Positions 1 through 64,000 of a DNA stretch of 64,000 nucleotides are shown piece after piece. Position 1 is the first letter of the stretch. The number at the start of each line of letters is the position of its first letter. This stretch comes from Ylistrum balloti (taxonomy: Eukaryota). The DNA lies in contig NW_026781894.1 in assembly GCF_031769215.1 (NCBI RefSeq), forward strand, positions 310,001-374,000. Reading direction: 5' to 3'. A program made the position numbers and the translations under genes. Under the pieces are notes generated by a model. That model did not search any database. It was given only the letters and a program-made list of their open reading frames with translations, and was not told where the DNA came from.

Positions 1-59
1 TGGGGAGATGCGTTTTAGAAACCACCGTTAAGTCAATTAAATACTGTTTAATATCAGGA

Positions 60-830
60 GTACCTTTCCACCTTTTCACCTTGATTCCTACCTTACAATC
101 TTTTTTTGATGCCCACTTTTGTTTCAGAAATTGACTGTTCATAGTTGAGATTGTATTTGCATATACAGGCTCTAATCATTAGAACATATTTTTATAGAAT
201 ATGGAAAAGTGGTATCAACTAATTAAGGAGGGTTTTGATATAAGAATGTGAAATGCTGTGTTACAGCTAAAGAATCGTTATCATATTTCTTAACTGTGAA
301 AACGGATTGTTCCATGGGAAATAATCTGACCGATTTCGCATTCTTTATACGTTAATGACAGTGAAATGCAAGCTTTGAATGACAAAAGCTCGTCTTTGAA
401 ATTGGAATGATAAATATATTTCTTTTTAAAGTATGTTGACGACATAGCTTTATTGTCAGAAACTCCAGAAAGATTCAAAATATGTTAGATTCCTTATCTA
501 AATACACACAGAAACGGAATGTAATAGTGAGTACTTCCAAAACAAAAATGGTTTGTTTTCGTATTTAACGGATGTATTTTGGAAATTCTTGATCAATTAT
601 TTAGATGTATTTCTTAATTATGATCGGAGATTCAGTAAAACTCAACAAAAAGTCGTTGAATAATGGAAAAAAATCAGTTTCCGATAGCTAAATTATGCAA
701 TAATATAGTTTTGACCCCGAAACATAATTTTACAGTTATTGACTCATTTCTATCTTGGCCAATTATGAAATGATTATAAAAAAGTGTGGTTCAAATTAGA
801 GGTGTTGCTATCAAATGATAATAAGAAAGG
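60..830 (+). mobile_element. Decayed non-LTR retrotransposon reverse-transcriptase fragment (RTE-X/L2-like), with frameshifts and stops
   Basis: Plus-strand fragments translate to NGLFHG (301-318, the RT 'G(L/V)xQG' region), LYVND and FLKYVDDIALLSETPE (YVDD at 432-443, equivalent to YADD), followed by an 'STSKTKMVCF'-like segment. Boundaries and clade are approximate. Confidence 0.6.
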
Positions 831-1297
831 CCATTTCTAAAAAACAAAACAATAAAAAACAAAAACAAAAACAAAACCACAAAAAAAAAAAAAAAAAAAA
901 ACAATAATAATAAATAAAAAAATAGGATAAGATTGGATGGACTGATATTAAATGTGTATATGGAGACCTTTACCTTCTTAATTAATGACGTTTTTTTCTG
1001 TTCTGTTGATATTTAATACAAGTACATAAACCTTTTATATTATTATTCATGTTAATGTGATGTATAGTTAAAGTGATATGATTAACCTCCGTATGTTAGT
1101 GTCACTCTCTACCTTGGGTGAAGGATTATTTGTGTGAATCAAATGCAATTTGTTGTTTGTGCACTGTAAATATGAACTAATACTGATGAGCCGCAGAGTC
1201 AAAGTAATAAAGAATTTCTTCATAACACATCAAGATTGTTCCAAATGGTGTTAAATGAAAATATAAAAAAAAAGAAATCAGCTGAAATATATCATAT

Positions 1298-1311
1298 TAA
1301 ATATCATACAA
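1298..1311. repeat. Left target-site duplication of the LINE (partner at 4367-4380)
   Basis: taaatatcatacaa is identical at both LINE ends. Confidence 0.9.
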
Positions 1312-4300
1312 TAGTCACTCCATGCACCTACGCAACCTATTAAGTACTTTCGATCTTTCACAGAGCATCGCCAGTCCAACCTTCTACACAGAATCCTCTT
1401 CCTCCCTCCTTGATATAGTATGTGCAAATGACCCATCTTTAATCAGTAGCTGTCATGTTGGTGATAGTTTTCTCGATCAGCCCTTGAGATATCACTGTCC
1501 TACTTTTGGTAGCATTAATATATCTAAACCTACCCAACCATGTTTCAAACGTAGTATTTGGCTATACGATCATGGTAATTACGACGACTATAGAGACAGA
1601 CTTTCTCGAATCGACTGGGACTCTATCATAGACGGTAGTGACATAGACCGAAGCACTGACCGACTTACTGACATTATACTTAATACAGTCAAATTATGTA
1701 TACCGTTCAACACTATAACTGTTCGAAATAACTCTCCTGCATGGTTATCTAATACTGTTAGGAAAATGATGCGTAAAAGGAAATACTTACATCATAAGGC
1801 TAAGCAATCTGGAAAAGTTGATGATTGGGCTAAATTTAGAAAAATTAGAAATCTTTGTGTTAATGCTATTCGCCAATTCAAATGTAATTACTTCAACAAA
1901 CTTTACAATAAATTAAATAACAGTACGAATACTAGTGCAAAGGATTGGTGGAAAATCGTTAATAGCTTCACGTCTAACTCTTCTAAAAAAAAAAGATGAT
2001 TCCTCCTCTTTCTGTAAATAATAAGATTTTAGACGATCTCGATAAAGCTAATGCTTTTAACACTTTCTTTTCTTCTCAATCTACTATCGACGATACTAAT
2101 ACCCACCCCTGACTTACCTCAATCTCTTCACAATCTCAATGACATAGTTATATCCCGACAAGACGTTCTTGACGCGATACACTCTCTTAACACTAGAAAG
2201 GCGGCTGGACCCGACATGATTAATCCTCGAATGATCAAGGAAGCCGCTGACATCCTAAGTTACCCGTTACAATTATTATTTAATTGCTCTCTCGTTTCTT
2301 GTACCTTTCCATTTTCGTGGAAAAAGGCCCATGTTACGCCAGTTTTCAAAAAAGAAGACCCCTCAATTATTAGTAACTATCGTCCGATTTCTCTGCTGTC
2401 TATTGTTGGCAAGCTGATGGAAAGATGTGTCTATAAACATGTCTATAACTTTCTCATAGATAAATCTCTTCTAACACCCTACCAATCCGGCTTTAGATCT
2501 GGCGATTCCACTATTAATCAACTTTTAACTATTACTCATGACATTTTTTCCAATCTTGACAAAGGTGTTGAAATAAGATTGGTATTCTGTGACATAAGCA
2601 AAGCATTTGACCGGGTCTGGCACCGAGGTCTTCTATCCAAATTAAAATCTTTTAGTTTAACTGGAAATCTCTTTACTTGGTTCACGAATTATTTGCATAA
2701 TCGTTGTCAATGTGTCGTAATCAATGGTAGACAATCCCATTTAACCAATATTTCAGCAGGTGTCCCCCAAGGATCGATTCTAGGTCCGTTACTTTTCTTA
2801 ATTTTTAGTAACGACATTGTTTGTAATATAAATAGCAATATTAAGTTGTTTGCTGACGATACATCTCTATATGTCATCGTAGAATCACCGCAAACGAGCG
2901 CTAACTTGTTAAATAATAACCTTAGTATAATCAATGAATGGTCTAACACTTGGCTTGTTAATTTTATCCCCTCTAAAACCGTAACAATGACAGTAAGTAA
3001 AAAAGCTAATAAACCGCTTCAACCCTCCTTATTTATGAATAATACTGCACTAACCGAAGTCACTTGTCACAAACATCTAGGTATCACTCTATCAGCTAAC
3101 GCAAATTGGACTGAACATTTACAACAAATCACTAGTAAAGCCTATACAAAACTCAGTTTCCTCAGGTCACTCAAATTTAGCATTGACAGAAAATCTCTTC
3201 AAACTTTGTACTGTTCTTATATTAGACCTTTATTAGAATATGGAGATATTATCTGGGACAATATAACATTAGGCCAAAGTAAACTTCTACAAAACATCCA
3301 GCTTGAGGCTGCTAGAATCATGACTGGAGCTACAAAACTCACCAATCATGACCTCTTATATTTAGAATCCGGCTTAGATACTCTCGTTAATAGAAGGAAA
3401 AAGACATAAAATTATCAAATTTCATCAGATTGTTCATGGTCAGTGCCCTCCCTACCTAACCAGCATGCTTCCAGAACGTCACTCTAACATCCACTCTTAT
3501 AACACAAGGAGAGCCGATTCTTTTTACTAACCTCCATGCCGAACTAATCTCTTTAAAGACTCTTTCTTACCTTCTTCTGTTGATCTATGGAATGCACTCC
3601 CCGATGCCATAAAACGTAATCCGTCTACTACTACTCTAAAAAGATACCTAAATGCTGATATAACAACTGTTCCTTACTATTATTACTTCTGTAAATCTAG
3701 ACACGGCCAGATTCACCATGCTCGACTTAGGATGCACTGTAGCTCACTAAACGCACACATATATTCTCGTAATCTTGTTAACAACTATCTATGTTCATGT
3801 AACCAGTCCGACGAAACTACTGAACACTTCCTCCTCCAGTGCCCTAACTACCATCATATCAGAATTCAATGCTTCAGTAACATACCCCTCGACATTAATG
3901 TTATTACCTTATTATATGGTAACCCTGACATGCCAGATCAGTAAAATGAAAATATTTTTGACTGTGTCCAAAACTTTATTAACCGTTCTAAACGTTTTAA
4001 TTAAGCTCTAGCGTATCTAGTGAGTTTGTGTATACTACGAAGTAATCTCAATTACAGTACTGACCTGGTCGTGGTATATTGTACTTTGTTGAGTGAACCA
4101 CAATCAAATATAGATCTATAGCAGTCCTAAACTCTTGCTTCGTCATCCTACAACGGTTTCCTCCTTTGAACCCATGAACCCTTTCTTTTCCCCTTCCCTG
4201 TACTTATGCACCTACTTAATTACATTATGTTGTCAGTGCTGTCCATTGCTCATGTAATTAGATACGGAGACAGATTAATATAAGTACATTGTACTTGTTT

Positions 4301-4366
4301 CTGAATCCAAAATGCATATTTGCTTTTGTACTGTACTCATTTCACAAAATAAAATACAGTTTAAAC
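1312..4366 (+). mobile_element. 5'-truncated CR1/L2-type LINE: ORF2 remnant (end of endonuclease region, RT, C-terminal Cys/His motif) plus 3'UTR
   Basis: ORFs 1322-1999 and 2051-3409 carry RT motifs KAAGPD, NYRPISLL, QSGFR, DISKAFDRVWH, GVPQGSILGPLLF, LFADD and HKHLG. The downstream frame gives CSCNQSDETTEHFLLQC. The element is flanked by an identical 14-bp direct repeat taaatatcatacaa at 1298-1311 and 4367-4380. Confidence 0.93.
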
Positions 4367-5699
4367 TAAATATCATACAAAAATATTCGATATAACGGAA
4401 ATTCTAAGAAAAACTTGCAAACTTGGAAACCAAAACTGTATCCCTAAAATCTCTTCGAACAATGTCTTTTATTTATTTCTTCTTAAATACAATTTTGAGG
4501 ACTTTCTTCTCTCTGTCGAAAATTTGGTTTATTTACAGTATCTAATTCTAAATTTACATTTAAGTTGCGACATGTATTCGTTTTATGTGTCTTTTGTATA
4601 TTTTATAATGTATAATCTAAAGATAATGATTAACTCCTGGCTGAAAATATGAAAAAACAAATATCCATGGTAGTCCAGATTGGTTAAAAAATATTATAAG
4701 TTTGTTTTCCGGAAGATATCCAAAAATTTAGGATCCTTCAAGGATGCTTGAAATTGAAGTATTCCAAGACATATGATCCCGCACAATCAAGTGTCCACAT
4801 GGCGCCCTGACAAACTCTTGCCTGAGGTATTTCTGACTTCCTCTAATGTCTAACTCACAATAGCCAATAGCACTGCGTACATATAAAATGGGCTTGAATT
4901 GAAGTGCCTGAGTAATATTACTTTCTAATCCTGTAACTGTAAGTGAACGGTTGTATAATAGCCGTGTGTTGTTTTTGTGTAAAACTTTAGTTAGAAAAAT
5001 AACCTCTGGTACCTTCACAAAAGATAGCTGTCACTAACTACTCAAATGCAATCAATTTATTTACATTTTTAACCCCCAAACTACAAAACCACATAAAAAA
5101 TCACTAGTTTATAACATCGACACCTATCTACCTTGTAAGTGAACTAAATATGCTACCCAGTGTTCCATGGCTGTTAATAACAGTTCAGCTTTTGTCAAGA
5201 TATTTTTCAATAAATGTTGTTCGTTGTCAGGTATAAGAGATCTGACAAGCTCAAAAATTTGTATATTATCCACTGCAAGTTTTGAGACACATTTGATGCT
5301 ATAGTGTACAACAATCAAACATCTAAATCAAAGTTATAAACTTTACCGACGCACAGTGTAAAAATTCTAAAGGACAGATGATCTTATTGTAAGTAATCAA
5401 AGATGGCTGTTCAGTTTCTTCTGCAAACTTGGCGACTCTTCCTTGATTAACCTGTTTCCCATTAGTTTTGTATTGTATTGTTTTCGACAACAAGAAAAGA
5501 ATTCACTACCGTGATTTTATTTATCATCCGTCATTCGAAATCAAGATCACTTACTAACTATATTACACACTTAACCCCTGGTGTTTTAAATATTTTGAAT
5601 GCGTCCCTGCTGCTTTCACATTAGTTGCCTTGTTCTGACAAGAGTTTTGCTGGTTTGTTGATAGATTCAGGGTCATGATAAACGGCTCGTTTCCCAAAC

Positions 5700-6205
5700 A
5701 CCAGGTGTAAAATGTGCCATCACAGAAGAATGTGTCAGATGCTGCAAGTTCGGCCAGGTTCTGTGATGTAGCGATTGCGATCATCCTGTTGTTCTGTTCA
5801 CCGTCGTCAAAGAGGAGAAATGCTTGCGGCGAGCACGGTAGAATGTTGTGTAGAATGTTGGCAGTCGCTGGACCACGGCCTTGGAAGTGTCATCCAAGTC
5901 GTTGTCTCGGAGTTGGTTGAGCTCCTTCTCAAAGATGGACGGAATGGGTTGGACAGATTCTACGCATTTATTGATGATCTGGTTCATGAACTGTTTGGCT
6001 ACAACACTGGCTGGGTCTGAGGTGTGGTTGTGTGGATTTCTTACAAAGTTAGCTGGTATGTTGTCTACTGTCGAGAGGGATGCTGAACATCTCCAGAATG
6101 TCCTGGTGCCGTTGCTTCGAATCTGTAGATGAATCCAATATGCGAAAGGTTCTGCCTGCCTCTTCTATTGGTGATGAACTTAACGTTGATCTGAGCGTTA
6201 GTCAT
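5700..6205 (-). mobile_element. Mutator-like (MULE) transposase remnant with N-terminal FLYWCH zinc finger; frameshifted and truncated
   Basis: Minus strand from ATG 6205 reads MTNAQINVKFITNRRGRQNLSHIGFIYR, then after a frameshift TFWRC...RNPHNH (FLYWCH), PIPSIFEKEL...LPTFY..YRARRK, then after a second frameshift MIAIATSQNLAELAASDTFFCDGTFY (first catalytic Asp of the MULE DDE). The sequence stops resembling a transposase after this. Confidence 0.8.
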
Positions 6206-7280
6206 CCTGTACTTGTATCAAACCACACAGATAATAATATCTCTCAAATTAAACACACTTTACACTACGCTGAAAAAAGTACAAGATTAACTTATATATG
6301 TGGCAAAGTAAAGTAATAAATCAGGCAATGAGAAAATGATGCTTCAAAGTGCAGATTGAAATATGATAATTTTCCAAAATGTACCGAGCCTTTACAGATT
6401 TCTCGTTGAACAGCTTGGGATTGGAACAGTTTTATATTAGATTCCTTTATTTTACAGTTATTAACTGTTTTCTGAAGAGTTATCAGACCTTGATTATCTG
6501 ATTTACCTGTACAAGTTACCTGTACAACAATTCTGCACCAGACTATAACTCAATATTATCACAACGGACCTCTTATGTAAACATGCTGTTGGTGTTAGGG
6601 AAGACCCCGTGTACATGTCCTATGTAAACATGTTGTCATAGGCAGAGTTGGTGTTCAGGGAAGACCCCTGATAAACATCGACCAGCTCAATGTTACATTT
6701 TCGTGCACGTTTTGATACTTTTAGCTGTTTTGACGACAGGTTTAGCCGGATACGCGGATAAAGTTACCACTTTTATGACCTATGCTGTCGTACCTCGGTA
6801 TTTTCTTGTTATCTTTACACACTCCATATAAAAAACAATTGTTCGGAAAGGCATCAATGTGTCCATAATCTAGTGTGAGATTTTATTGTATTAGTATTTG
6901 GGACTGTTGATTCCTTGTTTATAATGAGTACCACGTACCCCTCATTACCCTTTAAATTACTATTGGAAGTCATAGCTTGTTCAGTCACTGATGACATTTA
7001 GCTTCTTATTCTTGTATTTCTTGCATTCTTATGTATGATATCAATTGGTACCACTGCTTATCAAATGATATGTAGATCCAATTATTTCTGTCCTAGCATT
7101 ACTCTTACTTCATGTATTCAAATATTGCTTACATGCTTACATTAAGACTATGTAATTTATAACAACTAAATGGAATTTGAATGGATATCCATGACAAAAA
7201 TGTAAAAGAATGAAAAGAATATATACAAGATACGCTGTGTTAACAAAATATTTTATTTGTAGACAGAAATGATATAAACA

Positions 7281-10049
7281 TTATTTTCCGATGACGCCTT
7301 CAGTGTTTCCGCCTCCAAATCCGGCATTGCTCTCTGTCCTGAAATGATTGATACTCTTTTTAGCAATAGATATAATAGTTATAACGTTAACTTTATACAA
7401 TTACTAGAATTGAAGTTGTGTCATTTATTAATCCTTGACATTACTGGTTACATAAATCAAACAACAAAATAAGAGGGCATTTGGAAGACCTGCAACTGGC
7501 TTATAATGACGTGTCTATGATGTTTGAGGTGATGACGTGTCTATGATGTTTGAAGTAATGACGTGTCTATGATGTTTGAAGTAATGACGTGTCTATGATG
7601 TTTGAGGTCATGACCTGTTTATGATGTTTGAAGTAATGAAGTGTCTATGATGTTTGAGGTCATGACGTGTCTATGATGTTTGAAGTAATGAAGTGTCTAT
7701 GATGTTTGAGGTCATGACCTGTTTATGATGTTTGAAGTAATGAAGTGTCTATGATGTTTGAGGTCATGACGTGTCTATGATGTTTGAGGTCTTGACCTGT
7801 TTATGATGTTTGAGGTCATGACGTGTCTATGATGTTTGAAGTATTGACGTATTGACCTATCTATGATGTTTGAAGTATTGACCTGTCTATGATGTTTGAA
7901 GTATTGACGTGTCTTTGGTGTTTGAAGTAATTGCGTGTCTGTGATGTTTGAAGTATTGACCTGTCTATGATGTTTGAAGTACGTGTCTATGATGTTTAAG
8001 GTTATTCCGGTCTAGACCAATATCTCGTTGTCGAGGACATTTGATATTGACGCCGAGGTAATTACCGGGATTTACATCCCAAACTTAAACAACGAAAGCA
8101 TGAAATCCTTACTCTATTTCACAAAGGAAATTCTGTTTTCTTTCACACGAGTCATCATTCCATTTATATTGCTCATGGTGAAGAACGTCCATACAATCTT
8201 CACCACTTCTTCCTAAACTATTAGGCTCTCCTGGATACCATTTACTATAGCCCTGTGATTTGATGGGAGTCCCATCGTCCGCCCATAGCCATTCTCCCTC
8301 CACGAGTAAGTCTGTCCCATCAATCCACACGCCATCTGATGCTCCTGAAATTTCATTGTTTTCTTTTTAAAAATTACAGTCTCCGTAAACTGTTTGAATA
8401 AATTCTAACTTACACTAACTTGTCCTCAGAAACATGATATAATAATACACCTTCTGCAGTTTATTTATGATTTTTTTAAAGACAAGTCTGTTCCATGAAC
8501 GAAGTGTAATAATACAAAGTGTATATACGACGTGTCAAAAAATAAGAAAATATTGAAAATATAAGTGTAAAAATAGTGAAAGGTTGTTATTCAAGTGGTG
8601 GTATCAGTCACGGAAAAATACTTAAAGATAATAGCTTCATAATACAGCTTACTTCGTTATTCGGCTATGCTGTATCTAATCATACTTTTTATCAAAATAT
8701 GCGACTCTCTGTTGTGTCCTTTGTACAATTCTTCCAGGGCTTGGTAATTCCAATAAAGAAACAAGGAATTTTTATTTCATTAAAATTTTCCGTCAAAAGA
8801 TTGAAAAGATTGCTATTTCGGACGCTAAAACACCTTGTTTTGTTGGATTTGTGAATGAATTATTATCTCAAAATGGAAGAATGCTGTAAAACTATAATTT
8901 TGCAGGTGTGTTTAAATCAAGGCCATTATGAAATCTGGTATTCCTAATTGTTTCTATATTAACGACACACAGAAAGTGCCATTAAACCTATCATATTAAA
9001 GCCTTCTACCGTGGAACTTAAAATTTCACAGGTAAAATGTGACTATATCGTATATGATTATTTATTCCTAACAGGTAAATGCTTTTACCTGGGTGCCATT
9101 CCCTTCTCAGTAATCCTTCGATAAATGTCTGTTCTCGCTCCGTCTCGATAACAGCCAATTTACTTTCAAACAGTTCGCAGTAGGTCTGTAAAAACAGAGT
9201 TTACTATATGGCAACATCAGTGGAGACGCCGTGTGGACAAACGGTATACCAACACAAGCTTAAACTTTGCAATTTCAGTATATATATAGTGAGACGTGAG
9301 CATGTTTTAACCGGACAGGAAAATGTCTACCTTGTCATTTCTGTCTATATTTCAGATCATAACTTTGTTTATACTTGATCAATTACTTTCGTCAAACACT
9401 CATTAGAAAGATAAAACATTTTTCTTCAAAGGCAAGGTATATGTCAATACAATCTGCAGAATATAAAAAAATAAAATAAAATTCAAAAATATGTTTACTA
9501 TTTCCCTCTCTGGAGTTACACACCTTGTCAATGTAGTATATTGATATGGACCGTTTGTTGGGAATTCGTGCCAAATCCATGTGGACTTTACAATCCATTA
9601 CACCTTACAGATGACAAACATGTACATTTATAGATGAAAGGATGTAGCAATTAACTTCTTATAAAGTTTTAAGATATTCTTACCAATGATTCTGCCCAAG
9701 AGGCAAGAACGCTGTTGAAGAATTTGTAGCAGGAATCATCATGACGGACATAACCATTTGGACAATCGCCACGGGCTGAAGGTGAAAAAATACTGAAATA
9801 AATACACACATTTCAGGAAAACAACACACGCTACCATTCCATTAATAGTCATAAGATATCAATTGATCACAGGAGGTAGAGAAAATGCAAATACCACAAA
9901 CCTAAAGCGACAAACATAAACAGCAAACCAGCAAACATTCCGCTAGCCATTTTGTCTGTGAACTCTAACACTGCAGGGATCGAAAGTATTGTAATCTAAT
10001 GTCTTTGACCTAGAGACAGAAGTATGGTAGCCAGAACATGCCATACCAT
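7281..10049 (-). CDS. Perlucin-like secreted C-type lectin A, 172 aa, 5 exons: complement(join(7281..7338,8113..8344,9089..9185,9684..9775,10010..10049))
   Basis: Spliced frame MVWHVLATILLSLARG-DCPNGY..SCYKFF..SWAESLTYCELFESKLAVIETE..VWIDGTDLLVEGEWLW..WYPGEPNS..EDC..WNDDSCERKQNFLCE..GVIGK*. Signal peptide, six CTLD cysteines, EPN and WND motifs. GT-AG introns with phases 1,0,1,2; 519 nt total. AATAAA lies about 24 nt past the stop. Exon 1 has a weaker donor (gtcaaa). Confidence 0.9.
7506..8001. repeat. Minisatellite, 26-bp unit (atgacgtgtctatgatgtttga(a/g)gt(a/c/g)), about 19 copies, in lectin A intron 4
   Basis: Direct head-to-tail copies with few substitutions. Confidence 0.95.
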
Positions 10050-10240
10050 CTGTATTGAAAAAGGAAACAATATTTTAGATTTAATTTTCAGGTAGCTAAT
10101 ATATTATATTTTATTATATGTATAGTCTCTAAATCATGACATGATATTGCTTAGATTTTACTGAAAATTTTACAAGAACAATTTCACTAGTTCTTCTGAT
10201 CCCCATTTCGACTCATAATGTCATAATGTTTATATTTTTA

Positions 10241-10601
10241 TTTATCCTGCAACTGACAGTGTCATGGTCGGAATACACCTGCTACATTACTTTTAACAAT
10301 ATTTAACAGTGACGGAAAACAGCTGTATTTAGCACGTGCCGTAATTCGACAGAATTACTCTCAGAATTTACTTGAATATTACGTTTAGAAATCAAAATAG
10401 TTGTTTGAATAAGCCACCTTACATGTTGTATTGAACATGTCGATCTATGAAAAAATATAAGAAATCGCTGTTATGTCCGATGAAGTTTTGAACTGTATTT
10501 CCATGTGGAGCAATTACTTAGGCCTTTGTCATCAGATAAACACAGATTGAACAACGAAACTGTTTAAGTTTCAATAGTGTGATTTTTCAAGCAATGTTGC
10601 A
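10241..10601 (+). repeat. Dispersed repeat copy A (homologous to 13843-14229)
   Basis: Colinear blocks shared with copy B: tttatcctgc-actgaca, tcggaatacacctgc, cagtgacggaaa, tttagcacgtg-gtaattcgacaga, gtttagaaat, ctgtttaa-tttcaatagt. Confidence 0.85.
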
Positions 10602-11434
10602 TCACGTCGTCTTTCTTCACCCTCGCCAAAATACAGATGTTATTTTTAGTCACTGACCATTCTCTATATATTTCTGTAGTATTCTCTTTTGTTGTTATTG
10701 TTAAATATTTTCAGATGACATTTTGTGATGTTGTACAGTTTCAAGAACACTGTTTTTTCTATAAAAAGAATCTTTGATAGAAGTTTTTTTTTCAGATTTT
10801 AATATTGAAAAATACATTTTGAAAAAAATATTCTACTTAAATGAGAAATGCATTTGTGGGTGGAATGATTATTTACTGTGTCGTCAACAAATGCATTAAC
10901 ACACATGTACAAATTTACACAATGATTGTGCCTATCTGTTACCATATCGAACTGTTCGGTTTTAAACTTGAGATAAGAATTATCAAGACACTGCCTGGAC
11001 AAAACATCATCACATCATGTACGTTTCCGGACTGACAGTTTTGTTGGTGTTTAGTTTTGGACAAGGTATGTAACTTATATACCCTATTAAATAACGAGTC
11101 AAACTACCTACTACACAACAAAAAGTTTTTGTCATCAAAGTTTTTTTCACCAGCGAGATAAAAAAAGGCTCACAACATGACAGTATGATTTTGAAACAGG
11201 AGGTCATCGTAAAAGAAAATGGAAACTTACAGTATCAAAATTGTAATTTTTTTTGTTTTGTTTTTTTGAGAGTGTTAATTAATATTAATATTTTTACGTC
11301 GTGTGAACGAATTGTACAGACAAGACGTATGTAAAAGACAGCTATTGGTAATCTGAACGAAAATAAAAACACTAATAAAGTCGTATGGACGAGAAAACAG
11401 GCGGATGTACTGTTATCTCAATCAGACAACCTTT

Positions 11435-14400
11435 ATGACGTCAAAAGGACATTTAAACTTAGCTATTAATTTTATTTTCATATTCGGTACTTCTTATCTC
11501 GCTCATGCATTTAAGTTTTCTTATCTCCAAACCGAAAGAACGCGTTAACCTTCCAAATCAACTCGTACTAGACAATTAACCATCAGACCAATATGAGAAA
11601 TTATCAATCATCAAATAACAAATACCTAGTAAGCGACAGTAAAGAAATGAATTAAATTTGAATTTTGAATTAAAGATTTGAAATCTTCATACTTTATCAA
11701 AGTTATTCAGACACATGCTGTCTTAATAGTAAAATTCCATAAGCAATTCCATAACATTCAGATAGTGCTGGTAAAGGTAAGGGAGGCAACCTTTAAATAT
11801 CTTACTTACCCAATACAGTGTGATATTTAATCCTAGTGACTGCGGACTGTCCTGATGGTTTCGTCGCCCATGATACATCCTGCTACCTTTTCTCCATCCT
11901 GCGGGTTTCCTGGATTCAAGCAATGGTAACATGGTCGAACTACAGTATCGCAAGCAAAACATGGATTCTGGTTTTCTAAAACTCAGTAGTTGACAGTGTA
12001 CTTCTATTCTGTTAAAAATATATATTTGTTAAGTTAAATGCTATTTTTCCAGATTGAAAAAGATAGCAATAAGAATATACATGTCTTCAAAAAATCAGTC
12101 TTATTTGACATTTATAGCTGTTATGAATGACAGAAGAAAAGATCATATTGTGAGAAAGCAATATGGTATGTTTGTCACCACATCAGTTCATATAACGATT
12201 ATAAAATCCTACTACAATAAAATATTGTTATATTTACGTGTTTAACAGTTTTTCTATTTGTTTCTATACATTAATTTAAATTAAAACTGAAATGATTTCT
12301 TAATATCCGGCTGCACGATTAATCGTGTTCTACGGCTATTTTAATCGTGTGTCATTGCCGTTACTATGACTACAGTTTTGACGTCATGTTGGTCACACGA
12401 GTAATTGTATTTACATTAGTGTTCGGTATTATAAAGAATATGTTATTCAGATGTTGATATTCTGAAGGGAATTCGTTATGGACATCATCTGGTAATTAAC
12501 AGAAAATATGTGCCGTACATGGGGGTGAGCTAGCAACGGTAGAGAGTGCAGAAGAAGAACTGTTTCTAGAGTCTTACCTAAAAACCACCTGGGTCAGTTG
12601 TAAGTCATTTTCATCCATCAAAACCTTCTGTTGTAATAGGGAAACACAAAAAATCTTTTGCCGGTTATGTTTTCAACATAACATACTACCATACGTCGAT
12701 TGTCAGCACGATATAAATTTGGATTTCGTATTAATATCAGTGCTTGACATGACCATGATCATTTTGTTTGTTACCGCCATGATAAACATTCATCTCTTCA
12801 TATTTTAATCGGAAATATCATTGCAATGTACACAACGTAAGTTGCGTTTAGTTGCAACTCTTCTCTGTTAAACATAAACAGTCAGCCTTTTTAATAGCAA
12901 TTATTCCTTTGTTTCAGACAATCATACAGATGGAATTTGGCTTGGGGGAACAGATCTGTTAGTTGAAAACGAGTGGATGTGGGCAGTGTCCAAGGAACCG
13001 ATTACTGATTACGTCCGTTGGGCTCCAGGAGAGCCAAACTCTATAAATCGACACGGGGAGGACTGCTTGGATTTTCTGCCACACAAAAGCTTCCTGTGGA
13101 ATGATGAAAACTGTGCGTCACAACTCAACTTCGTTTGCGAACGCAGGTAAGACCTCACATGTGTTTCTTTCTCAAACACGTCTCAAATACTTGTGCTTGT
13201 CGCCGGTATGGTAAAGGTTTATAATGAATTATTGTTCTGCAGTCAACATGTGGTAGCAGTTTTCTAGAAATGTACTTTGTCTCATCTTTAATCGCACTTG
13301 ATATCAATGAAAATGATGGATGAAATGAACCTTCAATTCAGGTATGATAAAAACAGCTATTTTCCTCATGAAGATCATCAAATTATGTTCAGAGTCATAA
13401 AGCCGACTCTATCGTTAGCGAAATCTAATAAGGTAACATACAAATGGTACATCTTCTATTTGTTTATCTATTCAAGGTGTATCTATTTTTTATGTAAAAA
13501 ATCTTTCATGGAATTATAGTTCTGTACTCCTATGAATGTCCTAATATTGGCACACTATCACGCTTTCCATACTTTTTTAACTACATTATGAGGAATTTTA
13601 GACGTACAACCAACATTTTATATACAAATGATATGGGCACTTTGACCTAATGGACATATTCAAACCCGTCTCGAGAATGTCAATAAAGTTGGCTTCCATC
13701 CCGGAGCGGGGGCGAGTAAAACAAGTTACAGGGTCCCACAACAAACTGAGACACGTCAAAATGGTTGGGAAGAAAACCAAGAAGAAATATCTTGGATAAA
13801 TGAATAGAACTAATTTTTATACTTATAAAAGCATTATATTGTTTTATCCTGCGACTGACACTGCCAGTTTCGGAATACACCTGCCTCATATGTTTTAGAT
13901 GTATTCGGCAGTGACGGAAATCAACTGTTTTTTAGCACGTGTGGTAATTCGACAGAGTTACTCCGTGAATTCACTTAATATTATGTTTAGAAATACAAAT
14001 AGTTATCAAAATAAAAGATTTTAAATGGTGTGATGAAAAAGTTGATATATGAAAATTTATCAAATCGTTGTTATATGCTATGACGTTTGGAACCATGTTT
14101 CCGCGCGGAGAAATGTATTTTGGCGTCCGTCATCAGGAAAAATTAAGCGTAACGTCAATGTTAGGTAAACACATATTGAACAGCAAAACTGTTTAAATTT
14201 CAATAGTCTGATTTTCAATTAATGTTGCAGGATAAATAGAATACATGGTCAGTGTCTTAAAATATAAGCTGCATGTAGGTTTGGAACAGAAATACCAAAT
14301 ACAGCTAATACTTTAACACACTGACCATGTATTCTCTATTTTGTATGTCATATTTATGTACATTTTGACAACCGAAAAGCCTTCCTTCAGTTTTGCTACA

Positions 14401-14475
14401 GTCGTAAGTAACCACTGTTATGAATTTTGTTTCAGTCTGGTGGATGGGTACGTACCGCCCAGTATATTAGGGTAA
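11435..14475 (+). CDS. Perlucin-like secreted C-type lectin B, 168 aa, 5 exons: join(11435..11486,11837..11925,12503..12599,12918..13146,14436..14475)
   Basis: Spliced frame MTSKGHLNLAINFIFIFVTA-DCPDGF..SCYLFS..SWIQAMKICAVHGGELATVES..IWLGGTDLLVENEWMW..WAPGEPNS..EDC..WNDENCASQLNFVCE..PSILG*. Six cysteines, EPN and WND motifs. GT-AG introns with phases 1,0,1,2; 507 nt total. Exon 1 is the least certain. Confidence 0.9.
13843..14229 (+). repeat. Dispersed repeat copy B in lectin B intron 4 (homologous to 10241-10601)
   Basis: Same colinear blocks as copy A, plus an insertion of roughly 30 bp. Confidence 0.85.
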
Positions 14476-16277
14476 CTGGATTACCATATCGTCTCCAAAC
14501 ACCTATATCAAGAAGTGCAAAATACAAGTCAATGTGTCAAAGGTCTTTAAACAATCACATTTCGTTTTACTGGTAAATGTAAATCTCTAACGTTGTTTTG
14601 TTTTTAATGATTGGTATCGGAAGAATTTCGAAAGAGATTCTCAACCATATTACGACATTTTGGGCCTGGGATTCTTTTCTGTCTATTGGCGTTGCAGTGT
14701 CACTCTTTGCAAATTCCTTGTTAATCTTCTATTTTGTTATAAGACCAGGTCATGTCAATATTATGACAATGCAATGTCACACTCATAGTAACATATATGG
14801 ACATCTTCAGCGATATGGTCTTGTGACGGTGAGACTGAAGTCTATAACAGCAAGATACTATTGACATGTAAATACAATCTTAATTCAAAATCATTAAAAC
14901 AAGTGGGCAAAAATATGAACACAATAAAAAATTGTCCTCAAACTCGTGAATCTGGGTCCATGCCTGAAGAAAATGTTAATACATAATAAATGTCTTTTCA
15001 TAAAAATGAACAAGAGTCGATCAAAAGACCAAGTAAGGTATGTTTTGTCGATCTTTAAAACAAGAGATTTCACTCAAACGTTTGATAAATATACAGCTTT
15101 TAAATATTGAAATCTCAATTCTGGGTGAAAAAGAGAATATGATGGATTTCCCAATTAGTGATGATTCCCTCAATTGTTTCTTGCTGGAAACGTTACTTTA
15201 TAAATATATATACCTGAAAAAACATTGTTGCTTTACAATTTAGTCTATCCAATGAAAAGTAAGATAAATTCTTCTTTGTTATACAGTCATTAACATATGT
15301 CAGACGGTGGGATATACAGTTTAGTGGAATTAATGTAAGACAAATACACAGTGAATAGCACTGATAATTAATGGTATATCTATCGTAAAAATTGCATGAA
15401 AATAAGATATCTATCGTTCCATAAATGTTTATTGTATGCATTAAATGAAATAATAATGGCCATAACTAAACTATTTTCTAGTAAGTTAGTCTCTTAAACG
15501 ACAAATCCAAACATATAGATGTGCCATTATAAATATGAATTCATGTTCTTATACTTCCTTTAAATTCCATGAGTTTTTATTGCAAACTTGGAGATTTTGA
15601 TGATGGGTGAATAACATAAAAGCAAAATTGCCGCCTTGCGGTAAGTTCTCATTACGAAAAAGACATTGATTATCATATATTGACCCGAGAATATTCTAAA
15701 GCATACTTAGAATGGTCCTATTCATAAATCAACCGGAGTCAGACTGTTAGCTAACTATGCTGATCTTTAATGATCTGACATACACAGCAGCACAAAATTC
15801 TATTCCTAAAATGTCTCACAGACCACGCACATCTTTACCACATGCATGGCACTATAATCTGAATAACGACACAGCTTATAAATAAACTAGAAACAAGTTT
15901 CCTGTTATGCTGGCAGGTGTAACATGTTTTCATATCAGCTTTCGTTCTTGCACCTCAACTTGAAATGTCCACATCCAATACTTAATGAAACACGCTAGAA
16001 TATAGCATTGCTATAGTATTTTTGCTTTGTGCTTCATATTGCAGAAAGTTTCTTCTCTTCATTGTAACTTTAAGGTTCATTAGTGTCGGTATAACAAACG
16101 GCAGTCGTGATAGGGGGTTTTACATGATCATATGTTGTATCAGATTTTTTTTAAAGATGGCTTCACATCCTTTAAGCGCCTATTTAATTCTGGACTCCAC
16201 CATATTTTTATTGAGAAACAAAGCCACAAGTCATTCAATACTTCCATGTTGCTAATCCAATCGTTTTGTCAGGATTA

Positions 16278-19200
16278 TCAATCGATAGGAACACAGACCA
16301 GTGTATAAGGACGTGGACAGCGATAGGCTCCGTCTTCCGCTTCCGTCGATGGCACTCTGTTAACTTCCGGGTTCAGTTTGAATTTTCTTAATATACTGGC
16401 AAATAATACGTACAATGTTTTGTCAGCTTGTGCAGAGAAAGGGCAACATCTGGATCCTGAAAGAAGAACAAAATATCATAACGAAAAAGACCATCCCATC
16501 TCGTATTTCGGAACATTTTTACAAGCTGGTAATGTCAATAGAATATGATATATCATAACACAACCATTAGAAGATTTAAATGTGACGTTTCAATGACTAC
16601 AAGATTAGCTTCATCAAACAAAGGGTCCATTGTGAAGAGTACCAGCATTGACCCACGTAGTGTGCGAGAAGGTAAGGAACTGACCATTAATGCGTAGCCG
16701 AATTGACTACAGTACATTTTTACTATCGTGTGTATTGTTTGGTCTATAATCTGTTTACCATCTCGTCGCACTATTTTTGACCTTAATCGTACATAGGATT
16801 ATAGTACAGCCTAAAACGTTGGTCATGTGACACTTAAATCTTCTACTGGTTGTGTTATAAGAACTTGTATTATATTACATCTCATTTTGATTTCTGCTCC
16901 GTAAAACAGAATACGCAATACGCTCTTGTCTTCATACATAAAAAATCAGCAGACGGTTTACACACAATATTCTTGTTTTGGTTAGTTGTTTACTGACTGC
17001 TTGTAACGGAGATCTAATGTTAGAATGCTGTACGACAAAAAATTATAAAGAGATTGTCGAATATTCGGCTGAAAGATCAAAACCATTTCAAGGTATTGTG
17101 TGACCTTATGGTCGGTTAGTATAACATAAAACATTTAGATGTAGTAGAAATGTCATATTTAACTGGGTATTGAAGAGTTCATGTGAGGTTTATTTTGTAT
17201 TACCAAGGCCATAGGGAAAGAAGTCGTCATGGTTGGTGAGTTGACTGTTAGAATCTAAGAAGTGTTCCGGTCGGAACTCCGTCGGCCGTTTCCAGTAAGA
17301 TGTGTCCATGTGCGACGAATAGAGATGAAATAGAACCATATATCCACTGGGTATTTTGTACCCTCCCAATTCTACGTCCTCGTTAGTGGTGTGAGGAATA
17401 CTGAGGGGTACTGCCAAATACAGATCAATGTTAATCACATAATGATATATCTGCTGTACAGTATACACTTCTACTTGTCTGTTAACACATTTTTCATTTT
17501 TTCTGTTTTATTGACACATCTGAACTGGTCTGTATGATACAGCAATATGATATTTTTATTACTTATACAAGTAAACGTCAATGCAATCTGACAAAATCTT
17601 ATACCACGTCAACACAAAATCTAAAACGAGATCTGATAGGTCCAATAAAAACGCATGGATATACATGATGACGTATCAAATCTAGGAAAATATGTAGGTA
17701 ATGAGCTGAGACAGCATCAAGTCTTTAATAGTACTGGAAACAAGACAGAGCAATTTTTGTAATGGAAAATATTACTATCTTTCTGTATTCGAAGAAACAT
17801 TTGTTCTGAAATGCCTTGAAGTAGCGTTATTGTTTCCGGAGCATTTGTAAAAACCTACAGACGTTGCTGATGCGTTGAACCTCTCGAAGTGTCGCCATGA
17901 CGAATGGAACCTGGTCGCGATCCTCCCATGTCAGATCTCGGGTTTTAGACACCTGTTTATAAACATCAAAATGAAAACATGACAGGACCTAACATTTCAC
18001 AATTGACATAATAATTCATGTTAATTTGTATGGCGTTCGATATTAGAAAACATATCAAGGAAATCCATAAAACTGTACCAAAAGGACATGCAGTGATTAA
18101 CACCACTAGGTTATATGTATATTGAAGAGTGGGTGATATTGCATCACCCAATTGGTTCTTCTTTTACTCTTCAAGAAATTCGAACGAAAGGAAATCATTA
18201 TAGATTGTTAAAACAAATGAAAAATAGAAAAAAATAGTTTATTGAAATGCAAGAATACTAACTATACATCTGTATATGTAATATGTAGCTATGGTAGATT
18301 ATATCACCTGATGAACAATCGGAAGTTAACAAAGAAATAGGTGAAATAACATTGAAAGGCAATAACACTTGGCATTGTCTGTTTGTATTATTTTATTATG
18401 TACAAACATATAGGATTTCGTTATATCTTTTGGGATCCAACTAGTATTACATCAAAGGGTGTCCGTTGTATGTTTTCGATAGAAATAGAAAGGTTGGTAT
18501 CATTTTGTGTAAAACATGTTTATATCTGAATACAGATGCCTAAGTGAATATAAAGATAGTATCTGTTCATGTCTCAAATACCTTGTGAATATCATGCCTG
18601 CACATCGTCTGTACTTCTGGATAGCGAACCATGTATAAAAGTGACCAAAGAAGAGTGTTAACCGTCGGCTCCAGCCCTCCAACCATCACGTCCACCAATG
18701 TCTGTATTAGGGTGTCGTCTAGTGATGAAAGTTGAAGAATGATGAACATGTAATTTTTTTTGTGATTGAAATTAAACTACATTTAACATCTAACGACTTT
18801 AGTCAAAGGAAATTAGAATAGGAATCTTCAAACAAGGCTTTATGACTTTCATAATTTTATGTGAATATACATTTCTTTTCAGTCTGAATTGTCAGCTTTT
18901 TAACAGTCTAAAACGTTTGTTCATAGCACAAGCCACGTAGTGTTATTAGGTAGGTATGCGATAAATTGTTGACTTTAGTTAACATTTTTATGTACCATTC
19001 TGTCGTATGTCCTTTTTTCAGATATTTTTTCCAGGCTATGGATGGTGTCAAACTTTACAATTACATCGGATTTTGTTTCTTAGAATTAGAATTGGTATCG
19101 ATTACAGCATCAAAGTTAGTGAGTCCTTCATAGAAAAGAAACACAGATCGAAGCCTCGTTTTACAGTTTTAATAACAATTCATTGGTAAAGAGTTTTGAA

Positions 19201-22200
19201 AATCCCCCGATAACCCAACGGGATTGAAAGTAAATAAAAGGACCTGTACCAGATAGGATAGGGTCTCCTTTGCGATCAAGATTCGATTTTAGCCAGAAAT
19301 CAACGAAATGACGTAGGTCCGTAGCCATGAAAGTATCCTTCTCCTTGACCAACGCTTTAGCCAGGAACGATTTCAGCTGGACATTGGAGGCCGTCATAGA
19401 GTGTAACTGGCGAAAAGCAAATACATTAACGCGTATATTTATTAATGAATCAAGGCCGAACTCCACATTTAAAAAAACTAATGATATTGTGAAAGTGAAA
19501 TTTGATTTGAAATATTGATTATCAAACATGATTTCACAGTAAGAAAAAAAAAAAAGGCTTTGCATTCACATATCATCTGATGAATGATTTATGAAACTAC
19601 GATTATTGAGGACAAAACAGGTACTTTGTGCCCTCAGAATGTGGTTTGGCACTGAAATTCAATGATTATGGTTAAACTTACGTTAGAGGAGGACATAAAC
19701 AGGCTGGCCAGTGGAAGATAATTGTGGGGTAGCTTTAAAGGCGAAATGTTGCATACAGACTTCAAAGAATTGAGTAACCCCCTTCCTTCCTCCTTATCAG
19801 TGTCAAATCTCAAAAGAAAAGAAAAACATTTAAATATACAAAGCAAACCCCCTTTATATAATCCCATGCAATACTATTCTTGTTTCTACAGTATCGTTGT
19901 GTTTGTTTATTTCGAGCCCAATGCTCCGAAACAATGAAACAACCCACTACTAAGTCTAACATGAGCAGAAACAGAATGACATGTATGATAGCAGTCTCTG
20001 GCAAGGCATTATCACTTCATGGAGTTTAAAAAATAACTATTTTCGTGCGAACAATGAACAGAGACAGATAGACAGATAAAGCGTAGATAACTATTAGCGA
20101 ATTCCACTGAACAAGAAGGCAACACACAACGGCATTCTAATATGCTGCATGATAATTACGGAATCCAAGGTTTAGGACGGACTTCAACTGCAGCTGCCGG
20201 GTGACCCGTTACTTGAGGCTTCTACTGTAGCATTTATATTGATTTTAATAATCATTATCATAACTGACATCGAATTATTCACGGATATGTTAAACTTCAA
20301 ACTACTGTAAACTTTTTACATTTTGTTAGGCAGATTTTTTATCACACAGTTATTCAACGTATTCGGGAAATGCGACAAAATACATGTATAGACATGTACG
20401 TAAAGGGAGGTTAGTTTGTTTGTCAAGACAACAAAAGGAAAAAAAATCAAATCTGAATTGTTTTCATAGACGGAAGCCATTTTATAAAGAGGTAGACTCA
20501 ATGAGAATGGACAGTTGCCATACAGACCTGTATAGACAGGTGACCTGGAAGGCGAATACATAACTTATAAAACAGTTTAAGACGGGGATGGTGAATATAG
20601 ACAGTTAGATGCGTTAACATTACCTATAGGCCGATGAACTCAAAGACACTACGGTTAGATATCTCAGGTACATACTTTACCAAAAGATGTTAAGAACAAA
20701 CGTATCATAAAAAAGAAAGACAAAAATCGTCTCGTGGATTCTTCTTATACAAATGGCCACTATGGACAAATGGGCTCGTAGAAACTTCATGTACAAATGG
20801 AAAAATAATGTTTTGCAGGCAGTTGATATGCCAATTGACACTTTAGATAGGATGTCTCTTTATACATTAGTGGACACTCCTGATAGATAACCTCGTTCAC
20901 ATTTCTTATATAATCGAACATTTTGGATAGATGGTTTAGTAGACATTTCCTATACAAATGAACGCATAAGACAGGTCGTCTTGTAAATAAATCTTATTCA
21001 AATGGACACTTTTGACATCTCGTAGACACTAAAACAAACTGAGACTTCAGAACGCTGGTCTCATAGAGAGAAATCGATACTTTAATAAGATTATCTCGTA
21101 GACATTTCATTAACAATTGGAAATTTTAGCCATTGCTTTCGTTCACGCTTCATATAAAGAAGGACACTGGCGGATGGTCTTGTAGACACATACAAATGTA
21201 TCATTTAAACATATTGTCTCGTAGATACGCCTTTAGACAGATGATCTCAGAGACACATACAAATGTACCATTTAAACAAATGGTCTCGTAGATACGCCTT
21301 TAGAAAGATGATCTCGGAGACACATAAAAATGTACCATTTAAACAATGGTCTCGAAGATACGCCTTTAGACAGATGATCTCGGAGACATACAAATGTACC
21401 ATTTAAACAAATGGTCTCGTAGTTACGCCTTTAGACAGATGATCTCGGAGACACATACAAATGTACCATTTAAACAATGGTCTCGTAGTTACGCCTTTAG
21501 ACAGATGATCTCGGAGACACATACAAATGTACCATTTAAACAATGGTCTCGAAGATACGCCTGTAGACAGATGCTCTCGGAGACACATACAAATATACTC
21601 GTTTAAGCAATGGTCTCGTAGTTACGCCTTTAGACAGATGCTCTCGGAGACACATACAAATATACTCGTTTAAGCAATGGTCTCGTAGTTACGCCTTTAG
21701 ACAGATGATCTCGGAGACACAATCAAATGTACCATTTAAACAATGGTCTCGAAGATACGCCTGTAGACAGATGCTCTCGGAGACACATACAAATGTACCA
21801 TTTAAACAAATGGTCTCGTAGTTACGCCTTTAGACAGATGGTATTATAGACATTTCGAGTAAAAATGAACACTTAAGTAGATGGTCTCATCGTCACTCCA
21901 TTAGACAAATAAACATTTTATACATAATTTCGAACACAAACACTTGGACACATGAAATAAACGCAGATGACCTCATAGCTATTTATAAACAAATGGACAA
22001 ATATTTCGTAGACTCTTCATATGTAAATAGACACTTTAATCAGACGGTGTCGTAGATACTTCTTTGAGGCAGATAACGTCACAGAATTTTTTATAGACAT
22101 GCATACCGTAGACAAAATTATTCGTCGACACTTTATATACAAGTTAACATTTTAAACAGAGTATCTCGCGGAAACAAATAAGCACTTCATATACGGCATT

Positions 22201-25200
22201 TAAGGTCACTTTTAGACAGATGGTGTCTTGTTAATCGGTGTCCTCTTGGACATTTGACGGCATTACAGACACTTTATAAAAATGTCTTATGTTGTAAATG
22301 TGATCTAAACTGATGTGATAGGCACTCTATGTATATGTATTATACACATCTTAACACACATTCAAATAGATATACATGTTTGATGGAGAATACACATATG
22401 TACCTGGTCTGTTCTCTATCCTGATAGTCGGAGTGTCTTGTGTGGACGGTTATTAGTAATACAAGACGATGTAACATGTTCTGTTTGAAGCATGCAAGAT
22501 AACAGCATCTTCCAAATAAATGTCACAGCTATTATTATCACGTGCTTGTTACCTGGTTAGTGTTAACCCCTTTGTTTACCATGACAACGCATTTTTTTAA
22601 AAAAAGATATGCTGGGCTTTATGTGATAATCTGTTTGCTTTCCTCACAAGCTTCAAACACCACCACATATTCTATCTAAGTAATTCGAATATCCTACAGC
22701 TGATCAACAATAACAAGTTACCAACATGTCAACATAATCATAATCCAAACCCAAACAGCTTCGTTGGCAAAAATATGAACAAAAGAAATGTCAACCAGGG
22801 GACTCATGAAAAAGGACAAGGTGTTCCAGAAAAGAAAGCGTCTTTTGCTTCAACGCTGACACCCGCCATTAAAACCCTTGTCAGTCAAAGTAAGTTATGT
22901 CACGTTTACAAATAAGAGCAAACTATTCAAAAACGGGATCATTAGGGAAACTGAGGAGCATCAAACACAGAATCATTTCGCGCATAGAAATGGATATATT
23001 CAGAACTGTTATTAAAACCATTGGNNNNNNNNNNNNNNNNNNNNNNNNNNNNNNNNNNNNNNNNNNNNNNNNNNNNNNNNNNNNNNNNNNNNNNNNNNNN
23101 NNNNNNNNNNNNNNNNNNNNNNNNNNNNNNNNNNNNNNNNNNNNNNNNNNNNNNNNNNNNNNNNNNNNNNNNNNNNNNNNNNNNNNNNNNNNATCTACTG
23201 TACTTGTGTGTATGCATTTTTGTCTTAATTTTTCATTACGGTGCGTTGCCAGGTAACATCTTTTCAAATAACCATGTTACTTGTATGTTTCACTCCATAT
23301 GTCTGAGGGATTCTATAGCACAGATCTTTAGAACTTGTATGTTTTGATAAATACATATCATTGATTACGCTCATAGTATAGATGATAACATGCCGTCTTA
23401 CCTTTGACCTAACAGAAATCCACACAAGATGTTGAGGACAGCTTTGGTGAGGATAGCCCTAGGGTTGAGTGGAATGCATTTCTCCGCGTATAATTCAGTG
23501 GCAAGGTTCTTGGCCTCTTCATGAATAACATCCTCAAAGCCACCTCGTCCAAGCCACGGGTGTCTCACAGACATATCGATAAGATTGTGAACTTTGGTCC
23601 ATTGGTCACCGTCACTCCACAACAATCCTAAACGTTAACCAGGAATAACAAAACATGTTATCGTCACTCCATTGCAACCCTAAACGTTAACCAAAAATAT
23701 TAACATGATCAGCCTAATTAACATTATTGTCAACTTCATTCCATAGCAACCTTACTGGTGAAATAATACAATGTTGTTTACTGGTAAAGTAATACAGAGT
23801 TGTTTACTTGTGAAGTAATACAATGTTTTTTTTCTGTTGAAATAATACAATGTTGTTTATTGGTGAAGTAATACAATGTTGTTTACTGTTGAAGTAAAGC
23901 AATGGTGTTTGCTGTTGAAGTGGTACAATTTTGTTTACTGGTGAAGTAATACAATGTTGTTTACTTGTGAAGTAATACAAAGTTGTTTGTTGTTGAAGTA
24001 AAGCAATGGTGTTTACTTGTGAAGTAATACAATGTTGTTTACTGGTGAAGTAATACAATGTTGTTTATTGGTGAAGTAATACAATGTTGTTTACTGTTGA
24101 AGTGATACAATGTTGTTTAGTGTTGAAGTAAAGCAATGGTGTTTGATGTTGAAGTGGTACAATTTTGTTTGCTGGTGAAGTAATACAATGTTGTTTACTT
24201 GTGAAGTAATACAATGTTGTTTACTTGTGAAGTAATACAATGTTGTTTACTGTTGAAGTGATACAAAGCTGTTTACTGATGACATAATGGAATATAGTTT
24301 ACTGGTGACGAAATACAACGTTGTTTACTGGTGAAGTAATACAAAGTTGTTTGTTGTTGAAGTGGTACAATTTTGTTTGCTGGTGAAGTAATACAATGTT
24401 GTTTACTGGTGAAGTAATACAATGTTTTTTACTGTTGAAATAATACAATGTTGTTTACTTGTGAAGTAATACAATGTTGTTTACTGTTGAAGTGATACAA
24501 TGCTGTTTACTGATGACATAATGAAATATAGTTTACTGGTGACGAAATACAACGTTGTTTACTGGTGAAGTAATACAAAGTTGTTTGTTATTGAAGTGGT
24601 ACAATTTTGTTTGCTGGTGAAGTAATACAATGTTGTTTACTTGTGAAGTAATACAATGTTGTTTACTTGTGAAGTAATACAATGTTGTTTACTGTTGAAG
24701 TGATACAATGCTGTTTACTGATGACATAATGAAATATAGTTTACTGGTGACGAAATACAACGTTATTTACTGGTGAAGTAATACAAAGTTGTTTGTTGTT
24801 GAAGTGGTACAATTTTGTTTGCTGGTGAAGTAATACAATGTTGTTTACTGGTGAAGTAATACAATGTTGCTTACTGCTGAAATGATACAAAGTTGTTTTC
24901 TAGTGAAGTAAGACAATGCTGTGTACTTGTTAATTAATATAATACTATATTTTATTATCAATATATAATCATGTTCATCGCTGTTCGTAACAGCTATTAG
25001 ATTTAAACAGTATGATCACCGTTAATCCATAGTAACCTTGTGCCTGTCTTTCTGAAACTTTTGAGATTTTATATCTTACAGAATCTCCATAGAATATAAA
25101 CGTTAAATTCTGTATATATAATTACATATGAAATATCACAAACAATATTGTTCGTTTTGTTGGTGTTGTATCAAAAGGACTGGCACAATAGGTTGTTCCA

Positions 25201-27799
25201 TGTCGGTAGATTTTATGCCTACAAAACTGAATTTTTTCGTTACCGTTGTGTACGTAAACTTTGTAACGGATACCAAAGGGAAACATATGATAATCGTTGA
25301 ATCGATTCCCGCGATGAAATTTCAGACCGCATTTACTATAAATCTATTCAAGCACCAAGGAAGACTAGCATTTTGAAGCAAAATTCCTAGGAGTCGAATC
25401 AATTTTTCTGAATTTAAGAAACGAAACCCACCTGCAATAATGTTACGATCAAATGATTCAAATCTACCCAGGCATTAAGAAGAAATAGCATTTTGCGGCA
25501 AATTGTTGTCTTACTTCCCCTTTTTGAGCCCCGTCCTTAAGTCTCTTGGGTCGAATAAACTTTTTGAGTTGAAGAAATGTTTCACCACTGTCAGTAATAT
25601 TTCAGACCAATAGTATGAAATTCATTCAAGAATTAAGCGAAAGTACCATTTTGAAGCAAACTATAGACTAACTTCCCCATTTTGGGTCCCATCCCCTGGT
25701 CCCTAAGGGTCAAATCAACCATCTAAATCTAAGGAATGATAATCCACCTGCAATAATATTTACTCGCAGTTTGGTTGAAATCTACCCAGGCATTGAGAAG
25801 GAGTAGCGTTTTCAAGCATAACATTGTCTAATTTCTCCTTTTGGGGCCCAACACCCCAGTCCCTAAAGGTCGATTCAAATTCCTAAATGTAGGAAATAAT
25901 TGCCTACCCAATCTAATAACTCAAGCCAAAGCTTGTTGAAATCCACCCCGGCAGAAACGAGGAGTAGGGTTTTAAATATAATTTCAACATCTCCCATTTC
26001 GGGACCACGTCCCTCGACCCCGAGGGATCAAATTAGCATTCTGTATTTAAGAAATAAATCTCACCCAACGATGCATTAGACTAAATTTGGTTGAAATCCA
26101 CAAAGGTATGATAGAGAGAAGTAGGGTTTTAAAAAAAAAAATACACAAGATGCACAACGCACGGCGAATGGTGCACGGTGACGGACGAAGCACAATGGCT
26201 GTAGGTCATCTGACCAGAAGAGTCATGATGACCTAAAGCCACCTTCAGGTCAGATGACCTAAAACCTGTAAGAACTAGTATTAACATCTATGTATTATGT
26301 TTAGGTTTTCAAGAGATAATAACAATTGAACTTGTCTGTTATAAGATAACCCGAGTTCAGTTGTACTTATACCCGATTGCACAAAAACCTTAGATAAATA
26401 CCACAATAACCTCAAATAAATATCACAATAACCTCAAATAAATATAACAATAACCTCAAATAAATATCACAATAACCTCAAATAAATATAACAATAACCT
26501 CAAATAAATATCACAATAACCTCAAATAAATATCACAATAACCTCAAATAAATATCACAATAACCTCAAATAAATACCACAATAACCTCAAATAAATATA
26601 ACAATAACCCCACGTATTATATAATAACTAAAGCGTCTATTAAAAATATAACATTCTCAAATAAATATCACAATTAATAAATAAATACCTCAATATAAAA
26701 TATCACAATCTCCTCAAATAAATATCACAATAACTTCAAATAAATATAACAATAACCTCAAATAAATAAAACAATAACCTCAAATAAATATCACAATAAC
26801 AGAAACTATACTAAATTAGTGGATACATATAACGTTTTCAACATCATCCCGCCACATACTATAAGTAAACAGCATAAACACCTTTATCGTGTAATAACGT
26901 TAAACAGAGGTAATATTAACATCTAAAACTAATTTGCTAAACACCTACACGAAACATTTTCAAGCAAAACTTTACTACTTTACAACATCACTAAACATGG
27001 CAAGTACATAGAAATCAATGCAGTCACCTTATAAAAACTTAATGATACAAACTCAGATAAACCAACTGAAAGTTAAAAAAGGGGGATACGGTCTTTGGCA
27101 ACTAAATGCATAGTAAACCCAAGAACAGGAACTGCAATCCTTGGGATTAGTTTGGAGTCAACCCTGTTTTCATATCGTTCCGTCTCATATATGCATGTGC
27201 ATACGTACGTACATAACTGGTAACCTCGGTTTTCGTACCATATTTGAATACAGTGAAACTGATTCTATTTTATTTTAAAGAGAACTTCGCTATTAAGTCA
27301 GCCAGGCTGTTTTTATATCTAAAGCTTTATCATACAACTTCCTAAAATAAGCAGAATGATCCAATTTTGTCGTGTTGCAATACGAAACAAAGTAGCAATA
27401 TAATGCAAAATTCTTACCTCTGTGACTAGAACATCTCCTTATCCCAAGCAGCCAATTAGGTCGGTATTGAAACTTGTCCCCCTTCTGTACCAGTGCTTCT
27501 CGAACCAAATCGTGTCCCAGAACAACAACAGCGTTAGAGGTTCCGAGCGTCAAACGGAAAACATTTCCGTACTGTTTACGGAGTAGGAATAGTTTTCGGT
27601 AGAGAAAATTTCCATTGCCGACAATATGGAGGTTCCCTATGATCGGTATTGAGAAAGGACCTGGCGGTAGATGTCGCCTCGATATTATCAGGTATACAAG
27701 GGAGCCAATAAACAGCAAAAGGATTCCGATGTTGAAGGGTGTGAAAATGTCGTGTAAATCAGTACCACTTACTGCATCTCTCAAAAACTTACGAGCCAT
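16278..27799 (-). CDS. Microsomal cytochrome P450, clan-2-like, 502 aa, 8 exons: complement(join(16278..16456,17204..17410,17859..17952,18582..18718,19250..19406,19682..19808,23402..23627,27418..27799)); atypical catalytic motifs
   Basis: N-terminal transmembrane anchor and PPGPFSIPIIGNL hinge, FQYRP, GQRFD, LVDVMVGGLEPT (I-helix), EVQR (K-helix ExxR), SIPH, FRPEHF (PERF) and FPYGLGSRCCPF (heme Cys loop). All seven introns are GT-AG with matching phases; 1509 nt with no internal stop. Confidence 0.93.
16721..16824 (+). repeat. Short dispersed repeat in P450 intron 7 (partner at 37876-37970 in regucalcin intron 4)
   Basis: Shared tactatc-tgtgtatt-ttggtctataatctgttt-ccatctcg and gattatagtacagcc-aaaa-gttggtc. 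Confidence 0.75.
21176..21842. repeat. Minisatellite, 65-67-bp unit, about 10 copies, in P450 intron 2, with degenerate related flanks (about 20740-22220)
   Basis: ggtctcg recurs at 21282, 21348, 21413, 21479, 21545, 21612, 21679, 21745 and 21812. Confidence 0.95.
23025..23192. other. Assembly gap (168 N) in P450 intron 2
   Basis: Run of N. Confidence 1.
23753..24930. repeat. Minisatellite, 26-bp unit (tgaagtaatacaatgttgtttactgg), about 45 copies, with higher-order structure, in P450 intron 1
   Basis: Head-to-tail copies. The variant monomer gacataat recurs at 24281, 24515 and 24723. Confidence 0.95.
25335..26264 (+). mobile_element. Non-autonomous Helentron/HINE (pearl/CvA-like) element: degenerate core repeats of about 158 bp, a gacg-type microsatellite remnant and a 3' palindrome
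   Basis: A ttgaaatc(t/c)ac...agtag(c/g)-ttt motif recurs near 25458, 25618, 25775, 25935 and 26092. gacggacg occurs near 26180. A perfect 14-bp inverted repeat taggtcatctgacc (26202-26215) / ggtcagatgaccta (26248-26261) is followed by aaa. Confidence 0.65.
26395..26797. repeat. Minisatellite, 22-bp unit (cacaataacctcaaataaatat), about 18 copies with a degenerate middle
   Basis: Head-to-tail copies. Confidence 0.93.
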
Positions 27800-28841
27800 G
27801 ATATACGTTGTTTAAAGTACAGCTTTTAAATGTTATATTTATCTTCCGGCATAATTCTAACTCGCAAGGTCCCCACGAAAGTGATTCTTTTCGATGGCTA
27901 GTTCTTAACAAAGTTGTAATTCTGAGAGCGGGCTACTGGAGGACTGTTTACTGTTACTGAAACCAATGACGTAATAAGCGTCTCTAACGATATCCGGAAC
28001 CAGGTGCCAATATTACACAGACCATGCCGCCAGCTCATTAAGCATCGGACAAAGATCGTCCTGTATACTGTTGGCCAAAAATAACCGCAATGTATATAAA
28101 GAGTTGATAATGAAATAACTTTTGTGGGGTTTTTTTTAGTTACATTAAGATTGTAACAGAGCTCTCAGGATACCGTAACCCTAATGTGTTAACAGAAAGT
28201 CTCGGTGTGAAGGTGCTGATTTAAACAATGTTTAGTCTCATAAAAGAACATGCACATGACGAGTATTAATAATATTTAAATCTACAAGAATTTCTAACTT
28301 GTATGTTATGAGTGATATTATATCGATGTTGTGGATAGAGGCAAGACGCACTGAAAGAAATTAATACTTAGCGCACATGCATTAAAATCCTACACTTCAT
28401 AAATATGCTGCTTCATATCTGTGTAACATATGGTTTTTATTTACATACACTTGTGTTAAGTATACTGATTACCAGCCATGTATTTTGTAAAACACGATGC
28501 TTTGTTTACTGTCGTCTTTGACCAGACCATTTTACTTATTTTAGGAAAATGAAAAAAAAAAAAAAAAAATGGCCTCTACATCCGGTTTTGTCTATCATTT
28601 TTCAAAAGTAAGACACTTGTTCAAGAGCCCTTTCTCTGACAGAGTCTTCGTTCAAACATGTTTCATGGTCATCAGACAAGAATGGTAATTATCATTTAAA
28701 AAAAAATCATGACTGGTTAATCCTATCTATCGTTTTTCATTTACTAAGGTTTGTCGTGAAAAAGAAAATAATTTGAGCATTTAAAAAAAGAATGTACATT
28801 AAGTGTAAATATAGAATCTATAGAAAGAAAATGGGATCTTG

Positions 28842-29033
28842 TGTATGGTACACACAGGATCAATACTGTTTGTGAAACACGTTAGTGAAGGTAATGCTTC
28901 CGCCAGGATTCGAACTCAAGACCTCTTGCTTACTAGTCCGACGATCAAAGACGATCGAGATAACAAGAAGTTCTTTCTAGCAGAGCAGTATTTCTCCAGT
29001 AAATAACTCGTCCTCCAGTTTCCCTGTGTTACA
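28842..29033 (-). mobile_element. About 190-bp element with TGTA...TACA ends, containing the 3' half of a tRNA-Thr(AGT)-like sequence (solo-LTR, MITE or SINE-like)
   Basis: Minus strand ggactAGTaagcaagaggtcttgagttcgaatcctggcggaagc (28895-28941) has an anticodon loop and B-box pattern, but its stems do not pair. Ends tgtatggtacacacagg and ccctgtgttaca form an imperfect inverted pair. Confidence 0.45.
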
Positions 29034-29148
29034 GCAATGCTTTTGAAAGTTTCGCAAAGTATTAACCTGAAACCCTACATGGGCGCTGCACAGCTTCCGC
29101 TAGAATAAGAACCCGGGACTTTCATTCTCGATACTCCAAGGTTTACGA

Positions 29149-29318
29149 ACACTTTCGCTCTCTGCAGCCCCTGGAACCTGTCATGGCAAAATTGAAGGCA
29201 CAAGCAGAATAATTTGATTGGTTCCAAGAGAAAAAGAAAAAAAAAAAACCTGACCAATCACAGGCTGGACCTTCAATTTTGCAATGACAAGTGCCAGTGG
29301 TGCAGAGAACGAAAGTGT
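29149..29318. mobile_element. Foldback/MITE-like imperfect palindrome (arms of about 65-70 bp around an A-rich loop)
   Basis: Left arm acactttcgctctctgcagcccctggaacctgtcatggcaaaattgaagg aligns with the reverse complement of the right arm (acactttcgttctctgcaccactggcacttgtcattgcaaaattgaagg), plus a tgattggt/accaatca pair. Confidence 0.8.
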
Positions 29319-31993
29319 GAGATATATTAACCGAATATTAAATGAAACAGAAACGAAGGTAAGGTTATAATGATCGCAAAAACATAGATATTTCGCAAAC
29401 ATTTGTAAAAACAGCAATGGAATAGAGGGAGATGAAATCTAAATTATTTACTCCACATAGAGGTGTCACCATAGAAACAATTGGAATTTAAGCCAATCAG
29501 CGTTCTGGTATAGATAATAAATGGTTAAATGACCTTGCGGTCGACAAGGTTTGAACAGATATGATTCTCACCTTCATGGATCTAGATATATTTTCATAAT
29601 CTTTCATACAATAGTTAAATAAAAACTAATTCAAGATTCTTCACTTTAATCTAGTTACCGTTATATATGGAAAACTATCATAAGGGATAAAGAGTTGCGA
29701 ATATCGCGCTACATTTGAAGGATAATATGTAATGTTGAAATAGTTTTGTTTAACTTAAAATAACAATACAAACTCGTTTTAAAATTAATTGAATTCTTTC
29801 TCACAGATCGTTTCTTTAATTCTTCTCAACAAGTATCTGGTAAAAAAGATAAAAAATTAAAACTGGCTAAAAAAACGTTATAATATTCTTGTACTTTTTT
29901 TGTATTTTGTGATTGATGTACACAATTGTTTGGTACACATAAAATAATTTGTCTTTTATACTCCTTATCCTCTGATTTACATTCAATATCTTAACAATGT
30001 GCTTTATATTGTAAAACTTGAGATTTAAATTCTGAATCTCGTATTTTATGCTGAAAAATATGAGTAAATTCGAAGGTTTTATACGCTTTTGTAAAGCATG
30101 TATTTTCCAACCGTGGCATTTACCCGAGAGTGGATAACGTCTTTCAAGATGAAAGCAATAGCAACAACATTGAAATTAGATTCAATGATCACAAGAAAAT
30201 TGTTTATTTTTATTTCTGATATTGAGTTAAGTTATCTCTACCTTAGGCCACTAAGAGTAATAACGAGATATAGGAAACAGCTGGATGATGCAGTTTAATT
30301 CATTATTTGGTTCTACAATATCTAACACTGAATTGTCAAAAAGTGTTATTCACTTGTGTGCATATTATTTTAATGATTTCAATATTACAGAATATTTGAA
30401 ATTTCAAGCAGTTTCAAGAGGACAAAAATTTGATAAACGATTATAAATACGAATTGTCTCCCTTTAAGCGTTGGACATTACATTGCATATTCTTTTTCCT
30501 TCAACTCGGCCTATTTATTTTTAAATATTTATGAAACTTGAGTCAGACAGCAATATGATAACTGATATTCTATATCAGGAAACTGGAATTAGTGACAACA
30601 TTATCTTTGTGGCAAAGATATAATAAATCATATTTGAAAATGTCACACTGAACTTTTGCTAGCAAGGGCTAAATGTACTATACTGCACTTGTTCGTGACG
30701 AGAGGAGCGAAATAATTACGATAAAATTTCAACAGACGCATAGAAGCATCTATCTTCATTTAGAATGGCACGTAAAATTAAGATAAAATTTATTTAAACT
30801 GTTTTGCTTGGACAAATTTAAATAAAAATCTTGTTTTCTTGCGTACGATACTCCTGATGGTCTGAGATCTATTAGGTGTGGTGCCGTTGGAAGCGAGATC
30901 TTAATTAAGGACATCGTATTTTTTTCTACTCCGTATCGATTTGGAGTATCCGGATAAAACAAGATCAACAACATATGACGGAATAATTGTAATTCAACAC
31001 AAGTTATAAGTTTATTTATTTATTTTTTAATTTTGGATAAATAAAAATAAAACGACGCTTAATTGAACTCGTACTCTTTAATAAGGTATTGCTGAGCTTT
31101 ACAGTATTAAAATATTCAATCCATGAACTCCATTAAACTTCTATTTTTTACATAGGTGTCTTACATTTAATAGTAGTGTTCTGTTTTGCGATCTCTCCTT
31201 TTGCAAGCTGCTCTTATTGACAGACGCCGAGAAGCACCCAAATCTGCATGTATCTGTTTGGATACGTGCATATGGCCGACGAATATCAATACCACGATAA
31301 GTATTAATTATAATCAAGGAATTTTAAAACGCGACAACCATATTACAGTTACTATTTATAGTGTAACCTAAAAACGACATTGCCTCCCCTTTTGATATTG
31401 TAACATATAATATCTTGTATTCCACCATATATGACGTAATCGAGGCCTTTTTCAATAGCACAGTCACAATGGTAAAAAAATCCACATGTGTCGGCTTATT
31501 GTCAAAGCGGATTACAGTACAAAAAAGGTCTATAGATAATAAATAGGCAAGTAAGGCTTGGTTTCTATGTCATGCCCTACAAATCTTCAACTCTACCGCG
31601 CCATTGGTAAGCTAGTTACAGCAGCTGCAATTAACAACGTAAATTACGATTTTGTTGTCACAGTTCTACAATATATCGTGTCATACAGCGACACAACCTC
31701 ATTGGCAAGCTAGCCACATATAACTAAACAAGGTTAGGACTACTTGATGTTTAAGTCATTGGTACACACGAGGAGAAGTTTTCAACTACATAACAGGTCT
31801 TTTCACACAACGCTTCTTGTTTTCATGTGATGGATTCCATCATATGAAGGATGAACTTCTCTGAGAGGTAAAACTCCATTATTATACTTTTTGTGACGGT
31901 AATCTTTTGAAAGGTTTGATTTTACAAAATTGATAAAAATCCAAAACAAATGTTGTGTAAAGAGAAATGAAAAAAAGTTTATAGTAGAAAAAC

Positions 31994-32183
31994 TACGGAG
32001 CCCGTTAACTGACATGCTCCATACTTATTTTATTTCGTTTTTTCGAAATATTATTTCGTTTTTTCGAAATAATAATTCGTTTAATATTTCGAAAAAACGA
32101 AATAATATTTCGAAAAAACGAATTATTATTTCGAAAAAACGAAATAAAATAAGTATGGAGCATGTCAGTTAACGGGCTCCGTA
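31994..32183. mobile_element. 190-bp near-perfect palindromic MITE with outer TA dinucleotides and internal 21-bp repeats
   Basis: The first 57 bp (tacggagcccgttaactgacatgctccatacttattttatttcgttttttcgaaata) are the exact reverse complement of the last 57 bp. The interior consists of ttatttcgttttttcgaaata units in both orientations. Confidence 0.92.
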
Positions 32184-33029
32184 AAAAAACAATATGTTGC
32201 CTCACGACCTTTCTTCAGTAAAGGTGTCAGAATATGTTTTACGGGAAGTTATTCATTATCTGACATTTGTTCTTATTTTTTCCTGAATAACAGACATTCT
32301 GTTATTGCCATGGCAATTAAATAAAAAAAAGAGATAAATTGTCATCTTATATAAGAAGGTAAGAGGTAAAATCCTTTTTTCGACCATCTCCTAGTATTAA
32401 ACATTAAATGTTCGGATAGAAAAATTTTCAAGGATACTTTTCATGATGAAAAAAGGAGGGGGTCACATCATTTGTTGAATCCTATAAGTTAATAAGGAAC
32501 ATCAAAATTATTAAAAACAAATAGAATCGGGGTAGTTAGTAAGTATGTCTGATGGTTTCGTTGCTGTTAACCTTGTTGTTGTTTGAGAGCACGATATTAC
32601 TTACATAGCGCTTGTCGTCGATGGAGAAGACGCATACCATTCCAGAACATCTGGTCTTATTCTCAGTGGCTTTTTTTTATTGTTAAGCGTGCCGTGTAAA
32701 TGTTTTTCCATAAATTGCTATCGTTTCAGCTATTTCAAGTTTTTTTTCTTCTGTTAATTGTAACTTTCAAACGATACGCCATTGCTTCTCCAGTACATAG
32801 ATGACACGACAAATTTGTTAAAGCAATGGTCTCTTTAAGTTTTGGTGCTGGTTTTAGGAACTGTCAATCAATCATTAGTCTGAGACATATAGCGGTAATG
32901 ATTATTATTATATAAGGTGACAAGTTATTTCTGATAACTTTTGAACTTTACCTAAAACTTTATCTACTTCACACAAATTCAAAAACAGGTTAATCCGACT
33001 TAAATCAATTACCGCAGCAGAAAGTTCTG

Positions 33030-33067
33030 ATTGGCCAGGTGAACAATGCAGATCAGGATTATAAAAG
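33030..33067 (+). promoter_or_regulatory. Candidate CCAAT (reverse, ATTGG 33030-33034) plus TATA (TATAAAAG 33060-33067) promoter, possibly for a non-coding first exon of regucalcin
   Basis: Motif match only. The regucalcin ATG lies 13 nt after an acceptor-like cgtttcag (35581-35588), implying an upstream UTR exon. Confidence 0.3.
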
Positions 33068-34489
33068 ACCAGTTTAAACTAAGGTACACGACGTACGTTC
33101 AATAGAACTAAAACTAATAAACGTTGAACTCATATATTGAAACTTTTTTTGTACAATAGTCAGTGTTTTGAGTGGTTAGATCTATTTATAGAACACGATT
33201 GACAAGTGTCACTTGTTCCTTATGCTTAGCTATTTCCGCAAGGTGTGTACGTGTACGGTAGCAATCCTACTAAATGGATGATGGTGATAATGCCGTGTCA
33301 GACGTCATAATTCGATGCCTGATCTTGCCGAAGGAATATCCTTTGATGGTAGCACACCTAAGACACGTGATTTGAACTTGTTATTAAGAAAACGAAGAAG
33401 TGTCAACTTGAATCATATCATCACGACTTACATATTAATCCTACGTTTCTCCGACAAACAGCCACAGCAGTTTCGTATGCTTGACGTCCGAGATGCAAGA
33501 AACTGTTGAAAAAGTCTTATGCTAGAATCACACCATTGCCTTGGCACGCTATAATATTCTTTTCTATCTATCACCAAGATTCATCTCTCTTTATCTTTTC
33601 CTCTCTAATGCACTATTATCTCCCTGATACACCTTTCCACTGTTTACTTAACCTTGACCTTGTGTAGTGAGTATTGATTTTGATCAGGGTTTATACGCTA
33701 TGCAGGTGATCTGTCTGTAATTTGGCACAGGGTTTCAATCGGTAGTTTTTATAACATAACTCATGGAGAACCGACTCCTAAAAATCAGATTTCTAATGCA
33801 TACCATTCAATTTACAAAGCTATTGTATACCTACTTTTAAAACAAAGGTATTATACCTTTTTCTTAACGTGCTTACATTTACAGTTTAACAACATATATC
33901 TTTCTCATATATTGTTATTACTGTTCATATTAGACACGGACGTAACAACAAGCACCGCCCCTCCGAAAATGAATTGACTTTATTTCATTTGAATACTTAA
34001 ACTGTATGAAATAAAAATAAACAAGAATACACTGAAAATATCATAAATGAATGAAATATATGTGTTTTACTGAAACACACTTAGATGATCACGTTTCCTC
34101 ATCTGAATTAACTATACCAGTCTTTATGGACTCTTATTGTCAGATTTGATGAACGTTTGTGATATTTTGGTGCCTTGACAACACGACAACGCGAAAACGC
34201 AAAAAATCTTACGCGCCAATACAACAGAGCGGCAATCAGCAAAAGTACCCCTCCAACCAACATACCTATTTGTCGCAATGGTGCGTACTTGTCGCGTCGT
34301 CGGTGTATGTCACATTATGGCGTTGTTGTCCTGTTGCTTTGTCACGTCGCCTTGGCACCAACGCAACAAAGCGAAATGACCGCAAGCAGCCACCATACTA
34401 TTCTAATTTGTTAGATCGAACAAATGAACTATGTTTAAATAAATAAATAAAAAAACAAAACAAAACAAAATAAATGAAATGGAAGCTCG

Positions 34490-34660
34490 AAAAGGGTCGT
34501 CCCTTGAAGAAACCAGAATATCCAGGGAAAGCCGATGTGTTCGAGCAGGTGACCCCATACTTTTTCACGTCCGTTCAAAGTATCGAACCTCAGACGCCTA
34601 ATTTAAAAGCGAGTGCATTTCAACTGACCAACCGACTATCCAACTCACCTGCAAGGCCTT
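34490..34660 (-). mobile_element. Decayed tRNA-derived SINE
   Basis: atcgaacctcagacg..aaagcgagtgc..actgaccaacc aligns with the copy at 39437-39500. gaaaccagaatatccagggaaagcc resembles the central SINE segment common in molluscs. Confidence 0.6.
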
Positions 34661-35601
34661 AGACACCGTTATTATCAGTATATACTAGTAATGGTACTCA
34701 ACAGGTTGTGTAGATGAAATTATTGTTTGTCAGTTACGCAATGCAAGGCCATATCCAGCTTCAATTACGTGTTTCATGTTACTACTGATGCTATGTAAAG
34801 AAAAATGAAATAAGAGATCATGGAAATGATAAAGAGGTACTGATGTGATGTGTTGTCATCTTCGTTTATTTAATTATAATACTAAATACGTCTATACATC
34901 GATCACCAGAATATCGTCATTAGCCTTATGAACCTTATATATCTTTATAACAATCGAGCGTCATTAGTCCAATGTACCAATAAACGGTAGTATTGATGAA
35001 ATCTAACTAGGCTGTTTGGCTAGTAATTATCGGGCATAATATTAAAACAATTGGACCATTTGTCTCCCTTTTCTTGATGTTGCTTTACAATGCTATTTCA
35101 GTTATCAAAGTACTTTAAATCTGGATACTTTGCCTGTGGGAACAGTCCTTGACCTTATGAGACTCAGAAACTATATACTTCAGCAACGTCCCGTTCAACA
35201 TATCTACGCTGCCACATTATCAAACATCTAATACAGCGCTTTATGCATGGCATGCATACATACAGGAACCGATGACACTGATAACTGTTTACAGGGTCGC
35301 TATTTACATTTGTCTGTCGATACGATATGTTAGTGTTGTAAACGTCGGGTAAGTGTTAGCTTTATTATGCAGGCTGGAGAGGACGAATTTTTGGCACATT
35401 GCTTTGTGATAGAAAGTATCTTAAATATTGGCTTTCATTTTATGTGTGGTTTATGAAAAGAAAACTCATTTAAGATCTATATGCATGGTGTCAGTACAGG
35501 CCCTCGTTGCTGTTTAATTTACATATTTTGACTCGCTTATTTTGTCATCTCTGTCATGCAAGAGTCATTCTGAAATGTTCCGTTTCAGACAAGATATTGG
35601 A

Positions 35602-38594
<2,993 letters not shown>

Positions 38595-39329
38595 AGTCGA
38601 CACGCATGGATAAAAATATTCGTTACTTTGCATAATGGTGTAAAACTGTACTATCTGTATTAGTTTTCAGTACACGAACAAAACTTTCAAACAGATCATT
38701 TGTTTTAGTTAAAGAATATGGTAGAACGTCATTGCAGCGGCGGATATTTGTACAATATACATTTCCTAGAGGTGATATGAACACGAGTATTCCTTTTTAA
38801 AATATACACAGAAGATTTAAAGGACCTGAATTAAATCATCGCAATGAGTTTTATCGTGTACATGTATCTTTGTAATGTTTGTAGAACACAAAAAAAATGT
38901 AGTTTACAAGCCTCTTTGTCTGACCAAGCAAATTCATTATACATATCAAGGCGTTTATATTATATAAATTTGTCGTTGATAAATACAGACGTAGTAATGT
39001 CTCAGTTATATCAGTAATAATATTAGACGGGTTATCTGCAGTGTCTGATTTTCAGTTATTTTTTGCACATTTATGGATTTTTATTTTCTTTCTTTCTTTA
39101 TTTTCTTTCTTTATTTATTTTTCTTTCTTTATTTATTTCTTTGAACATAACACAATGTTCATTTTAAGAACAATCCCCTTTAAGAATAGAAATTGAAATC
39201 ATTTTCATGAAGTATTGACTTCATCCAAAATAGTTTTTGGAAAAAAAATCGAAAACAGTTATAGTCATCAGAAGGTACAAAGTTTCATTCGTCCTGTAAA
39301 ATAAAGGTGTTTTCACATAAACTGTCATT

Positions 39330-39500
39330 CTGGATAGCTACCCGATGAGTTCTGAGTTCTATGTCAGGCGATGTAGTAGTAGTTTTGCATACTAATTTAA
39401 TTCTATATATGTATATACATAACCCCATGCCTCCTTGGAATCGAACCTCAGACGTCTTCGTGAAAGGCGAATGCGTTACCACTGCGTCACCCAACCACTA
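39330..39500 (-). mobile_element. tRNA-derived SINE head (tRNA-Glu(TTC)-like)
   Basis: Minus strand gggtgacgcagtggtaacgcattcgcctTTCacgaagacgtctgaggttcgattcc, with A box (39479-39489) and B box (39437-39447). There is no acceptor-stem pairing and the sequence continues into a non-tRNA body. Confidence 0.7.
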
Positions 39501-41930
39501 AGAAACGCATGACATCAAGTTAGATAAAAGGTTTTCATTGTTGCATTACATTCGTAATGAATTCCCAATGTTCAATAGATGATTTCTATTCTTACCTGAC
39601 CAAAGTCAACATTTAGTCATATCTCCTGTTCAAAGAGGCATATTATTGGTTTCCTTAAATTGGACACATATTTCAGGCACCTGAACCCAGAATTTTTTAG
39701 ATAAAGTCTCATTCCTATATGTTCAGCGGCTGCTCAAATTTAATTAGGCATAACCTTCCATTCCTCGCTTGCATGTTACTGAAGAACACCTGATGCCTTG
39801 TAGACACATCTTTGCCTGTGAGACGGAGCCCAAAGCATTGATTTTGCTGTGTTATAAATAAAATAAACCCAGTTGTTTTCCTTATTTGGTATGAAAGCAA
39901 CATAAACCCAAACTTAACTTTTCTGTCACGACTAAAACAATACCTTGTCAGAGATGTGTTTAAAAAAATGAAAAATAATAATTAATAAAAACGATAATAA
40001 ATAAATAAAAGCTCCCGAATCTCGAATGTACAATTAATTACTTTGACATGAAAAGGTAACTGATATTCGTATCTTCTCTTGCTTATTTAAACTTAACATA
40101 CAATCCGAATTACATGGAGAATATGATGAAACGGAAGTAATGAAACGGTAAACGTCAGCTTTAGGGGAGTCGACGCTTTTTACCTATTGAATGATGCTCG
40201 GAACCTTTCGTATGTCATAAACATTATCATAAAAATTTCAATACGTTTGCGTCTTAAGGTTTTATGGTCAAATGCGTCCCTTCGTTTTATGGAATAACAA
40301 ATAACCATTATTTTTATAGAGGCAAGGAAACCCGACGGTTTCTGACAGTTTCTTGGTCAATTTCACAGCTTCTAACTCACATATTCGTATATCATTAAGT
40401 ATTAAGAACGATTCTACTATATCCGTCGCTCGGAGGCACCATTGATGGTTCGGATTACGCCAAAGGTTTGTCTGAATGCTATATTTGCTGAAAGGTCACG
40501 GCTATTCGCAGAATAGTCAACTGTAAGACCGCCCGTTCTGGGAGTTCTAATGTCTCCTAATTTTAAAAAAAAAGTATATTTCAATATTATTGCAAATGCC
40601 GTTTAAAATTGACATATGCTGACAAAAGCTTGCTGTGATGTCCGTAATTAAGCCATGGTGTTATCAGCACTACACCACTGTTGCCGGAGGAAACCCCTAA
40701 CAAACTATAACGACCTTCAGAAAATCTGCTAATTATCAGCCAAAATACATCTCAACATAAATCAGCTGTTGTGTAGCATTGAGGAATGGTCTCTAGAAAC
40801 ATAATTAAACCGAACTCAAGCCTCTAGACATTTGATAGATGCCGCTTAAGTCAACTATTTACTCATCAAAGAAGCAATATCTAATATACCACTACCCTAG
40901 AAATAACACCTACCATCACCCGTGATTATTATTCCTCACGTGCCTGGGGCATTTTTACTGAACACGTAGTGTAGAGTTAGTCACGACTCCTTTATATAAC
41001 CCAATAAAATTATTCGTGTTATTAATTGGAAAATGTACACGCCTTTTGCTACAAAATTCAAACAAAACATTCAAATAAGGACAGAAAGATTATTTATGAT
41101 AACGTTAAGAAAAAGGTAAGTTGATATTATTTTAGTCACGACAGATCGATTTTTATGTCGTATTATTTATAGCAGTTTTTATTAACTTTCGTGAATCAAG
41201 GAAATATGATTTATCTATCTCCATACAAAATGAGAAATATTTCCCTAAAATAGATAGTTCAAACAAACAATACTGTATATTTAAACAATATTAAACAAAT
41301 TGTTCGGCTTTTTAAAATACCTTTCCAATCATAAGCATTAATATCATCCTCCATGAGTAATACATGTACGTCCGAGATATGTTTTTCCTTTCGGTCATGG
41401 AATAAGCAGTGAAATATACACGATTAATGATAGACATGTTTACTCTACCGCTAAGAGTGACCGAATATCAACACGTGCTTTTGACCTGGACCGGAAATCT
41501 TCGTTAATGACCGTTCTTGACATTGATTGACTAATAGATACAAATCGTTATGACAGCTTACCAAACAACCCCCTTCCCTCTCAACCACTTCATAAATATA
41601 TCGAGCTTAAGAATAAAGAAGGACTCATTAAAATTAATTTCACATTTGTTGCTAGATAAAGTCAAACATTGTTTCTGTGTTTTATTTTGTAAGCCTGAAA
41701 GGTAGGCCAATACTGAACATTAACATATATATCCATAGATTGTGATGAATCTGTAATCTCGAGATTTCTCATCATGAATATTTTGTATTGTGATGACAAT
41801 GCGGTATTATTACAAATATAAAGACACTATTAAACACCACTTAATTGACTACGTCTTAAATGTATTACTAGCAGTCATTATTGCCCCTTCACGAGGCTCC
41901 GCGTTTTACAAATTTCAATCACTTTCGTGA

Positions 41931-41946
41931 CCGGCAGGTGGCGCTA
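41931..41946 (+). promoter_or_regulatory. Candidate CTCF-binding site CCGGCAGGTGGCGCTA
   Basis: Matches the bilaterian CTCF core CC(A/G)(C/G)(C/T)AG(A/G)(G/T)GGC(A/G)(C/G) at every position, in an otherwise AT-rich background. Motif match only. Confidence 0.45.
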
Positions 41947-42909
41947 CACCGAACAGTAATCAGTACTACTATTGGTAAAATACCTTCAAGCTTGACGAAA
42001 CGTCAATCTGGCCGCATTGTTGACTCTCAACCAACTAAGCCTAATTCCAAATCTTAATGATGCTTATCGGTATTATTAAACATTTGAATGGACACTATTA
42101 CAATTGCATTGCGGAAATTCATTATTTATCAGTGACCAACCAATTCATTGCATGCAATTCCTACCTATATCGGATTAAAATCAATGATTTCGTTCTCCCG
42201 GTCCCTGTTCCTATTTCAACTGAAGGCATGGCGCATTTAGTACACAGAAATGTAACAAAGACAAAACATCCTTTGTCCAAATTAGTTTCTTTCCCGTGCA
42301 CAGATATGTTGATTTCCGGAAAAAAAACACTGGCGCCACAAAGAAATTAAAGACGATGCTTTTGTTTTGCAATCGGCCCAATTTCGACCATTTCATTTAA
42401 GCACTATACATGCACCAATTGCATAGAGGTAACTAGAATCGTTAGGTCTACAAAAAAGTAAGATTTTTTTTCAGAAATCTTGTAGGTACATGTCTAGGGA
42501 AAACAGTTCATGAAAATATCAAGTACGGTTCGTATGCCCGATGCGATAAAAGGTTTACTGAAGATTGCGCAAAGAGAGGCGGTTTTCCGGGATATATTGG
42601 AACATCAGTCGATCTTTTTTCTTTGAAGGTTATATAGAATAATCTATCAATACTTATCATCGTTACTTTGTGTGTCGAAATAGGATCATTTTACAAGATA
42701 TCACATGTCTGTCAACCTCTTACATCTACACTAAGGGGGCCTATCACTGTATTAAGTTTTATTCAGGTGTCTGATATGCAGCATCTGAAAATCTGGAGTG
42801 TCATTGTAGCTGCACTTTACATCTTAACCATAAATTAGTTTGCCTAAAGTGAACAACAGTACATGTGACAGTTCAAAAGTGGGTTTTGTCCGAAGAATTA
42901 TGTATCTGT

Positions 42910-43320
42910 AAGTTGGATTTAACTCCCATCAACAACCAGGGTCATTTCGGTGCGATGCGAGATCTCCTTGCAGTAGCTGATTGCTATATTACTATATGAA
43001 ATAAGAGAATCTCATTAAATGTCGTTTACAGCAATCGCGGTTAGGTGTCTTCGTTATGGACACAACATAATTAGCAGAGACCTGTCCTTTCTCAGCTTCA
43101 TGAGAAACACAACCGCCCCAGGGGGATCCAGAATCTCAGGAGAGGGTTGAATCATATGCATTTGTGATTGGTGAGTTTATCGTCGCTTAGGGTACCACAA
43201 ATATCTTAAATCGCAGTTTTAAGAAATAATGTGTCAGAGAATGATTTGTTTGTTCTGTTTGCTGGATTTAATGACCCGTCAACAACCAGCCATTTTGATG
43301 CGGGATCGTCTTGTAATATC
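42910..43320. repeat. Two decayed SINE-like fragments
   Basis: ggatttaactcccatcaacaaccagggtcatttcgg near 42915 resembles ggatttaatgacccgtcaacaaccagccatttt near 43265. Confidence 0.4.
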
Positions 43321-44199
43321 TGGTGGTTACGTCACTGAATTACATCCTCTCGTGACATCTAAAGCAATTAAAGCTTAATATGTTGCTAATAGTTACAGCA
43401 AAAACATTACAGACCAGCACATACCGCCCGAAGAAGAGATCGTCTGGCCACACATCAAAGATCCAGGATGAGGATATGTCGGCTATACTGTTGTGGTCCC
43501 TCAAATATATTTATTTTCCCTAACCGCACATGGCAAGATAGAAACAGAGGAATATTGGCACCTACAAGTCAATGACCTACTTTAATCTAAACAAGATTGA
43601 TCCTTTCTCTACTTTTTCCTTCTTTCCACTTACCAACTTAATCATTTGATAAGAGGGATACCCTACCTTTAACGTCCTAGGAGGATCTAACAAGATAAAG
43701 CGACATCACACCTCAATTGTTATGAGAGATTCCAGAGGAACCTTTGTTGGTTTTATACAAAACTGATATTTTTTCACTTTCCCCTTCTTTTCACTTATCG
43801 TCTTGATCTTTTGATCTAAAACGAATGACAATTAGAGACAATTAACTTCAACTGTCGTCAGTGATCAAAGAGGGATTTGTTAATACGGTATAATAAAATA
43901 TATATTATTTAAGAGGGATTTGTTTCCTAGGTTTTATGCACGACTGACCTTTCCTCGACTTTTCCATGCTCTTAATCATTTGATGACAAGGGAATTCGAC
44001 ATATCAAATCTTAAAACGATGTCTCTGGTTAACCATTTTGCTGCCTTGAGCAGATAATTAAAATGGATACAACCTTGGACGAAGAGAACCCGCGTTTTTA
44101 GTTTGAGAAATGTTTTTCCTGAACTTTTAAGCTTAAAATCCAAGATAGCCGCATGTTACCTTGTTTCACTGATCAGTTTCAAATAAAATAAATGTAACT

Positions 44200-44430
44200 C
44201 AGCTCAGGAAAATGGGAAACATACATATGAAGTTTGAGGATATCCATCCAGTTCAATAGCAGCAATTGTTCCCACCGATCAGACTCGAAATTCGATGGTC
44301 ACAACTAAGGACAAAATGGAACACCCACATGAAGTTTGAGAAATATCCATGAAGTGCAGGCAAGAAATAGCGATAATCAGAAATGTTTATGGACGAACGA
44401 CGGACCATAAACGAAGGATGATTTTAGAGC
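44200..44430 (+). mobile_element. Helentron/HINE-like fragment
   Basis: Duplicated catatgaagtttgaggatatccat / cacatgaagtttgagaaatatccat, followed by a ggacgaacgacggac microsatellite-like tail. Confidence 0.4.
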
Positions 44431-47400
44431 ATTCTTGCATGACCTATCCATTGCTATCAATCAAACCCTTCTGCCGAGAGTTATGTCCCTTTAATATCGT
44501 GGGTCGTTGAATGTCGATCAGATGAGATGTTTGTTGAAAACATTACATTTCTTACGGCGGAAGAACACTAATTAACAAGGTTAGATCAAGGGATAGTTGT
44601 TCATTTTAGCACGTGGCACGTGGGTTAAAAAAATTACTTATCTATATATAGCAATCACACCTGTTTCTTAGCTGTTCATTTCAATACTTAATTGTGGGGT
44701 CTATATTATATAACGTACTGTAAAGAAACCATGTTATTCTACTTAAATAACATAAGTATGGGACCAGCATGTAAAGGAATTTCGAGATTATAAAACCGAT
44801 TCTCATTTTGAAAACGTAGCATTATTTGGATTGACCTTAATTTACATGGTAGTTATCGTCAATTAATTATACAACTTGCGCTTTTGGAACACCTAGTCTT
44901 GTTTTCTTATGTTAGTATCACTGACTGAAGATTTCTAGCGGTATCATGTCTTTCAAAGTAGACTTCTCTAATACTTAGAACTAAGATATAAGAGTTTATT
45001 AAAGACTTGATACATTATGGATCCAGTGTCTGGCAGACTTCATAAAGTGGCAGTTATATAAACCTATGATGTGTAAGGTGTTTAGACTTCGTAATCTCGT
45101 TTATATTTTCTCTAAATATTTCAATGTCTATTGATAATTTTAGGAGCCTTTAGCTTAAATGCAAAATAATGGTATTTGTATACATATATCTCTCCTCACT
45201 TGCTTGATATGAGATCGATTTTAAAGAATCTCTAAAGTCATAGATAATTGTGTAACTTAGCAGGTACCAATTAGGTAAAAATGATATTTCATTTCAGATA
45301 AAATGTTTCGAAAGGAAAATTTGTGTAACAGCGAGGAGATTGTACAGTTTTCCTATTATAATTTTACAAACATCAGTGTTTCCTTGGAAACCATGCTATT
45401 ATCATTTCCCTTTTTCTTCCTTGTGATTAAAAACTATCTTCCCAATCAATGGTATTAGAAGTCGTTAAATTATTCTTATTTTCATTTCTTCTTTGAGGAA
45501 AACAAATATATAATCGCTGAGAAGAAGTAAAATTTCAAGGTGAAAACAAACATAAATATCCACTTTTGCGTGTTGATCAAGACACTTCTATTTAGAATGA
45601 CGAACACCAGTACAAACCGCCCTGCAGTTGACAGTCAGGATATTGCTGTAGGATACATAAAGGGCTGTGAGGTATATGATGCTCCAGTTAATTTAAACAG
45701 TGTTGTTTACATGGATAGGGAAGGTGGAATACAGCAGCGACTTGTAACCAGCGTGGATGTTGTGACCTGTTGGGATATTAAACAGCGTGAGATTGATGTC
45801 GTTAATGGATGATGTACAGGGTTTGACTCCTGAAACTTATTGATATTGATCAGGAGTGAGAAGAGATGCCCTGGTCATGCCACGTGACTGCTGTCAAGTT
45901 AAGTAGCTCCTACTGTTTCCTCTGTGCTACAATACCTGAATATCTCGGAACAAATCTGCATACAAATCTGTATATATTTACTGCTATCTACTTACAGTGT
46001 GTTCGTTCATCCCGTTTCACGCAAATAAATGAGATTTGGTGCAGGTTCACGTTGAAATGGAAACATTCTGTAAGATAAAAGGACGTGGTAATGCCAAAAT
46101 ACATTTTAAAAAAAAATCCCTGATATAAAGTAGAAATAACATGAAATGATAAGGAATGTTAACTTTCTGGAGACAGATTTACTGTTTTAATTTACTGAGA
46201 CAGTCATGATCAATAAACCTATTAAAAGTATATGAAAAGACAATCCAATACTCTCATATCATATATACGACAAAAACAAAACCATGGGCCTTATGTATTT
46301 AATAACGGCAAAACTATTTACAGAAGTTTTAAAGAGTTCATAATCTTAATTCTAATGAACAATGTTTTAATCATTTTTTTCATTCCAAGTTCGAAAATGA
46401 AATGACGGAAACGTGGCTGTTTGATCTTTTATCAATTCTTTAATTTGTTTTTGTGTTATCGGTTATCGTAATATCTGTGAACGCATTCGAAATTACTGGC
46501 AATGTCGTGCTGAATTCCGTTATGATGTAATTTAAGAACCTGAAACTTATCAGACAAACAAATAGGATTTTCTTAATGTTAAAATACAATTAGTTACGGA
46601 TGCTACACCTATGATCTACAGCAAAAACTATATCCAACCATCCCGATTAGTGCGGTTAAACTAATCTTGTGTAAAATGTCTCAATACATATGCTTTTAGA
46701 AAAAGACTCGAGTTGCACTTTAAAGAAATAAATATTGATATATCAGTGCTGTTTTTCCTTAATGGTACAGCTTATGCTGCCAAGAAGGGCTCCAGAGCAG
46801 GACCCGGCGGACATTATCCCAAAGTTATAGAGTGCCGTTTTTATAATGAGATTTTCTTCATCAGACGTCTTTTTGGAATCGATTATACGAACAGATTGCC
46901 GTAGTGGACTTTAGACGTCCGTAATTGGTACCATTGCCTATATTTCCCAATATAAATTACCTAGATCAATACGTGTACAGACTGTGATTCGTTTATTTCT
47001 ATTGAGCAGGGACCGAACGTTTGGAAGTTCAGCTTTGTATAGGGTTCTAAGGAAATACGTATACAATATACACTGACATTGTATAGCAATATCGAATATT
47101 AGTATACCAGCCAACGTTAAGCCACGTGGATACCACACCATTTGCGGTATATGGACTGAGTGCAAAAGCAGATAATCAGCAGGTTACAATGATAAAACAA
47201 ACCTGAACAGTAAATGCTGCCGGATATCCTAGGGCAAATTCCTACATGTTACATAGCAACACGTGAATAACGTAATGCCTGGACAATTTATAAAATAAGT
47301 TTAAAAGATGCGCACATCTGCAAACTTGCAATATTACCTTTGAAAAAAAAAATCCTTGAAAGTAATTGCTACATAAATGATGAAAATATCTACAAAACCC

Positions 47401-50400
47401 GGAAGGATATCGCGATACGAACATTTAAAAACATGCATTTACCCAAGGAGAATCATTAACATATACATTACTTAAAGCGTTGGTGATTTATGTTTGAAAC
47501 AGCAGTTCAGATACAAAATCATTATGCACACAAGATGCAGTTAGATATTCTGTTTATTCCTTTTAAAAAATTCTCTCTTGTAATCTGCATCAGGCTTTTT
47601 TGTTTTTTATTTGTCAGATTTACAAGAAAAAAAAGTTCTCTGGTTTTATTTCTGATTTTTTTTAGAATGTGATATTTTTCATTAGCAACAAATGAAGTAA
47701 TATATAAAACTATCCTCATTTTGATATTTCAGAAAATCGCTTATCCGGAATTTGTCCCAAGGAGCCATACATTTTCCTCCCGTTCTGATCCCCATTCCCC
47801 CAGATTGGCCGCTAAGTATGCCACTGCCATACATACTGCTTCGTGTGTACTAGTCAGACGACAGAACTAAAGATGATCTGTAAAAACCTACATTTAAATC
47901 GAGTAGACCAAGAGATCATTACAGCCTCCGACTACAATACAGGTAATAACGAATGTTTCCCTGTGATAATGAAGGTTGGCGTTTTAACATTAAAGGCATG
48001 CCAGACTTGAAGGTCACTGATGAAGAACCCAGACTTCCCTGCTGTCAGATCAGTCACGTTTTTGTGAAATAAATTGGTAGATGATACATTTGTTATAGAT
48101 GTTCCCTGCTGGTCTTATTGATATATAGATCAGCAGTTCAAATAACAGACAGCTTGGCCAACTTAATTTACCTTTGAAATTGTGTTGGGGAAATGTGTTG
48201 TTTGTATTACCAGCATAAATTACCAACCAAATAACAACAATGAATGAAAGAAAAGCAATTATCAGTCCGTTCATATTGATTAGCAAAGAGGATGTGTTTT
48301 AAAAAACGGATCATCTCCGCGCTAACGTCTTAGATTTCAACAAATACCCTAGCGCTGTTTTCTCATTATCCAATTTGAATTCATTTTGCAGTCGTAATAA
48401 TTTTTCTTGTTGAGATGTTAAAATGAGGAAGACATGCTGGACTAAACATCCTTAACATGAGTTTTTTTTAATTCATTACAATGGTATCTTTTAATTCTCT
48501 TTAAAGAACCAGCGTCTAAATGAACTAATTATCGCGAAAAGTTATCTTGTTTGCACATTTCTAAACAATTTTCCCCAAGTAGATTGATCCACAATATCAC
48601 TTGCTGAGAAGCTATTATTGTTGTGTTGTTTTTAACAGAATACTGCCGAGTTTTTCTTGTGCCATTATCTAAATTGCTACAAAACAAATTAATTCGAGTT
48701 AATAAGGACAGCTATTGCTCATAACTCGAAAACAGAAACTCGGTCCGAATATGTCCGTTTATGTACAAAATGTATGACTATTTCAACAGACATGTTACAC
48801 ATAACTACGTCCTATCGTCACGTTGATCGTGTACATGAAGCGTTCTGGATTTGTGAAAAAATCATCGAGAAACGGTAAGGACAAGTCTTCGTTCATTTAT
48901 GAATATTTGATTTGGGCGAAAATTTGAAGGAAAATTAGAGACGTTTTGAGGATGATAATCAAAAGAGCATTAAAAATTTACTCAAACTTCTTCACTTTCT
49001 CTTTTAATTTATGGGGGAGGGGGGGGGGGCAGGATGATGTTATGAATACAAAGTAAAGTACAATAAACTATCACTAATGTTTGTTAGAACTTGAGTATGA
49101 TATGCATAATTTTATTGAATTTCATGGTTTGAAATAAGCCTACATAGCCGGCCATCCAATGTATTATTCTGTAATGCTATCCTTGTACTTTACTCTCGGG
49201 TCAACATTGGGTATTTCTAGATGTAAAATCATTAAAATCCACACTCTCAATTAAATTTTGGAAGAACGTTACCCTTAAAATAAATCTTAATTTCAAAAAG
49301 CAATAACCTTGTTTAAGCATAGATGAGAAATATTGTGATTGGAGCGTGCCAGGAGTGTAGAATACAGTCTCGCCATATTGATGACGTCATTCAAGATAAT
49401 TACCCAACTGACCGAATGTCTAGACTTTCATTGAGGGTAGTAACGAGAGAGCAAGATTTGGATCCTTGATATAAATCAGTTGTAGGTATCAGCATTCATT
49501 TCCGGTCATTCGTGATGTATTCGCATATAGGTTTCATATAGTAGAATCCTCAACACACCTGGTATATGACTTCATTAGAATGACAAAAGGGACACATGAT
49601 GTTTTGTCTCGGCAATGAATCGTCTGAAATCTCATTACGTCATAGATCTGGACACGTCACATACATACCCGTATACCCGTAATTTGTGTTGGCAAAGGCA
49701 CACCGTTCCCCATTCCCTGAGGGGTGAAACTATACGAAAGAAACACTAATTAAGCAAGGTTCGGTGTTAATTCGAAAATTGTTGCATTAAAATTATTTTA
49801 GTAATAACCGATCAATTTTTAAACACCCGTGATCGCTATTTAACCATAACGTTTAGTGTTCAATCCGTAATATCAGCTACGTGTATGTTTGCACAATGTA
49901 CGAATGAAGGTTTTGGTGCGTTGCACGTTACTACAACTGTATCAGATGATGAAACCTCGATGTTCCAAGTGATAACATTTAGATGGTTCAAACGATTGAA
50001 TATAAATTTCAACCCGTGAACAAAAGGAGTTTCGAGGAGACTTATGGAATGTGAAAAATAAAGTTGGCAGGCAGTTAAAATGAAGAAACGAACTCTGTGA
50101 TTGATATTGCTTTAAATTAATGAAAACTTATTCTCTAAAGTGATAAAAAGATAAGGAAAATGAATGGTTTTAGGCAGTAAAAGCGAGTCGCAAGGTAAAG
50201 AACAGAATATTAATCTTGTTTAGATGTTAACGAACCGAGAAGTAAAATAATGCTTTGTTTGAAATAAAAATATATATCTATAAGAGACCCACTAGACCCA
50301 CTAAGCACTCTCTTTAGCGTTTACGACCCCTCACTGATTCTTCACTCAAAGTTTATCTGCTACTTCCTTCTGGAAACTAGAACGTTATAGACTATCACCC

Positions 50401-52573
50401 TAGCGTTGGCCTTGAGAATATTATGATAAAGGCACTGGAATTTCTTGTATATCGATGCAGCCTTGTGGTTGTTCAGATCATTTAGATCGTCCTCAGTGTG
50501 TTGTTGCGGGGTTTATTGATATCCCAATCTTGAACTGAAGTCTGCAAGGTCTAATATATATATAGTGGGCAAAAATTTTATCAACCGGTATTTATTGATC
50601 TAGAATACATTTTCCCTCCTAAGCAGGAACTATCTATGAATATCTGCTTGGAACATACAGTCACCCAGAGTTACATTTATATCTGTATTTTGCAATAGGG
50701 GAATTAAAACATCTTCAAATATTAACCTTATCAAAGTACAAAGCTGTCCCTGTTACTTTCGCAGTAAAAAAGATCGAGAAAGCGGTCGATATAGAATAGC
50801 CTATTGTGTCCTTGGTTTCGAGTTCCATAAGGTTTTTACCTCAAACCTAAAGTCACCAACTATGAAAATTGAAGTACAGTCATGTCTCTATTGTAATTAA
50901 GGGAGACAGAATGTTGAAGTATTTAATCATCTCGTAGTTTAACGTCAATTATATTCATTCATGATTTTTTTTGTTCGAGCGACTAAATTGAAACCATGAA
51001 ACTCAACCTCGCCTGATTGTATGGCAATATCGTTAAGTCTAATGTTAAGGTCAAGGTCAGTGTTAAAATCTTTTAATATCTTGTATAGCTTTATGAAGAG
51101 AAGTTAATCAAATATTGTACAAAAGACACACACATGAATCTATTTAGAATGCAATATAGTAGTGCCATTTTGCATTTTGTTTCGCCTAGGACTCGTCAAT
51201 GTTACTTAACTGGTTTTGAAACACAAGAAAATAAGATAAGTGATCGAAAAATGTGATGATCAAGATAAGAAGGCGCATTAGTTACATAATTCAATGAATT
51301 CTATGATTTTCATAGGTTCTATAACTTCATTAGAATGTCAAGAACATGTGTATATTCTAAATAGTGACACTATTTGAATGAATTCAAACTTGACATGCTG
51401 GTTACGACAAAAGCAAGAGGCATGTCACTCGATTAAAAGGCAATGTAAAATTACTAATAGAATTGTCACATTTTAAAATGTCAGGTTTAAAAAAGGTTAA
51501 AATAATAATTGTATTGGTAAAGAATTGTTTATAATTACAAGAAAAATTGTTTGCCTAAATGGAAAATGATGTTTCGTATATCTATTTGTTATGTTGTAAT
51601 GACATACTGAATCAATAGTTAAGAATATACGTCAAACGACAAGGCCTTGCTCATCTCCAAGTTGTTTAATGACTAATGAATATGTGAAATGTTCTAAACG
51701 CAGGGAAATCTAAAATGTTTGGTTTTCTTCACAAACGGCAATTTTCGTGTTACAAAGTTATTTTGATCTACATGTATGCGTGCCATAAAAAACCTTATCA
51801 CAGGACTCCTAGAATCAATTGCAAATACATAATCCTAAACGTAAACGCATTGGTAACCATAAAGCAACAGTTTCATATCTTTTAGAATACAATCATAGTT
51901 CCCTTTCATAATATAACAGGTTGATGGTGGCCCCGAGTTCAAATATACATGTTTTTAACACTTTGCTATTTAAAATTTCCATACGCTATCATTTGGTTAC
52001 ACTCTTGAAACTGTTTCTAATCCAACTACTTTTTACTACAGTTTTCATAATAACTGCTGCGTAATATATATGGGCCCAAAAACGATAATCTAATCAAATC
52101 AAAACCGAGTTCAAATGATTAAGGACCAAAGTGTCAACATTCAGTGTCTAAGTGAGCAGTAAAGGCTTTTTTGCAGTTCATCACAAACTATATGCTTTTC
52201 AGTTTGGATTTATCTTTTATTTGGACGCATTTCGCTCCAGTTGACTCATCGGTTTTGTTGAATTTCGTAGAGAGTGTATGTTATTAGTCATTATTCATAA
52301 TTCACACTCAAATTCAATAAATGTAGGGGGAAATTATATACAAAAATAAGATGTACACGGAGACACTTGAAAAAAGCACACTTAGAAACAAGAGGCCCAT
52401 GGTCCTTAACGGTCATGTGACATAAAATACAAGATTTCAAATTTTGATCTTGAGAAGAAGTCGAAAATGTGTTTTTAAGATGGCGTCCATGTTAGATTTC
52501 GGACCAACCCGAAATTTACAAGCTTTGGTCAAGATCAGTACAAAAGCCGATCGCAATGGGTCATAAAAACCAG

Positions 52574-54716
52574 GGCCCGTATTCACGAAGCCGTTTTCAT
52601 GCTCAAAATAATGCATTCACACTTTTTCTTCTTATGCGCAAGTCGTATCCACGCAAATCTTGTGCTCAAGATTGAGAGCACGTTCTCAAATGTTCTTGAT
52701 ATCTTGCTCAGGATATCATTCTCATCATGGTGGCAGGACGATTAGTTCATAAGAAGATAGAGAGTTTAATCAAATGCCTAGAGTGTACTGTGTTTCTAGA
52801 TCATCAATAACCCACGAACGTTACGAAGAAATGTTCTACTGCGGATTCTGGCCGGTTACTATGACGTAACATGAAGGCAGTCTGTACGCATTTACTTAAC
52901 ATTTACTTTAAGTTACCGCTTCATTCGACAATAAGACTATGAATAGTTCTGTTGCATGTTTGCAGTACTTTGGGGGATATTACCAGGTTTAGTGGGATAT
53001 CTTATCGTTATTTCCTATAGTTTGACTATACATGAAGTTATGAGAATCGTGAGTCTTTCCCCGAGGCCTTTAGTATCCTGAAGGGGTTGTCTGAATAACG
53101 ACCAAACAAGAATTTGAAGCGAATAAAGATTTTATGCAGAGAATGCCATCGTAAATTTAAACTACCTTCACCTGGCATTATTTCTGCATGCGATTTGAAA
53201 GTCTATGAAAGGACATTGCAGTTTGTTTCTTATGACTGTGCTTTGAGCATGTAAAGCGATAGATATCAAACCAAGCTTTCTTTCGACTGGATGTTAAGGT
53301 TATGATGCGTGTGTATTAGCTAGATAGACGTCTTTACTGATAACTGCATTGTTAACTATTTATTGTTTATAATGGACATGAGAACTGTATTAACACATTT
53401 TTTTCAATTTTTTTCGAAAAATGTACATTATTCAACAGTATCTTATTATTGAATACATAGATATATATTAATACACTAAACAAACAAAACAAAATGTTAA
53501 ACATCAAGTCTGTATCAGTTCTGAGTTTTTTCCAAAAGAAAAGACAGCCAACATCACAGATAAATGTACAGAACATTGCTTACCTTATTCTTTGGCACTA
53601 ACATAAGTTTACCATTCACAAATGACCTACAAAATGTAGTTGGAATCTACAGACATTTCCTCAGAATAATAAGACTTTTTTAAGTGTCAAACTTCACATA
53701 CAAAAATGGCTGACAAATTGCAAAGTTAAATGAAAATTTCAGCTTCAAACTTAGAGTGAAAAAGGCTGCTAATCTTATGATATTCGAAATTCTTAAACTT
53801 CATGTGTCCTACTAAAGACAGTAAAGCTATATTTCAAAACTTGTTGTCTTTTGCTAAATTTCTTCTATTAGCCTGTTGGAGACATCTTCTTCACCTCTGA
53901 AATATATTATATAAATTTTACATTAATTTTACAATACACATCTCACGATACTACACAATATTTGCACCTGTGTGTGTTATCAATTTGATCTAAACATTTC
54001 AGACTAAAATGATTCAACGCTTTGCTATTTGTTAAGGATGATTCCTTATATGCTAATATCAAAATAAGATTTAACAAAGGTCTAATATTACTTTGGCTTT
54101 ACAAAACACTTGCCCCATAAACAGTAACAGAAACTGCAATGAAATTTACCTCTCCTAAGAGGAATTGCAATAACCTATGTCAGAGAATTCAAAATTTCAA
54201 TGAATATTAAAAAGCCTTATAAAAACAGGTCTTGTTACCAATAAATAAGTTCTCAGGAATAGAACCATATCCCGGAGTCAATTTTCATATCATAATAGTG
54301 TTTGTCTTTTGATGCCCAGTAATTGTTTCAATCCAGAACACAATATTCAATATTAGCATCATTATCTTTTTTTGTAACAAACATACATGTAAATGTAACA
54401 TGCATGGCATTTATTGCAAAAAATGTGCAATAACATTTTAGATTGTCTCAACTTGATAGCTGATGGATAAAATCCCATCTTTTTCATGATCGTTTCTTGT
54501 TTTAGTTGTGATATATACAGTCCTCATTTTCTGTTTTATTCTGTTGTTTGATGTAATTTTATGCTTTCAGAAATTATATGAGCTATATGTTTTAATTTAC
54601 GGAAGCATATATAGTATTCCACTAGAAGCTCTAAAAAGTTTATTTCATATATGTGCCCCATATATATTATACAAAAATAAAGATTTTCGGTTGTCTAGGT
54701 AAAATAATGTGTACCC

Positions 54717-54747
<31 letters not shown>

Positions 54748-55603
54748 AAAAAAAAATTCCCGTTCCTTAGTGCAAAAAGAAAATCAACATCTGATCAAAT
54801 TTTTTATCAACTGTTACCTCCCTTGGTATTAAGATTAATCAGTATTTGCTACAGGAATACGCACCTCGGAAGGTGTTTGATCTGCTTTTGAACGCGTCCT
54901 GTAAACGCTGTACATGGTCTACGTGATTACAACCTGCAGCAACGTTAATCAGCCGATGAAAGGTGAAAGGGAAAGGAGAGTGGGCGAACATCGATAGATC
55001 CTGGTGTTGAAAATGTGACTGCATGTCCATGTGGTTGACGCGTTCACGTATAGACACATGTACTCACATATAGACTCATGTACAAGCAGTTAAGTTGACG
55101 GGCGGCACATTTTACGTGAATGCATATATATAGGCCTAAACCTTGACTGATCTTCAATAGGGCCGGTGTGTTTTGTTAACATTCTAAAAATAACTACAAA
55201 CAGCCCGTTATCCTACATTCAGCAGAAGCACCAACAAACTCTCATAACCATTAACACCATAATGATATATGTGTATGTCTTGTCTACTCAAATAATCAAT
55301 ATGGATAATCAAATTTTGAATTTGGTGTACACCTGACGTTTTTCCCTACATAATATATATACAGATGTTAGTACCTGTACCAGTAACGGTATTAATTAAA
55401 TTATTTGTGCTGATCTGATCATCCTGAAGCAGTCTTTATCAAAATGGATTAGAGTTCACTTGGTTTCCGTGGTTTCTTAAAAAAAACCTTCACATTCTCA
55501 AAAAATGTTATGAATACGCATTTTGAGTACATTCTCATCGGAGCACAGGCTTGAAAATAAGCACAAAAGTTGAGTTTAAACATGAGTTTTGTGAATACGG
55601 ACC
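52574..55603. mobile_element. PIF/Harbinger-type non-autonomous DNA transposon, 3030 bp
   Basis: TIRs ggcccgtattcac (52574-52586) and gtgaatacggacc (55591-55603) match at 12/13 positions. Both sides are flanked by a 3-bp CAG duplication (52571-52573, 55604-55606). Only weak transposase-like remnants are visible inside (MPRVY..ERYEEMFY at 52774; PGIISACD near 53170). Confidence 0.8.
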
Positions 55604-55829
55604 CAGGAATTCCTCAAGAGCAAGCGTCTTTGTCGACAACAACCTATGTGGAAATCTGAAATTGTAAATACTGGTAAGTAATGACACGGTCCCAAATTAG
55701 TACAATGTATGCATCAATGGAACCAACAGGCAAACTAATGATCATCAAACGCGTCCAGGTTTATCTTGCACCCGTAGAATCTTTTTCGTTAACCGACAAC
55801 TCTTGAAACCTGTGTTGTGAGTTTGTCTG

Positions 55830-56115
55830 CCAGTTGTCGATATCTTGCACTAAAATTGAATATCGAATCAACTGCGACATACAAACACCTTCGGCTTATG
55901 ATGCAGGTATGTTTCTATCCAGAAATGGAAAACTCATCATAGGAAAATTGAACTCATCACGCTTTTCATATAGGTGGAAGGCTTTCAATGTTACTTTCTG
56001 TGTAAGAAACGATTGAGATAAGCTGCTAATGTTGAAGAGCTTGAAGTGGCCTTGGTTTCTAATTTGGTGAATATAAACCATTGACGCGGTCAAGAAATAT
56101 CGTCATATATTTATC
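55830..56115 (-). mobile_element. Penelope-like retroelement remnant
   Basis: Minus strand LYEKRDEFNFPMMSFPFLDRNIPAS*AEGVCMSQLIRYS, preceded by YDDI- and SFL-like segments. Confidence 0.8.
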
Positions 56116-58847
56116 ACATGAAGTACAAAGCATTTGAATGAAACCAGTGTTGGTCGACAAACTATCAGAAAACAATATCGTTCCTCAATCTCAATTGACG
56201 AGTTAATTGCCTTTGTTAGGTTTCTTTGTTGATTATGATGTACACTATCAACGCTTTGGCGAGAACTCGCCAGTCATCACGTTCTATAGATAGATACTTT
56301 AGCTGTCACCATTCGGAATATTTTCTTGTACTTTGCATAATGTCCACATACAGTTTGAATACCTTTCGGGAAGAGGTTCATGGTAGCCTAGTAAAAAATC
56401 ATCCTGTCGTTATATTGACATGCTTGTACTACACTCCTTTACTCTTTTGAGTCCCCCATGTCTAAACAAAGTAACCATGATTATAAACATAATGTTTTTG
56501 TTTCTTCAGCAACATGTCATCAGATAATATAAGATAGTTATAATAGTATGTATTGTAGATTAATCAGACATCATCCCAACAATTTTCCAGTATTTTAACC
56601 AATCGCTTTCGTTGACAATTCTTAAAATTTTCACCTGAAAATCGTTTTTCCATATTATCAACATGATATTGAATTCGGATGCAGCTTCAGGCATTGTATT
56701 ACATATAATTGCACAGTCTGGTTAAACTTTCTTTCGTGACATGCATGTTGAATAAACTCATCCTTTTTGAAATTAGGAAAAAGTGCCACAACATATTCTG
56801 TATATAATCTGTACGTGACATGAATCTATCTATCAACTGCATATAATCAAATTCTTCTAAGTTTAATGATTATCTTGTCTTCTTGGGTGAAAATCTCTTG
56901 CAAATCGCAAATGAAAACTGTCAGCTTAAAGGAACTATTATTTTTACAACTGATACTAAAATCGAATTTTTGTTGAAATGTAAATTGCGTCCTTTACAGT
57001 GAATAGACGGTAATTCATTACAAGAAGACTCAGCTATGTGGTGTCTGCAGTAGGATACTAGCCAGGGTGGCCATGAGATGTATGTATGGTCTATTACCAG
57101 CTAGTAAAAGCTTTAAGGTCTTATCAATACCAGTCCAGACATCACAAAATTACCAGGGACAATTTTATCATGAATGCTTTTTCTCTTTTGATGATTCAAA
57201 TTTGCTCAGTTTTACAAACAGCTTACAGCCGCCATGAAAAGATTGATGGTTTTTCTCTTTCAATTTTATTTTCAATGAATTGTTGGTCATTATTGATTTA
57301 CCCCTCGAATAAAGAATCTCTTGATAGTAATATATATGACAGTAAACGGTTATATATGTTCATTAACAATGGAATAACTATTTACTGACTCGCTGAAATA
57401 TTTTCCAATTTTCTGATGAAACTATTTTTAGCTTACACAAAGAGAAAACCAGTTAGTTGTACCAATATACGCAATCCTTTTTACATCTTTCTTTTCTGTT
57501 CAAAGACTTTATGTACTTACTTAGAAATACCAGTATGCTTGTATGATTTAAGATTCAAAGCTCCATCCATATATCTCAGGCTGTACATCATACAGTATAG
57601 AAACACACTTTATTTGAGATAATACTCATATTTCGTTTGTAAATGAATTTCAAATGTTACTGACCAAATCTATCAATGAAATAATACACATTAACACTCT
57701 TTGTCCTTGACATCAAAAAAAGGACATCCGGAGGTCGACATCAAATTACCCAAGATGACCACTTACACCCTAGGATCCGAGACTTGGTATGGGCAGTAAA
57801 TGACCTACGTCCATTAGGGCGCTTTTTATCATGACAAGAGTGTATTGAATGGTGTGGTTTATTGTGCACTAAAAGATCAACCCAAGGTGACACAATGACA
57901 GGTTTCGAAGTACACGGATCAAACTGTAGGTCGACGAGGTTAGATGGGTTTCACAAGAAATTGGTAATGTTAGGAAAAGTTGTTTGAGATTCAAAATGTT
58001 TGGTTTTTATTGTGGCTATCTTATGGTACAAACCAAACGCTTTCCAAATCTCAGAAGAATCGTCACTCAAGTAACTAGTGTCAGATTGATTATTTCAAAA
58101 TCTGAATTCAGAAGATGTTGTCTCTAAGCCATGGAATCAAACTGGATTCGGTTCGGTGGTAGCGATCAGAAGTATTTCTATGTAGGAAACATCCACATGT
58201 AATAACATGTTTAGAATTAGTGTCAAGTATGCATTGGCTATCCTTGTATCAACGAAACGACCAAATATAAAGTAGTGTAGTGCGGACGAAGAAAGAAAAA
58301 AACGCTAAGCCACTGCTGTCCTTCTGTCCTGATCCATAATCTTACTTCTGCTTTAGGACACTGACAATGTATCTTATTTATCCTCCAACACTTGGTGAAA
58401 TTTAAATTATCGAAATTTCAACAATTTGTTTGATCTATTCAATGTTTGTTTATGTGACATTGACGTTAGGCCAAAATCTGCCTGATAACGCTCGTCAAAA
58501 TAGTTATTCTATGCGGAACTTGTTTCACGCTTCAATGGATGTGAAAAAGGAGAGTTTTCGTAAGTAAGCTTCTTTGTTACAACAAATAAAATCGGTTATC
58601 AAGATAGTGATTCATCTGTTAAGATGAAGGTAAATCAGAAAGTAGTTATGTAGAGTTAAGACACTGCTAAATACAGCTGTTTCCCTTCACTATTGAAAAT
58701 AGCAAAAAATATATGTGGTAGATGTATTCCGACAATGGCAGCGCAGTTGCTTGATAAAATCGATTTAAAGGTCATCTGAGAAAAATTTGAAAAGTTGTCT
58801 ACCATGTAATATTCAAGTAAACTTGGCGATGAATCAATCTAAAATCT

Positions 58848-59294
58848 ATGTGATGACGTGTATATACCATCAGTATTCTAATGTGATGACGTGTTCATAC
58901 CACCAGTACTCTAATGTGATGACGTGTATATACCATGAGTACTCTAATGTGATAACGTATATATACCATCAGTGCTCTAATGTGATAACGTATATATACC
59001 ATTAGTATTCTAATGTGATGACGTGTTCATACCACCAGTACTCTAATGTGATGACGTGTATATACCATCAGTACTCTAATGTGATGACGTGTATATACCA
59101 TCAGTACTCTAATGTGATGACGTGTATATACCATCGTGTATATACCATCAGTACTCTAATGTGATGACGTGTATATACCATGAATACTCTGATGTGATGA
59201 CGTCTATATACCATCAGTATTCTAATGTAATGACGTATATATACCATCAGTATTCTAATGTGATAACATGTATATACCATCAGTACTCTAATGT
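58848..59294. repeat. Minisatellite, 33-bp unit (atgtgatgacgtgtatataccatcagtactcta), about 13 copies
   Basis: Head-to-tail copies. Confidence 0.95.
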
Positions 59295-60221
59295 AGAAAA
59301 TGAATGACTTCCATTCTAGAAAAGAAAAGAAGAACATGCTAATGAAAAAACTAAGTACGATATTGAGAACATGTTACCATTGTTTACCAAATGTAAAACA
59401 CTTTAAGGCCATTAGGAAACATTATCCTTTGTAAATGCCCTGGAGATGTTGATATATCCATGTTTAGATGTTATCTTAAAAATGAAGAATACTGAAATTA
59501 ACAATTAAATCCGAGCAGAGTATGACGTGATTGAAAACACACATTGCAATCCGCAACCATTATAACCGTGTAATAGAACGTTGTTCAGTTTGAATGAATT
59601 TTGATAAGAATCTTTCAGCTACAAGTTGAAATAATCATGTACTTCAGACATTGTTTAAAACTAAAAACAGAACAAATTAAAGCAACGTTATTTTAGTTCA
59701 AATGGAAATGCTTACTTGTAGTAATGCTTCTATATCTTTACATTAAATAGTGCAATACCACATCGCGATCCTCTACTGATAAATGATATTTGGGTCTGAA
59801 TAAGCCATTGAAATTGATTAGTTCCCATCCTTTGACAGATACGCAAATTTTCAGTAAAAATCTTATTCTTAAATGATAACTAGGATATAAACTCTATAAT
59901 CATTTGAATAAGTATTACGTTCATAGTCAGACACAATCAGGCGCAATTAATGTCAATCAACTGTACAGTGGTGTAAATATACCAGTTTTATTTCACGTAT
60001 CTGTTAGATATAATAGTGATGGCGTACTTGGTAAGCACATAGAAATCAGTAAGGTTCACTGGCTCCATCTTCTGTCCATTTGCACCCTTTAATACTTGTA
60101 TGTGTTTCTAACACTTCATAACTCAGACTGCCCTGCAGCACCCAGTCATCCTAATCTTTGAACGTGACCTTGCAAGCCGGAAGAGAAAAAATGGAAGTGA
60201 CTGTTTGGATTATCAGAATCA

Positions 60222-60643
60222 AAGGAAACAGTATTTCAACAGCATGGTGGATGCATCTGCTACTTTCAGTCAGCGGTGATGAGAGATTCCCTGAAATAGG
60301 AAGGGGTATTCTTGAAATGGTTTAGTTTTCGGCCAAAACTTGTTTCGCGTGTGACATAGTCTTATCTTGATTTAAACATAAACTACAGATACAAATACAA
60401 GGGACACACATCGTCGCTTTTGCTTCCACTCAGAATACACCAAAATGTTTTATGTTTTTTGCGAGTTTACATTTTTTAGGAGTAGGTAGAACTTTAACGA
60501 CACATATCTTGTGTCAATCTTTAATCGACTAGTTGGGTTAACAAACATAAGGAAACAATGTTTCAACAGTATGGTAGATGCATCTGTATCTTCCGTTTAG
60601 CGGTGATGAGAGATTCTCTGAAAAGGGAATGGCCTTGTCTTGA
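60222..60643. repeat. Imperfect direct repeat of about 95 bp (60222-60315 and 60549-60643), spacing 327 bp
   Basis: aaggaaaca..tttcaacag.atggt.gatgcatctg..agcggtgatgagagatt.ctgaaa..cttga is present in both copies. Confidence 0.8.
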
Positions 60644-62084
60644 CACACTGGTCACATATGGTCACTATTTGTTCTGCTAATTATACTTATGATTTATACA
60701 ATATTTTATGCTTCATTTTATTAAACCCTAACCAGCAAAGTTGTAAAATTGTAACAGTTGAAAGTACATTGACCTGTAAAGAACAGACAACTGGAAAAAC
60801 AGAACATCCAATTTGATAAAAAAAACAAATCCATGAAAGGAGTAGGCAGATAATAACCATCCTCATCTCCGCATTTCAAAATCCATTGGGAGGCTACAAA
60901 TACCTATGTTATCTGTTCAACCAGAGGTCTTGCAAGGTAAACATGCTATTAATTAGGTGATAATATTCCCTTTTTTGTTGGAAACGCGGACTCGTTCACG
61001 ATTCTTTTATGTCTTCAAGCGCTGTAATTATTTCTATTTGCCATCAATTTCAAAATTGTATGATCATAGATTCCCGATTTGGAAGACATGAAAGATATGT
61101 GATTATGTCATTTGCCCATCTAAACCGTAAAACTTTTGTAGTTATGATATAACGACAGGTGTTGTTTCATTTATACACGAAATGCCGGTTCCTACATTGT
61201 TATAGCGTCTAAATTGGGAAATAATGGACTACAGGGAGCATCTATAATAACAACCAAACACCCACATTCATCAAATGTCTTTGTTCCTTTGTTTTTCTTT
61301 CTTTCTTTGTTAATGTCAATGTGTAGAAATATGAAACAAAATGTGATATTTGATATGATATACTGGAGAAATCATACAAGGGATATGGCGTCTGTTTAAA
61401 GAAATGTTTACCGATGTTGTGATGATAGAATCTACAAATTTAGATTTAATAAGTGGGCAGATAATGTTACAAGAAAAGTCAATATTTGAATACGCAATGT
61501 AGCTTGATATTCCAAAGCTTTTGAAATTTCAAGATTACATGCGAAGTAAGTTACGTTTTATCAAATTAAGAATTAAGAGAAATGAAGGATTCTACTTTGT
61601 TTCTGAAGAAAACAATCTGATTAAGGATATTTGTTCTGTTCTACCTGTGCCATTTATTGATTCAGAAAATTTGATGATTATAGAAATATAATCGTTTTTG
61701 TTAATAAGCTTCTATTTGGTGACTAATGAAGCGTAGATATGGACTACCGATATTCATAGTTCTCCCAATAATATGCCATTATTACTGGCCAGGTTGCGAT
61801 ACGCATAGGTAGTTCTGGTATCTGGGGCGATAATCAGACCCAATATAATATATTACGTTGATTCGAGATGCTGTGCATGTTGAGTGTCGATTTTTTTACA
61901 TTAAGAGGTATATTCTAACCTGGTCGATTTTTTATTGTATCGAAGCTGTTAATAATGATTTGCGCTAAAACTATAATGAAAATACCGATACGATAACAGA
62001 ATATCAATTAAAAGTAAAAATGTTAAAACTAGGAAAAAATGTGAACAAGAGAGACTTGTAGTGAAATAAAGGGGGGGAAATCAG

Positions 62085-62965
62085 GAGAATAAGACCAGGA
62101 GATCTTAAATGATAACCGTCATCTGCTTCTGCCATGTAAATCATGGTATATATTAACTGAGATTCACAAGGTATATTAACGAGAATAAAATATGGCCAGC
62201 TTCTTATCATTCCGAATAACCTTCCAGAAAACAACATCAAAAAGGATCCCAGGGCGTCACACTTTGAAACGACACGTGTCAAATAAGGCAGGTCTGTTTC
62301 ATAAACAAAAAATCCCGTCATATTGATTTAGGAGGATAAAACAACATATAATACACTGCCAAAAAGATAGAAAAGATAAAATAAAAAATGAACATTTAGA
62401 TGTTCTAAGTATTGTCATGATTATTGATGGACCCGTAAACATTGAATCTAGAAATAAGAACACTGTTTTAAATAATGAAGCTAAATGTCCATTTTTCTTT
62501 CAAATATCCAGGAATAATGTTTTTAGACATATAGTATTGGTGGCCAAAAAACAGCTTAGCGCTAACGTAATTTTGATCCAATTCGTGTGTTGTGCTTTGT
62601 GTATACCATTGGTAAAACAACAAGAAAATAACAACATGTGATTGTAATCAAAATCCAAACTCAATAAAATCCTTTTGATAATTGTAAAAATTCCCAATAG
62701 TCTTCACCAACCTGCATATTTCTGTTGAAATCACGTGTTATGATTTTTTCCCGTCAGTTGACGTGATCTTGCACGAAAATTGTAATATTGAGAACCAGCC
62801 CTTGAATATCGAATCAACTGCGACATTTACACACCATAGGTTTGAGATGAAGGTGTTATGCCGAATAGGAAAATTCACTCTAGGGAAGTCAATGCTGGTT
62901 TCCTTGTAAGGAGTAGATCGAGATATGCGGCTGATGTAGAGGAGTATATACAATGGAAGTTGTCA
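62085..62965 (-). mobile_element. Penelope-like retroelement 3' remnant, same family as 35845-36290
   Basis: Minus strand ctctacatcagccgcatatctcgatct and ttcgatattcaagg match the 35845 copy. The tail acatggc..gatgac..cctggtcttattc matches 36226-36286 and 32630-32660. Confidence 0.7.
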
Positions 62966-64000
62966 ATAGATCTCGTGTTAACTAAAGACAAGACTTCTTT
63001 AACATATATGAGAAAGTTAAACTGAAAGACTTTACAAGGTCTGTATAAGCTCTACGATAAATGCAACCGCTTATGAAAAAAACAGGGGGAGGGGGGGGAG
63101 ACACTGTTTGTTCCTAAAGATAAGTAAGCATATAGTCTGTTGGAAAATTTATAATCTGAACAGAAGATGCAGTTTATAACTCAAGTAGTGTTTATATGTC
63201 AGTAGAAATAATACAAATAGTATTCAGTGTGTCCTTCATGACATTCTCTCGTTATTTCCATCATCATTTTAAAAATTCTATTTCATGATTCTTTTCAAAA
63301 TTTTAGGTCCTTAACGTCACTTACGTTGTCTCGAAGTATCACTTACATGTTGCTGAATATTACAGTTTAATTCATACCTTGGTACAATCCATACATTTAC
63401 TGTTTCTTATTTCAGATATTAATTAAAAGGTTTAGTCACTTATGTGTCTTTTTGTACGATTTTATGACTCGGATATGTCTTTTGTGTAGATGTTAGAGAC
63501 AAATCAGAGAAACAGACCGGTTCACATATTACATACGGTTTACTGATTTATTGCTGGTGGCTGCAACACAAAGACCTGTTTCCTCTGTATAAACCAATAT
63601 TTTTGACATGCTTGTCAGTTTTTTTATAATCCGATATTGTTTTCTACTCATGATTTAATGTACACGACATATTGTTTCGTGTGGTATTTACATTGTCTAT
63701 GTTCTGATTCAGGCACGTGCATTAAGCAGGGTCGACTTACCATGCAATGGTGCTGTATTTAGCTGTGATATTAATCGTTTGCCGTCATGAAATGTTTCCT
63801 CGGTCTACATAGTCAGAAGTCATCAACGCATTCATTCATCAAAAACCCAACCTTTACGTCCGAAGTAATGAACACAGAGATGCGTATGTTGTAATAGAGG
63901 AAGTTTATCTGTGTCAGGATTGGCATGTCTATGTGGCATGTGATATACCATTATTGTTACTGTCCCGCCACATTTAGGCCAAGGAATCGATAACATGATC

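Follow-up and report, generated by a model that had tools for sequence, protein, structure and literature searches.

A transcribed scallop cytochrome P450 under purifying selection that probably lacks ordinary oxygen-activating function

The scallop Ylistrum balloti encodes a cytochrome P450 on the minus strand at positions 27799-16278 of the window (the whole stretch of 64,000 nucleotides that we analysed). The protein is probably devoid of the ordinary oxygen-activating function, judging from its sequence, because it has replacements at three catalytic or haem-contact positions that are normally almost invariant. The explanation that we favour, at about even chances, is a real, transcribed and selectively maintained ER-anchored clan-2 P450 of a bivalve-specific lineage, which would keep the fold and rely on non-canonical catalysis.

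The earlier note on this DNA described a stop-free P450 of 502 amino acids in eight exons. This is borne out by a coding sequence of 1509 nt with no internal stop and seven of seven introns with GT-AG borders. Exon 1 (27418-27799; amino acids 1-127 plus 1 nt) holds the start codon, the membrane anchor, the PPGP hinge and the beta-1 region. It scores 47.6 bits against Pfam PF00067, retains 12 of 12 family-conserved columns and ends at the donor G/gtaaga (slashes mark splice junctions). Exon 2 (23402-23627; amino acids 128-202) encodes the C-helix and scores 24.7 bits. An N gap at 23025-23192, identical in the public record of the locus, lies in intron 2, between the donor of exon 2 (23401) and the acceptor of exon 3 (19809). 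It appears to hide no coding sequence, because the phases of exons 2 and 3 are compatible (AG/A, giving Arg203) and the alignment with homologous proteins, whose intron has the same position, is unbroken across the junction. Exon 3 (19682-19808; amino acids 203-245) has the splice sites ttttgag/A and AAC/gtaagt, and its intron position is that of P0033, a protein of the mussel Potamilus streckersoni discussed below. It is followed by exon 4 (19250-19406; amino acids 246-297), by exon 5 (18582-18718; amino acids 298-343; I-helix; 36.2 bits) and by exon 6 (17859-17952; amino acids 344-374; K-helix). The donor of exon 6 was set from its homology to L003 and L004. When the gene is compared with its Potamilus and Dreissena homologues, the exon 6/exon 7 junction is T/gtaggt ... 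ggcag/TA, in phase 1, yielding ...EVQRISNVLPLSIPH... in the protein. Exon 7 (17204-17410; amino acids 375-443) encodes PH, FRPEHF and the first half of the haem loop, FFPYGL(G); it reaches 65.5 bits and its top PDB match is CYP2R1 (1.4e-12). Exon 8 (16278-16456, TGA included; amino acids 444-502) encodes the L-helix and the C-terminus. Its sequence, SRCCPFSAQADK..., has Cys448 as candidate ligand and Phe450 at the place of the Gly two residues further on (Cys+2). When exons were scored singly, exons 1, 2, 5 and 7 each exceeded the gathering cut-off of PF00067 (22.8 bits). In RefSeq the locus is divided between two gene models, of 176 and 357 amino acids, and 25514-25585 serves as an alternative terminal exon in one of them.

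The structural motifs that the earlier note had reported as kept were all located in the translation of the DNA: the membrane anchor (amino acids 22-39), PPGP (45-48), EVQR, the K-helix ExxR (367-370), FRPEHF (420-425) and the axial Cys. The columns of EVQR and FRPEHF are conserved in the family alignment. The haem loop has canonical length, with the central Gly444, Arg446 and Cys448 retained in register, and the I-helix keeps its acid, Glu314, and the following Thr316. Overall, 43 of 53 family-conserved columns are retained, and the radical mismatches fall mostly on catalytic or haem-contact positions. The co-occurring changes WTKVH, GGLEP and YGLGSRCCPF were likewise read in the DNA, and alignments with PDB sequences fix the positions of the first two. 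The C-helix WTKVH (amino acids 137-141; 23587-23601) places His141-Asn142 on Arg124-Arg125 of CYP2C9, in an alignment of exon 2 that is gap-free against CYP2C9 residues 95-164. In the I-helix GGLEPT (amino acids 311-316; 18663-18680), Pro315 aligns on the Thr of GGTETT in CYP21A2, and hence the (A/G)Gx(D/E)T acid-alcohol pair is absent. This pair is a mark of the canonical monooxygenase mechanism and not of the fold, and other known P450 families lack it. The haem loop PYGLG/SRCCPF (amino acids 440-450; exon 8 portion at 16437-16454) spans the exon 7/exon 8 junction; set against FxxGxRxCxG it reads Y-G-L-G-S-R-C-C-P-F, with Tyr for the first Phe and Phe for the last Gly. The replacements are thus Thr315Pro, Arg141His/Arg142Asn, Phe441Tyr and Gly450Phe, together with an Asp at Cys+7. 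Among 68 distinct haem loops sampled, the Cys+2 residue is Gly in 65, Ala in two, Ser in one and Phe in none, while the residue at Cys-7 is Phe in 66 and Tyr in two. The residue after the I-helix acid in sampled P450s is Thr (28), Ser (2) or Asn (1). Exon 8 alone has no P450 match in Pfam or the PDB, unlike the equivalent exon of four relatives, which scores 16-44 Pfam bits (the last exon of P0033 scores 29).

Clan-2 membership is indicated by the anchor and PPGP hinge and by the tree, where the bivalve clade lies amid sequences annotated as CYP2J-, 2U- or 2K-like. The best PDB matches of the exons are CYP2R1, CYP2C9, CYP21 and CYP17. The scallop protein groups within the bivalve clade (support 99/98), and its sole well-supported sister is P0033 (100/99), the P. 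streckersoni hypothetical protein CHS0354_042521 of 498 amino acids. The scallop P450 is not unusually accelerated, because its end branch (0.98) lies between the median (0.82) and that of the sister (1.17). The two genes share seven of seven intron positions, their exon 7 is 60% identical, and P0033 has also lost the I-helix Thr (HGFEAS, with Ala, verified as encoded in the Potamilus genome). However, overall identity is 34-35%, and P0033 has the canonical WHKFR and FGIGPRSCTG. Two further members of the clade (99/98) show other departures. The Dreissena polymorpha 'cytochrome P450 2J6-like' XP_052263806.1 (P0053) shares the intron positions checked, exon 6/exon 7 and exon 7/exon 8, and has Asn for Thr and Ala for the Cys+2 Gly; the Mizuhopecten yessoensis '2U1-like' XP_021346386.1 (P0035) has Ser for the C-helix Arg and Ala for the Cys+2 Gly. 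They are 27-33% identical to the scallop protein, and neither has all three changes or a bulky Cys+2 residue. The earlier suggestion of a mollusc lineage sharing the changes is only partly supported: the loss of the I-helix Thr is common to P0033, but the C-helix and the haem loop are canonical in the sister. The C-helix and Cys+2 changes seem, as far as the data go, private to the scallop gene. Membership of a CYP family is given by at least 40% amino-acid identity. No named family reaches this value; the best full-length match is 34.9% (P0033), followed by 32-33%, in a search seeded with exon 1 only and on a library clustered at 50%, so that a closer unnamed relative may be missed. By sequence identity, the scallop P450 is at new-family distance from named P450s (at most 35% to anything retrieved). 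The search retrieved no orthologue closer than P0033, and the other annotated scallops yielded no close orthologue.

Could the odd residues result from sequencing errors or wrong exons? We regard an artefact of assembly or gene model as scarcely credible. The locus does contain an N gap, but it is intronic, and four other runs, which come from three studies, have contigs with the I-helix and haem-loop letters unchanged. In the genomic contigs X1, X2 and X4 (two other studies) the codons of both motifs are identical. Spliced contigs of run X6 join exons 4, 5 and 6 (record 29) and exons 7 and 8 (record 25, with no letter changes) at precisely the GT-AG borders of the model, and the introns have no depth. 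The second of these junctions is the one that gives GLG/SRCCPF, and the window holds no alternative last exon with a canonical motif. Run X6 was taken as RNA by inference from this splicing, its own label 'DNA?' being a guess. A spliced X6 contig carries Thr319Ile at 18655 and leaves the letters of the I-helix motif unchanged. The same letters in independent genomic and spliced contigs rule out assembly error, which the earlier note had raised, for the I-helix and the haem loop, and the splicing it had proposed to check is confirmed at the junctions named above. The gene is transcribed, because spliced contigs exist; among the contigs listed, none joins exons 1-2, 2-3, 3-4 or 6-7. A paralog in early decay, with recently relaxed constraint, eroding motifs and a frame open by chance, would fit several altered invariant residues, the vanished Pfam signal of exon 8, the absence of a close orthologue from other annotated scallops and the lack of a full-length RefSeq model. 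Yet we consider it very improbable. Between exons 3-8 and a second haplotype we counted two synonymous differences (19688 in exon 3 and 17244 in exon 7; 2.3 expected) and no non-synonymous difference (7.9 expected; P = 3.7e-4), where the expected counts derive from the intron rate (26 of 2287 intron sites differ between haplotypes). Synonymous differences thus occur at the intron rate, and the deficit of non-synonymous ones disfavours a dying paralog. Haplotype indels number 12 in introns and none in exons, and 502 codons remain open in a genome of 34% GC. The gene has canonical splice sites at conserved positions, and its branch is not excessively long. These observations support purifying selection on the gene, and with the spliced contigs and the 43 retained columns they agree with the earlier view that selection, and not decay, shaped it.

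How such a protein would work is a matter of prediction. Haem binding would persist through Cys448, and the standard cycle, driven by NADPH, P450 reductase and O2 and using a proton relay assisted by Thr, would have been abandoned. The likeliest replacements would be a pre-oxygenated substrate or peroxide, handled by hydroperoxide or endoperoxide rearrangement or by peroxygenase-type chemistry, or substrate-assisted activation of O2. The loss of the I-helix alcohol may precede the split from the Potamilus sister, and the proximal-side changes may have come later, within the scallop gene's own line. A less probable account, though the strongest of the competitors, is that the substitutions are tolerated in an ordinary reductase-dependent monooxygenase, with protons supplied by Glu314 and Thr316 or ordered water, His141 on the propionate and the Cys loop adapted round Phe450. 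Several observations count for it or against the explanation that we favour. Glu314 and Thr316 are retained and His can hydrogen-bond a propionate, so that ordinary monooxygenation is possible; ExxR, PEHF, Arg446 and Cys448 are also kept; and the anchor and hinge are typical of reductase-dependent microsomal P450s. Two of the three changes are known from one gene of one species, whose sister has a canonical proximal side, and the Dreissena and Mizuhopecten relatives are intact genes with single departures at these motifs. What weighs against it is that Thr/Pro, Gly/Phe, Phe/Tyr and Arg-Arg/His-Asn are altered together, that no other sampled haem loop has Phe at Cys+2, and that exon 8, unlike its counterpart in relatives, is not recognised by Pfam or in the PDB. 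A non-catalytic P450-fold pseudoenzyme, binding a ligand or partner with or without haem, is unlikely. It would account for purifying selection on a fold whose haem-pocket residues are radically altered and for the loss of most redox-partner contacts. The divergence of the last exon (Cys pocket and L-helix) beyond the reach of Pfam would also suit a haem-free protein; this counts against the explanation that we favour too, as does the bulky Phe at Cys+2, which may not fit a normal Cys pocket. However, the retention of Cys448, Arg446, Gly444, ExxR and PEHF is hard to explain without haem.

The vertebrate clan-2 P450s CYP2R1, CYP2C9, CYP21A2 and CYP17A resemble the scallop protein in fold signature, anchor, PPGP, ExxR and PExF, but all carry WxxxR, (A/G)GxET and CxG where it has His, Pro and Phe. 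The I-helix alcohol is also lacking in CYP74 allene oxide synthase, CYP8A1, CYP5A1 and P450eryF, and catalysis by CYP74 and CYP8A1 is independent of reductase. These enzymes belong to other clans, the haem loop of CYP74 has an insertion, and we found no sequence relationship between them and the scallop P450. The set of retrieved proteins contained no member of CYP307, the insect spook/spookier family of Halloween genes. In the bacterial CYP152 peroxygenases, Arg-Pro replaces the acid-alcohol pair, and seven residues ahead of the Cys there is no Phe (PMC5818669). Pro at the I-helix Thr and the missing Cys-7 Phe are thus common to the scallop P450 and to P450 BSbeta, SPalpha and OleT, a resemblance at the level of mechanism only. 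CYP152 enzymes are soluble and bacterial, and their Arg before the Pro binds the fatty-acid carboxylate. Membership of CYP152 was rejected, as the scallop protein has Glu314 before the Pro and a membrane anchor, and its place in the tree is among metazoan clan-2 sequences. The redox-partner interface of CYP2B4 includes R122, R125, R126, R133 and K433 (PMC4330534), of which the scallop P450, mapped by alignment, retains only the equivalent of R133. A more specific proposal, which we hold to be doubtful, is a reductase-independent, membrane-anchored animal clan-2 P450 acting as a peroxygenase or as a hydroperoxide or endoperoxide isomerase on bivalve oxylipins. Were this so, the enzyme would have converged with plant CYP74 and with the bacterial CYP152 enzymes, which likewise have Pro in place of the Thr and lack the Cys-7 Phe, and its proximal thiolate side would be retuned by the Phe at Cys+2 and by the loss of basic residues for docking.

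The window carries one P450 gene, on the minus strand at 27799-16278. Reading the boundaries in the DNA gave eight exons (E1, 27799-27418; E2, 23627-23402; E3, 19808-19682; E4, 19406-19250; E5, 18718-18582; E6, 17952-17859; E7, 17410-17204; E8, 16456-16278), with GT-AG at every intron and a stop-free coding sequence of 1509 nt, i.e. 502 aa. The GC content of the coding sequence is 46%, against approximately 34% for the window. In the Potamilus and Dreissena homologues (genomic loci L003 and L004), the E6/E7 intron is in phase 1 and lies five codons past the Arg of ExxR, which rules out the junction TGTAG/gt ... ctcag/T (500 aa). The equivalent site is present in the scallop gene (T/gtaggt ... 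ggcag/TA, giving EVQRISNVLPLSIPH) and yields a protein of canonical length. Therefore, the 502 aa and eight exons proposed in the earlier note are right once this junction is set by the introns of the homologues. Intron 2 (23401 to 19809) contains an assembly gap, a run of N at 23025-23192 that is also in the public record. E2 ends in phase 2 and takes its third base from E3 (AG/A), the alignment with the sister P450 of Potamilus streckersoni (P0033, CHS0354_042521) is continuous across E2/E3, and P0033 has an intron at the same residue. The gap is predicted to hide no exon. We found no second P450 copy when the model (by tblastn) and its relatives were searched against the whole window, and no alternative last exon within it.

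RefSeq splits the gene into two models, and thus the full-length protein is missing from protein databases; exact look-ups of the exon ORFs gave no match in the collection searched. The exon-1 search retrieved a 176-aa protein, 100% identical over exon 1, whose locus is the window sequence (GCA_031769215.1, JAUZWB010000123.1) and which NCBI names 'cytochrome P450 2C30-like [Ylistrum balloti]' (XP_060071332.1). This model joins an upstream hydrophobic exon (around 34263, minus strand) to E1 and to a terminal exon in intron 1 (25514-25585, minus strand) encoding VVKHFFNSKSLFDPRDLRTGLKKGK; it is either a mis-split or a genuine truncated isoform. The second model has 357 aa, from Met146 (E2) to the stop, the same length as the 502-aa model from Met146.

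The protein keeps the anchor (FNIGILLLFIGSLVYLII), PPGP, EVQR, FRPEHF and the Gly-x-Arg-x-Cys core. The three alterations that were noticed initially, WTKVH, Pro at the I-helix Thr and Phe at Cys+2, hold in both the DNA and the alignments. The C-helix reads WTKVH (aa 137-141), where His141-Asn142 fall on Arg124-Arg125 of CYP2C9 in a gapless alignment. The I-helix reads GGLEPT (aa 311-316), with Pro315 aligned to the Thr of CYP21A2 GGTETT, and the haem loop reads PYGLG/SRCCPF (aa 440-450), with Tyr for the Cys-7 Phe and Phe for the Cys+2 Gly. The retrieved proteins have 68 distinct haem loops, with Gly at Cys+2 in 65, Ala in two and Ser in one, and with Phe at Cys-7 in 66 and Tyr in two. Pro occurs at Cys+1 in 13 of these loops and the residue preceding the Cys is variable, so neither this Pro nor the extra Cys beside the ligand, which had been counted as an oddity, is remarkable. 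The real departures are the Cys+2 Phe, the I-helix Pro and, less markedly, the C-helix His. The scallop P450 retains 43 of the 53 columns with a conservation of 80% or more among 35 relatives; its misses are either radical (R141H, D208K, T315P, G450F) or mild (F441Y, A311G, E340D, S442G, F459Y, L460V). Taken singly, E1, E2, E5 and E7 each exceed the Pfam cut-off and E6 falls below it (16.8 bits). E8 alone matches neither Pfam nor a solved P450, and in four bivalve relatives the corresponding last exon reaches 16-44 bits. Our searches returned no literature describing these changes in P450s of bivalves or scallops and no paper citing the Ylistrum balloti assembly; we did not find the combination of motifs in the sampled proteins or the searched literature.

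Identity to any full-length protein retrieved reaches at most 35%, and the best matches are all from bivalves: P0033 (34.9%), Dreissena XP_052263806.1 (32.7%) and Ruditapes XP_060554557.1 (32.1%). By fold and phylogeny, the protein is a P450 at new-family distance. In an IQ-TREE phylogeny of 36 clan-2 sequences, the scallop gene is sister to P0033 (100/99) inside a clade of 10 members (99/98), six of which are named bivalve proteins. Its terminal branch (0.98) compares with a median of 0.82 and with 1.17 for P0033, and all seven of its introns coincide with P0033 positions. The motifs of P0033, confirmed in the Potamilus genome, are WHKFR, HGFEAS and FGIGPRSCTG. Hence, the I-helix Thr is missing in both sisters, replaced by Ala in P0033 and by Pro in the scallop, whereas the C-helix and haem loop of P0033 are canonical. 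Parsimony is compatible with one loss of the Thr or with two; the C-helix and Cys+2 changes appear private to the scallop gene. The idea of a mollusc lineage sharing all these changes thus gains only partial support, from the missing Thr, and none from WxxxH and the Cys+2 Phe. Other members of the clade, all with intact genes, show single departures: AGTEN, C-L-A and no C-helix Trp in Dreissena (L004), WHKLS and C-V-A in Mizuhopecten (XP_021346386.1), and PYY in place of PH in Potamilus (L003). This bivalve group is thus characterised by relaxed conservation of motifs; it seems generally permissive at the catalytic ones, and the scallop gene is its extreme.

A large profile search, seeded with exon 1 and run against 50%-identity representatives, gave a single match above 50% identity, the gene's own RefSeq fragment, and no such orthologue in other annotated scallops. 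Given this seed and these representatives, an orthologue may have been missed. The next match is a 141-aa fragment (46% identity) on a Logan contig (SRR29726840), which shares the RRHLPPGPF hinge and the exon end with E1; no other exon of the gene lies on this contig, whose 1.3 kb is too short for the motif-bearing exons. Word searches gave nothing closer than 31% with P0033, the same list with an alignment of full-length relatives and scallop exons, and no candidate with exon 7, where the search was confined to proteins of 51-161 aa. The Potamilus and Dreissena loci have no neighbour genes within 10 kb and were uninformative on synteny.

Natural P450s without the acid-alcohol pair use peroxide or oxygenated substrates, and those without the I-helix Thr are repeatedly unusual (peroxygenation, lipid-hydroperoxide rearrangement, substrate-assisted oxidation). 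Pro is structurally compatible with the I-helix kink. The acid-alcohol pair of the I-helix supports O2 activation (PMC11842817). In CYP152 peroxygenases, the Thr itself is replaced by Pro and there is no Cys-7 Phe (PMC5818669); the scallop P450 resembles them in both respects. The residues of CYP2B4 contacting cytochrome b5 are R122, R125, R126, R133 and K433 (PMC4330534), which align with Thr138, His141, Asn142, Arg149 and Ser445 in the scallop P450, where Cys+7 is Asp. P0033 and Ruditapes retain basic residues at three or four of the C-helix positions. The proton-relay alcohol of the canonical mechanism is gone, the proximal face is rebuilt, and the fold and haem-anchoring core are under constraint. 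We infer a haem-thiolate enzyme with non-canonical chemistry and reduced dependence on reductase. This reading, its robust part included, ranks first and seems to us evenly poised between right and wrong; the ranking rests on the I-helix Pro, with its CYP152 precedent, and on the rebuilt proximal face. A tolerant, ordinary monooxygenase comes second and is rather unlikely: single departures occur in intact genes of the clade, and the scallop gene combines several. If haem is bound, the scallop P450 illustrates how much remodelling the Cys pocket tolerates and may point to a new mollusc oxylipin or peroxide-handling enzyme. If it is not, the gene is a clear P450 pseudoenzyme under selection, an improbable third reading next to the retained Gly-x-Arg-x-Cys core. 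Pro at the Thr, His-Asn for the C-helix Arg-Arg, Cys-7 Tyr and Cys+2 Phe make up a natural, selectively maintained combination, not described in the literature searched, in an animal microsomal-type P450.

Early decay and artefact, ranked fourth and fifth, can be weighed against contigs of four runs over 16250-19850. Three genomic runs from two studies (X1, X2, X4) cover this interval fully; roughly 1% of their intron sites, and none of the I-helix and haem-loop codons, depart from the window. The motifs there are not the assembly errors that the earlier note had considered, and an artefact is barely credible. Between the window and the haplotype of these runs, 26 of 2287 intron sites within 16842-19850 differ (1.14%), with 12 indels. 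Across E3-E8, with 203 synonymous and 695 non-synonymous sites, indels are absent and the only two differences, Ser430 AGT to AGC and Ser243 TCC to TCT, are synonymous. The intron rate predicts 2.3 synonymous and 7.9 non-synonymous differences, and the Poisson probability of zero non-synonymous ones is 3.7e-4; with the one non-synonymous variant added by the fourth run (X6, Thr319Ile), P is 0.003. Drawn from one haplotype pair and contig-level data, this argues clearly against a dying paralog, in line with the selection rather than decay suggested at the outset, and leaves early decay very improbable. The contigs of X6 total 19 Mb, and 'DNA?', the label of this run, was guessed. Its depth is present over E4-E8 and absent from intron bins, except at a multi-copy repeat (approximately 16490-16975). 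One contig joins 19250/18718 and 18582/17952 (E4-E5-E6) and another 17204/16456 (E7-E8), matching the modelled splice sites once shared bases are allowed for; E1-E2, E2-E3, E3-E4 and E6-E7 are not bridged among the listed contigs. Such a pattern is typical of cDNA. A processed retrocopy is the less likely source; the contigs listed for the genomic runs include no exon-exon joined form. The gene was not found in runs on record as RNA, and its expression is seen only in the X6 spliced contigs.

The locus contains several other elements. Intron 1 has two tandem arrays, one of a 26-bp unit at 23752-24943 (about 46 copies, 80% matches), which gives long pseudo-ORFs when read on the minus strand, and one of a 22-bp unit at 26380-26800 (19 copies). 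A 67-bp unit is repeated in intron 2 at 21173-21840 (10 copies, 91% matches). The repeat in intron 7 has a very high copy number, with a summed contig depth of 23,000-37,000 in the genomic runs against 12-18 in its flanks, and numerous internal and opposite-strand joints; it probably represents a short element, mobile or satellite. A neighbouring gene on the plus strand (approximately 35602-38594) encodes a 312-aa product with a Pfam SGL domain (PF08450, SMP-30/gluconolactonase/LRE-like region).
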